A stretch of DNA of 64,000 nt, from positions 124,001-188,000 of the forward strand of contig CBFDEM010000021.1 in the NCBI GenBank assembly GCA_965603825.1, in the 5' to 3' direction. The stretch's first letter is position 1; every line of letters starts with the position of its first letter. The notes beneath the pieces were generated by a model. That model was not told where the DNA came from. It did not search any database and worked only from the letters and a program-made list of their open reading frames with translations. This DNA is from Blepharisma stoltei ATCC 30299 (Eukaryota > Protista > Ciliophora). Shown in pieces: positions 1 through 64,000 of the stretch. A program made the translations under genes and the position numbers.

Positions 1-2274
1 AATAACAAATCCATAGTCATGAATTCTTGAAGTATTAAAGGATCCTGAATTTTTTGTGTCAACTCTTCCATTTTTCCCAGGTGATTCTCAAATATTGTCA
101 TGAATACCTTTGGCAAGAGGACTGTTTTCATGGTCAGAATCCTCTGGGAATGCATGCCTATAATATTCAGTTTTAAGAGTTTTGTACACTTGCCGCTTAT
201 AGGTGTAGTTTATTTTCACAATTTCTAAGTCAGAATTAAATAAGCTACAAGCATAAGCTGCGTTTACTGCAGTTTCACGCTTATCCCCTGTCAGCATTCA
301 TATCTTAATTCCAGCCCGTTTTAAAGTATCAATCGCCTCAGGTGCGCCTTCTTGAATTTTATCCTCAATAGCTACAGATCCAAGTATCGTCAAATTATTT
401 TCCCAATTTTCCGCAACATCCCTCAGTCTTGCTTGTCTATTACTCATAGCATTTTTCGCAGAAAGCCACTGTTCTTCATACTGATCAGCTTCTTCTAGTG
501 TCAAAACTTTTTTTGCAATTATAAGTGTCCTCAAGCCATTTTTCGCATGATTTTCTACCATCCCTGTCAGCTTTGTAATATATTTCGATGAATTATTAGA
601 TCTTTGGAATAAAACGCTATCTGAGCCTTTACATAACAAAACAGGAGGCTGATAATCATTAAGCGGCCTTACTACAATTGACATTCTTTTTCTGTCAGGG
701 TCGAATTCATTGACTCCACAAATTTTATATAAGCATTTGGACCCATTAATTTTTATTTCAAATAAATTTCGCCTGACGTTTCTATATTCAACTCCAGCGT
801 GGCATGCAGCTTTAACAAGGGCTTCTTCATCTCTTGATACACCTTTATATTCCATCCCAGTTTGGGTTTTTTCAGGGATAACTGTATGGCATAAGGCTAA
901 AACTTCTAAAAATTCCAAGACGTGATGACTGGATTCGTCCTTAACTTTTTCTTTTAGCTGGTCTTGGTTGTAGGTTTTTCCATGAATTATGCAGTATTTG
1001 AAAGACATTTTATTTTCTGTTAAAGTGCCGGTTTTGTCAGCAAAAATGTATTGGACTTTTCCGAGGTCTTCATTTAAATGTAAATTTTTGGTTTCGATGT
1101 TTTTCTTTTTGTCGTTGTCGTAGAATCGCAAATCTCAGGCGATAAATACAGATTGGACTGTGCTGACGATGTCAATAACAACATAAAGAGTTATTGGGAC
1201 CATATAGCTAAATAAAATTGCAAAACTTAGAATGTCATATGCTGAGTAGGACCAACTATGTCCTGTAAAAACTTTATATGCATCTCTATTTATTGAAGAG
1301 TTAATCAGAGAAAGAATATAGCACAAAAGCACCATAACCCCTACGATAGAAAGCATAAGTGCTAAATATTTATTCATTTGTTTTTCCAATTGACTTCTCT
1401 TGCTTGGTATTTTTTGAGTATTCATTATAATTTTGGTATCAGTTCCTGTATATACAACAACTCCCATAATTCAATTAGTATTTTTCAACTGAGTCCCTCT
1501 GTATACAATATTTTCATGCGTAAGAGGGAGTGCTCTTGGATAGCTGACTAGTTTAAAGCTACCTTCAACGCTATACAAGCTATAATTCGGATGGTCAATT
1601 TTTATTACTGCACTATCAAGTCTATATAACTGCTCTATAGCTTTTTCATAGCTTTTGCTATCAAAAATAGCAGCAGTGTCAGGCATGGCTTTCTTTCTAC
1701 TAAGTCTGGTTTCTCCGTCCAAATTGGAAGTTTCTAAAAAGCATATATTTTCAGGATCACTTGTAGCTAATAATAGCAAGTCAGCTGGGATTTCTTCTTC
1801 ATTTTTAACAATTATAATGTGTCCAACCCTTACCTGCATCCATTTCTCTCTGAAAAATTCCCCTCTTTCTTCACTCCATACAAGAATATCTTTAGTATTT
1901 ACATGGGAGTCGCTTCTCCTTTTCAAAAAGTCTGCTAAGGCGTCATGCACTAAGGTCAGGATCAAAACAATTACAAAAATAGCTGTAGTTGATAAACTGA
2001 CATATGGGGATAAATCATAAGGAATATATTGAAAAAGGGTAATTATTAGGTATCAGATATTGCCAAGTCTCTGAAATTGCTCAAATAAATTCATTTGAAA
2101 AAGAGTCAGATAGGTATACTTGTTTGTACTTATTTTATTATCAGGAAACACATTATTTTTATACCCTTGGCCACGGTAAATTTCAATTTCTCTCATATGA
2201 GCCTTGGAAGTGTCTTTTTTAAATGTTGTAGTGCCTGGCTTGTAAGTATAATTTTCACTCAATGGAGAAGTCAT
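1..2274 (-). CDS. P4-type phospholipid-translocating ATPase (flippase), 3'-partial, runs off window start
   Basis: ORFs 2053-2274, 1471-1965, 1135-1467, 298-1131 and 88-297 are one frame joined by TGA. Motifs: NKISTNKY, ETSNLDGET, PITLYV, DKTGTLTEN, EFDPDRKRMS, AIEDKIQ, GIKI(W=TGA)MLTGDKRETA. Confidence 0.95.
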
Positions 2275-2372
2275 GAATCTATTATAAAATATTAATCAAT
2301 GGAGTCAATGCATATTTTGTAATTTTTGCTTTGAGTAGCTTATTATTTCTGAATGGTCAAATAAATTATTTT

Positions 2373-2891
2373 ATGAAATCAATAGCAGGGATTTTTGAAT
2401 CGTCATTAGACAATTTTGAAAGAGAAAAACCTATTTGCAACACACCTTTAAAAGTGGAAATGAAACCAAGTCCTATAAGAATAAATAAAATTGATTTGCT
2501 AAAAGTTGATAAAAATTGCTTGAATTCTAAGAGATCGTTAAGAGCTGTAACAGAAAGAATACCTACAATGACACAGCGAAGTAAAAGTGTTAACCGATTA
2601 AATCCCAGGGATATTGATATAGCTGACATATCCAGGTCTGAGACTGAGAAATATTATTTGTCCGTAATATCAGCTTTAAATACCGACATCCACAGACTTA
2701 ACTATATCCTCGAAGCCAAAGTAAGTTATATTCAGGACAAAGAACTCGAAATTTTAAAACAGCAAGGCAAAATCCAGCAAAATCGATATAACGAATTATT
2801 ACAAGAACTCGCCAATAAAGTAACAAATAATTAGAACTCAGAAATCACGAGTTTACTCTCTACAAAACTGCCGAAAATAGATAAAAAATAA
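2373..2891 (+). CDS. Hypothetical coiled-coil protein (~167 aa); exons 2373-2819 and 2835-2891
   Basis: ATG at 2373. The ORF's TAG lies inside a 15-nt intron at 2820-2834; splicing gives ...ELANK|NSEITSLLSTKLPKIDKK*. Confidence 0.65.
2820..2834 (+). other. 15-nt spliceosomal intron
   Basis: GTAACAAATAATTAG; A at -6; contains the in-frame TAG. Confidence 0.7.
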
Positions 2892-2922
2892 GTAATGCTA
2901 TAAGAAAAATGTAATAATTAAT

Positions 2923-3186
2923 ATGGAACGTGACTATTTTCCTATTTCAGACACAGAAAAAGAAGAATTAGATAAACTAGGAATAACTTATAGGTGGAGA
3001 GATAGCTGTTTGCCACAGAAAAAAGAAGAAAAACTATGTAAAATGCAGCACAATTTATTTTGGTTTTATTATTGTAAAGAACAGATTAGTGCGTGAAAGA
3101 ATTGTGAAGCAGATAGAGAAAGAGAAATAATGAAGATCCAAAATTTTAGTCTTCCGCCAATTGAAAAGAGAAAGCTATTTAATTAA
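2923..3186 (+). CDS. NDUFB7: Twin CX9C protein, NADH dehydrogenase subunit NDUFB7 (B18)-like, 87 aa (absent from the ORF track)
   Basis: MERDYFPISDTEKEELDKLGITYRWRDSCLPQKKEEKLCKMQHNLFWFYYCKEQISA(W=TGA 3094)KNCEADRE...: RDxC-X9-C ... C-X9-C pattern typical of NDUFB7. Confidence 0.7.
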
Positions 3187-3224
3187 TTTACTAGAAAATT
3201 CTTAGGATATGTGATTTTAGTTAA

Positions 3225-3340
3225 TAATTGATGGTTTAGCTGACAATGTGATGGCCGCTGGGTTGATGACGGAACGGTGACTGAGAGCAAAGTAATGCAG
3301 ATGAAATCGCTGCTTAAATCATGTTACTAGAAGCTGCTTA
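3225..3340. ncRNA. Possible small ncRNA (C/D-box-like motifs), unassigned
   Basis: GC-rich island (about 52% over 3241-3300) without a credible ORF; CTGA at 3240, TGATGA at 3264, CTGA at 3281. Confidence 0.25.
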
Positions 3341-3746
3341 ATAAAATTTAATTATTTAAATTTATATTTTCAGCTTTTAATTATAGTCTTTATCCAGATT
3401 TTTAAAATTTAAAAAATTGAGAGGATTTCTTATCATTCTTAATATTTCATAAAATTTCATAATGAGCCTGCATTTTTTGAATTCAGCTTTTAGAATGACA
3501 AAATTGCTATTACATATAAAAGTCTAAGATTCTCGCCTGCCAAAAAAAGATTTAAATCAGAAATCTAACTCAGTATATACATCAGAATTACTATTTGACA
3601 ATTTTTAAATAAAATTTAAATACCTTGATTTATTTCCCCTCTAATAAGACCATTTTCAAAATCATTCCCTCACAATTCCCTACTTCCCCATATCTTCTTT
3701 GTTATAATATTTATCTCATGTTTTCTTTCATTTCATATAAGTAATT

Positions 3747-6482
3747 ATGGAACCTCAACTAAATATTCAAGGAAGGGCATTTAAATTAGAACAACAGCTT
3801 TCCAACGAAGAATTTGTAGCCCAAGACAAAAATTCAGGCCTGAGATACTTGCTAAAATATATTAAATCCCCAAGCCCTCAAAGAATCAAGCTTCTCAAGA
3901 ATGAAATTCGAATCCTCCGAGAACTAAATCCCCACCCAAATATCATTACTTTGCACTCTGCAAAGGAATCTGAAGGCTCCTATTTATTTCTGTATGAGCA
4001 TTGTGAGGGCGGCTCCTTGCAAAACAAAACAGTGCAAGATCCTTTAAAAGCATTATATCAAATTTCCTTAGCGCTCCAACATATGCACCAAAGAAGCATC
4101 CCAATAATCCACAGAAATATAACACCTTATAATATTTTATGCCAAGGTGATGAGTATAAGGTAACTGGGATGGAATCTGCGTCAGAGCAATATACAAGTT
4201 TGACTGATTTAGATTTATTTAATAGGGACACTGAGCTACTACAAATCAGTGATCTCAAATGAAGAGCGCCAGAGCTGATAGACCCTAACCCTCATTATAT
4301 TATTGATAATAAAACGGATATATGAGGACTGGGGATGGTGTTTTATTACATCCTATTTGGAATTTCTCCATTTCCTGACCTGAAATCACAACAAGAAGGG
4401 GTGTGAACAACACCTCGAGAAGTCAGCTGAAAGATAAGAGAACTGCTGCAAGTGATGCTGAACCCAAATCCATTGAAAAGAGCTGATATTTATTCTGTTT
4501 TAACTAAGCTAGACGAGCATAATCCTAACCAAGACTCTCACTCCTGCGCAACATCTTGTTTTCCTAAAATTTCTCCATTTTCGAGACTAAAATCAAAAAA
4601 ATCCACCCAAGGCCTAATACAAAATGCATGCTCAAATAATTCTTTACCACTAAAAGAAATTTTTTCAAAAAAACTAGTTGCAAAAGTCTGGGCAAAGCCA
4701 AAAAAAATTAATAAATTTTATGCAGAAATGCTAAGGCTTCAAGGACTGGATAACCCTCAAGTAAGGCTAAAAGCATTAACATTGCTTTTAATTTACTTAC
4801 AAGAAGGGCCTTTATATGTGTATCAAAACACTCCTGGCGCTGTAGAAGTTTTGCATTATATAGAGTCTTATTGCTCTGTAAGACCAGGACATCCACTTAA
4901 ATCAGATTTTTTTAGAAGGGTTACAAATTCATTTGCGGCAGCCATAAAGCAAAAATATTACGTCACCAAGTCTAATATTGGCAGCTTTAACGGGCGATTT
5001 GTAATTAACCATGAAAACGGACAATTTAATTGCCAAGTCGACATGCTGCTTATTGATGACTTGCTATTTTATTGGCAATCCTTAATAAAAATCCACGAAA
5101 TGCTTGCGACTGGTTCACATCTTGAAGCAATATGCAAATCAATCAGAATTTTGCTTATAAATGAGCAGCAAAGACTATTAGAAATAATAAGCCCCTGCAT
5201 AAAGAAATTATCATTATCTTCTCAAAACAATGATTTATCAAGAGAGTTCAATAAAGCCTACTTTAAAGCTAAAACTTTATTTGAAATAGACAACACTGAG
5301 ATCCCTTTAAACCCTATCCCAACCTCAGAAATCCCTGAAATCCTAATAGACGACCCTATATATGAGTCTTCCAAAAACAATAACAATGTCCCAATAGGCG
5401 AGATCCACCGGCAGTCTCAAAATTCTCCATCCTCAAGCTCCTCCAGCTCTGAATCTTCAGACGACGATTTTCAGCTAGACCAGCAGCCTTTACCTCGGTT
5501 TTCTTCAGTCCAGCTGCAGCCCGCTATAATAGAAACCCATTATTCTACTGCCAGATGTGAACATTTAACAACAGTCCATGACTATGATTTAATTGATTTA
5601 TCCCAAGACCGCATAGAAAAATTCACCAATCACCTTAATGAGCAATACAATTCTTGAATAATTGACATAAAAAATGTCAGATGTATGCGACAAATAGGCA
5701 ACGGCAGCAGCAGTGAGGTCTGGCTTGGCCTTTATCAGAAAACCTTTGTGGCTGTAAAGAAGCTAAAACATACAGAAAAACAAAGCATAAAAGAATTCGG
5801 AAGAGAAGTCAGCTTGCTAATAAAGCTTAGACACCCAAATTTAGTACTGTTTATGGGAGCTTATATAGGAGAAGACCAGCTTTGTGTGCTGACTGAGTAT
5901 TGTCAGGGTGGGGATTTATTTCAGCTTCTCCATAAGCGGAAAGATATTTTTATTTCGTGGGAGCAGAAGCTTAAGATATGCCATGATGTCGCGGTTGGGA
6001 TGAATTATTTGCATTCCAATAATTATATACACAGAGACTTAAAATCGCTTAACTTGCTATTGGCATCTCCATTATTACGCCCTACTGATTCTGTGACTGT
6101 AAAAATCAGTGACTTTGGGCTATCCAAAGAATTCAAGTTTAACGGATTTATGACAGGGCAGCTAGGAACTTGTCATTGGATGGCTCCAGAAGTGCTAAGT
6201 TCTTCAGATTATTCGTTAAAAGCTGACATATATTCATATGCGATTGTGATGTATGAGATCATTACAAGAGAAATTCCTTATAAAGGACTATCTCATGATA
6301 CCATAAAAGAAAAAGTCCTAGGGCAGCATCAAAGACCTGACATGTCATTAATACCACCAAGCTGCCCGAAAGCTCTGGAAAAACTAATGGCAATGTGCTG
6401 GAGATCTGACCCTAATAAAAGACCTCATTTTTCAGTCATCGTGGATATGCTGAACTCAATAGAACTGCCTAAATCTCAATAA
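3747..6482 (+). CDS. Dual kinase-domain protein (911 aa): N-terminal degenerate NAK-like kinase, ANTH-like domain, C-terminal TKL/Raf-like kinase
   Basis: ORFs 3747, 4452 and 5685 share a frame joined by TGA (WRAPE, DIWGLG). N-domain has HRNITPYN and no DFG. Middle has QVRLKALTLLLIYLQEGP (ANTH-like). C-domain has VAVK, HRDLKSLN, DFG, GTCHWMAPE. Confidence 0.85.
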
Positions 6483-6507
6483 TGTAACTATAAATAAATT
6501 TATTAAA

Positions 6508-6939
6508 ATGATTATTTATGATTTTTACATATTCAACAACATAGGAAACTGCTTATTTTACATAGAACTTAGAGGGCAGCGGTCAGAAAACAAAAGAGAA
6601 AACAAGCAAAAGCTTATGTTTGGGCTTATCTACACCCTGAAGTCTTTTTGCCGCAAGTTTTCACCAGAGCCGATATCTGTGAGCCCATTTACAAGCTATG
6701 TGACTGATTCTTATAAGCTTCATATACTAGAAACCCATAGCGGCCTGAATTTTATTATGATTACTGATACAAATGCTCCTGACCAAACCAGCTGTTTAAG
6801 CTATATTTACTCAAACTTATTTTCCCCATTTGTCTTGAGGAATCCATTTTACGAGCCGAAAAAGCCTATTTCTTCAGCAGTTTTCAGACAAAAACTATTA
6901 GAGCATTTCGATACCTTAGACAGCTCAAGAAAAGCATAA
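6508..6939 (+). CDS. TRAPPC1: TRAPP complex subunit 1 (Bet5), sybindin/longin family
   Basis: IYDFYIFN.GNCLFY...KLMFGLIYTLKSF...YKLHILETHSGLNFIMITD...RNP. Confidence 0.9.
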   Translation: MIIYDFYIFNNIGNCLFYIELRGQRSENKRENKQKLMFGLIYTLKSFCRKFSPEPISVSPFTSYVTDSYKLHILETHSGLNFIMITDTNAPDQTSCLSYIYSNLFSPFVLRNPFYEPKKPISSAVFRQKLLEHFDTLDSSRKA

Positions 6940-6997
6940 AAATTAAATAATTATTTATTAAAAATTAATTTTGCACAGATTTATTAGAAAGAACTTT

Positions 6998-8963
6998 TTA
7001 GTTAGTGCTTCCTTCTGTAGCAAATGCTGGATAAGTGCATTGGACATTTTCCCAGGTCATTTGGCTAAATACTAATTTTTGTATAACTTTACCGACATTT
7101 TCAAGAGGGATCCTTACTTGAGTCATGCTTAAAGTTTCTCTGAGGGTTACGGTATGGTCGCTAACCGTTTGGAAATCAACTGTGACTGCAAAAGGAATTC
7201 CAATTTCGTCACATCTGGCGTATTTCTTCCCTATGGTGGTTGAGGAGTCGTCGACTTCACATGAAAGACTTTTCCTTTTGATGGTTTCTTTTAGTTGGTC
7301 TACAAATTGGTCGAAATCTGGGTTCTTTGAGAGGGGAAGAACACAACATTTTACAGGGGCAATGACTGGAGGAATATACAAATAGCTTCGAGCCTCTTTT
7401 ACGTTGGTTCTCTCTCTGAAAGCGTGCTCCAAAATGGAATAAATAATTCTTCCAATACCAAAAGAAGGTTCAATTACTGATGGATAAAAGGTTTCTTGGG
7501 ACACTGACTTTTGAGTGACTTCTGGCTTAATCATATCTCTTGTCAGCTTAAAGGACTCCTCCCCAATTGTCAGCTCATATTCACCATGCTCTTCTATGGC
7601 ATGCTTAATGCTTGCTTTTTCCAGCTCAGAAAGCTCTTGGAATTTCGCCAAAATTAATTGATTTTTCGCTTTAAAAGCAGCACCCATGACCCCTTTATTA
7701 GGCTTCATATCAATAAAATCTACGATTCTTGGCTGTGGGTAAGTTTCAGCTGCCAAAAGATTTTTTTTGGATTTTTCTGCATGTTTAGTTAAGTCATAGC
7801 AGCTTCTATCTGCATGGCCAACAACCTCGACCCAGCCAATTGATAATAAGATTTCAGCATCCCAACAGTCAGATGAATAATGGGCCATTTCGTCTTTCAT
7901 GTGTTGTCTAAATCGGATCCCTTCTGCCTTGATCCCGCAAGCTCTTAAGAATAAGTAAGTTCTGGCCATAAAATATGCTAAAGTCTGGTTATTGATGATT
8001 TTCCTTGTAACAGCTTCTTCTAATGTAATATAAATAGGTGGCGTCTGCAATTCTTGCTGCTCTTGCCCGAATAGCGGTATAACCATTGCCGCAACATTTT
8101 GGAACTTATGATGATCTTTATTGCTTGGATTTACAAAGTACTCAATTTCTGCCATTGTAAATTCCCTCACCCTCAGCAGTCCATCCCTAGGCGAAATTTC
8201 ATTCCTAAACCCAAGTCCAATCTGTGCTACTGCAAACGGTAGTTTATTCCTATTATAGTCATATAAATTCTTAAAATTCACAAAAATCCCTTGAGCTGTT
8301 TCTGGCCTTAAAAATCCTTTTTGTCTGCCAGAAGGCCCAATCATAGTCCCAAACATCAAATTAAACGGTTTCGGATACGACAGCGGCCTGCCACTCCCTG
8401 GACATTTAATTCCAAACCTAGTGAAAATTTCATGCAACTGTTCTTCCTTATACGTGTCAGCTAATGATTTGATTTTTCTGCATTCTTCTTTGACCTCTTC
8501 TGTGGTGTCTTTATTGTTAATGATTTCCTTCATGCTTTCTACTAGCAGCTTGTCAGCTCTCCAACACCTGTCGTCTTCTTCATCTTTGACCATAAAATCT
8601 GTGAATTTCGCTACATGTCCTGATGCCTCTAAAACGACTTCTGGGGTCAAATTGGTCCCAGCCAGCTCTAGCATGTCTTCTTCTAGTATAAAATGCTGCC
8701 TCCAGAGGTCTTCTACCTCACGTTTTAAGGCACATCCAGGTGGGCCATAATCAAAGAGACCGCTGATTCCACCATAAATTTCAAAGGAAGGCCGGTAAAA
8801 GAACCTTCGACGTAGCAAATCATCAATAGCTGGCCGATGGGCAGACAAGAATGACTCAAGCTCGCCTTCTTTCTATAATAGAACTTACCAGTTCTTCTTG
8901 ACTGTTCATTTTATAAAGCCCACAGAAAGAAGGGAATTTTTGCATGGCTTTACGGATTAGCAT
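6998..8963 (-). CDS. GARS1: Glycyl-tRNA synthetase (eukaryotic alpha2 type); starts at 8963 (long form) and 8909 (short form); 16-nt intron at 8873-8888
   Basis: FEIYGGISGLFDYGPPG, FNLMF, LRPETAQGIF, FRNEISPR.GLLRVREF, VIEPSFGIGR, anticodon-binding domain. Splicing the 16-nt intron links MNSQEEL to KEGELESFLSAHRP in frame. Confidence 0.95.
8873..8888 (-). other. 16-nt spliceosomal intron (GlyRS)
   Basis: GTAAGTTCTATTATAG; required to connect an ATG to the GlyRS frame. Confidence 0.85.
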
Positions 8964-8982
8964 ATGATTATTATAATAGAGA

Positions 8983-9321
8983 TTATTGGTTACCTAAAGG
9001 TTTGTCAGCATAGTACAGGGGCTTTTCGACTTTGACACCCATTGTTTCGAGAGCACCGGCGAGGTCAGGCATTGTAAGGCAGAGTCTTTGGTCTTTGTTT
9101 TTAGAGCTGAGAGAGGTAACTGGCTTGCCGGGAATGATGTCCAGGACTTCGTTGAGAGTTTCTGTGAGGAATTGTTGGACTGCAGCTGCTACGAGCTTGC
9201 TGCAGGTGGGATCAGGAGAGTAGAAGCCTTTGGATTCAAGGATTTTGGAAACATATTCAGGAGGTATTACTAAGGCGCTTTTATCAAGAAGTTCTAAAAA
9301 CTCTGAACTTGGGATGTCCAT
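8983..9321 (-). CDS. TAF10: TFIID/SAGA subunit TAF10
   Basis: EFLELLD...IP...L...GF...DP...KLVAAAVQQFL...LTMPDLAGALETMGVKVEKPLYY histone-fold signature. Confidence 0.85.
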   Translation of the reverse strand: MDIPSSEFLELLDKSALVIPPEYVSKILESKGFYSPDPTCSKLVAAAVQQFLTETLNEVLDIIPGKPVTSLSSKNKDQRLCLTMPDLAGALETMGVKVEKPLYYADKPLGNQ

Positions 9322-9701
9322 AATATTTTTATACCTTTTAATAGAATTAATTATTAAAATCTATTATCAATTGCTAATTTCTAAAGGAAAATTATTACTT
9401 TATCTATGCTAATAATTAACTAAAATTTGCTCATAAAAGCAAATTCTGAGGTGCCAACCCCTTAATTTTACTGATTTACTGGCATCTATGCGAATATTTC
9501 CCTAAATATGTATAATTTTAATTAAACTTTGTTTTCCTCACTTTTAATGTGAAATTTCATATTTTTTAAGCCCCATTCAAATAAAATTTTAAATCCCACA
9601 GTATTTTCAAAATATTTCGATAAAATCTCTCATTATTATATCAATTTAAAGACTTGCAACTTCACATAAAAAAACCTAAAATTAGTGAATAATTATTTAA
9701 T

Positions 9702-12131
9702 ATGGCTGACTCTTTTCCTTCCACAACCTCCCAGTTATATAATGCTCTAAAGATTAGTTCTGAATATATTCTTCAGAGGTTGCCTAAAGCTGAAGTTTCA
9801 ATCATATTAGGAAGCGGAATTACTGAATTTTATTTAAGAATAGAAAACTTGCAAGGGATTCCTTTCCACGACATTCCTTATCTTCCAGTCCCAACAGTAT
9901 CAGGCCACAAAGGGACTTTATATCATGGCACAATCCATGGTAAACCTATTTTTTGTTGGGGCGGGAGACTTCATGGCTATGAAGGGTACAGTAATTTTCA
10001 GATTTCTTATATAGCCCATCTCAGTGCATTTTTAGGCTGCAATACTCTTATTTTAACCAACGCTTCCGGTTGCTCAATGCCAGGTGTCAAACCTGGAGAT
10101 ATTGTCTTATTAAAAGACTATATAAAACAATTTGGTCGAAATCCTTTAGACACAGGTCTCCATACTCTTTTCACTGAGCCACATACAAGTTTTGCATTTG
10201 ACGAAGATCTCAGAAAATATGCTATCCAAATAGCAAAACGATTGCCAAATATAACAGTCCATGAAGGAACCTATTTTTGGGTCAGAGGCCCATCATTTGA
10301 AACTCCTTATGAAGTAGAAAGTTACACAGCTTTAGGAGGAGATCTATTTGGGATGAGCACTGTCCCAGAAATTCTGGCTGGCCAAGCTCATGGGATGAGA
10401 GTATTAACAGCTGCAGTCGTCACAAATTTGGCAGCAGGACTTGTAAAGGACGAAATATTGACCCATGAACTTGTAAAAGAGACTATTGCAAAAGTGAAAA
10501 ATGAAATTGAAGAATATTTCATGCAAATTTTGTCAGAATTGCCACCGTTTGAAGGAACTATTCAGACAGAATGGACAAATGATGTAATACCTAGAGCACT
10601 AAACCAAGGAAGAATTGAAATTACTGAAGAACAGATTAGAGCTGCAATAAGATGGCTTAGACAAGTTAATGAAGGCAGACCTAGCCCTACTCTAGCTGTT
10701 GTTATCAACAGTAAACAAAAATTCCGCCTCTCCGAGCTCCGAAAAGTTTACTATTCAGAAATCCCTAATTTCCCTCAAATTTCATATGCATCAAGACAAG
10801 GCTATATTCTTATTGGAGATTTAGCCTCCACAAACCTTATTTTCCTCGTAAATTCAGATTATGAAGGACTAGAAACTTATGAGTCTTACTTTTTAATAAA
10901 AACCTTAATAGGCTTTGGAATTACCCATTTGCATTATATATTCCCAGTACTAAATCTTGATAAAACCGGAATTGTAGGAATTGACGATTATTTTAGTTTG
11001 CATATCAAAGGTTGTGCAGAAGGGTCAAGAAATGATGCTGCCAGGATTACTTCTATAGGAGATCATAGTGTCATGGTTTTTCCAGGGCCAACTTTACCAA
11101 CTGCTGCTGAATATGAGATGGCAAGAAGGCTGAATTTTGATTTAGTCTCTATTTCGTCGACATCTATATTGAGTGAAGCCAGCAATAATGGGCTGCCTCA
11201 TTCTGCAAGCTGCTATAACTGCAACTTTAAGGAAGATTTTTTAACAAATTCTGAGGTTATACAAGCTTTGAGCTTAAATTTGTTTAAAAATTCAAGAGAG
11301 CCACTATTATGATTTCCAAGCCTATATCATAAAGAGGAATTATCAGCATTTAACCATGTTTTAGAGTCTCCTCAAGACTTAGAAATTATTGCAGCAGAAA
11401 TAAAATCAGAATTTTCGCCTATCGCGACCATAATAATTTCAGACACCCTAGGAGAAAGCTTTTTGACCCATTTCCAAGTCACAAAGTCTTACACTTTTGG
11501 CCCTTGGTTTCCTCAAACCTTGCATTTTACCTCAGAAAACTTTATGATCATTAAAGGATCCCCTATCCTTCGCCATGGTGACAAACATCATAAAATGCTT
11601 TTCCCCACATTTTTATCAAATTTACTAAAAATTTCCAAAATATTCATATTTGAAGAAGTCTCAACCTGCAGTGAACATATCCAGCTAGGCAGCTGAATAA
11701 GAATTACTCAACAATGTGGGCTTGCTTTCTTTAATCCGCTATTTGGTCCTAATATAAATCATTGGGGTGTTAGATTCCCTGACATGAGTGCTGCTTTTTC
11801 TTGGAATTTTGACTGGAAATCTGCATTTTTGGCACATGGGATTAATTGTGAGGAAGGAAAACTTGTATATACCTCAAGTGAAAGAGAAGCCCATGGGAGA
11901 GCTCTAGCTAAGGTTGGAAATGTATTAGGTGCTGGGGTGTTAGGAAAAACAGGGCAATATTCAGCAATTATAACTCAGCATAAGCATGCTGAAGAAGAAG
12001 CGAGAAAAGTTTTGTATCTTGGATATGCAAATTATGACCCAATGAGAGACCAACATGCAAGGCAGCCGTCCGATGAGCATTTTCTCGCATTAAAAGAGCT
12101 ATTATTATCCTCAATACCAAAAGTTATCTAA
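9702..12131 (+). CDS. Purine nucleoside phosphorylase (trimeric family) with three tandem PNP-like domains, 809 aa
   Basis: ORFs 9702, 11463 and 11784 share a frame joined by TGA. Domain 1: ILGSG, TVSGH.G, GRLHGYEG, LTNASG, GPSFET, GMSTVPE, VTN. Domain 2: YSEIPNFP, YEG, GPTLPT. Domain 3: NPLFGPNINHWGVRFPDMS. Confidence 0.9.
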
Positions 12132-12203
12132 ATAAGCCAAAATCTTATATTATTCATATAGGTATGATATAATAAATAATTTTTAGTTTATTTAATTTTA
12201 ATT

Positions 12204-15200
12204 ATGCAAAACGACGTTTACAGAAACCCAGAAAAGTCACCTGACTCTTCCCCTTTAAACAACAGGAATTTTTCAAATGAAAATTTAACGGAATTCTCGT
12301 CAAGTCCTTTATTAGTCCCTTTAAGAACCAAATTCAGATCATCTCGAGTCCGAGAAGTAAACGGATGACGAAAACAACGGCCAATTGAAGAGGCAAAAAA
12401 TGAGCTATCAATTGGATCAAACCTGCCTTATCAAGTCCGCAGTAAAAGTGAGATAAATAAAGCCCCAAGGTATCCGCATCATGAAAAGCTACCGAGAATA
12501 ATAGATGTCCCAAGGACAAAACATAATTCCACAAAGCAACAGAAATATGTATCATTTGTGCCTGGAGTCCTGCATGAGTTTCCTTTAGAATCATTAGCAT
12601 CATTTGGAAGTGATGACCATAGGAAATCAGTAGAAAGTGTACTGTATATGTCGCCGAAGTTAAATAGAGAAAATTCAGTGCCTGCACTGACAAGAATAAA
12701 GGACACAAATTTTAAAATAGCTCCTCAGCTGTCAGATATTGAAAGCTCTTATCCTAAAGAATCAATGGATTCTGGAGACATCACAAGCTATATCACAAAA
12801 ATCCAAAATTTAGGATCACTTGAAAGCCAGAGAGCTAGCGGCTCAAAAAAGCATTCAAAAGAATTGAAAGAAACCCCAAGGATTATTTACTCACCTAAAA
12901 AAGTATCAAGAGAGCCTGGAAAATTGTCATATGTAGAATTATACCCATTTTCAGAAAATAACGAATTTATCCATGAAATTCACCAAAAATTCCCTGGGCT
13001 ACACATAGACATTTTGTCAGTGAAGTTCAGAAATCAAGAACTCCAAACCTCGTTTATGGACGAAATTGATAAATCTGCTAAAGAAGAGCTGTTTCATGCC
13101 CTTTTTGACGGAAACTTAGACCGAGAAACCTCTTTTGAGCTTCACCAAGACAAAGCGACTACTTTATTAGATTTATTTTTAAAAGCACTGCTCAAAGGAG
13201 AAATAAAAAATAAAAAAGACGCTCAAGAATTCGTAGATTCCCAGATACAGTCAGGAGTTCTAATAGAAAGAGACTCAATAAGCTCAGCCAAGTCTTCTCA
13301 CAACAGAAGACAGTCAAAATACTTGTTGACACAAACCAAAAGCCTTTCCTCAAATGAAGAAAATATCATGATAAATAACCCAGAGCCAGAAAGAGAAAAA
13401 ACAGCCCCTTGGCTGTCAAGAAATTCTTCTATTAATAACCAAGTGGCTATCCAGCCTAATGTGTCTGATTTATTAAATGTAGAAATCAAAGAAGATTTAT
13501 CATTAGAAGAAGAAAAAACTGTAAGGAGAAACAGCTTGGATACAGTTGAAAATTTTGAAAAAAATATGGCTGAGATTGAAAAAATAAAAGAAAAACATAA
13601 AAGTTTAGTCCCAAATAAGCCAAAACTAGACAGCAAAGAGGAAAATAAATCCCCAGAACTCCCACAGCTTAATATTGAAGGGCAGTCTATTAGTTTTGAA
13701 AGGCGCAGCGACGACTCGAGAGACTCAGAAAAAAAAATTACTGGGTTTTCTAGCAATAGGTCAAGCTCCAGCCCTCTTGCAAAACATCGGCGCATTGACA
13801 GTGCATCTAATTTAGCAGATACTTCTGCTGAGTCTAAAAATTTAAATATATCTATAGTTGGAAATGCAGGTCTTGAAGAAAATAATTCAAAATTTTTAGT
13901 TTTGCCTACAATAAAAAGTGAACAAAATACCCCAGCTGCAGAAAAAAAAGAAATTCCGAAATTTGTGGAAAATGTAGATAGGCTTCAAGCAAGTCCTAGT
14001 AAATCCTCTAAACGCTCTGATAAAGAGATACTTAAATCTGACTCTAGCACAAGGTCAAAATCAGTTAAAAAAAGGGTAGAATTCAGCCAAAAAAGCACGG
14101 TTTCTTCTCCGACAAAGAAAAAAAATACAAAGACGTCAAGATTAAAAACGTCGAAAAATGAAGAAGGAAAAAAAAATAAAAAAAACGAAGGGGATGAAAG
14201 TGAGGAAGGAGAAGAACCAAAGGAAAAAATAAAAGCAATTGATAAATTCATAAAGAATTTCACAGGATCTTTACTAAGTTTAGTACAGCAAGTGAAAGAT
14301 GGAATGTTTGAAGAACATATTTTTGCTGAAAAAGAGCCAGAGGATGAGGTTGAAGAAAGTAATGATAATAAACAAGCTACAGATAATAGCAATTCAGGAA
14401 TAGTGGAAACCGAGATTAGTGTCAATAAAGTAGAAAGTAAAAAGGCAGGTGCAAAAACTAGGAAAATGGTTAAGAAAAAAACGCCTAAGCCAACGGTTAA
14501 AAATAATGAAGAAATACAGAATAAAGAAAAAAAAGAAGAATCGCTAAAAGAAGAAGAAAAAGTTGTGGAGAAAGAAGAAATAGAACAAAACGGAGAAAAC
14601 CCATCAAAAATAAAAAAAGAACCAAAAACTAAAAACCCTGAAAATGCTAAAAAGCGGCCATCTCAATATTTTACTAAAAAACGAGAAAATATACCTATTA
14701 ATTTCCTAAACAACTCAAAGCCCCGTCAAACAGATTCTTCAGAAGGTGAAGTAGAGTTCGACACAAGCCAAGAAAAAGAAAGCATCAGCAGATCTCCAAT
14801 ATCTTCCAGTGCTTCCCCTGTTCACAAAATCGTAAATCCTGCTGAAGAACGTGAAAAGCGAAGCGTTGAATATGAGCTAAAACACATGAATTTAATGAGC
14901 CAAATGGCCAAAGAGCTTTTAGTCTCCCAAAAAGCAATCCCAAACACTTCCAATTTACTAAACTCTGCTAGCTCAGAATTTTTCAAAAACATAACACCTG
15001 CAAAAAAGAGTGCTAGGCAGCCAATTATCCCTCAGATTACTGAAGAATATATATCAGAAGAAGAGGAAAATCCATGAGAAGAAGAAAGAGATGTTGACGA
15101 GGAGCTAGAAATTATGTTCAGAGACAAGAAAACAAGCGTCAAAAAATTCATGTTTTCGCCACCTATACAATACAGATTTCCACAGAAATATGATTTAGCA

Positions 15201-15776
15201 CAAGAGGTTAATTTGAATGAAATTGCAGTTTCCAATCAAAATGTAGACCCAGAAGTTATGGAAACTCATTTAAGTAAACAAAAATTTTTAGAAGACACTA
15301 TAAAAATAGCTGAATATAAAGATTATGCTAAAAAACAAAAAGGTCTTTTATATGTGGTAAATATCAATGAAAAAGCCCCTGACGAACAAAAACGAGAATG
15401 GAGAAGAGACTACGAAAAAAAGAAAAAACGTGAAAAAGAGCGAAGAAGCAAAACAAATTCTTCTGGGGTAACCTTAAGAGGCAAACCTAAAATTACGTTT
15501 AGTGGCTTAGAAGAGTCAAAAGTTGAGAAAAAGCACAGAATGCTACAAGCTTCAAGGTCTATAAGCTGCAGTGATATAGAAATTATCAAAAGTGGAGGCG
15601 CTTTAGATGTAAAAAGTGAAATGGAAGCTAAAGAAAGGATTTATTGTAGGCTGAAAGGAGTTTTCGATCTTAATTCACTTAAGGGAGAATTCAGAGAAAG
15701 AAACTGGATTCCAAACAATTTCAAAGAAAATTTGGAAAGAATAAATTCTGTATTACAGTTTCCTACATGTCGTTAA
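12204..15776 (+). CDS. Large low-complexity K/E/S-rich hypothetical protein (~1190 aa)
   Basis: ATG at 12204 is in frame with ORFs 12558 and 15114, which are joined by TGA; ends in TAA. Confidence 0.75.
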
Positions 15777-15790
15777 TTAATTTTTGGTAT

Positions 15791-16225
15791 TTAATTTGCG
15801 TAGTATTGAGTTCATTGTTGAGCGGTCTGAATAAATCTGTTTTTATCATTTTTAAATAGATTAGCACCTACCCCACAGCAGCAAACTGGATTTTTTAAAT
15901 GTTCTCATATAAGTTGTAATAAATATTCAATTGTATTTTTTGGGCTCCATTCATCAAAAACAGTGTTACAACAGATTTTTCCGGACTCGCTAACTGCGGG
16001 ATGAAATATTTTGGTCATGAAATAAATCTTTGGGTTCTTAAAAGGATAATCAAGTGGAAGCTTAATTAGCACATAAAAAATGCCACCTTGGTAAGGCGTG
16101 TTTTCAGGTCCTTCAATCATTCCTCAGCAGTTAAAAATATTATTTTCATATGGCTGGTACACTATATGTGTCAAATTTTTATTTTTTAATCTCTGGAGTT
16201 CCAAATTGATTCGCTTTGTGGCCAT
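15791..16225 (-). CDS. Ubiquitin-conjugating enzyme E2 (UBC4/UBE2D-like, divergent), 144 aa
   Basis: MATKRINLEL...(W)GMIEGPENTPYQGGIF...YPFKNPKIYFMTKIFHPAVSESGKICC...WSP...QQ(W)TQYYAN*; three TGA codons read as Trp. Confidence 0.9.
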
Positions 16226-16376
16226 TTTTGAGTAATATTATATTTAGTTGGTAATTTTTCTCTGTTTAGCTTTTCCCATCCTTGTAATTTTTTTAATATT
16301 TTAACTATAAATTTTACAAAAATCTAATTATCTAATGTTCACTTTGCTTCTCTTTACCTTTATATTCGCAATAGTT

Positions 16377-17018
16377 CTATTTAAATAATGGAGAAAGCGT
16401 TATTATCGACGTTCCAGATAATGTTGATCTTTGTTTATTTGAACTCGTGCTCGACCTTTTTGTCAAAACTTCTGTATGAAGTCTTATATTTCTCCGTTGA
16501 AAAGAAGCATTATTTTGCCTCTTTGGCGCTACTGTATCAATAGGTTTTAATTTCGCTAAAAAAGAGCTCCTTGACCTTGCCAGAGTAGAGTGAAAGCCTT
16601 CCCTGCTCCTTATTTCGTACTCATCGCTCACTTTTAAAGTCAAATTTTTCTTTTTTTTCATAATTCCTCTTCGTGAGGGAGAATGATGGACTGCTTGTGG
16701 GTGCATATCTCAAGCATATTGCTCCCCTGTATAAAAATCTGTACAAATTCCATTTAAATCGTATCTTTTTATGAAGTAATTATTGCTGCGATTTGATCTT
16801 CCATCAATTTGACTCCTATGTAGAAATTACGCTTTAATTACACTAAATGCGATATCTTCTAGTTGTTTTACTGAATTTGATGCATAAAGCAAGGTATCTT
16901 TAGTGCTTGGAAATTCAAAAATTTGTATGATATCACAGAATCTTGCTTTCTTATTTTTATTCGTTTCAATCGTCTCAACGGGTCTTTGCTGCAAAAAGTA
17001 CATATTTTTCGTTTCCAT
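16377..17018 (-). CDS. Hypothetical basic protein (~208 aa); intron at 16816-16830
   Basis: ORFs 16827-17018 and 16377-16706 are joined by a 15-nt intron and a TGA. Confidence 0.65.
16816..16830 (-). other. 15-nt intron
   Basis: GTAATTTCTACATAG; removes an in-frame TAA. Confidence 0.75.
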
Positions 17019-17171
17019 ATTATTTATGTAATTGTAAGATTATATGTCAACAGAGTGGATTTATATAAAATTCATCAAAAATTAATAATTAATTAATTTC
17101 TAAGTCTATTTTTTGAAAATAAAAATATTTTTCTCTCTCATTTATTAATTTGCCACATTAATTAACTAACT

Positions 17172-18737
17172 ATGACTACTTTGAAAGGATCTTATAGAAT
17201 TATAAGGCCTCTTGGGTCTGGAACTTTTGCAAAAGTTAAACGTAAGTTTTAAGTAGTCGGTGAACATTTAATCACTAATCAAAAAGTTGCAGTGAAAATA
17301 ATAAAGCGAAGCTTGATATCTGAACAGCATTTATATATAAAAATACAAAGGGAAATAAAAATCCTAAAAATACTTCATCATCCTCATATAATAAAGCTGT
17401 ATGACGTTATTTATACTGAAAAAGAAATTATTTTGATTTTAGAGTATGTTTCTGGTGGAGAGCTATACACACTGATTGAAAAAGGAAGGCTACAAGAAAA
17501 TGAAGCAAGAAAATATTTTCAACAAATAATTTCAGCTATCTCTTACTGTCACCAGCGGCGGGTCACACATCGAGACATCAAGCCAGAAAATCTTTTTTTA
17601 GATGAAGATTCTAATATAAAAATCGGGGATTTTGGGTTATCAAATATTATAAGAGACGGCGTTTTTTTCAAAACTGCCTGTGGGTCGCCAAATTATGCAG
17701 CCCCAGAAGTCATTGCTGGATGCCGCTACTGTGGCCCTGAAGCTGACGTATGAAGTATAGGTGTAGTTCTTTACGCATTACTAGCTGGCTACCTTCCTTT
17801 TGACGAAAACAGCATCTCATCGCTTTTTTCAAAAATAAAAAGTAATTCATAATCAGACGCAAAATTTGACATGCCTCATCATTTTTCAAGGCAAGTCAAA
17901 GATTTAATCAAAAGAATGATAACTGCAGACCCAGTATCAAGAATTACAATAATGCAAATAAAAGAGCATCCTTGATATAAAACTGATTTACCTTTGCATT
18001 TGTCTATTACTGATTTAAATTTAGATGCAATTGATAATACTGATTTACTATCAATATATAGAGCTTATAGATATCATAGTGAAATTGATGAAGAAATTTT
18101 AAATAATTGTCTGAAATATGCAGAATTGCAAGATTATGCAAATGATAAAGAAAATATTAAGAAAAATATTATTAGAAGGAAATATGACCCATTCTCAGTC
18201 ACTTATGAAATCCTTTTAAATACTAAGCTTAGAGAAAAAAGAATTGGGCTTGATAAAAGTAATATAGAACTAAAGCCGACTTTTAAAAATTCCAGATCGT
18301 TTATGATATCTGAGGGGATTGAAAATATGGAAAATTTTATTTATTTGGGGGAATCGAACCCTACAAATGATGCTATAAGTGAGCCTCATAACTGAAGTTA
18401 TTGCATAAGGACTAAGAGAGAATCTTATACGCTGATGTGCTTATTATTTAATTATTTTAGAGAATGTCAATTAGAATGAAAATTAATTAGCAATTTTAAT
18501 ATAAGGGCAAGATCTGTGGGGTATCAGGTACTCATTGATAGGCTGGCTGACCAAAAGCCTATATCGCCTATTATGTATGGGAAAATTATTAAATTTGATA
18601 TAGTCATTTATAAGGTAAGAATTATTTAGTACGGAGATAGTTTTGCTCTGGATTGTTTACAAATAGAAGGGCAAACAATGGTATTTTTGGATACAGTTAT
18701 ATATCTGAATAATAAACTTAATAATTTGGTAGATTAA
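17172..18737 (+). CDS. SNF1: SNF1/AMPK catalytic alpha subunit (~506 aa) with three 15-nt introns
   Basis: LGSGTFAKVK|LGEH...VAVK, HRDIKPEN, DFGLSN, KTACGSPNYAAPE, Y.GPEADV(W)S.G, EHP(W). C-terminal AMPK domain HN(W)SYCIR...LE(W)K...FDIVIYK. Confidence 0.93.
17242..17256 (+). other. 15-nt intron (SNF1 intron 1)
   Basis: GTAAGTTTTAAGTAG; removal restores KVKLGEH. Confidence 0.9.
17842..17856 (+). other. 15-nt intron (SNF1 intron 2)
   Basis: GTAATTCATAATCAG; removal restores KIKNAKFDMP. Confidence 0.9.
18615..18629 (+). other. 15-nt intron (SNF1 intron 3)
   Basis: GTAAGAATTATTTAG; removal restores IYK|YGDSFALD. Confidence 0.85.
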
Positions 18738-18794
18738 TATATAAAGAATTTTCCTTATTAAATGCTGCATGCTGATGTAATTTATTGGGAAATA

Positions 18795-19859
18795 TTAATT
18801 ATCATTTAAAGAAATGGCTTGTGATGGGTTATCATGAACTTGCTCCACATGAGAAGTTGTGATTTTATACTTTTTCTTAATAATTTTATTTTTTTCAACA
18901 TCTTCACTACTCATACTAATTTGCATATAAGAAGGTAATGAGCAGTTGATATCTTTTTCCCTTGGCAGTTCTTTAGTAAAATCACAGATTTTAGGTTTTT
19001 TTTCTACTAAATCATATTTGACTGGGTAATTTGTTTCAGGACTAGGATCATCATTTTTAAATAGCTCTTCTCTCTTTGGCATTTTTTCAAATTTAATTGA
19101 TTTTACCAATTTTGGCAAAATTTTTTCTTTATTTGGTGTATATTCAGGCTGAAACTCAGGAATATTAAAAATTTCTGCCCTGGGGCTATATTTCCTCAAG
19201 TCTGGAGAGCTTGTTTTTCTATATAATCCTTACACAAATTTACTTGTAGACTCTTCAGAAAAATCAACTGAGCTGAATCTAGTTTTATTAATAAAATCAC
19301 GAAGCCCATCAAAAATAGGTTTCCTTTCTAGTTGTTTATCAAAGGGAATCCCATTTATTTTTCTCTTTTTCTTTTTAGTTTTTGGTTCAATGACTATTGA
19401 TCTTTCAGTTACGAATTCGATTTTTGTTGGTCTTTTATTTTTTGGGATAGAGTAAGCAGCTTCATGTTTGTGAACTAATGAATAATTTATGTCATAGGCT
19501 CCAAAAGTCCTGCATCCTTCTTCTGATATCTAGATATATGGTACATTAAATACAGAAAAATGAGATCTGTCAGGACCTTTGAAAACTGCAGATGGGCTTG
19601 GCTTTTGTGGTTTTTGCTGCTGATATGGCTTGATACTCTTGATATAAATTACAGATATTAATTTTTCCAGATCTTCGCCTAAGAACTTGTGCTTGCTTTT
19701 AAAATTGAGATTTGACTCACTTAATGACTTTAATAATTCTTGTCTAGCTGAAACTTTGGGACGGTTATATAAGATAAATTCTTTATCTTGCAAGATTTTA
19801 AATCTTTCCAAACTACTTTTGCCTGCTCTTGAGAAAAACTCGTGGTTACTTGGGTGCAT
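18795..19859 (-). CDS. Hypothetical protein with short degenerate repeats (possibly ciliary); introns at 19530-19544, 19219-19233 and probably 19638-19652
   Basis: ORFs are joined in frame by 15-nt introns. Repeated motifs GAYDINYSLV / YPVKYDLV and FDKQLER / FEKMPKR / FTKELPR. Start at 19859 or 19916. Confidence 0.65.
19219..19233 (-). other. 15-nt intron
   Basis: GTAAGGATTATATAG; A at -6; removes an in-frame TAA. Confidence 0.7.
19530..19544 (-). other. 15-nt intron
   Basis: GTACCATATATCTAG; contains the in-frame TAG. Confidence 0.75.
19638..19652 (-). other. Probable 15-nt intron without a stop codon
   Basis: GTAATTTATATCAAG fits the consensus but is not required for the frame. Confidence 0.45.
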
Positions 19860-20060
19860 ATTTTTATGATTCCATTTCTGAATATAAAATACTTCGCTAT
19901 AGCAGCATTTTAACATGCTATTTATGAAAATGATTGAATATTCTTAAAAAGATATTTAGATATAAATATAAAAAAGCTTAGAAATCAATTAAATTAATTT
20001 TTGATAATTCTTTTTATAATTCGACAATAAAATCTTTCGTTAAGAAATTATTGATAAAAT

Positions 20061-20333
20061 ATGGGGTTGTTTACCTACGCAAGACAGATTTCACGTGCTG
20101 TGTATGCTTGCAAAATGCCGGCAAAACACTTTTCCACCCAAAAAGTTAGAATGGCTCCACTTATACCGCTCCAGTCCTCAAATTTCCTGATAAGTACACC
20201 TTTTAATTGCAATTCATTTTCAATATCAGGGTCTTCTTTAATCGACTCTGGCGAAGATGATGAAGAGAAGGCTGTTGAATCGAGTATTTCAAACCTTGAT
20301 ACTGGAAATACACAAGCAATGAAGCGAAGTTAA
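20061..20333 (+). CDS. Small protein with a mitochondrial-presequence-like N-terminus
   Basis: MGLFTYARQISRAVYACKMPAKHFST: basic with no acidic residues; ATG preceded by an A-rich leader. Confidence 0.6.
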   Translation: MGLFTYARQISRAVYACKMPAKHFSTQKVRMAPLIPLQSSNFLISTPFNCNSFSISGSSLIDSGEDDEEKAVESSISNLDTGNTQAMKRS

Positions 20334-20404
20334 AAACTTAAGAATCTTATAAAAATTTAGCCTAGAAAATTGTGTTTATATCCACTATTTGAATAAACAT
20401 AAAA

Positions 20405-23400
20405 TTAATTCCCTTCAGACTTCTTTTCAAATTGAATTACTGGCCTATTGCGATTTGATGGGCTATTTGTCCTAAATGCAAAAAGTGGAGGCTTAGGACT
20501 TGCCTCTCCTGTTGTGGAGCTACTTGGGGTTTTTTGGCCTGTTGTGTCTGTGGAAGATATATCTTTAGAAAATTCTTCAAACGTGATTCCTGCTTGCCCA
20601 AATAAAGAAGCAGCACCTTGTTTGAATTCTTTAGTCCCTTCAGCTCTCCTCATGAAATTTCCTGATGCCTGTCTGCGGCTTCCTTTATCAGCTCGAAGCT
20701 TTTCATTTTCTCTTAAAAGCAGCTCTTTTCGCTTTTCCAAAGCTTCTAAGGAATCAAGTGCTTGATTTTTTTGAGAAATTAAATGGTCTTTTTCCATGCT
20801 TCATTTTGCTCTTTCTTTTTCTAGATCAATAAAAAGTTGACTTCTCTGTTGCTCGGATTCCTTGGCACGCTTTTCATATTCAGAAAGCTTTGTTCTGAGT
20901 AAATTTACTTCAGAATTGAATTTTTCTTGCCATTCTTCGATTCTTGTATCCCTGTCTTTCTTAGTATTATCTAATTCATTAAGTATTTTTATTTCATTTT
21001 CTGTTAATTCCTGCAGACGCTTCTCCATATTTCCAGACTGAGAATTTCTCCCTCGTTTTTCAAGCTCAATTTCTTCTCTTAAACTTCTGATTTCTTTTTC
21101 TTGATTTTTTACTTTTTCTGTTAAATCTGATGTAGTTGAGGCATGATTTTCTTGCATGTCTTTTATTTGTGAGGAATATCTTGATTCTATTGAATCAATC
21201 ATCGTTTTATTTGCAATTTCTTGTTTTTCTCTATCCAGAGCTTTTTGTTTTTGAAATTGTTCAATAGTTGCCTCGAATTTTTTTTGAAATTCTGCAAGAT
21301 TATTTTTTTCTTGATCTCTTTGCTGTATTAAAAACGAAAATTTATTTTCCCATAAAATTCTTTCTCTTTCTGTCGCAGAAGTTCTCTCTGCATTATCTTT
21401 TTCAATTTCTTGTATACGAGTCTTCAATCTTTCATTTTCCAGCTGGATTTCCATCATGCCAGTACTTTCATTGTCTTTTTTACCTTTAAGCTGAATTTGC
21501 AAATTTTCTATTTCTTGTTTATATTGTTTTTCCATATCATTTTTTTTCATATCAAGGTTTACCAGTTTTTCTGAAAGTACTGCTTTTTCTTTTTCCAGGC
21601 TGCTGATTTGTTTTGAGCTACTTGCTGCTATATCTTTAAGCTGTTTTTTTCTTTGTTCTAATTTTTCTTCAAGGTTTTCTTTTACTTGTGTAAGTTTTGC
21701 TATTGTAGAAGACAGTTCTTGACCTGATTCATCTTTTAGGTTTTTTACGGTTTCACTATATTTATCTTCAGCATCATGCAAAGATTTTTCAAGCTCTAAA
21801 ATTCTTTTTGCTTTAAACTCGCTGTCTTGCTGTGCTAAAGCCATTTCTCGTTTAGAGTCACTTTTCTTTTGATTTAATTCATCAGATATTTTTTGATAAG
21901 CAATTTTTAGGTTTTCTAGCCTTTCAGCAATAATTTGCTTTTCTTTTTCATAGAGGGATTTTGTGTCCTCTAGCTCAGCTTCTTTATTAGAAAGCTGAGA
22001 CTCAAGCTGATCTTTTTTGAAATTAAGAGATTCTACCTCGCGCTCTCTTACCCCAATATCATTAGCCTGTTTTTCTACTTTTTCCAGTAGTGTATTTCTT
22101 TCTGATGTAAATTTCTCTTGTAGCTGTTCTATTGCTTGAGCATTTGTTTTTTGGATATTTTCTAAATTTTCTTTAGTTTCTTTTAAAACTTTTTCTAAAG
22201 TTTCTATTTTTTGTGTATCTAAGCCAGACTGATGAGTAAGCATATTTACTTGCTCTTTGTAATATTCTTCTAATTCATGCATTTCATCTTCTTTGGCTGT
22301 CAACTCTTCATCAAAGAGGTCTTCATTTTGTCTTATTCGGTCTTCGTATTCTTCACTCATAATTTTGTATTTTTTTTCGGATTTCTCTTTTTCTTCTTTT
22401 AACCTAAATTCAAGCCTATTTTTTTCTTCTTCATAAAATATTTTAAGTTGCTGATAAGATTGCTCTGCTCTTAAATTTCCTGCATGGACTTCTTCGCCAT
22501 GTTTTGACTTAGTTTCTTCTAATTGATTTTCTAATGCTTTTATTCTTTTTTTGAATTTTTCTTCTGCATCTTGGATAGAAGAATTCACTTTTTTCAATAA
22601 ATCGCTGACTTGGTCTTGAAGCTGGGTTTTTTCATTTAATAAATTTTCGATATCTTCTTGAAATTGGATTTCTTTTTCTGCCCAATTTGATGTATCAATT
22701 TTTGATTTTAATTCAAGCTCATTGTATTTTTGAATAATTTCTTCAAGCTGCTGGCTTAGCCTTTTACGTAAATTATCATTTTCAATTTCCAAATTTTTCG
22801 TATCATCATAGTATTGTTTTTTTAATTTTGCGAGCTGAGTTTCAGCCTCTTCAGAGTTTACTGATGTTCCTGCTTGTATAGATCTTATCATATTTTCATG
22901 CTGCTTTCTTTCATCCTCCAGCTGTTTTTTAGACTCCTGCAAGTATTGTTCAGCAAATTCCAGCTTCTGTGCAAGTACAGCATTTTCTTTTTGCCATTGT
23001 ACTAGTGATGATTTATAATTCTCATCAACATTTTGATATTTTTTCTCAAAATCTTCAGCTTTATTTTTCATTTTCTGCAAACTTATTTCATGCTCTCTAT
23101 TCGAGTCATTTATTTTTTTCTTAAATTCAATATCTTTCCTTTCAAGTTTTTGCTTGAAATTTTCAATTTGCAGGGTCATCTCGCTAATAATTGATTTATT
23201 TCTTATTTCGCTTTCTTCTAATTCCGCTTTTTCTCTGTCGAATTCGTTTTCTTTTTCTTCATATTCTCTTTCAAGCTCATTAAATCTTTCAGATTCTGCG
23301 TCAAGTCTTGATTGGTAAAATTTCAATTGATTTTCATATCTTGACTGTAAATCTTTTATAGAGAGATTATGGTCTTTTTTCTGGTTTTTTAATTCATTCA

Positions 23401-25366
23401 TGATCTCTTTTTCTCTTCTTCTGGATTCTTCTAAAGTTAATTCTAAATATTTTATTTTTTGGTCAAATAAAGCTTTTTCTTCTTGGAAATCAGCAACCTG
23501 CTGATGGAGAATTCTTTCCATTTCTTTCATTTTTTCTTCATATTCCCACACTTTTGTATTTGCGTTTTCAAGCTGCTGGGAATTTTCGGTTCGTACGTTT
23601 TTTAAAGCAGATCTCATTTCTTTATCTAAACTGTCTCTTTCACTTTTGAGCGACAAAATTTGTTCTCTCATGCTCTGTTCTTTTACTGTAAGCTCCGCCT
23701 TTTCTGCTTCCATTTTTGTGATTTTCCTCTGAAATTCATCACGCTCTCTAGCAAAATCTTCTTTAATTTCTTTTATATCATTTTCCAGCTGGGATATTTT
23801 TTCTGATTTTGTATGAATAATCATATCAAGCTCATTAGAAGTCGTTTTTATAAAAAAATCACTTGTAGATGATATTTTATTCATACAGAAATCCAATAAA
23901 ATTTCTCTACGGGCTGGGCCTTCAGGGCCATGCTCTAAAAAGAATTTTTGAAAAGATTTCATGCTTTTGTCATAATCGATAAAATATTTAAATTCTCCTT
24001 TCCTTAATTTTGAGTCTACAATTGAGTAATTATCTGTTAAAAATTCTGTTGCTTTTCTTTTAGTTTCTAGTTCATTGTCACTTTTAATTGAATAATATTT
24101 TTCTTGTAAGCTTTCTTTAAGCTGCTTTAAATAATTTAATTTTTCGTCACCTATAGCTTTAAGCTCGAAATGCTCTAAAGCAGCTTCTTTAGCCTCTTTG
24201 TGAATAAGTTTTAGTTCTTCTTCACTGATTGGGAATCTATTAGAAATGCTGCTTGTTAGTATTTTTTCATAAATATCTTGAGCATTTTGTAAGCTTTTTG
24301 TGCACTCAGTTTTGCATATATAAATCCAGGCATTTTCTGCATTTAATGCTTCTCCATGGTTTATGGCTTTTATATAAGCTTCTACTAAATGTGTAAGCAT
24401 TTGTCCATTAATGGCTTTCCCATTTATTGTCTTTACTTTGCATTTCCCGAGTATTTTTTTTCTTGCAGCTACAATTTGCTCTACAAATTCTAGCTTTAAA
24501 TCTTCAAATTCTTTTTCTTTTAAATTTTCTATATCTTCATCTTTATCAGTTGGTTTTACCAAAGTGCAACAGTCTCTTTCTTTAAAAAATTCTTTTATAA
24601 ATCTTCTGGTTTTATTTTTATTATCAATTGTACTCGAAGCTCCTTTTTGTGGCTGTAAAGACAGTTCTAGATACTCTTTAGCTGAAATTATATCACCTTC
24701 TGAGTTAATTAACTGTGAAGAAAAATCTCTGACTACCCACAAAAAAGTTGGGAAATGTGACCCATATTCTTCAATGCTGATTTCTTCAGTCTGCTGAGAT
24801 TTGATTTGGATTTTTTGGGTCAGGCTTGATATAAAAGAAAGGTTTTCTATAGAATTTTCATCAATAGAGCCAAATGAGTTATAGATAAGATAAGAACTTA
24901 AAAGGGTAGCCAGTGAGAAAATTCTTGTATCATGGTCAGTGTCCTTGCCAAAAATCTTAAGTCCTTCAGTGTCCATTAAAACGACACTACAAGTTTCACC
25001 TTCTGTGGTTGTTCCTGTCAAGGGCCTTCCCCAAACCCAAACTCCTTTTGTGCAAGGACTAGCCGATGCAGCAATATTAAATCCATTTTTACAGTTGAGC
25101 AAAACTCTGTTTAAAAAGTAAGATTTTCCGGTTCTATTCATACCTGTAATTGCGACAATAGAAATTGGCGCCGATAATGATTTTAAAAAGTCCATGGCTA
25201 CATCATTGATTGAATATTTTGCGATTTCTTGGTTATATGCGAGAAGCGGTATGGCTTCATCAATATATTGAAATTTCATCATACTGTCGTTCATAGATAT
25301 AGGTGAATCTGGCCTTGAGGACTCATAAGTCTCTACGTAGCGAAAAGAGTGATTTCTTTCTTCCAT
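20405..25366 (-). CDS. Guanylate-binding protein (GBP/atlastin family GTPase) with a very long coiled-coil tail, ~1653 aa
   Basis: GMNRTGKS (G1), PCTKGVWVW, DTEG (G3), YNS.G.I, FLWVVRDF (G4). ORFs are joined by TGA at 20801. Confidence 0.92.
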
Positions 25367-25920
25367 TTGATTCTGAAATCTTATATTTACATGGGTTAAT
25401 TTTAGATTAAATAATATAGAAAGGATTAAAGTAAAACATAAAAGAAAAGATTAATTTTTTAAAGAGGATAAGAAGGCATTTATAGTGAATATCAAATTTA
25501 TGGAAACTAGCATTAAATTTATTTTTTAATGAGGAAAGAGAGCTGATTGCTTAAAAATAGTGATTTGGATTTAAATAAGGTTTTCTAACTGATTTTTGCT
25601 TTCTCTATTTAATAAATAAATATAATGATATTTAAATGAATAGATAGAGGTTACAGACTTAAAAGAAATATAGTAAGGTTTCTATTGAGCGATTCTTTTC
25701 TTATCTCTATATAGAATATGCAGTATTGAATTAAACCAAAAATTAGCATTAATTTCACACTGCATTCCTATTTTAAAAGTAATTTCGAATTATTAATTTA
25801 ATTTAATTATATAGAAAAGAAAAAAAATAAAAACAATTAAAAGAAAACTTTAGACTTAATAAAAATAATAATTAAAATTTCGAATTTAAACTATAAAATT
25901 CACCATAAAGTATTCGTTAT

Positions 25921-26220
25921 ATGATAAAGATTAGCAAAATGGTAATACTCTGCCTTCTTCTTATATTTCATGCTTCAGCACAGGGAGGAATTACCTCAAA
26001 TAGTGACGAAACTAACATTTTGCATTCACCTTGGAAGTGGTTGGCAGATCTACTTGTGAATTATCCAGCGATCTCAACAATTTTATCGGTAATAGTCCTA
26101 ATGACACTTTTTTTTGTGATTTCAAGCTGCAAAAAACGCTGGCAAAAAGAATCTGACGTCAGAATATTATTGTACTCAAGATCCTTGAATAAAAAGGAAA
26201 AGAAAAGCCTTTTGGGTTAA
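25921..26220 (+). CDS. Small single-pass membrane protein with signal peptide
   Basis: Hydrophobic N-terminus ending ASA, then a TM segment followed by a basic tail. Confidence 0.6.
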   Translation: MIKISKMVILCLLLIFHASAQGGITSNSDETNILHSPWKWLADLLVNYPAISTILSVIVLMTLFFVISSCKKRWQKESDVRILLYSRSLNKKEKKSLLG

Positions 26221-26817
26221 TACATAGTAATCAAAAGTTTGTTTAACATAAACAGGATATTCTTCTACTAAGAACTTGATATATAAGTGCAGCAAGATTT
26301 ATGTGTAATTATTAAATAAAAATATAGCAGCCACATATCTCATTATGGGCTATATGAGGGTTTCATTATCTCAATTGTGTAATTTATTATCAAGCTGGAT
26401 ATTTTTGATATATCTGGTAATTCATTGCTGATGACCTAACTTCAATAATAATCAATTAGCATGTTTTCTTTTATGACACTAGAAAATAATTCTCAATTTT
26501 TATGGAGGATTTCTCCACAAAATAAGTGCCAATCTAAATTTTTAATTCATTATCTTGATTTTTTCAACATCAATCCCCACATTCATCCATTATTTTCTTA
26601 GCTCATTCTTCATCCCTATTTCCTAATCTCTCTAGAAAATCTCTCTTCATATTCCAAATAAAAATTCATTTTTATAATAAGAAATTATAAATTTAATGGT
26701 AATCACTTTAATAATTACTCATGTTTGCAAAATGGTTGATCATTTAAATCTTCGAATTCTGTGTGGAAAATTATTGCAAAAATTTAATTTCCTTTGATTC
26801 ATATCTATTATAAAAAT

Positions 26818-29694
26818 ATGAACGTATTGAATGACCTTCTCTTTGCAGGCAGCAGGCCTGAGTTCCCAGATCAGCAGCGATATTTGGAGATTTGAAGCAC
26901 ATTTTTGGACAATTTTCGCAAAGCAATGCGAAATATGGGATCTTTCCTAATTGAAATTATTCAGAGTTTTGATCAATACGGCAAATCGATCTCAAAAAGT
27001 GGAAAGAACTTAATTTTTCAATTATCAAAACTAACTACAAAAAATAACATGAACTTAGCCGAATGTATAAAAGCATTTGGAAACTACAGCGATTTGATTG
27101 GGAATATTTATATAAAGAGCTCAACTTCACTAAATAGTATGATTATTCAACGTGTTAACAAAATCTCAGAGGATGCTTCCCAATTTCGAAAAAAGATGGT
27201 TGATGAAGCTCAACAAGCTATGAGAGATTTAAGCCAAGCCAGGTCAATTTATGGAAAAATTAAAGCAAAATATGATAAAGCGTTAAAAGAAAGAGAATCA
27301 ACAATTTCTGCATATAAAAAAGTAAAAAATGACCCAAATACAAATTACCAGCTTGGAATTATACAAAGATATAAAGAAAAAGCTAAATCTTCAAAAAAAG
27401 AACTTCTAGAAGCTCAAGGATGCTTAGGGGAGCACATAAATATGACAGATCAAAAGCATGAGTCATTAGAAAAAATTTTGGCTTTATCTAATTCTCAGAT
27501 TGTGGAACTAGAAAAAGAATCCATGCAAGTTTTGAGAGGGTTAATCGAGTCTATTATTTGTATGATAAAAAACATTTTAGTGCTAAAAAAAGAGCAATCA
27601 GATGCAAGAATTGATCAATCAGCAGAATTGGCAAATATTACACTTGATTTAATGGTGCAATCTAAAGATAATGAATTAAAAAGTACAAATCCTATAGAAA
27701 ATTTAACTATGAAATTAGAATCTCGACTAATGTCTTGTGATGACAGAGCCAAAGCTCTTAAAGCATTTCGGACTTATTTATATGAAATCTGCTCAAGCGA
27801 TGAAATTTTCGGAAAAACACTAGAAAAAATAGGAAGAGGCCTTACTCTTTCAGACATAATTGCCAATAAAAAAGAGTCAAAATCACTATGGCTCTCATTC
27901 AACACTATGATTCTAGAACTTTCAAAAGTCCATTTAAATAACTGTAAAGAAATCAACAGAGCAACAGGAGAACCTATTCAAAATTTAGTAATTTTCCAAG
28001 GAAATTTATGCAAAAGCTTGCAATCAATTGTACAAAAAACCATAAGGGATCATTCTATCGTACAAGAAGAAGGACTCAAAGAATTCGAAAAAATAAAAAG
28101 AGCTGATGATAAAGCCCAAAAAAAAATCCAAGAAATTCGTGAAAGGATCCAGACTTCAATACAAAACACGGAGCACCAAGTTTTAAGCTCTTTAGCTGAA
28201 AATTCTAACCAAGAAGCATCTCAGCTTCAGTCTTTAAAAGCAATTTTGTCTAATTTATATAAATTAGATAGCCAATTAATTGATTTTTTACATGAGGCTA
28301 TCGACAAAGGCACAAAAGTTTTTGAAAATTTAAATATTGAGGATGATTTTAAAGATGTAGTTTTATATGAAATTCAGCCGCCAACTGATAGAGCTATGGA
28401 TATACAAACCCCAGCGCCACATTTAGAGACTGAAGAAGATATAAAAGAAGGAGACAGTAAAGCTGATGATAATGATATTTTTTCTAAATTTCAGCTACCA
28501 ATTGGGTCGATGTTTGTGGAAAGTTATTCATGTGCATTTTCACAGAAAATCCTTCTACAAGGGAGGATGTATATAACAACTACTCACATTTGTTTTCATT
28601 CTTATTTCAATTCAACCACTATTTTTGGCAGAGAAACTTTAATTGCAATTCCGCTAAAAGAAATAAAAAAAATTGATAAAAAAGTCCATGGTCTAGTATT
28701 TGATAATGCTTTAAGCATTGTTACTGATACAAATGAGTTCATTTTTGCTTCGTTTTTTTCTAGAGAGCAAGTAAAAGCGACCATTGAAAATTTATTAAAA
28801 ATGAACAAACCAAAATATAAAGAAATCACAGAATTTAAATGCGAATTTAAAATAGAAAATAGACCTGCAAGATTAGAACTGGGGAAATTAATGAGAAAAG
28901 TCGATGGTAAAAGCAATATTAATTCAAGCCAAATGAAGCCCAATTCTCTTTACAAACACATTATTATAGAATCATTAGAATTTGAAGTTTCCGCACAAAA
29001 AATTTTTGAGCTTTTATTTTCTGATAATTCCAAAAATTTTACGTTAAAATTCCTAGGACTGAGGGGAGACACCGACATAAACATAACGCAATGGACCCCA
29101 CCCCCTCCGAATTTTTACCAAAATATTCCAGGAGATGCCTGAAATTATTCCTCCACAAGAACCGTTGACTATACACACCCAGTGAAAGAAAGAGTATTGA
29201 TGATGCCAAAAACCTGCAAATGTATGGAAAACCAAACTATTTATTTTGTTTCGAATACAGAATTTATTTTTGAGACAGAAATTACCACAAGTGGAGTCCC
29301 TTTATCTGACTGCTTTGTAGGGCATTTTAGGTGAAAAGTAATAGGAGACCAAAAGGTAGCAATGCAGTCTAGTTCTGGGATGGAATTTGTAAAGAGCACA
29401 ATGTTTAGAGGTAAAATAGAGTCTGCAGGGACTAAAGAAACTAATGAAGTTACAAAAGATATTTGGCTGCCACTTGCAAGAAATGTGGTTAAGGAAAGCT
29501 TAGGACAAAAAGTTGATGAAATTGACGTGAAACCAGCTGTAAAAGAGGAGGAAAAAGGAAATAATAGTATGCAGTATATTCAATATGTGATGATTGGGGT
29601 ACTGCTGATTGTGCTATATAGGCTTTGGTCGAGAATTTGCAGCCTGGAAAAAGAAGTTGCAGATTTAAATGATAAACTTGAGCATTATATTTAA
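26818..29694 (+). CDS. LAM/GRAMD1 (Aster)-like lipid transfer protein: BAR/F-BAR-like helical region, GRAM, VASt (StART-like), C-terminal TM; ~958 aa
   Basis: GRAM: ESYSCAF..KILLQGRMYIT..HICFHS. VASt: IFELLFSD...QWT...GVPLSDCF..HFR(W)...FVKSTMFRGKIES. TM YVMIGVLLIVLY. Pieces are joined by TGA. Confidence 0.85.
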
Positions 29695-29819
29695 AGAATT
29701 GTCTATAGATTTTTAGGCACGAAAAAACCCAGAGAACTAAAAATAAAGCCAAATCGTTATTAATTGTACGCTTATATTAATCACAAAAATTTCTAATTTT
29801 TATTAATATTTCTAGATAA

Positions 29820-30434
29820 ATGGAATTTGAGAACTTTGCTGACATCGAAGAGAAGCGCTCTGACGTATTCGAGGTCCGTTTAGAAGAAGCCTTAAAATTC
29901 AAAAACCTTGGCAATGATTTTTACAAGAGCAATGACTTATTTAACGCTGAATATTTCTATCACGTTGGACTATTTCACATAGATTTTGACCAATTACAGT
30001 GAAATTTTGAGCTAATTGATAAGCACAGAGAAGCAGTCCTTGAAATAAAAAATCCAATTTGTCTTAACTTGGCAATGGTTCGTATAAAACTCGAAAATTA
30101 CCGAAAAGCCATTGACCTCTGTAATGAAGTTTTAAAAGAAGACAAAGAAAATGTTAAAGCGCTCTATCGGAAAGCTTTAGCTTATAAAGGTTTACGCTTA
30201 TTTGAAGAAGCTTTTGAATATGCATCTAGGGCTTTTAAAGCAAACCCAAGCGACACAAGCATTAGAAGCCTAAGAAAAGAAATCAGAGAACTATTAAAAA
30301 GAGATAGGGCAAGATCTGACAAATTTTGGAAAGGTAAACTTCTCCCCAAAACCAAAAAGTTTTCACTTTTCAGAGCTTTAAGTATACGCAACCCTTTAAA
30401 TCTTCATTTTAGGGTATTTCCTTTATTATTTTAA
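29820..30434 (+). CDS. TPR co-chaperone-type protein (FKBP/Cyp40-like TPR clamp, no PPIase domain), 204 aa
   Basis: KNLGNDFYK, CLNLAMVRIKL, ENVKALYRKALA; joined by TGA at 30000. Confidence 0.85.
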
Positions 30435-30450
30435 TTATCTATAGTTATAA

Positions 30451-31317
30451 ATGCAACAAACAAATAATAAAAGTAAAGAAAAAAAATCAAGCAGCCCAGC
30501 GTTGCCAAGCCTGACACTTGCTTTGGATTTCGGGAAATCTTCAGATCCTTTGAAAATCAAAGAAAAAGTATCATTTCTTAACCGAACTTTATATAAATCA
30601 GAAATCATGCATGATACACTAATACATCTTGAAAGATCAGCATTAAGAGGAGAAGGTATTGAAAAACCTGAGCCAAAATCGCCAATTAGACCACCCAAAA
30701 AGTCAAACGACTTAGCCGAAAAACTAAGAGCTGAGCACAGCCCTGGATTTGATGGCACCCAAATACTGAAACTTCCTAAAATGTCTTATGGGAGACACAA
30801 AACCTATAACGAAGAGCCAGAGTTTGTTAATAAGCATTTTGTGAACAAAAACAGAATAAGTTTGAGTCCAGAGCATTCTAAAGAATATAGCGAATTAAAT
30901 AGAAAGTTCAGAGCTTATAAGAAGAAAAATGATGGAAATAAAATCACAAGCCCAAGAAATACACAAAGATGAGGATCGGTTGATTTGGAATTTTATGACA
31001 TGGACTCAGGGTTTTTAGTGTGTAATAAAGAGCAGCATGTAGTCGATTCCTATGAAAATACAAGAAATCAGATAAAAGTGATTTATCAAACCTTTAGAAA
31101 TATTGACGATGAAAGATTGGAGAAGAAAAAGTGACTTGAAAGAAACAGAGAACTAAGGCTAAAAGAAGCAGAATTAATGAAAAGGCTTCATCCTACCTCT
31201 AGACTTGACTCTGATGTCTCTAGAGTGTATATAACCAAATACAGCCCTCTATTTGACCACACAGAATCTCCTCAAACCACAAAACCTATAATTCATAAAA
31301 AATTCAATTTTCCTTAA
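30451..31317 (+). CDS. Hypothetical protein (~288 aa)
   Basis: Open through two TGA codons to TAA at 31315. Confidence 0.65.
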
Positions 31318-31346
31318 TTTAAATGGCAAATTCTTCATAATTTTAA

Positions 31347-31850
31347 ATGGCATCAAGCTTAAGAAGACCACCAGCAAGAGGAGTCAAAAAAGGCCGCACT
31401 GAGCTGACAGAAGAGCAAAAACAAGAAATTAAAGAAGCGTTTGACCTATTTGACACTGATGGGTCTGGAGCAATTGACTCAAAAGAGCTAAAAGTCGCCA
31501 TGCGCGCCTTAGGTTTTGAACCTAAGAAAGAAGAAGTGAGGAGAATGATTGCAGAAATTGACAAAGATGGGTCAGGGACTATAGAATTCCCTGAGTTCCT
31601 TGATATGATGTCAACGAAAATGGCAGAAAGAGACCCACGTGAAGAAATTCTTAAAGCTTTTAAACTTTTCGATGACGATGGCACAGGAAAAATTTCTTTC
31701 AAAAATTTGAAAAGGGTGGCCCGAGAATTGGGCGAAAACATGACTGATGAAGAATTAATGGAAATGATTGAAGAAGCTGACAGAGATGGGGATGGAGAAA
31801 TTAGTGAAGAAGAGTTCTTAAGGATCATGAAAAAAACTAACTTATTCTAA
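31347..31850 (+). CDS. CETN: Centrin (caltractin)
   Basis: [22 protein letters not shown]...[17 protein letters not shown]...four EF hands...MKKTNLF. Confidence 0.97.
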
Positions 31851-31887
31851 TTATAATAAATCAAAATTTAATAAGAATTGAGTAAAA

Positions 31888-32316
31888 TTAAAATAAAATA
31901 CAGCTGCTTTTGTCTTTTTTCGAGTTGTTTTTGCATTGATGTTGATCATAATACCTATGACTTAAACAAATTCTTTGACTGCACGAATTGCATATACAGG
32001 AATTTATTTCTGTAAGGAATGTTTTGCAATTTGTAACTGGACATTTTATTCCTTGTTTTTTAACGCAGTACCCTGATGTGAAATGCCGATCTCATATAAC
32101 ATTTGGGTCTATATTTGGATAAAGAGTAATCCCCATATCACACATAGGGCATTTTATTACGTAATTTTCTCTGGGAGGGTATGGGCAGCTATGATCTCTT
32201 TGTGTTCTGTGTTTTTTACAAAATTTTTGTCTACATTGTTCACACTCAAATGGTAGAAAATCTTGCTGCCTACAAGTTTTAACAGAACAATGTGCACCGA
32301 GGTTGACGAAATCCAT
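31888..32316 (-). CDS. AN1-type zinc finger protein (ZFAND2/AIRAP(L)-like), 142 aa, ending in CaaX CILF
   Basis: LGAHCS...CRQQDFLPFEC..C...FC..HR...H.C; CPMC; second AN1 finger after TGA at 32092; ends SSCILF*. Confidence 0.85.
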
Positions 32317-32435
32317 TTTGATAATTATAAAGACATATGACGTGTCTTTAAGATTTTATTATTTTTTTAAATTCTCCTTTATTATATATTTACATGAGAT
32401 TCCCATATTTTGTAGTTTTACCATAATAAATTATA

Positions 32436-33380
32436 ATGATAAATATTATGGATATTATCAAGAATATCTCTAGGACTATTGAAAAAATTCCAAATGCGAT
32501 TTTAGGATCACTTTGCTTGGTTGGGATTTATAAATCAATAGCGTTTTTAAAAGGACTAGCTCAGATATATTATGAATCTTGGCAGAGCTGTATAGACTTC
32601 AAAAAAAGATATGGAAGTGACTCATGGGTCCTGGTAACTGGTGGCGCGAATGGAATTGGAAAATCCTGGGTCGAAAGTTTTGCTAGAAGAGGTTTTAACA
32701 TAATTATTCTTGACATAGATGAAAAAGCTCATGAAGTTAAAGAAATAATTGAAAAAGAATACAAAGTTAAAGCACATGTAATCATATGTGACTTGACTGA
32801 CCAAGAAGCAATTTCACAGTTAATATATCAAGTTAAAGGCTTTGATATTTCTATCCTCGTCTGCAATGCAGGTGTCCATCATCATGGAGACGTTTCTAAA
32901 CAACCCATAGAAAGCATTATGAAGCTCATCAACGTCAATATTGTTAGCACAACCTTAATGATTAAAACATTACTACCTAATCTATTATACAGATCCCAAA
33001 AATCTGCTATAATAGTCATGTCATCTAGAAGTGGCTTTGCTAGTTTCCCCTACTCCTCTATATATGCAGCCACAAAGGCTTATTTAAGAATTTTATGCAT
33101 GTCGTTTTATCAAGAAATAAAAGAAAAAATCGACATTTTGTGTGTCCAACCATTAATAGTTAGCACTCCTATGACTAGACATATTAAGGTAGGAGGGATT
33201 ATTTGTTCATCAGAAGACTGCGTAGAATCAGCAATCACATCGCTCGGGCGCAGATTAGAAACCTGTGGCACAAGGGCTCATAAGCTTGTAGATTGGTATA
33301 TCAGTGGGAAGAATCTTGACGAAAAAGCAGAATTTTCAGCAAATATGATAAGAAGCCAGTTCAAATTGAAAAAACCATAA
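32436..33380 (+). CDS. Short-chain dehydrogenase, 3-ketoacyl-CoA reductase / HSD17B12-like
   Basis: N-terminal TM, WVLVTGGANGIG, CNAG, SS, YAATK, V.TPMT. Confidence 0.88.
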   Translation: MINIMDIIKNISRTIEKIPNAILGSLCLVGIYKSIAFLKGLAQIYYESWQSCIDFKKRYGSDSWVLVTGGANGIGKSWVESFARRGFNIIILDIDEKAHEVKEIIEKEYKVKAHVIICDLTDQEAISQLIYQVKGFDISILVCNAGVHHHGDVSKQPIESIMKLINVNIVSTTLMIKTLLPNLLYRSQKSAIIVMSSRSGFASFPYSSIYAATKAYLRILCMSFYQEIKEKIDILCVQPLIVSTPMTRHIKVGGIICSSEDCVESAITSLGRRLETCGTRAHKLVDWYISGKNLDEKAEFSANMIRSQFKLKKP

Positions 33381-33411
33381 ATGATAGAAATTCTTTATAA
33401 TAATTTATTAA

Positions 33412-34959
33412 ATGGCAACTGAGTACCTGTCTGAAGTTTTTCAGCTTTCAAAATCCAACCCAAAAGCAATAAATGCTGTACAGTTTATCATACAAAAAAC
33501 ACATAGTGATCTTATATCAAGCCCGATAGTCCAAGCAATGAGAGCTCCTCGGGTATGTTTTATATAGAAATCAAGTCTGAATAATTTAATCTCAAAATTG
33601 CATTTAAAATCGCAGAATGATGAAAGAGAAGAGCTGCTTCGGAAAGAAAAACTTAAAGAAGCAAAAACGCAAAAAAGAATGCTTCAGGAGCAGCTTATGT
33701 CTATCCAAGAATCAATCCGAGCCTTAGATGAAATTGATGAAACCGCTGATCAAGCTAATAAAATCAATCTTCAAAATTCAAGAGTGCGAAGAGAGTACTT
33801 AGAAATGGAAAAGAAAAAATGTGAAGAAGCTTCAATGCTTGCAAGAAAGTTTTATTTGGAACAAAAACGTCTGCAAAAGAAATGGAACAAAAAACTAAAA
33901 GAAAGGGATCTGATGATAGAAGAAGACTTAAAAGCCAAACAGCAAGAGCTTGAAGCTGAAAACCTCCGCAAAGAAGAAGAATACAAAGAATACCTTGAAA
34001 GAATGCAGCTGAAAAAAGAAAAAAGGCAGCAAGAGCTCGAAGAAATGAAAAAATTAAATTCCTACTACGAAGAAATTAAAAAGAAAAAGCCTTTATACGT
34101 AAAAATCGAAGAAAAATACAAAAGCGAATACGAAATGCCAGAGCTCGAAAAAAGAAAAGCTGAGCTTGCCAAGAAAAGAATGATGTATCAGCCTGTCAAA
34201 CTTGAAGAAATTGCTGAGCACGCCAAATGATATGACACTATTAAGCATGAGCAGCAAAAAAAAGTCGAAAGGGAGCAGCTATCAAAATTACTAGACAGCC
34301 AAATTAGGCTAAGTGAGACCATGAGGAGCTCCTGAAGTGCAAGAATTCTTGAGCACGATAAATTAGAAAAAGAAGCCCAAGAAGCTCAAAGAGAAGAAAG
34401 GCTAAAAATGATTGAAAAGAAAACAAGATACGCAGAACTCGTAAAAGAAATGTTCCAGCCTTCTATAGATAGAGCTAAGCAGCAAGAACTCCAAGAAAGG
34501 ATCGAGCAGCAGGTGAACCCACCAAAACACAAAATATCGAAAACTATTGAAAATACTTTGGCATATAACAGTCCTATTGTTAAATGGAAGCCGGGACTTA
34601 AAAAACCTAAAGCAAAAGAAGAGGCCAAAAAAGAAGTTAAAGTCTTTGATTATCTAGGACATATGAGGAAGGTCAGAGAAGACCAACTTAATGAACAAAA
34701 TACTGATAATTTGGATATTGATTGGGAAAATGATATACACTCAAATCTCCCAGCTGCTGAAAAAGCCAAAAGAATTAAAGCAAAAGCAGATAAACTAGAG
34801 AAAAAATGTAAAAGAAAAGAAATGGTTTTCAGGTCGAGCATGCCTGCAAATCTGAAAGCAATTAAGCAAAGCGAAAGTGTGGATAATTTATTGATTAATT
34901 CAATAAAAGCAAAATTGGCTGTTTTGGAATATACTGGGAATAATGAAGGATATAATTAA
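33412..34959 (+). CDS. Coiled-coil hypothetical protein (~510 aa); intron at 33553-33567
   Basis: ATG at 33412; the intron and TGA codons join ORFs 33598 and 34408 in one frame. Confidence 0.75.
33553..33567 (+). other. 15-nt intron
   Basis: GTATGTTTTATATAG; contains the in-frame TAG. Confidence 0.8.
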
Positions 34960-34997
34960 TAAAAAAATCGTTAATTAGAAAGTTGTTATATAATTAA

Positions 34998-35297
34998 ATG
35001 GGCTGCTGCAAATCTAGTATCGAAAAAGCAGAATTCTTACTGCAGGAACAAAAATTAGTAGAAAGTGAAATGACTACAGGCTGCGATTCCCCTAATTTCA
35101 AATACTTACAAAATAATGAAGCTGATACTCCGACCACAACAAAAGCAGTGGAAACTCCTAAGTTTGGGAAATTTACTTTTAATTTCAATGAAGATATAAA
35201 CGAAGATGAAGAAAATTTTAGAATTGATAAAAGAACGGATTATAAAGCAAAAGGATCAGAAAAAAATTCTAATAAAAACACACAGAAAAGTAATTAG
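34998..35297 (+). CDS. Small protein with N-myristoylation/palmitoylation signal (MGCCKS)
   Basis: MGxxxS motif plus two cysteines. Confidence 0.6.
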   Translation: MGCCKSSIEKAEFLLQEQKLVESEMTTGCDSPNFKYLQNNEADTPTTTKAVETPKFGKFTFNFNEDINEDEENFRIDKRTDYKAKGSEKNSNKNTQKSN

Positions 35298-35704
35298 TGC
35301 ACATATTTTAACTTTTTCCGGAATTTATTTTAATATATTTTTTATAAATGCGTTTGTTTCTGCAGTTAAAAATATTAGAATTGTTTAATATATAATAATA
35401 GCCAGTTTTTAAATATTTTGATATAATAAAACGATAATAATTATATGGCTTTAAAAAATAATATAAATTATTATAGTAAGATAAAAGATTAATTAAACAT
35501 TTGGTATAATGGAATGGCATTGGTATTATATTCTGCAATAAATAATAATTTCTTTTATAGACAATTATAATAGAAGCTAGATCAAAATTCAGAGCTTATC
35601 TTCAATAATATTCCATTAAATTGATGAAAAATTAAAAATATCAACATTTTTGAATGATAATATCCCATTTTACGACATATCAGAAAATTAGATGAAATTT
35701 TAAA

Positions 35705-36322
35705 ATGAAAGAAGATAAAGATACGCCACTTCAACCAGAAGAAAATGAATTATATCGAGTTAGAACCCAAGAAAATACTGAGCATATAAATAGTGAAGAC
35801 CTCAGTCCCAATGCCCAGAGAATAACTAGCGAAACTGATGAACTTAATTTTCAACCTATTTCGCTTGATCATCCTTTAGATTTTAAGCAGAAATCCGAAA
35901 GCAATGCTGTCTATTCCTCAATAATAGGCTACGCAAAATTCACCAGATGATATTCAATCATAGACTGCTTGATTTGTTTAATTTTTCTGATTTCTGAGTT
36001 TTACTATCTCGTTTTGCTTATTTTTGTCCCTATTATAGGCTATTTAGCGGGATATCATTTAAATAAGCTTCTTCTAACAGGATACATTATATACGAAGTG
36101 ATTATTTCAGTAATCAGGGTTTTGATTATTCCAATTTCTAATTTTTTATTATTCAAAGTGCTGACAACCATGACTGTTATTTTCACATTTTTTATTGTGC
36201 TATTCTTGATTCGGTTTTACAGGCATTTAGGGAAAATTAATGAAGAAGAAAAGCAAGAAATTCATGTGCTTTTGCATAAGCGGATTAAGTCGCATGAAAT
36301 CCCAAAAAAAGAATTTAATTAA
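35705..36322 (+). CDS. Multi-pass membrane hypothetical protein (~205 aa)
   Basis: ORFs 35705 and 35969 are joined by TGA; about four hydrophobic segments. Confidence 0.7.
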
Positions 36323-36413
36323 TAAAAATTTTGTTTCTATAAGAATAATTATCTCTACTAATTATCTATCTGCGTAATATTTTATAAGAGTAATTTTCAT
36401 TGATAATAATCAT

Positions 36414-37733
36414 ATGAAGGAATTAATTTTGACTCTTATCGTATCAATTTGTTCTGCTCAGTACTTGAATTTCTTTGTAGTGACTGACATTCACTATGAT
36501 ATTGCTTATCAGCAAAATTATAGCTATCCTTATCTTTGCCACTCAGTTGGCATTGATGGCGAAAAATTGAATCCAGTCCCAACTAATGATACAGCTCCTT
36601 TAGGAAGGTATTTTTGTGACTCTCCTATGACGCTGGCAGCACTAGCTTTTCAACAAATGAAAGCAGTTAACCCAAACCCAGATTTTATTTTACTTTTAGG
36701 AGACTCTGTCGCCCATTTTACTTCAACTTTATTAAACCAGCAAGGAGTATATGACAAAGAAGCTGATAAAAATTTGGTATTATCAACCTTTACTAAAGTA
36801 ACCCAGCTTTTTACTAAATATTTCCCTAACACTCAGCTACTCCCTGTAATTGGAAATAATGATGGTTTTAGTGATTACCAAATCCCTGAAGGTGTAGAAG
36901 GCACTAACTATTTAAAATTCCTATATAATCTTTGAAGCCCTTTAATTGGATTTATGACTGATACTTTTATGAAAGGCGGATACTATGCTAGCATAACTAA
37001 AGGTGGCCTGAATTTTATTTGTTTAAATTCAAATTATTTTAGCACTCATATAAAGCTCCCTCTAATAGAAGCTGATGAACAATTAGAGTGGCTTAGAAGC
37101 CAGCTGCAGGCAAACAGAGCAAAATCTATTATAATTATGCACATTTCTCCTGGAGTTTCTATGTATGGAAAAGGAGATCCAGATTGGGACAATGATTACG
37201 TTACTAAATTTTTATCAATTGTCACAGCTTTTCAAAGCAAAATTTCTTATATTTTTGCTGGGCATTACCATTTTGGATTTTTCCAGCTGGTGCCAGGAAC
37301 TCAGCTTTCTATAATAGTCCATCCTTCGGTGTCTCCATTTTTCGGAAATAATCCAGGATTTAGATATTATACACTTAATGGCAACACTCAAGATTATATA
37401 GACTATACTTATGATTTAAACCAGACAGGCTGGTACACCCATAGTTTTTCTCAAATGTATAATTTGGATACGCTTAATTTTACTAGTGTTTATAGCATGC
37501 TGTCTAAGAATTTTACTATGCTAAACCAGTTTTTAGCGAGGTCATATGGATTAGATGTAGAGCCAGGGATTGCTAATGAATATGTATGGAATCTTGCATT
37601 GGGGTTAAATTATACCACTCAACAGTCATTAGGAAGATCTGTCATGCTATGCTCTATGCAATATTTGGCGTTTAGCGACTTTCAAAAATGCATAGGCAAT
37701 GTGAGAGGACTATTAAGAGGTAGAAACCATTAA
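36414..37733 (+). CDS. Acid sphingomyelinase-like phosphodiesterase (SMPDL3 family), secreted/lysosomal, 439 aa
   Basis: Signal peptide; TDIHYD, GRYFCDSP, LLGDSVAH, GNND, GGYY, LNSN, QLEWL, HISPG, FAGHYH, PSVSP..GNNPGFR. Confidence 0.92.
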
Positions 37734-37760
37734 TATTCTAAAAAATAATTATAATTACAA

Positions 37761-38879
37761 CTACTCAAAAGATGATCATTCTCTATCGCCTTCGACTATG
37801 CTTTCGTTAAAATCTAAAAATGGCTTTACTTCATATACTTTCATACTTAAATCAGCTTCATTGATTTTGCATTTATATAAGTTTCCATCTAAATTTGCAA
37901 CACAGAATTCGTCATTATTCACAAAACAAGCAGCTGGCCCAACACTGATTGATAAAGGACAAGTTCAAGTGATGTCAGGATTTAAAGTCAATTTTGAAGT
38001 GCTCCTTTCATATTGGAAATATGTGGGAAGATATTTACTAAACATCCCAGTTACTGAGCTGCTTTGAGGGTTTTCAAGTCTTCATAGATGAATCGTAAAT
38101 CTGTTGCTTGTTGCTATTAAATATTTATTTTCAGGACTAAAAGTGATTGAAGAAATCAAGGCTGGGTTAGTTCCCCTTCGCAGCTCATGCAATATTTCAA
38201 GTGTATTGCAGTCGAAGACTCTTATAATAGTGCCTTGCTCACTAGCGCTCGCTCCATAAGTTCCTGAGTAATCTAAGCTTAAATGGACGACTGGATTTTC
38301 ATGGATAAGTGCTTGCTTAGTTTCTCTAGTCTCAAAATTCGTAATCTTTATATATCCTGGATTCATATCTAGCGTAGCAAGTATAAATTTGTCTTTATCA
38401 TACGAGCTCGCCGCAACACCTTTTTCGTTATCACAAGTAGGTATTGAAGCTATCGGTCTTAAAGAGTTCAATAAATACACATAAGTCTAAATATTTTTTA
38501 CAATTTTTTTCAGCACAATAATACAATGATCTTTTCTTAATAAAATATTTTTAACTTCTGATCGAAATCTTGCTTCTGTTTTGATTTCTCCGTCTTTTGC
38601 ATCCCAAAAATAGACTATATTTGGAGGATAACAAGAGTTTATGGAGCTTCCTGAAATGCAAAAAAGCTGGCTTTCGAACATTTGGATTAGGGTGGAAATT
38701 CCTCCAGGAAAATGCAGCGCTGTTTCTGAATCACATCGGAAATTGATCTTGGCATCTTCAAGACGAATAACCCTGAATCCTTTTGTGGTGCCGACTGAAA
38801 GAAGAGTGTTTATATTTCGCTCATTTGGCTGATTGAAATTTAGTCTTAGGATTCTGTTTCCTATCTCTTCTGAGCTCAT
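37761..38879 (-). CDS. PROPPIN / WIPI3-4 (Atg18/Hsv2 family) WD40 protein, ~367 aa; intron at 38487-38501
   Basis: LNFNQ, SASEQGTIIRVF, ELRRGTNPA (phosphoinositide-binding motif), TIHL(W). Confidence 0.9.
38487..38501 (-). other. 15-nt intron
   Basis: GTAAAAAATATTTAG; contains the in-frame TAG. Confidence 0.85.
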
Positions 38880-39058
38880 TTTATTTATTATATTAATAAG
38901 GCATTTAAAATTTAAGCATTCTATATTTTTATTAAATAATCTTAATGCTGTGTATTTAAATTAAAAAAATTATCAGCACAAAAAGATAGTTGATCTATCA
39001 TTAGCAGTTTAAATTTACTAGATCTTAATTAAGATTAATCATAACTAATTCGCGATGA

Positions 39059-42000
39059 TTAATTTTCTTCACTTTCTTCTTTTTCAGAGTTAGATGAAAA
39101 TGACGAATTCGAGCTTGAATTGCTATCAGACGACGAGCTTCTTTCTCTTTTTTCCTCCAGAATTTCTTCATCTACACTTGAATACAGCAAAGCTCGAATT
39201 TCATCAAATCCATAATACACCTGAAACTGCGACTTCGGGGCATTTTGTGCAGCAAATTTAGCTTCTTGTATTGCGTCCTTTAAGAACTTGTTGTCAGTTT
39301 TCCTTAAAACGACCCCTCCAAATCCTGCAGGTCCAACTGGGGTAGTTTTCATTACGGTGCTAGGAGTGATTTTTGTATTTAAAATGCTTTGTCGCCTTTG
39401 GAAACCGCCCATCATAATAGATCCTCTTCTTTCTCCTTGCCTTATAATAGAGGTCCTTCTTTCTATTTGGACTTCTCTGTCTTTTTGTTTTATATCAGAT
39501 TCTAAGGTTTCTATTTGGACCTTAGCTCTGTTTAATTCATTTTCTAATACAAGCTGCTTAGATTTAGCGGCGACTAACTCGTTATTTTTTTCTTCAAATA
39601 GGCTGGAAATTCTTTTCTTGTCAGATAGCGCGATATTTAATTTATTTTCAAATTCTTCTGCTTCTTCTCTTAGCTGCTTTTCAATGTTTAAGCATTCTTG
39701 CTTTATTTTAGTTTTTTCTTCTAATAGCTGCTGATATTGTACTAGTTGTTCTTCTTTAATCTTGGCTAAAGTTTCATTTAGGACAGTGACTGATTGTTTT
39801 AGCTGAGAATTTTCTTGAGAAATTTTTTCGAAATTTTCTGTGAATTCGGCTTTGGCCTTCTCTGATTGATCGAGGACTGCTTTGTTTTCTTCTTGGCTTA
39901 TTTCAAGTTCTTTTAATCTTGCATTTATTTTGGTTTTTGACTGTTTTTCTTCAACTAATTCTTTTACTATTTTGTTATATTTTTCATTGACTGTTTTTAA
40001 TTGTGCTGCTAATTTTTCTTTTTCTTCAGCCTTAATTTCTTCATTTTTTCTAGCTGAATCTAATTGAGCCATAAAAGTTTTTAGCTGAGCCCCTAATGCT
40101 TGTTTTTCTTCTTTTGCTCTGTTTAAGCTTTCTTGGAAATGGCTGTTCATTTCTTGTATATAATTTTCTCTTTCCTGAATAAGTGCTTTATCGCTTACAT
40201 TTTGATTTAATAAAGACCTTAATGACTGGATTTCAGCAACAGACTGCTTTACTTCAGCTTGGAGGCTGAAATTTTCACTTCTTATAGCTTCTTTTTCTCT
40301 ATTTGAGTTATCAATAGCTTCTTTCAAGCTAACTTGAAGCTTATTAATTTGATTTTTTGCTTCATTTAGCTGTTTTCTCAAATTTTCATTTTCTTTTTGA
40401 AGTTTTTCTATTTGGTTAATATAATCATCCTCTTTGTCTTCAATTTCAAATAGCCTTTTGTGGAGATCTTCATTATTTTTTTCTGTTTCTCTATATTTTC
40501 CTTCTAAAACTGCTTTTTCTTCTATTAAAATTTTAATTTGGTTTTTCAGCTTCTCATTCTCATTTTCTGCTTGTGATCTTTTTTCTATTTCAGCTTGCAA
40601 ATTATTTTCAGCATTGCTAAGCTTATCTTTTATAAGGCTTTCTTGTGCCAATAATCTGTCTCTTTCTTGGGTGGCTTCAATAGCTCTTTCTTCTTGAGTA
40701 CTAAGATCTGATTTTAGATTTGTGATTTTTCGGGTCATTGAATTGTTTTCTTCTGATAATTGGATTATTTTTCCTTGGTTTTCATTGGATTCTTTTTTAA
40801 GGTTTTCTATTATTTCTTCATAGTAGTTTCTTTGTTGCTCATTTTGAGATGTTAATTTATTTACCTGCTCGTTGGCTTCATCAACTCTATCTTTATATGA
40901 GTCAACTTCTTCTCTAAGTGACACCATATCCCCTCCATGCGTTTCTTTTTCTTCTGCCATTTCTACCTGATGTTGCAGCAATTCAATCTGTTTTTGCGAA
41001 GCAACTGACAAAGTTTCATATTTTATTTTCAATTCCTGATATTCCACCGACATATCTCCTTGGAGAAGCACTTCAGCCCCAGAATCTTTGTCAATCAGCA
41101 TTTTTTTCAGCCTTTCTATCTCCAGCTTTAATTGCTCTACCAATGCTTCCAGCTCTTCAGCCGATCTTTTTACATTGCTTTTCGCGCTATTTTTAACCAT
41201 TTTAGCTCGCTCAGCAAACTTCAAAGTCCCCACAGTCTCTTCAAAATGTACCTTTCTCATAGACCCCGTACACACAAGGGCAGTTTTTGCATTCCCTCCT
41301 AAAGACTCTTTAAGTATTTGGGTAAGCTTACTTTCTCTATAGGGTATATGAGTTTCATTTTTACTAGTCAAGGCTTTGATGCATCTACCTAAGGTAGTCA
41401 AACTCAAATTGATTTTTTGAGCTTCTTTTAAAGCCTGCCCAGTTGCCCCTGTTTTGCTTAACTTTTCGCTCCCTGCCAAATCAACTAGATTCAATCTTGA
41501 TGATTTACTGCTCCCATCCGCCAAAACCTGATCCACAGTAATAATAAAAACTGTATGAGACCTGCTACTCCTTGCATTTTGTCCAGTTGCACAAGTAATC
41601 CTATTAGCCGTCGCTATAGAAATTGCATCAAAAACTTCTTCAGGTGTCGTAATGCATCTTTCAAACAGTCCAATTACAGACATCCCCTGCCCAACAAATT
41701 CTCTGATTTTTAGATTTGTATTTGGTGGTGTCGTAAGAATATCATTGATAGCTTCATTATAAATTTCTATATAACTGACCTTAATAGTAAACTGGGTGCT
41801 TTTTTTAATCCCTTGCTCGACTAAATCAAATATATGAAAAGTACTTCTTGGGATAATTCCAAAGAGTTCTTGAATGCTTTCAGGAATTTCACTTTGATTT
41901 ACCAATACCTCTGTTACTTCTTCTGGACCAAGCATAGAGAAGGTTTTTCCTGAGCCACTTTGCCCGTAGGCGAATATTGTACTGTTATAGCCGTCCATAA

Positions 42001-42199
42001 AGCTGTCAACAATTTTTCGAGACGATGATTCGTATAGATCCTCTTGAGTTTTGTCTGGACCTAAAATGGCATCAAATGCATAGATATGGTCTTTTTTGTC
42101 GTTTTTTAGAGTTGTGGGGGTAATGGTTCAGTTAACGAAGTCTCCTGAGTCACCTTTTTCATTCGCTCGAAAGCGGAAAACTACATTGACGGATTCCAT
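39059..42199 (-). CDS. Kinesin heavy chain-like motor with long coiled coil, ~1046 aa
   Basis: True start at 42199 (MESVNVVFRFR, read through one TGA). YAFDAI, FAYGQSGSGKT, EIYNE, SSRSH, LVDLAGSE, HIPYRESKLT. Confidence 0.95.
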
Positions 42200-42728
42200 A
42201 TTATTCTCTTGGAGAGAGTTATTAAGTTTAATGTAAATATCAGCAATTGACGAAATTTTGATGAAAAAGAGATTGAAATAGTCTGATAAAAATTATTTAG
42301 ATATATAGAATTATAGAATTATAGTAAGAGAATAAATGAATTGAGATTTTATTTTTTTGGTTTGGTATCAAATTTATATATATGTGAGATTATTAGAGAT
42401 GCTTTTTTATTATAGGATATTGAAATTAAACTAAAAATAATTGAAAATTATTTCTATTGATATTTTCGAAAAATATAAATTTACAAAAATTCATAGCAAA
42501 CATTCACTTGATAACCTAGGCTAGGAAAATTAAAATCCTTTAATTCTTACTAATCTAGCAACCTAATAATCTATAATTTCATTAAAATTATGCAATTTTC
42601 AATATTAATTTTCATTACTTCAATTTTTAAAACTATAAACAATCATAAATTTACCTGACAAAAATAAAACGCTATGAAATCTCATAAGGCGCTTTTTAAA
42701 GACATTTGCATATGAAATTTATTTAATA

Positions 42729-42737
42729 TTGGCGCCA
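42729..42737 (+). promoter_or_regulatory. E2F-like site upstream of CKS1
   Basis: (A)TTGGCGCCA about 50 nt before the ATG, in a very AT-rich intergenic region. Confidence 0.4.
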
Positions 42738-42785
42738 TTTTCTTAATTATGCGGCTATTCTTCGATTGAATATAATAAAATTTAA

Positions 42786-43070
42786 ATGCCTCATTTTCCT
42801 AACGAGATCGAATATTCAGAAAAATACAACGACGATGTGTATGAGTATAGGCACGTGCATCTGCCTAAAACGACCTTTAAGAAGATGCCAAGAGGAAGAC
42901 TGTTATCAGAGAGCGAATGGAGAGCTCTAGGTGTTCAACAAAGCCGAGGATGGGTTCACTATGAAATTCATAGGCCAGAACCTCATGTTCTCTTGTTTAG
43001 AAGACCTTTGGGGACTGATCCATTGACCGGATTAGCGCCTGCAGCACACCACACTGCAAGTATTTATTAA
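42786..43070 (+). CDS. CKS1: Cyclin-dependent kinase regulatory subunit Cks1/Suc1
   Basis: [20 protein letters not shown]...[36 protein letters not shown]. Confidence 0.97.
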
Positions 43071-43254
43071 GAATAATTTATATATTACACAAAACATCTT
43101 TTATATAATTTTCAAATAATGAAGAATTTTTGAATAAAAGTTCACGGGAAGAAAAATTAGGATATTATGATTTTAAGAAAAATCTGGAAATGACAATTAT
43201 GGAATCAATAATCATTATGTGCTGAGTAAGAAAATATATCCAAGTGAAGAAATG

Positions 43255-43525
43255 CTAACCCAAAGAGAAGGTCGCTAAACCTTCCTGGGTTTGAGCGAAA
43301 GTAAACCCCTGGCAGAGGTTATCCCTTGGGCGGAGGAAGGGTAACCCATTGTAGCATGCAATACTCATGCTGAGATGGATGAGCTTGGGTTTTCTCAAGA
43401 TGGGGTTTTGTCTAATAACCAAATCCTAGGATAGCGGTTCAATTGTTTCCTGGAGTAGATCTCGTTCATTGAATAAAGGTCTCCATAACACCGAGTAAGG
43501 AGGAGCAAGAGAAGGCTTGGCTTTT
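43255..43525 (+). ncRNA. Unassigned structured ncRNA candidate (~270 nt)
   Basis: About 46% GC island with no credible ORF; at least seven hairpins; G-U pairs and a GAAA tetraloop favour the + strand; ends in a hairpin plus TTTT. Confidence 0.6.
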
Positions 43526-43612
43526 ATGTCACTTTAATAGTTCTAATTCAAACTAATTATGGAATTATAATACTGATAATTAAAGTAAATAATTGGATTA
43601 GTTATGCATAAA

Positions 43613-44092
43613 TTACTCGTGTATAAGAAAAGCAGAAGAAATGATTAAGAAAACCCCTAAAGTAATTTCAATGAATTTTTCTTTATCTGTTTTCTGCTTA
43701 GCAGGGATCATATGTGACGGTAAATCACTGACATTTAAGACAATTTCTTCTTTTTTCTTTGGTTCAGAATATTTTCTTGTTAAAATACTTGGCTTATTTA
43801 CAAATTTTTTTTCTTCGATTTCATCTATTTCTAATAGTTTTTGCTTATAATCAGATTCAAGTGAATTATGTATTGACTCTTCTGTGGATAAAGCTGACTG
43901 AGTTTTTTGATTCCATTTCAATAAAGCTTCACAATTATCTCCATCTACCGTAGGATTTTGATTATTTTGAATATCCAAAAAGCTAGAAGCTTGAATTTCA
44001 CCATCTAATTTTGGATTAGCTTCAAAATCTTCCTTACTTTTTTGGTTAGCTTTATTTTCCTCATCAATCTTTAAACCATGGTCAATCTCCAT
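43613..44092 (-). CDS. Small tail-anchored membrane protein
   Basis: Acidic hydrophilic body with C-terminal TM segment ITLGVFLIISSAFLI. Confidence 0.6.
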   Translation of the reverse strand: MEIDHGLKIDEENKANQKSKEDFEANPKLDGEIQASSFLDIQNNQNPTVDGDNCEALLKWNQKTQSALSTEESIHNSLESDYKQKLLEIDEIEEKKFVNKPSILTRKYSEPKKKEEIVLNVSDLPSHMIPAKQKTDKEKFIEITLGVFLIISSAFLIHE

Positions 44093-44207
44093 GTTAGTTT
44101 TACAACAGACTAATTATTTTTTTGCAATCATTTTTCTATATTATAAGAAAACAAACTTTATATATTTTAAAATAAAATTATATTAATTAATTTCAATTAG
44201 TTTAGAG

Positions 44208-46817
44208 TTATAAATCATAGTCTTCTTCATATCTCCTTGAAAGCGACCTTTGGCCACTTCCAGATCTTAGACCTGAAGATGATCCTTCATAATTATCAGC
44301 TCTCCCAAACCCAAAAATTGGTATTTCTGATACTAGTTTTCCTATATCAAGAAGCCCTGAATCTTGAACGCTCGAGTCATTCTTCTGATATCCAAAATAA
44401 TTTCCACCAGGCCGAGAGTCGTACGAACTTTCATATTCTCCGCCATCTATCATTTCGTCATAAAAATTCTGATTAAGCTGGAGTTTTGGCTTTGGATTTT
44501 CCTCAAAAATTTTGTCCATTTCTTCAGAGAGGTCTAAAGACTCTTGCTCATTTGCATGTTTTCTAGCTTCTTCAAGCCTGCTAAAAGCACAAGACCCTGT
44601 TTTTGGTGTCAAAGTTTTTTGGGTGATTTTTGATTTTTTATTAAAAATATCAATAGTTTTGGGCTTATCCAGGATAAGCCTTCTGGTTTCGGCTCTTGGG
44701 GTTTCTTGGACATTTGGGACTAGTCCTGAGCTGAATTCTTCAAAAGACCCAAATTTTGGTACTCCCATTTCGATTTCATAGACAGGGGTGACAATTTCAT
44801 TTTCATATGGCTCTGATTCTATATCTGATTCAAAATGTTCAGAATAAGCCTCGTCTATGGATTCTTCTTCAAATTTATTTTCTTCAATTTTTGGCTGGAT
44901 TACGATTTTTACAGGCTCCATTTGGCTTTTTCTTAGCTGGAAAAATTCGATGTTTGATGGTAATGATTCATCATTTGCTTCTATATTTTTGAGATTTTGT
45001 ATTGGGTTTTCTTTAAAAGTAGGGTTAGGCATTGAGGTTTTTGGTAAAAAATTAGGGATCTCAGGAATTTTGCTGGATTTTTCCACAATTTCTGCAGTTT
45101 TTGGCAATTGTGTGATTTCGTATAAATGCAAATTTCCCCAATTCATATCAGTTGGTACAAATTTACTATGACCTCTTAATGAGCTTTCAAACACTTCTGG
45201 CTCTTGCGGAGCTAAAATATGAAGGTAATTCGTCTGAATCGGATTTACATCAATAAGATCATCATTTTTAGGGCCATAGCTTTGGAAATCTGGCTTAGGA
45301 GTTTGCGCTTCATTTGCATAATAAGGTAGCTGGGTGCTGACTGCTGCAAATACTCTTTGATTATTCATAGGATCAGCTTGATAAGTTTGTGGTCTCGATC
45401 ATACAGGATTAGGCTGTATTAAAGGTGCAGGATTCTGCTGGATTACAGGATATTGTGCCAATGGAGCTTGATAAGGATTCATTGGACTTTGTATTCTTAG
45501 CATAGTTATCATGTTTTCAATTTGTTTTTCTCTTTCCTTTAGCATCATTTCTTTCATTTCCAGCATGCATTCTCTTGCTTTATCTCTTTCCTGCTTTATT
45601 TCTTGTATTTCTTTCAAATAAGATTCAGTCAAGCTTTGATTAATCTCTGGCTGCTGCGAAATAAACGAATTTTGATTATGAGGACTCGGCGAATAATTTA
45701 TTCTTGGTGACGGAAATTCTGAAAATTGCTGGATTTCTCTATTATCAAATGAATTTTCACTGATTTTTGGATGATACATTTCTTCACCACCTATTGATTT
45801 ATGTTTTGCGAATTCTCTATATCTTTCTGCATGGGGATTTTCGTCACTTGGTTTATTTGGGTCAATTGTTTTTTGTCTTCTTATTGATCTTTCTTGAGAT
45901 TGATCAGAAAATTTCATCTCATATCTGACGTCTTGCATCTGTATAAGCTTTTTTTCTTCTTCTTTTCTGCGTCTGTTTTCTTCTATTTGTTTTTGAAGCT
46001 CTTCACGATATTTTAGTTTTTTATTTATATCAGAAGCTGGCTGAGCATGAAAAGGATCAGGAGCTGGGTCTTCAATGGGCGGAAATTGTTTTTGTTGCTG
46101 TTTTTGGGAAATTTGGCTTAAGAGATCTTGCTTGTATTGATTTTTGTCGAATTTGTTGTAGTTTGAAGGCGGAAGAGAATTTTCGAATATCAGATCATTT
46201 GTGCTGTGGCTTCTTGCTGAATGAATTTCAGTTCTGTTTGGTCTTGGGTCAATTCTTTCAGCTGGCTTTCTAAATTCTTCATTTTTGTCTCAAAATTCTC
46301 TAGGCTTCTTATTTAGCATTTCTTGAAAAATTTTGTCCGCGTAATCCTGCCTTTCTCTTGGAATTTCATCTCTTAAAGGTCCTTGATGTTTAGCTAAGCT
46401 TTGATTTAAATTCCCATAAATTTGTTCAGGATCAAATCTCTCTTGCATTAAGCTTATATTACTTCTTGGGTTTGCCAGACTATTTGGTTCATTATAGATC
46501 GATTCAAACCCAGCCATTCTTCTAGCACGTTCTTCAGCTCTCAGCCTAAGCCTTCTATCCCTTTCATTCTCATTAACATTTTTATCTTCATAAGATCCCT
46601 CACTAGTCAGATTATTTGGAAATTGCCCCAAGCCTAAGTCTCTTTTCCTTTTTTCCAGTTCATCTCGTTTATTTCTAATAAAATTCTTCAACTGTAGATC
46701 TAAACTATTTTTGTTTTTCATTTCATAGTCATTTAGCATATCTTCTTGCTTCAGAATTTCCTCTAAAACTTGTTGTTTAGCATAATATTTTATCTTTTCG
46801 TCGCTTATTTCATTCAT
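44208..46817 (-). CDS. Hypothetical protein (~869 aa) with CSPP1/CCDC66-like coiled-coil motifs
   Basis: ORFs 46290, 45399 and 44208 are one frame joined by TGA; motifs YKQDLLSQISQK and KYREELQKQIEENRRRKEEEK. Confidence 0.7.
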
Positions 46818-46849
46818 TTATATTATAGTTGTTAAAAATTCCAATGATT

Positions 46850-47287
46850 TTAGCTTAGATTAGTACTGGTGCTAAAAATTTCATCAATTTTAGCTTGGAT
46901 TAGTGCCTGTGTGCTTGATATTTCTATTAGCTCAGAAAAATGAGAATTTACTTCAATGACAAGAGCTAGAATTGAATTGTTTGGCAAATCATATAGGCTA
47001 ATCCCAATGTACTTTCCTTGAATGTGAATAGGCTGGCTTTTAGTTTGCCCAGTGATCGCCATGATTTTGCGGTATTGGTGCTTGATTGAGGAAATTTGAT
47101 ATAAAAGCGCATCTACTTCAGCTCCGGTTATGTCTTCACGGTTGTGAAGACTTAAAACTTTGCCGTCTTCTTGGATAAATGTAGCCATCCTTAGGCTGCC
47201 TTTTTCAAATAGATTTTTGATTTGGTTGAGCTTTTCGTCCATTGCATCATTCTTCTTTTTCGATTTTCCTAAGCAAAAGCATTTCAT
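46850..47287 (-). CDS. Small protein, possible roadblock/longin-like fold with N-terminal lipidation motif
   Basis: MKCFCLGKSKKK; pattern ATFIQEDGKVL...helix...IHIQG...ISLYDL...ILALVIE...helix. Confidence 0.6.
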   Translation of the reverse strand: MKCFCLGKSKKKNDAMDEKLNQIKNLFEKGSLRMATFIQEDGKVLSLHNREDITGAEVDALLYQISSIKHQYRKIMAITGQTKSQPIHIQGKYIGISLYDLPNNSILALVIEVNSHFSELIEISSTQALIQAKIDEIFSTSTNLS

Positions 47288-47383
47288 TTTAAAATTTCAT
47301 TCTGAAGTTATTATTTATCAAAAAAATTACTAATTTTAGCCAAATGCTAAATTTAAGCAAGCTAAGATTTAATCATAATAATA

Positions 47384-47698
47384 ATGGATCAAACACAAAA
47401 AGAAGCTCCAAAGAAAAAAAAAATTTTTTATAGCGAAAATGAAGAGCCTTCTGAAAGCATAAGAGAATATTTCCCATTTGTAGCTTTACTGCTTTCTATG
47501 CTAGGATTTTACTTCAGGACTATTATTCTTTCGTGGATCGGAATAATCTTCTTTTTATTCAGTCTTACTCAAATATCTAGAGAAAACACAAGCAAAGCTC
47601 AATTAATTGCGATTTTTTTGCTATGTGCAATTAGCTTGTGTGCTAATTATGCAAATATTTTTGTTGCTGCAGACCATCAATCTTTGGTTTCTTTATAA
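47384..47698 (+). CDS. Asterix/PAT10 (WDR83OS) ER membrane chaperone
   Basis: EYFPFVALLLSMLG...LSWIG...SL......QL...F...ISLCANY matches the three-TM Asterix pattern. Confidence 0.7.
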   Translation: MDQTQKEAPKKKKIFYSENEEPSESIREYFPFVALLLSMLGFYFRTIILSWIGIIFFLFSLTQISRENTSKAQLIAIFLLCAISLCANYANIFVAADHQSLVSL

Positions 47699-47748
47699 TA
47701 AAGATTTTTAACAAAATTTAGCTTAATAAAATGAGTTAGTTTATAAAA

Positions 47749-49060
47749 ATGAATATACTAAAGACAGCATTAGGGATGAAGGTTTTTATTTTGGTACTTT
47801 CAAACGCAATGAACTATTTAATTGAAGATTATGATAATAGCATTACCTTAGTAAGCCATATTCAGAGAGGAAGCCACATTCCAAATTCCCCAATCGGAAA
47901 ACTTTTTGCAGGTCTTGCTAGATGAGATTCTTTATTTTTCCTTCAAATTTCCCATGAAGGCTATCTTTATGAAAAAAATCATGCTTTTTTCCCTTTATAT
48001 CCTTTGTTAATTCGATATCTGGCCAAAATCCTATCACCTATACTATTTTGACTCTCTGTAGATGATCTTCATTTAATTTCAGGAATTTTAATATCTTGGG
48101 CAAACTTTATTTTTGCTACATATTTTCTTATAAAACTTGGAAAAAAGATTATGGGTGATAAAAAATATTCTCAATGATGTGGACTATTATTTATAATAAA
48201 TCCTGCAACAATTTTTATGACTGCAATGTAAAAAGCTATTTAGATGTACGACGTCGCTGTTTTCTTTTTTATCTATGGCTGGGATTTATTTTTTATATAG
48301 AAACGTTAATTGAAGTCATGATAAAGCGGCATTTATTATGCCAAGCTTTATAGATAAAGCAATTTCGTGTGGATTTTTTACATTAGCAACAGCTGCTAGA
48401 TCTAATGGATCATTTTTGTTTGTTTTTCTATTGTGTTTCGCAGCAAACTCTCTATTCTCGAATTATATGAAAAAAACATTGAATTTTAAAATAATTTTCA
48501 AAGAAATTTTTACCTTAGGATTATTTGGAATAATTCAAATTTCTCCTATTATTATTTTCACTTTTTATGGAGCAAGTATATATTGTACTGGACAGATACA
48601 AAGTCCATATTGTTCAAAATTATTCCCAAATATCTATAGCTATGTTCAAGAAACATATTGAAACGTCGGATCATTCAGATATTGGGAAGCAAAACAAATC
48701 CCTAATTTCTTATTAGCATCTCCTATGCTTTATATTTCAATCTGTGCTTGCTTTTTCTACATAAAGCATGATTACAAAAGATTTTTCTCATTTTCTTCAA
48801 CAAAATCCTCAAAAGATTCACATGAATTTCTCAATAATCCTTTATTAGTGCCATTTATATGATATTGACTATTAAACATTTTTATCATAACTTTTATAGC
48901 AAATATTCAAATAGCAACTAGAATTTTAGCATCAAATCCTGCAGTTTACTGATATATAGGACAGGACACAATGGGAAAGCACAAATGAGTTATCTATTTT
49001 TTCATTATTTATATGCTAGTTGGGACTTCTTTTTATTCTAATTTTTATCCATGGACTTAA
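47749..49060 (+). CDS. PIGV: GPI mannosyltransferase II (PIG-V/Gpi18), ~430 aa; 16-nt intron at 48228-48243, probable 15-nt intron at 47851-47865
   Basis: AR(W)DSLFF..I..EGY..EKNHAFFPLYP, NPATIF, ARSNG, YSYVQETY(W)NVG, QIPNFLLASP, QIATR, SNFYPWT*. Confidence 0.9.
47851..47865 (+). other. Probable 15-nt intron without a stop codon (PIG-V)
   Basis: GTAAGCCATATTCAG fits the consensus but is not required for the frame. Confidence 0.5.
48228..48243 (+). other. 16-nt intron (PIG-V)
   Basis: GTAAAAAGCTATTTAG; required for the frame change between the two halves of the gene. Confidence 0.85.
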
Positions 49061-49228
49061 CAAAAATGACATCATCAAAAACTAATTAATCATTTAATAA
49101 ATTTCACATATAAATTAATTATTTTAAGATACCAAAATATATAAATCATCATTAAGCTTGGAGAATCAATTATATTAGCATACATTCCTTAATTAATTAT
49201 GAAATTTCAGTAAAATTTATACTTGATA

Positions 49229-50323
49229 ATGGTCATTTTTCAGCGAATTGGAACTGAAGAAATAAAATACGAATTGAATGTCACAATTCATTACGTTTCT
49301 GCTAAATTTACAAACCAAGGTCTCATAAAAGTTACTGCTGAACGAGGCGACAAACTCTCAGAAACCCAGCCAATGCAATATGACTCTTCTAAAGAAAAAG
49401 CAATTTTTGAGTATCCTTTAACATTTATCACAACAATGTTTAAAAGAGGTGAAAAATTTTTAAAGAAAGAAATAACCTTTAGGGTCTATGAAATGATAGG
49501 AAATAAAGGAATTAAGAATGGAAAAGCACAAATTGATTTCAGTGAAGCTGCAACTTATGGAATACAAATATCAAGGACACAACTTGTATTAAGAGGCTGC
49601 AGTGATAAATCTGCTTATATTTGTGTCAGCTTATACCTAGAAAAATATGATAAAAAACGCACCGAGTCAGAACCTACAGGGGATATCTCAATGCAAACTC
49701 CTGTAGTGAATGCTAGAAATAAATATAAATCTGCAACTGATTTATCAGATGTAATAGAAAACTCTAATAAAGAAGACAAAACAAGAAGGAATACCCACGC
49801 TCTTGAAGCTTATCAGCCACATAAGCACGAAAAAAAAGAAAAATTCAAATATTCACATAATATAATCCCTAAAAATTACGTCAGAAAAAGATTTTACAGC
49901 TTAGAAGATGGGACTATTGATTTAATAGAAGAAGAAAAAAATAATGAAGAAACAGAAGATAATGAAAAAATAAGGACACAGTCAGAAGTTTATGTAGACT
50001 CTGACGAGATAAATAATGTGTCAACTGAAGATTCGAAGCCTGAAAAAGAAAATAAAAAAGATATATTCAAGGATTTAGGAATCACAAAAGAGAGTATTAT
50101 ACATCCTAAAGATTCATTGGTAGACTCTGAAGATTCCAGCTCAGAAGAAGAGCCTGTGCAGCTAAGTGCTGAACTCATTGAAAGCATAAAACATCCAGCT
50201 TCGACTATGTCAAATGTGATACCCAATGAAATGAGCAGGGATGACATAATTTCTCAAAAAGAGTCATCAGCTGGACTGATAAAAGGGAAAGGCCCATGCT
50301 GTACTGTCTGTAGTTTATTTTAA
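49229..50323 (+). CDS. NT-C2 (EEIG1/EHBP1-type) domain protein with C-terminal CaaX-like motif
   Basis: N-terminal beta-rich KYELNVTIH...FEYPL.FITTMFK...KKEI.F...GKAQIDFSE; ends CCTVCSLF*. Confidence 0.75.
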   Translation: MVIFQRIGTEEIKYELNVTIHYVSAKFTNQGLIKVTAERGDKLSETQPMQYDSSKEKAIFEYPLTFITTMFKRGEKFLKKEITFRVYEMIGNKGIKNGKAQIDFSEAATYGIQISRTQLVLRGCSDKSAYICVSLYLEKYDKKRTESEPTGDISMQTPVVNARNKYKSATDLSDVIENSNKEDKTRRNTHALEAYQPHKHEKKEKFKYSHNIIPKNYVRKRFYSLEDGTIDLIEEEKNNEETEDNEKIRTQSEVYVDSDEINNVSTEDSKPEKENKKDIFKDLGITKESIIHPKDSLVDSEDSSSEEEPVQLSAELIESIKHPASTMSNVIPNEMSRDDIISQKESSAGLIKGKGPCCTVCSLF

Positions 50324-50403
50324 TGTTTTTTATTATAAACAAAATTTCCAAGCTTAAATAAATATTAAAAATCCATCTTCATTTGAATGATATAAACCTT
50401 TAA

Positions 50404-51099
50404 ATGTCGCTTAGCTCCAGAATTAATGAAAAGATTTGTGGCTTCCAATACTTGCAAAATTCTCTAAAAGTCTTAGAAGTTGATGGCCACTTAGATGTAC
50501 TGCACAATGTTTTTGGGAATATATATCGGTCAAAGGAAAATCGCAAAGAAGAGTTCAAAGAAAGCCTAAAAATCATTGTAAATAATTTGATTGATATACT
50601 GTGAAAAGAAAGCCCTAGAAATGAAGACGAAATGTATCAAACTCCCAGTCCAAAAATAAACGAAATTTCTAAGTCGCGCTCTACAACTGCTTTTAATACA
50701 GAAAGAAGTACATATCGTCAAGTTTATTCAGCTAAAAGTCCAGCAAGCTGCAGAAAGTCACCTTTAGATCACTTTGATATTGTGGTTCCGAGTGAATCTC
50801 GGACCCCAAAATTGTTGCAGCAAAGAAATAGCAGTCCGTTAGCAAACCAGAATAATTCATTTCAGCTAATTTCAGATTTTGGGTATCAACCAGGAGCAGT
50901 TACGTTTTGTAAGGCAGATAGAAAACTTAATGAGGTAAAAACATTAACTCCTGGCCCAGGGGCATACGAAACAAAGCAGTTAAATAGATCACCCAGTGCG
51001 CTGATGCCGCGTGCTATAAGACGAGCTGACAACAAAACTCCAACCCCCTCTCCAGGGGATTATAACCCACTTGTGAGGTTTTTGTCTAAGCGATTATAG
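50404..51099 (+). CDS. SHIPPO/ODF3-repeat (PGPGxY) ciliary protein, ~231 aa
   Basis: TPGPGAYE and TPSPGDYNP; ORFs joined by TGA at 50602. Confidence 0.7.
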
Positions 51100-51378
51100 A
51101 AGTATATTAATTACAGAAAGTTCTCTGCTAATTCTATTTTCCCAATCATGCCTAAATTTAAGTATTTTTAATTATTTAGACCAATAAATCATATTTTATT
51201 ACAAAATACCAATCAAAACACCTCACAATATTTTTTGTAGGCTGATTTTATAATTTCCAAATTTTGCCTTTATTTCGGCAATTTTTGGTTTTTATCATTA
51301 ATTTCTAATTAAAATGTCTTTTAACGTTCATTTCAGCCTAAAGCCATAACAATTCTTGAAGATTGTCATTTCCCTCAG

Positions 51379-51386
51379 TTGGCGCG
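51379..51386 (+). promoter_or_regulatory. E2F-like site upstream of MCM2
   Basis: TTGGCGCG about 30 nt before the ATG. Confidence 0.4.
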
Positions 51387-51417
51387 TATTAATATTTACT
51401 AATAAATTAGGCGGCAA

Positions 51418-54066
51418 ATGGTATGATCTATGTAGTCTGACGAACCTTCACAAAAGCGCAGGAGAGAGGCTGAAAATTCTGATTCAGAGGCTGAGGAAGA
51501 AAACGTAATTGACGATACTTCTATTCAAGGGAGCGAGGAAAGTGGAGAAGACCTTGAAGAGAACATGGAGGCGGACTATAGGGCAATACCAGAGCTAGAC
51601 ACCTACGAAGAAGAAGGAATTGACGAGGCAAATTACTCAGATATGGACACTGATGCAAGAATGGCTGCAGAAGAAGAACTAAAACAACGTGAAATGTCAG
51701 ATCAAATTGGACGTGGACGAGGACCAGCAGCTTTCTATCTAGGAGAGCTAGAAGAAGACATGAATATGGCCCTTATTTCACGCCACCGTGCTCTGCAGAG
51801 GAGCTTAGCGACAGGGCTTGAAGCATTAAGTATAGAAGACGACCCAGAAGAGCTAGCTTTGGACTTTGAAGACCCAAAAGGCAAGCTTTCAAAATGGATT
51901 CAAGAGCCACGCACCCATCGATGGATACGCAGAAATTTCACTAAATTTTTACTTGAATTCAAAGATGAGCACGGGAACGAAATTTACCACCAGAGAATCA
52001 GAGAAATGTGTTCTGACAACAAGCAAAGCTTAGAAATCAACTATGATCACATCTCAAAAGTAAACCCTACCCTCGCTCTTTGGATAGCTGATGAGCCACA
52101 AATAATCCTCCCTCTTCTCAACGAAATTGCTTTTGAAATGGTAAAAAAACAGTTCCAAGAGTATTCCAATATTTTCGAAGAAATCTATGTGAGGATCAGA
52201 GAACTGCCTATTGGAGACCATTTGAGGAACTTAAGGCACCATCACTTAAATAGGCTGGTAAAAGTTAAAGGTGTGGTCACAAGAAGGACTGGGGTGCATC
52301 CACAGCTAAAAGTTATGGTGTTCTACTGCAATAAATGTGGAGAGAAAAAAGGCCCAATTTATCAGAATTCTCAAAATGAAGCTGATATAGGAATTTGTGG
52401 AAGCTGCCAAAGCAAAGGGCCGTTTACTCTTGATTTCGAAAGCACCATTTATAGAAACTACCAAAAAATCACTTTACAAGAAACGCCTGGCTCTGTGCCA
52501 CCTGGTAGAGTTCCTAGACATAAAGAAGTAATTTTGCTTGCTGATCTAATTGACATTGCAAGGCCAGGAGAAGAAGTTGAAGTTGTCGGGGTATTTACCC
52601 ACGTTTTTGACTACTCCCTCAATGTAAAACACGGTTTTCCTATATTTTCCACAATAATTGAAGCCAATTCTATTATTCGTCAAAGCGAAACTTCAACAGA
52701 AATTTTAACCGACGAGGACAAATTCGAAATCAGAAATTTGGCAAGGAACCCTAATATAGGGAAAATGATAGTGGATAGTATAGCTCCGTCTATATATGGC
52801 CACAAATTCATTAAAACAGCTTTAGCAATATCTATGTTTGGAGGAAATCCTAAAGATATTGGAGGAAAACATAAAATTAGAGGCGACATCAACGTCCTTG
52901 TATTAGGTGACCCTGGGGTTGCCAAATCCCAATTTTTGAAATATGTTTTGCAGACATCTCCACGCTGTGTTTATACAACAGGAAAAGGAGCTTCAGCTGT
53001 AGGTCTGACTGCAGGAGTGCATAAAGACCCAATCAGCAAAGAATGGGTGCTCGAAGGTGGAGCTTTGGTGTTGGCCGATAAAGGACTATGTCTAATTGAT
53101 GAGTTTGACAAGATGAACGACCATGATAGAACTTCTATACACGAAGCTATGGAGCAGCAGACCATTTCTATATCCAAAGCAGGGATTGTGGCGACGCTAC
53201 AAGCTAGATGTGCAGTTATTGCTGTCGCAAATCCTGTGAAAGGAAGATATGACTCCTCAAGGACGTTTTCAGAAAACGTCGATTTATCTGACCCAATTTT
53301 GTCTCGTTTTGATATTTTATGTGTGGTAAAAGACGAGGTTGATTTAGTTCATGATCATTCGTTAGCTACACATGTTATAAATTCACATATAAAGAATCAT
53401 CCAGATAGCTTAATTATAGCTGAAGATCTAGAGGACTCGTTTTTACCAGAAGAACCTCCACAAACTTTATCACAAGATAAGCTCAAAAAGTACATTCTTT
53501 ATGCCCGCCAATATGTGCATCCTCAGCTATCAGATCTGGACCAAGAAAAAATAGTCCGGTTTTATTCAGAATTAAGACAGGAAAGCCAAAAGTCTGGAGG
53601 AATTGCAATTACTGTCAGACATATAGAAAGTCTATTGAGAATCGCTGAGGCTAATGCGAGAATGCATTTGAGAGACCATGTGAGAGAAGATGATATTGAT
53701 ATTGCAATTAACATGCTATTAGAAAGCTTCTTACAGTCACAAAAACATGCAGTTGCTAGACAGCTGGGAAGAAGGTTTAGCAAATATTTAAGAAGAATAA
53801 ATGAAGAAGGAGACTTATTGTTCCATTTGCTTAATAAGCTTTTCAGAGATACTATAAGAATGCAGCAGTACCGTGTAAATATTGATTTATCGTTAGCTTT
53901 AAGTATGGGAGACACACAAGCAAGAAATGTTGTAGTACCTCTTGATCAGTTTGAAAATGAAGCAAGAGAGTATGGAATTCATGACCTTTCAGGGTTTATA
54001 AGCACCAAAATTTTCCGGGACAATTTCAATATTCAAGGCAGACAAATTTATAAGAAGACTTTTTAA
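51418..54066 (+). CDS. MCM2: DNA replication licensing factor MCM2, ~877 aa; intron at 51421-51435
   Basis: DYRAIPELDTYE (histone-binding region), C4 zinc finger, IAPSIYGH, GDPGVAKSQ, IDEFDKM, SRFD. Confidence 0.97.
51421..51435 (+). other. 15-nt intron immediately after the MCM2 start codon
   Basis: ATG|GTATGATCTATGTAG|TCTGAC; the downstream exon is in frame with the MCM2 ORF. Confidence 0.8.
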
Positions 54067-54106
54067 TTAAAATAATAAATATGCATCCTCTTAATTTAAT
54101 ATTAAA

Positions 54107-55732
54107 ATGTGGAGGTTTGGGCTTGCAAGCTTATCAGCATGCGCTGCAGGATATCTTGGCTACGACTATTACACTCGCACTGCTCTCCCATTTCCAGCTC
54201 TTACTAAATGGCAGGTTGAGAACTCTGATGCGTTTATCGTCTATGTTCCTCAAGAAAAAGAAAATTTCATAGATCGCTTGAAACAAATTAATTTTCCTGT
54301 TTTCTACCTATCTAAAGACAAAGAGCCCTCATCATTAGGACTTACATTTAATGACAACTCCAGCTCCCTTTATTTTGTCCGCAAAATAGGCTCACGGCTT
54401 GTATACACAACCCTTGAGCTCCCAGAAAAGCTTAATAAATGGCTTAGTTATTTTACTCAGCCTGACATCAAAATTTCTTCTTTAAAAGAAATGGAAAATC
54501 TGCTGAAATCAAGGAAAAAAAAATATTTCTTAGACAACATTGTAGCTGCGTATGTGCCAGAAGGAAATGCTGAATTAGAAAAGAAATGGCAAGATTTAAT
54601 CCATCATTTGCAATTTGATGACCAAATGAGCAATTTGATGTATTCTTATGCTTCCTCATTTTTTAAATTTGTGAGGATTACTGATAGAGAGACAGCTGAA
54701 GAGCTTGGGCTGATTTCAGGAGAAAATGAGTTTGCAGTGCAAAGGATCAGGGATTGCAGAGGATGGTTTCACTCAAAAAAGCCGAAATCTGCATATGTCG
54801 ATATTAGCAGCTTGAGAAATTATATTGAAAATACTCTTAAAGATGAGTTCAAAATCAATGCCCATTCTATGCAGCTAAAATTGAAAATCTTTTTTGATAA
54901 ATTTGTTTTAGGCGAAACAAATGATCCAGCCAAAAAGCAATTCACTGATTTAAAAGAGCTTGCCTTAGAAATGGCTAAAATTGACCCTTTGATACTTCCT
55001 TTATGGACTGTTAAAGATCTACAGATGACAATTCCAAAGCTAGCCCAGCACCTTCTTTCAAAAAATGCTAAATTTTTAGTTGTCAGTATAAATAAAGACC
55101 ATGAAGAAAATGATTTGTCAGATTTACAAGCAATAATGGGGCAGCTTAGGCTTGAAGAATTTGCGAGAAACCATAAAGATGTGCTGGTTTTAGTTGGGTG
55201 TCCAAAAATTTTGTATCATGTGCCTATTAGAGATTTATGCATATATCACCTTGGGCCTGTAGAAATTAGACTGCTTACAGTTAATGAGAATGCTGTAGAA
55301 AAATCTGCGATTTTAGAAGAAGGGATGAGCTTGGAAGATTTATTGAAAACTGAGGAGCCTTATTTTGAAAGGAGTTTTACGAAGCCAGAACAAGTTGCAG
55401 AAGTGCTCTCTAGAAATGATATATATGAAAAAGTAATAAAGCCAAATGATCAATGCTATTTTATTATGAATTGCTCAAGACATTGCCCAGCATGCACCTA
55501 CCAAGACCCATATTTCCAACTTGCAGCTCAAAACAGCAAAAGATGCAATTTCGCGAAATTTTATGTTTCCAACCAAAACCCTCATTTTAAGTCCCCTAAC
55601 GCCACCCCAACTTACCACCTTTGGCTCCCAGGCAAAAAAGAGCCTATAGTTTACGAAGCCAGAAAGCATGGATTAGCCCCTGACAATTTCTTAGGATTTA
55701 TTGACACACATTTAGATCAACCTAATCCTTAA
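54107..55732 (+). CDS. Probable mitochondrial membrane-anchored protein with a C-terminal thioredoxin-like domain
   Basis: MWRFGLASLSACAAGYLGY anchor; C-terminal CSRHCPAC and ATPTY (cis-Pro position). Confidence 0.7.
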   Translation: MWRFGLASLSACAAGYLGYDYYTRTALPFPALTKWQVENSDAFIVYVPQEKENFIDRLKQINFPVFYLSKDKEPSSLGLTFNDNSSSLYFVRKIGSRLVYTTLELPEKLNKWLSYFTQPDIKISSLKEMENLLKSRKKKYFLDNIVAAYVPEGNAELEKKWQDLIHHLQFDDQMSNLMYSYASSFFKFVRITDRETAEELGLISGENEFAVQRIRDCRGWFHSKKPKSAYVDISSLRNYIENTLKDEFKINAHSMQLKLKIFFDKFVLGETNDPAKKQFTDLKELALEMAKIDPLILPLWTVKDLQMTIPKLAQHLLSKNAKFLVVSINKDHEENDLSDLQAIMGQLRLEEFARNHKDVLVLVGCPKILYHVPIRDLCIYHLGPVEIRLLTVNENAVEKSAILEEGMSLEDLLKTEEPYFERSFTKPEQVAEVLSRNDIYEKVIKPNDQCYFIMNCSRHCPACTYQDPYFQLAAQNSKRCNFAKFYVSNQNPHFKSPNATPTYHLWLPGKKEPIVYEARKHGLAPDNFLGFIDTHLDQPNP

Positions 55733-55794
55733 TATTAAAAATTGCTTAACCCAGCCTAATTTTTCTCATTTCCAAATCATTTGCAGTTCTAAAA

Positions 55795-56226
55795 ATGGTG
55801 AAGCACAACAATGTGGTTCCCAATGCACATTTTCACAAGGACTGGCAGTCATATGTAAAGACTTGGTTCAATCAACCAGCACGCAAACAGCGTCGACGTA
55901 AAGCAAGAAGCTTAAAGCTGGCAAGATCAGCCCCAACTCCTCTCAAAACTCTAAGGCCGATTGTTCATGGTCAAACATTGAGATACTCCGCCAAAGAAAA
56001 ACAAGGAAGAGGGTTTTCTCTCGAAGAACTCAAAAAGGCTGGACTTACCGCTCAGTTTGCAAGGACAATTGGAATCAAAGTTGACCACAGACGTAGAAAT
56101 AAGAGTGCAGAGACACTACAAAAGAATGTACAAAGGCTCGAGCTTTTTAAGTCAAAACTCACTCTTTACCCACTGAAGGCAGGAAAACCAAAGAAAGGGC
56201 TAGTTAATGACGCAGTCAGTGCATAA
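55795..56226 (+). CDS. RPL13: 60S ribosomal protein L13 (eL13), C-terminally short (143 aa)
   Basis: [52 protein letters not shown]. Confidence 0.9.
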
Positions 56227-56327
56227 ACTTAATAGCTTTCCTCAATAGGTTTTTAATATTTTCTTTATGGAATGCTTAATTTAGATTATCATTAATTTAA
56301 ACTACACGAAAAAGTTTAAATAAAAAT

Positions 56328-57563
<1,236 letters not shown>

Positions 57564-57590
57564 CATTTTATAATATTTATAACTCATTAG

Positions 57591-58652
57591 TTATTCTTCA
57601 AAGCCTAACTCGAAATCAATTAAAATTTCTGGCCCCAGGCTGCATCCGGTTAGTTCTAGTGGCTTTTCTGTTGAAAAATTCCCTGGCCATATCCTGGAAG
57701 GATGAATTTTATCTCCAAGCAAATTTAATTTTTTATAAGCACAAGCTACAAGTTCAGAACAAAAGTACCCTTCTTCAGAGCCTGGCTCTAAACCTTTACT
57801 TTTTTTGAATATAGCTTTAGCTAGTCTATATTTTTTCCCAGACACTTCTGTCAGAAATTCTGCAGTTGAATCTAAAAATTGGTCAGTTCTCTCAATATTA
57901 AGTTTTCTATAAACGAGTCTAGTATACAACAAATGCCACTGATATCTCATAAAATCTTCCCATAAAAGCACTTGCACTCCAGTTTGGCTTGTAGATTCAA
58001 GTAAAGCAACCTGCTCATCTTGCAATTTTAATAAAAATGCTACATGGTCATATTTACTCCCAGTCACTGCTCTTTGCATTTTTGCTGGTATTGACTTACT
58101 TCTAAACAGCAAGACGTCCCCGGTCTGCACAATGTCTCTAAATCTATCATGACTAATCCTCGGGTATCTTCAAAATTCTTTTTTGATCGTTACCATATAC
58201 TTTTGCTGCTTAAACCCTTCTGAAGTTTTTATATGCTTTTTAAGAGCATCAACTCATTCTTTGATTTCTCCAGCTGTGTTCCCTTTGAGTCTAAAGACTC
58301 TTTTAGAGCCTAAAGGCTTTAAGACCAGCTCTTGAGGGGTTTCTGGGTTATCAACATTGATGTCTACTGTTATTTGGTTGAAATTTATAGTTGCCCGGGG
58401 CTGCTGGTCATGATCATTGTTATAGTAAAAAAGTACATGGTCTTTTAATACAAAATACCTTCATTGCCAACGCTTAATAAGGTGTGTTGATTTCTTACGG
58501 AGCCATCCTGCTTTTACAATAAGATCTTCTTCACCTGAAGATGAGCTAGAAAATGATATTGATCTTAAATCATTTAGGTCTGATTGAGTGTCAGAATCAG
58601 TTTTTACAAAATTTTCCTCTTTTGAAGTGCCAATTTGAGGGTCACTATCCAT
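57591..58652 (-). CDS. PH domain fused to a permuted papain-like (NlpC/P60, YiiX/YaeF-type) amidase, 353 aa
   Basis: KAGWLRKKS...KRWQ(W)RYFVL...EIKE(W)VDAL; QTGDVLLF...TGSKYDHVA...YFCSELVACAY. Confidence 0.85.
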
Positions 58653-58800
58653 AACTAGATAAATTTCTAATAATATGTTAAGCGAATTCCGTTTAAATAT
58701 GCTGAAAAATATGTTAGGTTTAGTTTTAAGTGATAAAATTAATATTATTATAGTTTACTTCATAATATAGATATAGCCATGCAGCCAAGGGTTATTTTTT

Positions 58801-59610
58801 TTAAACAGCATTCAGTTTACTATCACAAAGCAAAAAAAATTCTTCATATGAGCCAAAAAAAATCATACCTCCAATCGTGATATAAGCCAATCTAATTTCC
58901 CATCCGGTCCATAAAGCTTTTATCCCTTCTTTTTTGTATATTAGTTTAATAGCTTGTATAAAACTACTATAAATGCCTTTTCCACCATCAGTCATCAATC
59001 TAGTTTTTACTACATCAATAGGTGTTGTTATATATGCTGCCACAGCTCCAGCTATTGCTCCATCAATTAAATGCTTATGAAGGCCCATTTCTAGCCCCAA
59101 GTAGTCTGAGCTTTTCAAATGCTCATATAAAACAATTTGTAAAGTTTCAAAAGGAACCTCCCTAAAAATCATAGGTATTAAACCGGTATATAGCCCAAAA
59201 AGTCCTTGATTCCGCACTATTTCTATAGGAGCATTGATAGCGTTTCTATGCATTCCAGTCTGCATTTGCTGCTTTATTAGTTCGAAAGGATTTCTCATTA
59301 CTGATGCACAGAAGCTCCCAAAGATTCCTGCATATAAATTTATGGCAGTTTGGGGGATATTTAATGTATTTGATTCTAAAATATGTTTTAAAGTGCAATA
59401 GCTTGCCCAAAATGTAGCAGAGCAAGGAAAAGATGCCGCCACTGCTCAGCTTAAACCTTTGAAGAATTTTATATTTTTAACTTGAATATTAGCTTGTACT
59501 TGAAGCCTTGTTTTAATTGTGTCTAAAGGAAATAATGTAATTTCTACTGCACATCCAGCAAAGCCTCCAGCTATAAGCGATGTATAAAATGTGCTAAGAA
59601 TATCAGTCAT
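58801..59610 (-). CDS. Mitochondrial carrier, S-adenosylmethionine carrier-like (SLC25A26/Pet8), 269 aa
   Basis: [39 protein letters not shown]; start at 59610, read through one TGA. Confidence 0.88.
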
Positions 59611-59731
59611 ATTTATTGAAATAATTTATATGGGTAAATGAATAGCTATTTATGAAAAATATCCAAAAAATAGGATAACGATTATTTTAAATCAAAGGAA
59701 AATTAAATTATTAAATATTAAATGCAACGGA

Positions 59732-60778
59732 TTAGGATCTATGTGTCATAGGCACAGCAGAATGGAATGAGGAGGTTCGATGAAGCTTTAAACCAGGAGT
59801 TGAATTAATAGAGAAATCTGTGGAGATTCTTTTACTATGAATTCGTTTTGCAATACTTAGCTTTTCTGGCGATATAGAGTGTCGAGAATAAACTGGCAAT
59901 AAATTTATAAATTTATCATTTATATTTCTATGATGCTCATAATGGAGTAACGGTCTTAGTCTTTTTTCCAGTTGTGTCACCTCTAAGCATTTATCTTCAT
60001 ACCTTGCTTTATAATATGATATATGAGGCTCACTTTTCCCTAGAAAATCCCCACCACTCATTGCTGCATTATAAATTTCTTCTGAATTAATTTTAATTAC
60101 TTTTATTTCCTCATCTCTTTCTTTCAATTTCATTTTTAGCTGTTTTTTTTTAATTTTTAATTTTTCGATTTCTCTCTTTAAATTTTCAATTAATTTTGCA
60201 TCAAATTTGATAGACTTTTTCAGACTATTAATTTCATTGATAAATTTGATTTTTTCATTGAATTTTATATGGGTTTTTAAATCTTTATTAAAAATAACTC
60301 CGCTATCACTCTTTATAGCTTTATTTAGGTCAAGTGATTCAAGGTCACGAATTTGGATTATGTCATTTAGTGTAAAATTATCAGCTTTTAGGCTTTCTAT
60401 GGTTTCTTTTGTTTCTTTTTCATATCTTAGATGAGATTTTTCAAGCGTTTTTAGCTTTGATTCTGTAATTTCAAGTCCTTGTTTAAGCTGGTTTTCGAGG
60501 TCTGTATGAAAATTTATGCTTTCTTTAAGTTGAGAAATAGTGGCTTCATAGGTAGTTATTTCATTGAGGATTGATGGATTTATATTTTTGAGTTTTATAT
60601 AAGTGGAAAGGTGTTTGGAAATTTCTTGAAGTGTTTTAGATGGAGAAAATGAGCGAAATTCTTCTAATTTTTGATTATAGATATCGTGATCAGCTTTAGA
60701 TTTATAATAATCTTTGAGGAATGAGGAATATATAGAAGAAATTTCAAAGGCTAATTGCAAATTTATTGGATCTTCCAT
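59732..60778 (-). CDS. Coiled-coil hypothetical protein
   Basis: 348-aa ORF rich in heptad patterns. Confidence 0.7.
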   Translation of the reverse strand: MEDPINLQLAFEISSIYSSFLKDYYKSKADHDIYNQKLEEFRSFSPSKTLQEISKHLSTYIKLKNINPSILNEITTYEATISQLKESINFHTDLENQLKQGLEITESKLKTLEKSHLRYEKETKETIESLKADNFTLNDIIQIRDLESLDLNKAIKSDSGVIFNKDLKTHIKFNEKIKFINEINSLKKSIKFDAKLIENLKREIEKLKIKKKQLKMKLKERDEEIKVIKINSEEIYNAAMSGGDFLGKSEPHISYYKARYEDKCLEVTQLEKRLRPLLHYEHHRNINDKFINLLPVYSRHSISPEKLSIAKRIHSKRISTDFSINSTPGLKLHRTSSFHSAVPMTHRS

Positions 60779-61241
60779 AATTTATTCTGGTATTAAATTG
60801 ATGTAATTTATTAAAATACAAATTTGGCAATGTATATTTAAGAGAAATTGGCTTCTATTAATTCCATATCTTATATTTTTATTAAAGATTTTTACAAAAT
60901 TATTATCAATATTCATTAATTCATTTTAATAGTTTTTATTATTAAATTTATATCTTTTAATCATTTTTTAAAAATATTTGGCTTGCAAACTTCAAAATTT
61001 GATGACTATCAACTTATAGCCAAATTTCCCTGGCCTACATACAAATATGGCGGAAATTATTTTTAACGTTAATCTGCCGTTAGCTGATAATGCACCTCTT
61101 CTCTCTATCACTTAAAAACCATAAAAGCCTCTACTTTCTGCTTCTCAAATACCACAAATTTAACTATTATTTTTATTATTTCACTTTTAACTGCCATTAC
61201 AAAGATTTAATATCCATAATTCATATTGTTATAAATTAAAA

Positions 61242-61739
61242 ATGCTCAAGTTATCATTCTTAATCCTCACAATAGCTCTAGTCTCAGCAGACCGTCCTAA
61301 AATATTTAAGAGTCAATTTTTACAAGAAATCAGAGATTTCGAGACTGGTCTAAGAGAAAAATCTGGGCCACTTGTCGATCCTCCAGCTGGACATGGGCTA
61401 CCTGAATTTTCAGATATTCCGTTAAACTTGGAACCAGATCAACTAAAGGCTGAAATTAGAGCTTGGAAACTAGCAGAGCAAGCAGCAGAAACAGAATTTT
61501 ATGAACAAACAAATCAAGCATTAGTTAATGCACAAGCCAAAAGAGATGCTTGCACTAGTAAATATACAACTCAAGAGGAAATAGAAGAGTGCCAACAGAA
61601 AGCAGAGCTTGAAATTGAAGCTGTTGAAAATATGATCACTGACTTGCAAGGCTCACACGCCGCAGAAGAAGAAGCTTTTGATAGTGCAATTGAAGCAATC
61701 CTTGAATATCGTGAATTGAACAATGACATTGAAATTTAA
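61242..61739 (+). CDS. Secreted acidic alpha-helical protein
   Basis: Signal peptide MLKLSFLILTIALVSA; E/A-rich helices with one Cys pair. Confidence 0.7.
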   Translation: MLKLSFLILTIALVSADRPKIFKSQFLQEIRDFETGLREKSGPLVDPPAGHGLPEFSDIPLNLEPDQLKAEIRAWKLAEQAAETEFYEQTNQALVNAQAKRDACTSKYTTQEEIEECQQKAELEIEAVENMITDLQGSHAAEEEAFDSAIEAILEYRELNNDIEI

Positions 61740-61879
61740 TTAATTTTTCTGATTTTATGAAAATTGTTTTTTATAGAAACTTGGGGAAGTTAGGGATATG
61801 CTAACTTTTTTGCCTATTTAACATTAATTTTTCCATTATGTATTTTTTGTTTTTTCTTCTGGAGTTTTATTTTCTTCAA

Positions 61880-62520
61880 TTGCTCCTTATTGAATTTCTT
61901 GATATTTGTTCTCTTCATTCTCCTCTTCTTCTCTTCTAAATAAATCATGCTTCAGCTGCAATTGCTTAATCAAAAATAGAATAAGATTGATAATCTTCTG
62001 CTAGAAAATGACTTTTTAAATAATTCTCTAAAACCTAAATAATCAGGACGATCTTCAAAACCAAGCTCTTCTATGATATAGTTAAATTTGGTTTCGATTC
62101 CTTTGGAAGGCCTTTGCATAATTCTCTGGATGATATATATATGCTTTTACCCAACATTTATCATTTGTTTGATATCAGTTAAAAATCTCCTCATCTTTTC
62201 ATGACAAGTCTCCTTTTAGGAAGTTTAGAAATGTATATCCTAACGATTCCAGATCATCTTTTCTTGCCTGCTCTTTCCCAATATGAGTTATTATTGGCGC
62301 ATACTTTGCTCTGCCAGCAAAATGCTTTCCTTTTCTATTAGGATTGGGGTTCCGTAATTTTTAGCGAGCCTGTATAACATATTAGACATATTAGAAGATT
62401 TTTTGGGTTCCTTTACCTCCTTAAAGAATCCTGTAAGCTCTTCTTATAATGGTAGATCCATTTTTATAATGAATCATATCTATAGTAGTTTCACAATGTT
62501 TGAAAGTCAAGGAAACTTAA
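61880..62520 (-). pseudogene. Decayed casein kinase 1 pseudogene
   Basis: RLAKNY, GKHFAGRAKYAPIITHIGKEQARKDDLESLGY...LKGDLSW, ELCKGLP and LGFEDRPDY occur in CK1 order but in shifting frames; no N-lobe or HRD motif. Boundaries are approximate. Confidence 0.8.
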
Positions 62521-62865
62521 GAATTATGGTTATGCAATTTTAAATTTTCAATTTGATAAATTTAAAAACATTATAAAATTAACAATTTTAATGCTCTGGA
62601 AGAAATTTTTGAGGGCAAGATTAAGTAGAATAAAATAATAAAATAATTAAGAGATTATATAACAGAACTATAGATACCAAACTAATGGAAATTATATATA
62701 TTTAAAAATAAATATTTATTTTATTTTATTAAATTACATTGAAATTGCATTAATTTTATAAGTCACTTGTAAATATAATTTAAAACCTTTTTACCATCAA
62801 AAATTTCCTACTATCTCTTCTTAACAATTTTCTCTCCCCTTTAACTCATTTATTCCATAATAAAT

Positions 62866-64000
62866 ATGATCGCTCCAGTGGTTTCTCGCCAAGGCTCCTT
62901 TCAAGAGATGAAAGACATAGAAGGCCCATCCATGAATCCAGCTGAAAACCAAACTACTTTCTTTAACAACGATACAGATCGGGATCCCCCAATTCTGATT
63001 CCCAAAGTCCCCATCCGCGAAAAAGTAATTCAATTCCTCGACTCCTATTTCATGATGGCTTTTATGGGACTTTTAGCAATTTACACCCTATTCGGTGACG
63101 ACATTCGGTCTTCATCCTTTCCCAAATCGACTGACGAAACTTTCTTTGCAATAGCCACCACTTGTTTTGCTATTTTCAGCTTAGAGTTCCTGATCTGCTG
63201 TATCTGCAAGAAAGATTACCCTTTTTCCTTTTATTTTTGGCTGGATTTAGTGTCTACACTATCTTTAATTCCAGACATAGGCTGGATGTGGGACCCTATT
63301 ATAGGGGTAAAAGACGACGATGATTCGCAGCATGAGTCCATGTACAAGCAAGCTAACCAGCAGTCAAGTGTCGCTAAAAGTGCTACCAAAGTATTGAGGA
63401 TTGTAAGACTTATAAGATTGATCAGGATTGTAAGACTCTATAAAAACGCTTCAGCAGCTGTAGAAAAGCATGAGTCAGACAGTGAAGATGAAGAAGAAAT
63501 CATAATCCCTAAAGAGTCACAAGTAGGGAAGCAGCTCAATGATTTGACGATAAAAAAAGTCATCATCATTATTTTGTGCCTGCTTTTTATACTCCCTCTA
63601 TTTGACACTGAGATGTGGACAACTAAACAGACTAGCTGGGATTACGGCCTTCAAGAAATAGAAAAATTCAAAGATGAGCCTGAAAACGTCTATACAGTCA
63701 TTAGCAAATATATTTCTTTTCATGAAGATGATGATAGACCTATAATTTATTTCATTCTTGTAAATCCCCAGCTGAAATTATTTTACAGCTGGTCTACAAC
63801 TACTGAAGTAAGCTCTTTAAGGTATTATGAAAAGCATTTTGCGACTGGAGATTTCTCAGTAGCAGTTTTTGACTTAAGATATGACACTAAATTTGCAGCA
63901 GAGCTAAACATTTATCAGACACTTTTTATATGTATTGTACTCACATTAGGAATTATTTATTTTTCTAAAGATGCTGATGTTCTGGTGATAAAACCAATTG
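62866..64000 (+). CDS. Ion-channel-like membrane domain of an alveolate K+-channel/adenylyl cyclase (AC-alpha type), 3'-partial (absent from the ORF track)
   Basis: YTLFGDDIR, YPFSFYFWLDLVSTLSLIPDIGW, S4-like KVLRIVRLIRLIRIVRLYK, ESQVGKQLNDLTIKKVI. The cyclase domain would lie beyond the window. Confidence 0.8.
   Translation, partial: MIAPVVSRQGSFQEMKDIEGPSMNPAENQTTFFNNDTDRDPPILIPKVPIREKVIQFLDSYFMMAFMGLLAIYTLFGDDIRSSSFPKSTDETFFAIATTCFAIFSLEFLICCICKKDYPFSFYFWLDLVSTLSLIPDIGWMWDPIIGVKDDDDSQHESMYKQANQQSSVAKSATKVLRIVRLIRLIRIVRLYKNASAAVEKHESDSEDEEEIIIPKESQVGKQLNDLTIKKVIIIILCLLFILPLFDTEMWTTKQTSWDYGLQEIEKFKDEPENVYTVISKYISFHEDDDRPIIYFILVNPQLKLFYSWSTTTEVSSLRYYEKHFATGDFSVAVFDLRYDTKFAAELNIYQTLFICIVLTLGIIYFSKDADVLVIKPI

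Follow-up and report, generated by a model that had tools for sequence, protein, structure and literature searches.

Can a purine nucleoside phosphorylase (PNP) of the homotrimeric type be contained in a single polypeptide, and if so, how would three domains in one chain share the work of three subunits? This question is raised by a gene of the heterotrich ciliate Blepharisma stoltei that lies in the window, as we call the whole 64,000-nucleotide stretch of DNA analyzed here. The first-pass annotation had read the gene through two TGA codons into a protein of 809 amino acids, and our re-translation found its gene coordinates, both TGA codons, the protein length, and the motifs of the first domain (D1) to be exact. 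The gene and its main parts, numbered from the first letter of the window, are as follows.

9702 to 12131, plus strand: the whole gene for the three-domain PNP (paralog A), an intron-less open reading frame of 809 codons plus TAA when TGA is read as Trp
9702 and 12129 to 12131, plus strand: the ATG start and the TAA stop, from translation
9702 to 10565, plus strand: D1, amino acids 1 to 288, by its residues a catalytically intact trimeric-type PNP domain (Pfam, NCBIfam, and phmmer against the PDB)
10599 to 11300, plus strand: domain 2 (D2), about amino acids 300 to 533, a dead PNP-derived domain (hhalign, NCBIfam, and residue tables)
11310 to 11312, plus strand: in-frame TGA, codon 537 (Trp537), in the D2-D3 linker, which the contigs read across
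11337 to 12128, plus strand: domain 3 (D3), amino acids 546 to 809, a PNP-fold domain without catalytic residues (hhalign, NCBIfam, and the paralog B model)
11694 to 11696, plus strand: in-frame TGA, codon 665 (Trp665), inside D3, with TGA in the same column of paralog B

Whether this is one protein depends on how TGA is decoded. Open reading frames in the 64-kb window are dense only when TGA is taken as a sense codon, and the long frames nearly all end in TAA or TAG. We read TGA as tryptophan because, in a codon-level alignment, TGG of the window gene is matched by TGA in paralogs B and C at conserved tryptophan positions, among them those of the motifs WG.RFP and YFWVRGP. All three B. stoltei paralogs carry a TGA inside D3. 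The published B. stoltei genome likewise has UGA reassigned to tryptophan, with tiny introns of 15 to 16 bp (PMC9942806). Four sequencing runs from one study, guessed to be RNA by type, each gave one contig of 2392 to 2454 nt over the window gene; these contigs are colinear with 9710/9764 to 12152/12156 with zero differences, indels, or joints, their 3' ends lie about 25 nt past the TAA, and no contig of the same four runs covers the flanking intergenic DNA. They fit a single intron-less mRNA that continues past both TGA codons without a break, and we take them as supporting evidence from runs that are only guessed to be RNA.

Translation might instead end at TGA 11310, leaving a 536-residue two-domain protein, with D3 either a leftover that is never translated or a product of its own, and with TGA as a stop, as in the standard and bacterial codes, the open reading frame does end at 11312. 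We give this reading practically no chance, since the reassigned UGA and the matched Trp columns stand against it, as do the in-frame conservation of D3 in every paralog and in orthologues from standard-code organisms, the one colinear contig per run over the whole gene, and the 805 amino acids of the NCBI entry for paralog B. We also rejected the possibility that the three parts are separate genes or a tandem array joined by mistake, as orthologues, paralogs, and contigs present one frame and one transcript. The product of the window gene is confirmed as a UGA-decoded, 809-residue chain of three PNP-derived domains.

D1 is readily recognized. It matches Pfam PF01048 at 1e-38 (133.5 bits; cut-off 25.1) and the inosine-guanosine-xanthosine phosphorylase family models NF006054 (227 bits; cut-off 218) and TIGR01697 (208 bits; cut-off 197) of NCBIfam, which places it above the NCBI cut-off for a PNP equivalog, and its phmmer match in the PDB is the Clostridium perfringens PNP 8swu (2e-52). 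Its motifs and its inter-subunit loop are located as follows.

9807 to 9821, plus strand: LGSGI
9900 to 9914, plus strand: SGHKG
9963 to 9986, plus strand: GRLHGYEG
10056 to 10070, plus strand: TNASG
10140 to 10202, plus strand: the diverged inter-subunit loop of D1, NPLDTGLHTLFTEPHTSFAFD (alignment to 8swu)
10287 to 10304, plus strand: GPSFET
10350 to 10370, plus strand: GMSTVPE
10416 to 10427, plus strand: VVTN

In human PNP numbering, D1 of the window protein has the full set of phosphate-, ribose-, and base-binding residues (S33, H64, R84, H86, Y88, E89, A116, G118, F200, E201, M219, S220, T242, N243, and H257), which is present in neither D2 nor D3; human Phe200, Tyr88, and His86 correspond to Phe198, Tyr92, and His91 of the window protein. 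The same holds across the family, for which we compared 19 members from ciliates, Rhizaria, CRuMs, Amoebozoa, Breviatea, and Metamonada: in their first domains, S33, H64, R84, H86, Y88, E89, N115, A116, G118, F/Y200, E201, T202, M219, S220, T221, E224, and N243 show little or no variation. Asn243 together with Glu201 is the mark of 6-oxopurine-specific PNPs, and from these two residues we predict that D1 is specific for 6-oxopurine nucleosides. The D1 loop had been described as lost, which is right for its GPN and RFPDMS parts; NPL and the loop length are kept. In the alignment to 8swu, the Arg-Phe-Pro around the position of Phe159 reads Pro-His-Thr, and the Phe159 column of D1 holds H, Y, N, G, V, I, S, or L and a Phe in 0 of the 19 members.

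The other two domains are far more cryptic. BLASTP with D1 of the window protein matched neither its D2 nor its D3, and Pfam, which had been expected to give three PNP_UDP_1 matches on this protein, matched D1 and neither the D2 nor the D3 piece; one relative (P0013) does have three Pfam PNP_UDP_1 stretches on a single sequence. With profiles from the three B. stoltei paralogs only, hhalign related D1 to D2 (E 9.5e-5) and left D1 and D3 unmatched in global mode. NCBIfam models give partial matches, of window D2 to NF006054 (E 3e-8, profile positions 5 to 110) and of the second half of window D3 to TIGR01700 (E 7e-7, profile positions 108 to 200), and because these lie far under the cut-offs, D2 and D3 count as PNP-derived domains and not as PNP family members themselves. 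Family-wide profiles of 19 members per domain were needed to detect them against single-domain PNPs: compared with four ordinary PNPs in hhalign, the D2 profile gave 99.8% probability (E 7e-30) and the D3 profile 99.95% (E 8e-38), each colinear over more than 200 columns. Together with the NCBIfam matches and the predicted folds of D1 and D3, this upholds the earlier view of three PNP units per chain.

For structure, we used an AlphaFold model of paralog B, which is 49.7% identical to the window protein, built on a 25-row family alignment. Its 805 residues have a mean pLDDT of 87.5 and a pTM of 0.89, the latter suggesting a compact predicted fold in which the domains are confidently placed relative to one another, joined by linkers of about 25 to 30 residues (pLDDT 60 to 77). 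D1 of this model superposes on human PNP with Z 32.0 and an rmsd of 2.0 A over 276 residues. A separate model of D2-D3 alone reached pLDDT 88.9 and pTM 0.88, and its D3 superposes on chain residues 1 to 271 of 8swu with Z 26.5 and an rmsd of 2.5 A over 243 residues. Between the full-length and the D2-D3 models, loop pLDDT, compared as a stand-in for contact with D1, differed by -7, -8, -1, and +9 per ten-residue block, values too small and mixed to be informative. In the paralog models, D2 has a pLDDT of about 90 to 95 and the helix and strand order of D1 and D3, minus the loop and the helix that follows it. Structure searches with the D2-D3 model returned lists filled by D3, in which no PNP chain was listed against D2 and D2 was aligned to PAC2/Pba-like chains only, of the same general fold (Z 7.6 to 9.2). 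An ESM-Atlas fold search gave a match at the level of D1 alone, and a phmmer search of the PDB returned no matching chain longer than 373 residues.

Residue tables of the 19 members reveal what each of the two degenerate domains has kept. In D2, the catalytic residues are gone and the Phe159 loop is deleted along with the helix after it; E89-G90 and G197-P198...E205 are retained. Conservation in D2 is confined to interface and structural residues, and the regulatory role once suggested for the dead D2 and D3 sites is not supported. D3 has also lost the catalytic set across all 19 members and keeps the donor loop.

11733 to 11789, plus strand: donor loop of D3, NPLFGPNINHWGVRFPDMS, the equivalent of the Phe159 loop
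11775 to 11777, plus strand: Phe692 in the D3 loop (residue 694 in paralog B), the equivalent of human PNP Phe159

Phe159, Gly149, and Gly156 are found in 19 of the 19 third domains, Arg158 in 17, and Pro160 in 16. The claims that only D1 has an intact catalytic site, that D2 and D3 are dead, and that the Phe159 loop survives in D3 are borne out by these counts.

B. stoltei has three triple-PNP genes, namely the window gene, one at C21:556232-558649, and one on C22, whose products are 45 to 50% identical. Paralog B (ORF L002:607-3024) corresponds to P0046, an NCBI/UniRef entry of 805 aa that bears the name 'purine-nucleoside phosphorylase'. Paralog C departs from the usual residues by Y88M, T202M, T221A, and H257E, and also by a short deletion that follows N243; the residue tables show the window protein to be the closest of the three to a canonical PNP. 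One other PF01048 gene was found in the genome, on C46, and encodes a uridine-phosphorylase-like protein of 296 aa. No single-domain trimeric-type PNP was detected in the genome search, whose counts are lower bounds, and for this reason the triple proteins appear to be the PNPs of this organism.

The family extends well beyond this species. A word-index search of proteins that used the D2 region as query gave no match, and an exhaustive HMMER search of representatives with D2, together with a profile search, recovered full-length members. By the names of their sources, orthologues of 770 to 930 aa occur in Stentor coeruleus (OMJ78353 / A0A1R2BNE8), Lapot gusevi, Diphylleia rotans, Dermamoeba algensis, Pygsuia biforma, Anaeramoeba ignava, and Tritrichomonas foetus, and several transcriptome or metagenome sequences are also among the full-length relatives. 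In a quick maximum-likelihood tree of 57 domains and four ordinary PNPs, the first, second, and third domains each form one group (SH-aLRT 99, 97, and 100), and D1 branches are several times shorter than those of D2 and D3. That each domain forms a single group points to one triplication, older than the split of these lineages; the triple gene may also have spread horizontally among eukaryotes.

Since catalysis and the donor loop now reside in different domains, the remaining question is which neighbor the D3 loop serves. In calf PNP, the interface consists mainly of loop 141-168 of one subunit set against residues 87-91 and 196-205 on the adjoining subunit, and Phe159 is the sole active-site residue that comes from the neighboring subunit (PMC9916683). 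We scored conservation by counting, at each of 15 donor-loop and 13 acceptor-patch positions, how many of the 19 members share the most frequent residue, and by averaging these counts.

D1: donor loop 11.3, acceptor patch 15.0 (of 19)
D2: donor loop 4.9, acceptor patch 13.1 (of 19)
D3: donor loop 15.1, acceptor patch 6.9 (of 19)

A ring in which D3 donates to D1, D1 to D2, and D2 to D3 pairs like scores with like (15.1 with 15.0, 11.3 with 13.1, and 4.9 with 6.9), and because donor-loop and acceptor-patch conservation match in this way, a D3 loop that caps the D1 site is clearly favored, on these three data pairs. In human PNP, Phe159Ala is reported to change activity little and is predicted to destabilize the interface by 2 to 3 kcal/mol (PMC9916683), and for that reason the invariant Phe of D3 may be kept for the stability of lid and interface as much as for catalysis.

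The ring could also run with the opposite handedness, so that the D3 loop lies on the dead D2 as interface glue and the D1 site lacks a Phe lid. The linkers of about 25 to 30 residues could permit either domain order, the acceptor patch of D2 is fairly conserved (13.1 of 19), including G197-P198...E205, and the human Phe159Ala enzyme is active yet has the predicted interface loss mentioned above. However, such a ring would set the sole live site opposite the deleted D2 loop and the conserved NPL-Asp loop of D1 (11.3 of 19) against the weakest patch, that of D3 (6.9 of 19), and it leaves unexplained why the Phe of D3 is invariant while the same column of D1 varies freely; we consider this arrangement unlikely. 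An open chain that swaps domains with other chains, for example three chains forming three mixed trimers, with the closed ring a bias of AlphaFold, is more improbable still. The AlphaFold input was one chain, blind to intermolecular options, and the linkers are long and flexible, but the pTM values, 0.89 for all 805 residues and 0.88 for the separate D2-D3 model, argue for a closed arrangement, a closed 1:1:1 ring would be expected to have just one live site and one live loop, as seen here, and the dUTPase of Drosophila virilis sets a precedent for a fused pseudo-heterotrimer (PMC12524310).

Taken as a whole, the comparative data lend strong support to the earlier interpretation, with the capping of D1 by D3 as its inferred part. 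We therefore regard as probable a single-chain pseudo-trimer of the trimeric PNP type in which D1 carries out catalysis, D3 provides the donor loop, and D2 acts as scaffold. An ancestral gene for a homotrimeric PNP (NP-I, inosine/guanosine class) would have been triplicated and fused once, early in eukaryotes, and the three fused domains would then have specialized. D1 would be the only catalytic domain, with phosphorolysis of 6-oxopurine nucleosides for purine salvage as its presumed activity. D3 would be a dead scaffold whose loop Phe692 completes the aromatic lid of a neighboring site, most likely that of D1, while D2 would be a dead scaffold that has lost its own loop and has kept the patch that receives the D1 loop, possibly closing the ring. 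The chain itself would be a monomer of about 92 kDa. A bolder version, which we think doubtful, makes the triple PNP an ancient salvage alternative, possibly as old as LECA, whose dead pockets now serve as ligand-sensing or docking sites; that nucleoside or phosphate would be the ligand sensed and other salvage enzymes the docking partners is a similarly speculative part of it. If that reading were true, a single functional site and a single functional lid would be enough for a PNP trimer.

We found no description of a tandem, triplicated, or pseudo-trimeric PNP in the full-text literature, a search outside which most subscription journals lie. The architecture is apparently undescribed, though the proteins have been auto-annotated as 'purine-nucleoside phosphorylase'. 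The gene had been called invisible under the standard code, and this is so for a raw reading of this genome only, as the proteins are already in databases; nor is it unique, as had been implied, since annotated orthologues exist in standard-code Stentor, Tritrichomonas, and Anaeramoeba. The triple PNP is a case, apparently not described before, of subfunctionalization inside a fused homo-oligomer, of great age and broad distribution among protists.

As a drug target, trimeric PNP has been studied intensively, and it is still debated whether its trimer is needed for scaffolding or for catalytic cooperation, a debate of which one-third-the-sites inhibition is a part. The family described here can be seen as a natural experiment in which selection, over a very long stretch of evolution, retained a single catalytic site, a single donor loop, and the probable ring while the remainder decayed, thereby pinning down the indispensable parts of the trimer. 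It may also offer a single-site PNP scaffold, possibly monomeric by nature, for enzymology and biocatalysis. These proteins are likely the purine-nucleoside salvage enzymes of heterotrich ciliates, and they are PNP-type candidates in parabasalids (Tritrichomonas foetus).

Among known systems, the closest are the homotrimeric NP-I PNPs of human and calf (PDB 1ULA, 1A9S, 3K8O), with which the Blepharisma protein shares the fold and complete catalytic residues of D1, the fold of D3 as modeled in paralog B, and the inter-subunit Phe159 loop that is recognizable in D3. A homotrimeric PNP has three identical chains and three sites, each supplied with the Phe159 of a neighbor; the Blepharisma protein, in contrast, joins three diverged domains in one chain and has one intact site, Phe159 in D3 only, a catalytic site and a donor loop in separate domains, and a D2 without a loop. 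Functionally, it would be like a trimeric PNP with two of its sites switched off, yet it is not a homotrimeric PNP.

Cyanuric acid hydrolase and barbiturase also fit three homologous domains and a single active site into one chain, with pseudo-threefold symmetry, and their site lies on the pseudo-threefold axis and draws residues from all three domains; their fold is unrelated to that of PNP, and we know of no free-standing homotrimeric ancestor for them. The nearest precedents in concept are dUTPases. The monomeric dUTPase of herpesviruses (Epstein-Barr virus, PDB 2BSY) arose by duplication and fusion of the subunit of a trimeric enzyme, with loss of motifs and one joint site, and follows the same logic of divided labor, but it has two domains of an unrelated fold and is confined to viruses (PMC12524310). 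The D. virilis dUTPase, which has been called a pseudo-heterotrimer, has a similar history, as a gene for a homotrimer was triplicated and fused there into one trimer-like polypeptide (PMC12524310). That enzyme is a lineage-restricted jelly-roll protein with three near-identical domains in one chain and no described reduction to a single site (PMC12524310), whereas the fusion in PNP is of ancient date, widely distributed, and strongly asymmetric.

Besides the window gene (paralog A), the B. stoltei genome holds two further three-domain PNP paralogs, each within a range of 45-50% identity to it:

L002:607-3024 (G000:C21:556232-558649), three-domain PNP, paralog B
L003:598-3000, on G000:C22, three-domain PNP, paralog C

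Paralogs A (window 11694-11696) and B (codon 690 of the L002 gene) share a TGA codon at one and the same Trp column, despite an identity between the two of only ~50%, and at other conserved Trp columns TGG and TGA alternate among the paralogs. In paralog C, catalytic positions of the first domain are changed (Y88M, T202M, T221A, and H257E, human PNP numbering) and a short stretch is deleted after Asn243; this copy may have an altered specificity or may be heading toward inactivity.

In a six-frame search of the genome, whose counts are lower bounds, neither a single-domain trimeric PNP nor MTAP was detected, and the sole PF01048 match beyond the triple-PNP genes was the following:

L007 1378-2268, reverse strand (region of G000:C46:361115-361774), uridine-phosphorylase-like protein, 296 aa

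The window PNP gene has a neighbour on either side:

6998-8848, minus strand, upstream, class II aminoacyl-tRNA synthetase with a tRNA-synt_2b core and an HGTP anticodon-binding domain
12180-15776, plus strand, downstream, ORF of ~1198 codons under TGA=Trp

The synthetase (616 aa) lies on the strand opposite to the PNP gene and has no TGA codons, and an 839-aa TGA-free portion of the downstream ORF had no Pfam match at an E value of 0.001.

An orthologue of the three-domain PNP is found on an environmental contig:

L009 (ENA ERZ781357 NODE_24, 135 kb), P0002, 804 aa

A COX15-CtaA gene and other genes tightly flank it. The P0002 reading frame contains no in-frame TGA, and the source of the contig is probably an uncultured heterotrich-like ciliate in which TGA is either a stop codon or avoided.
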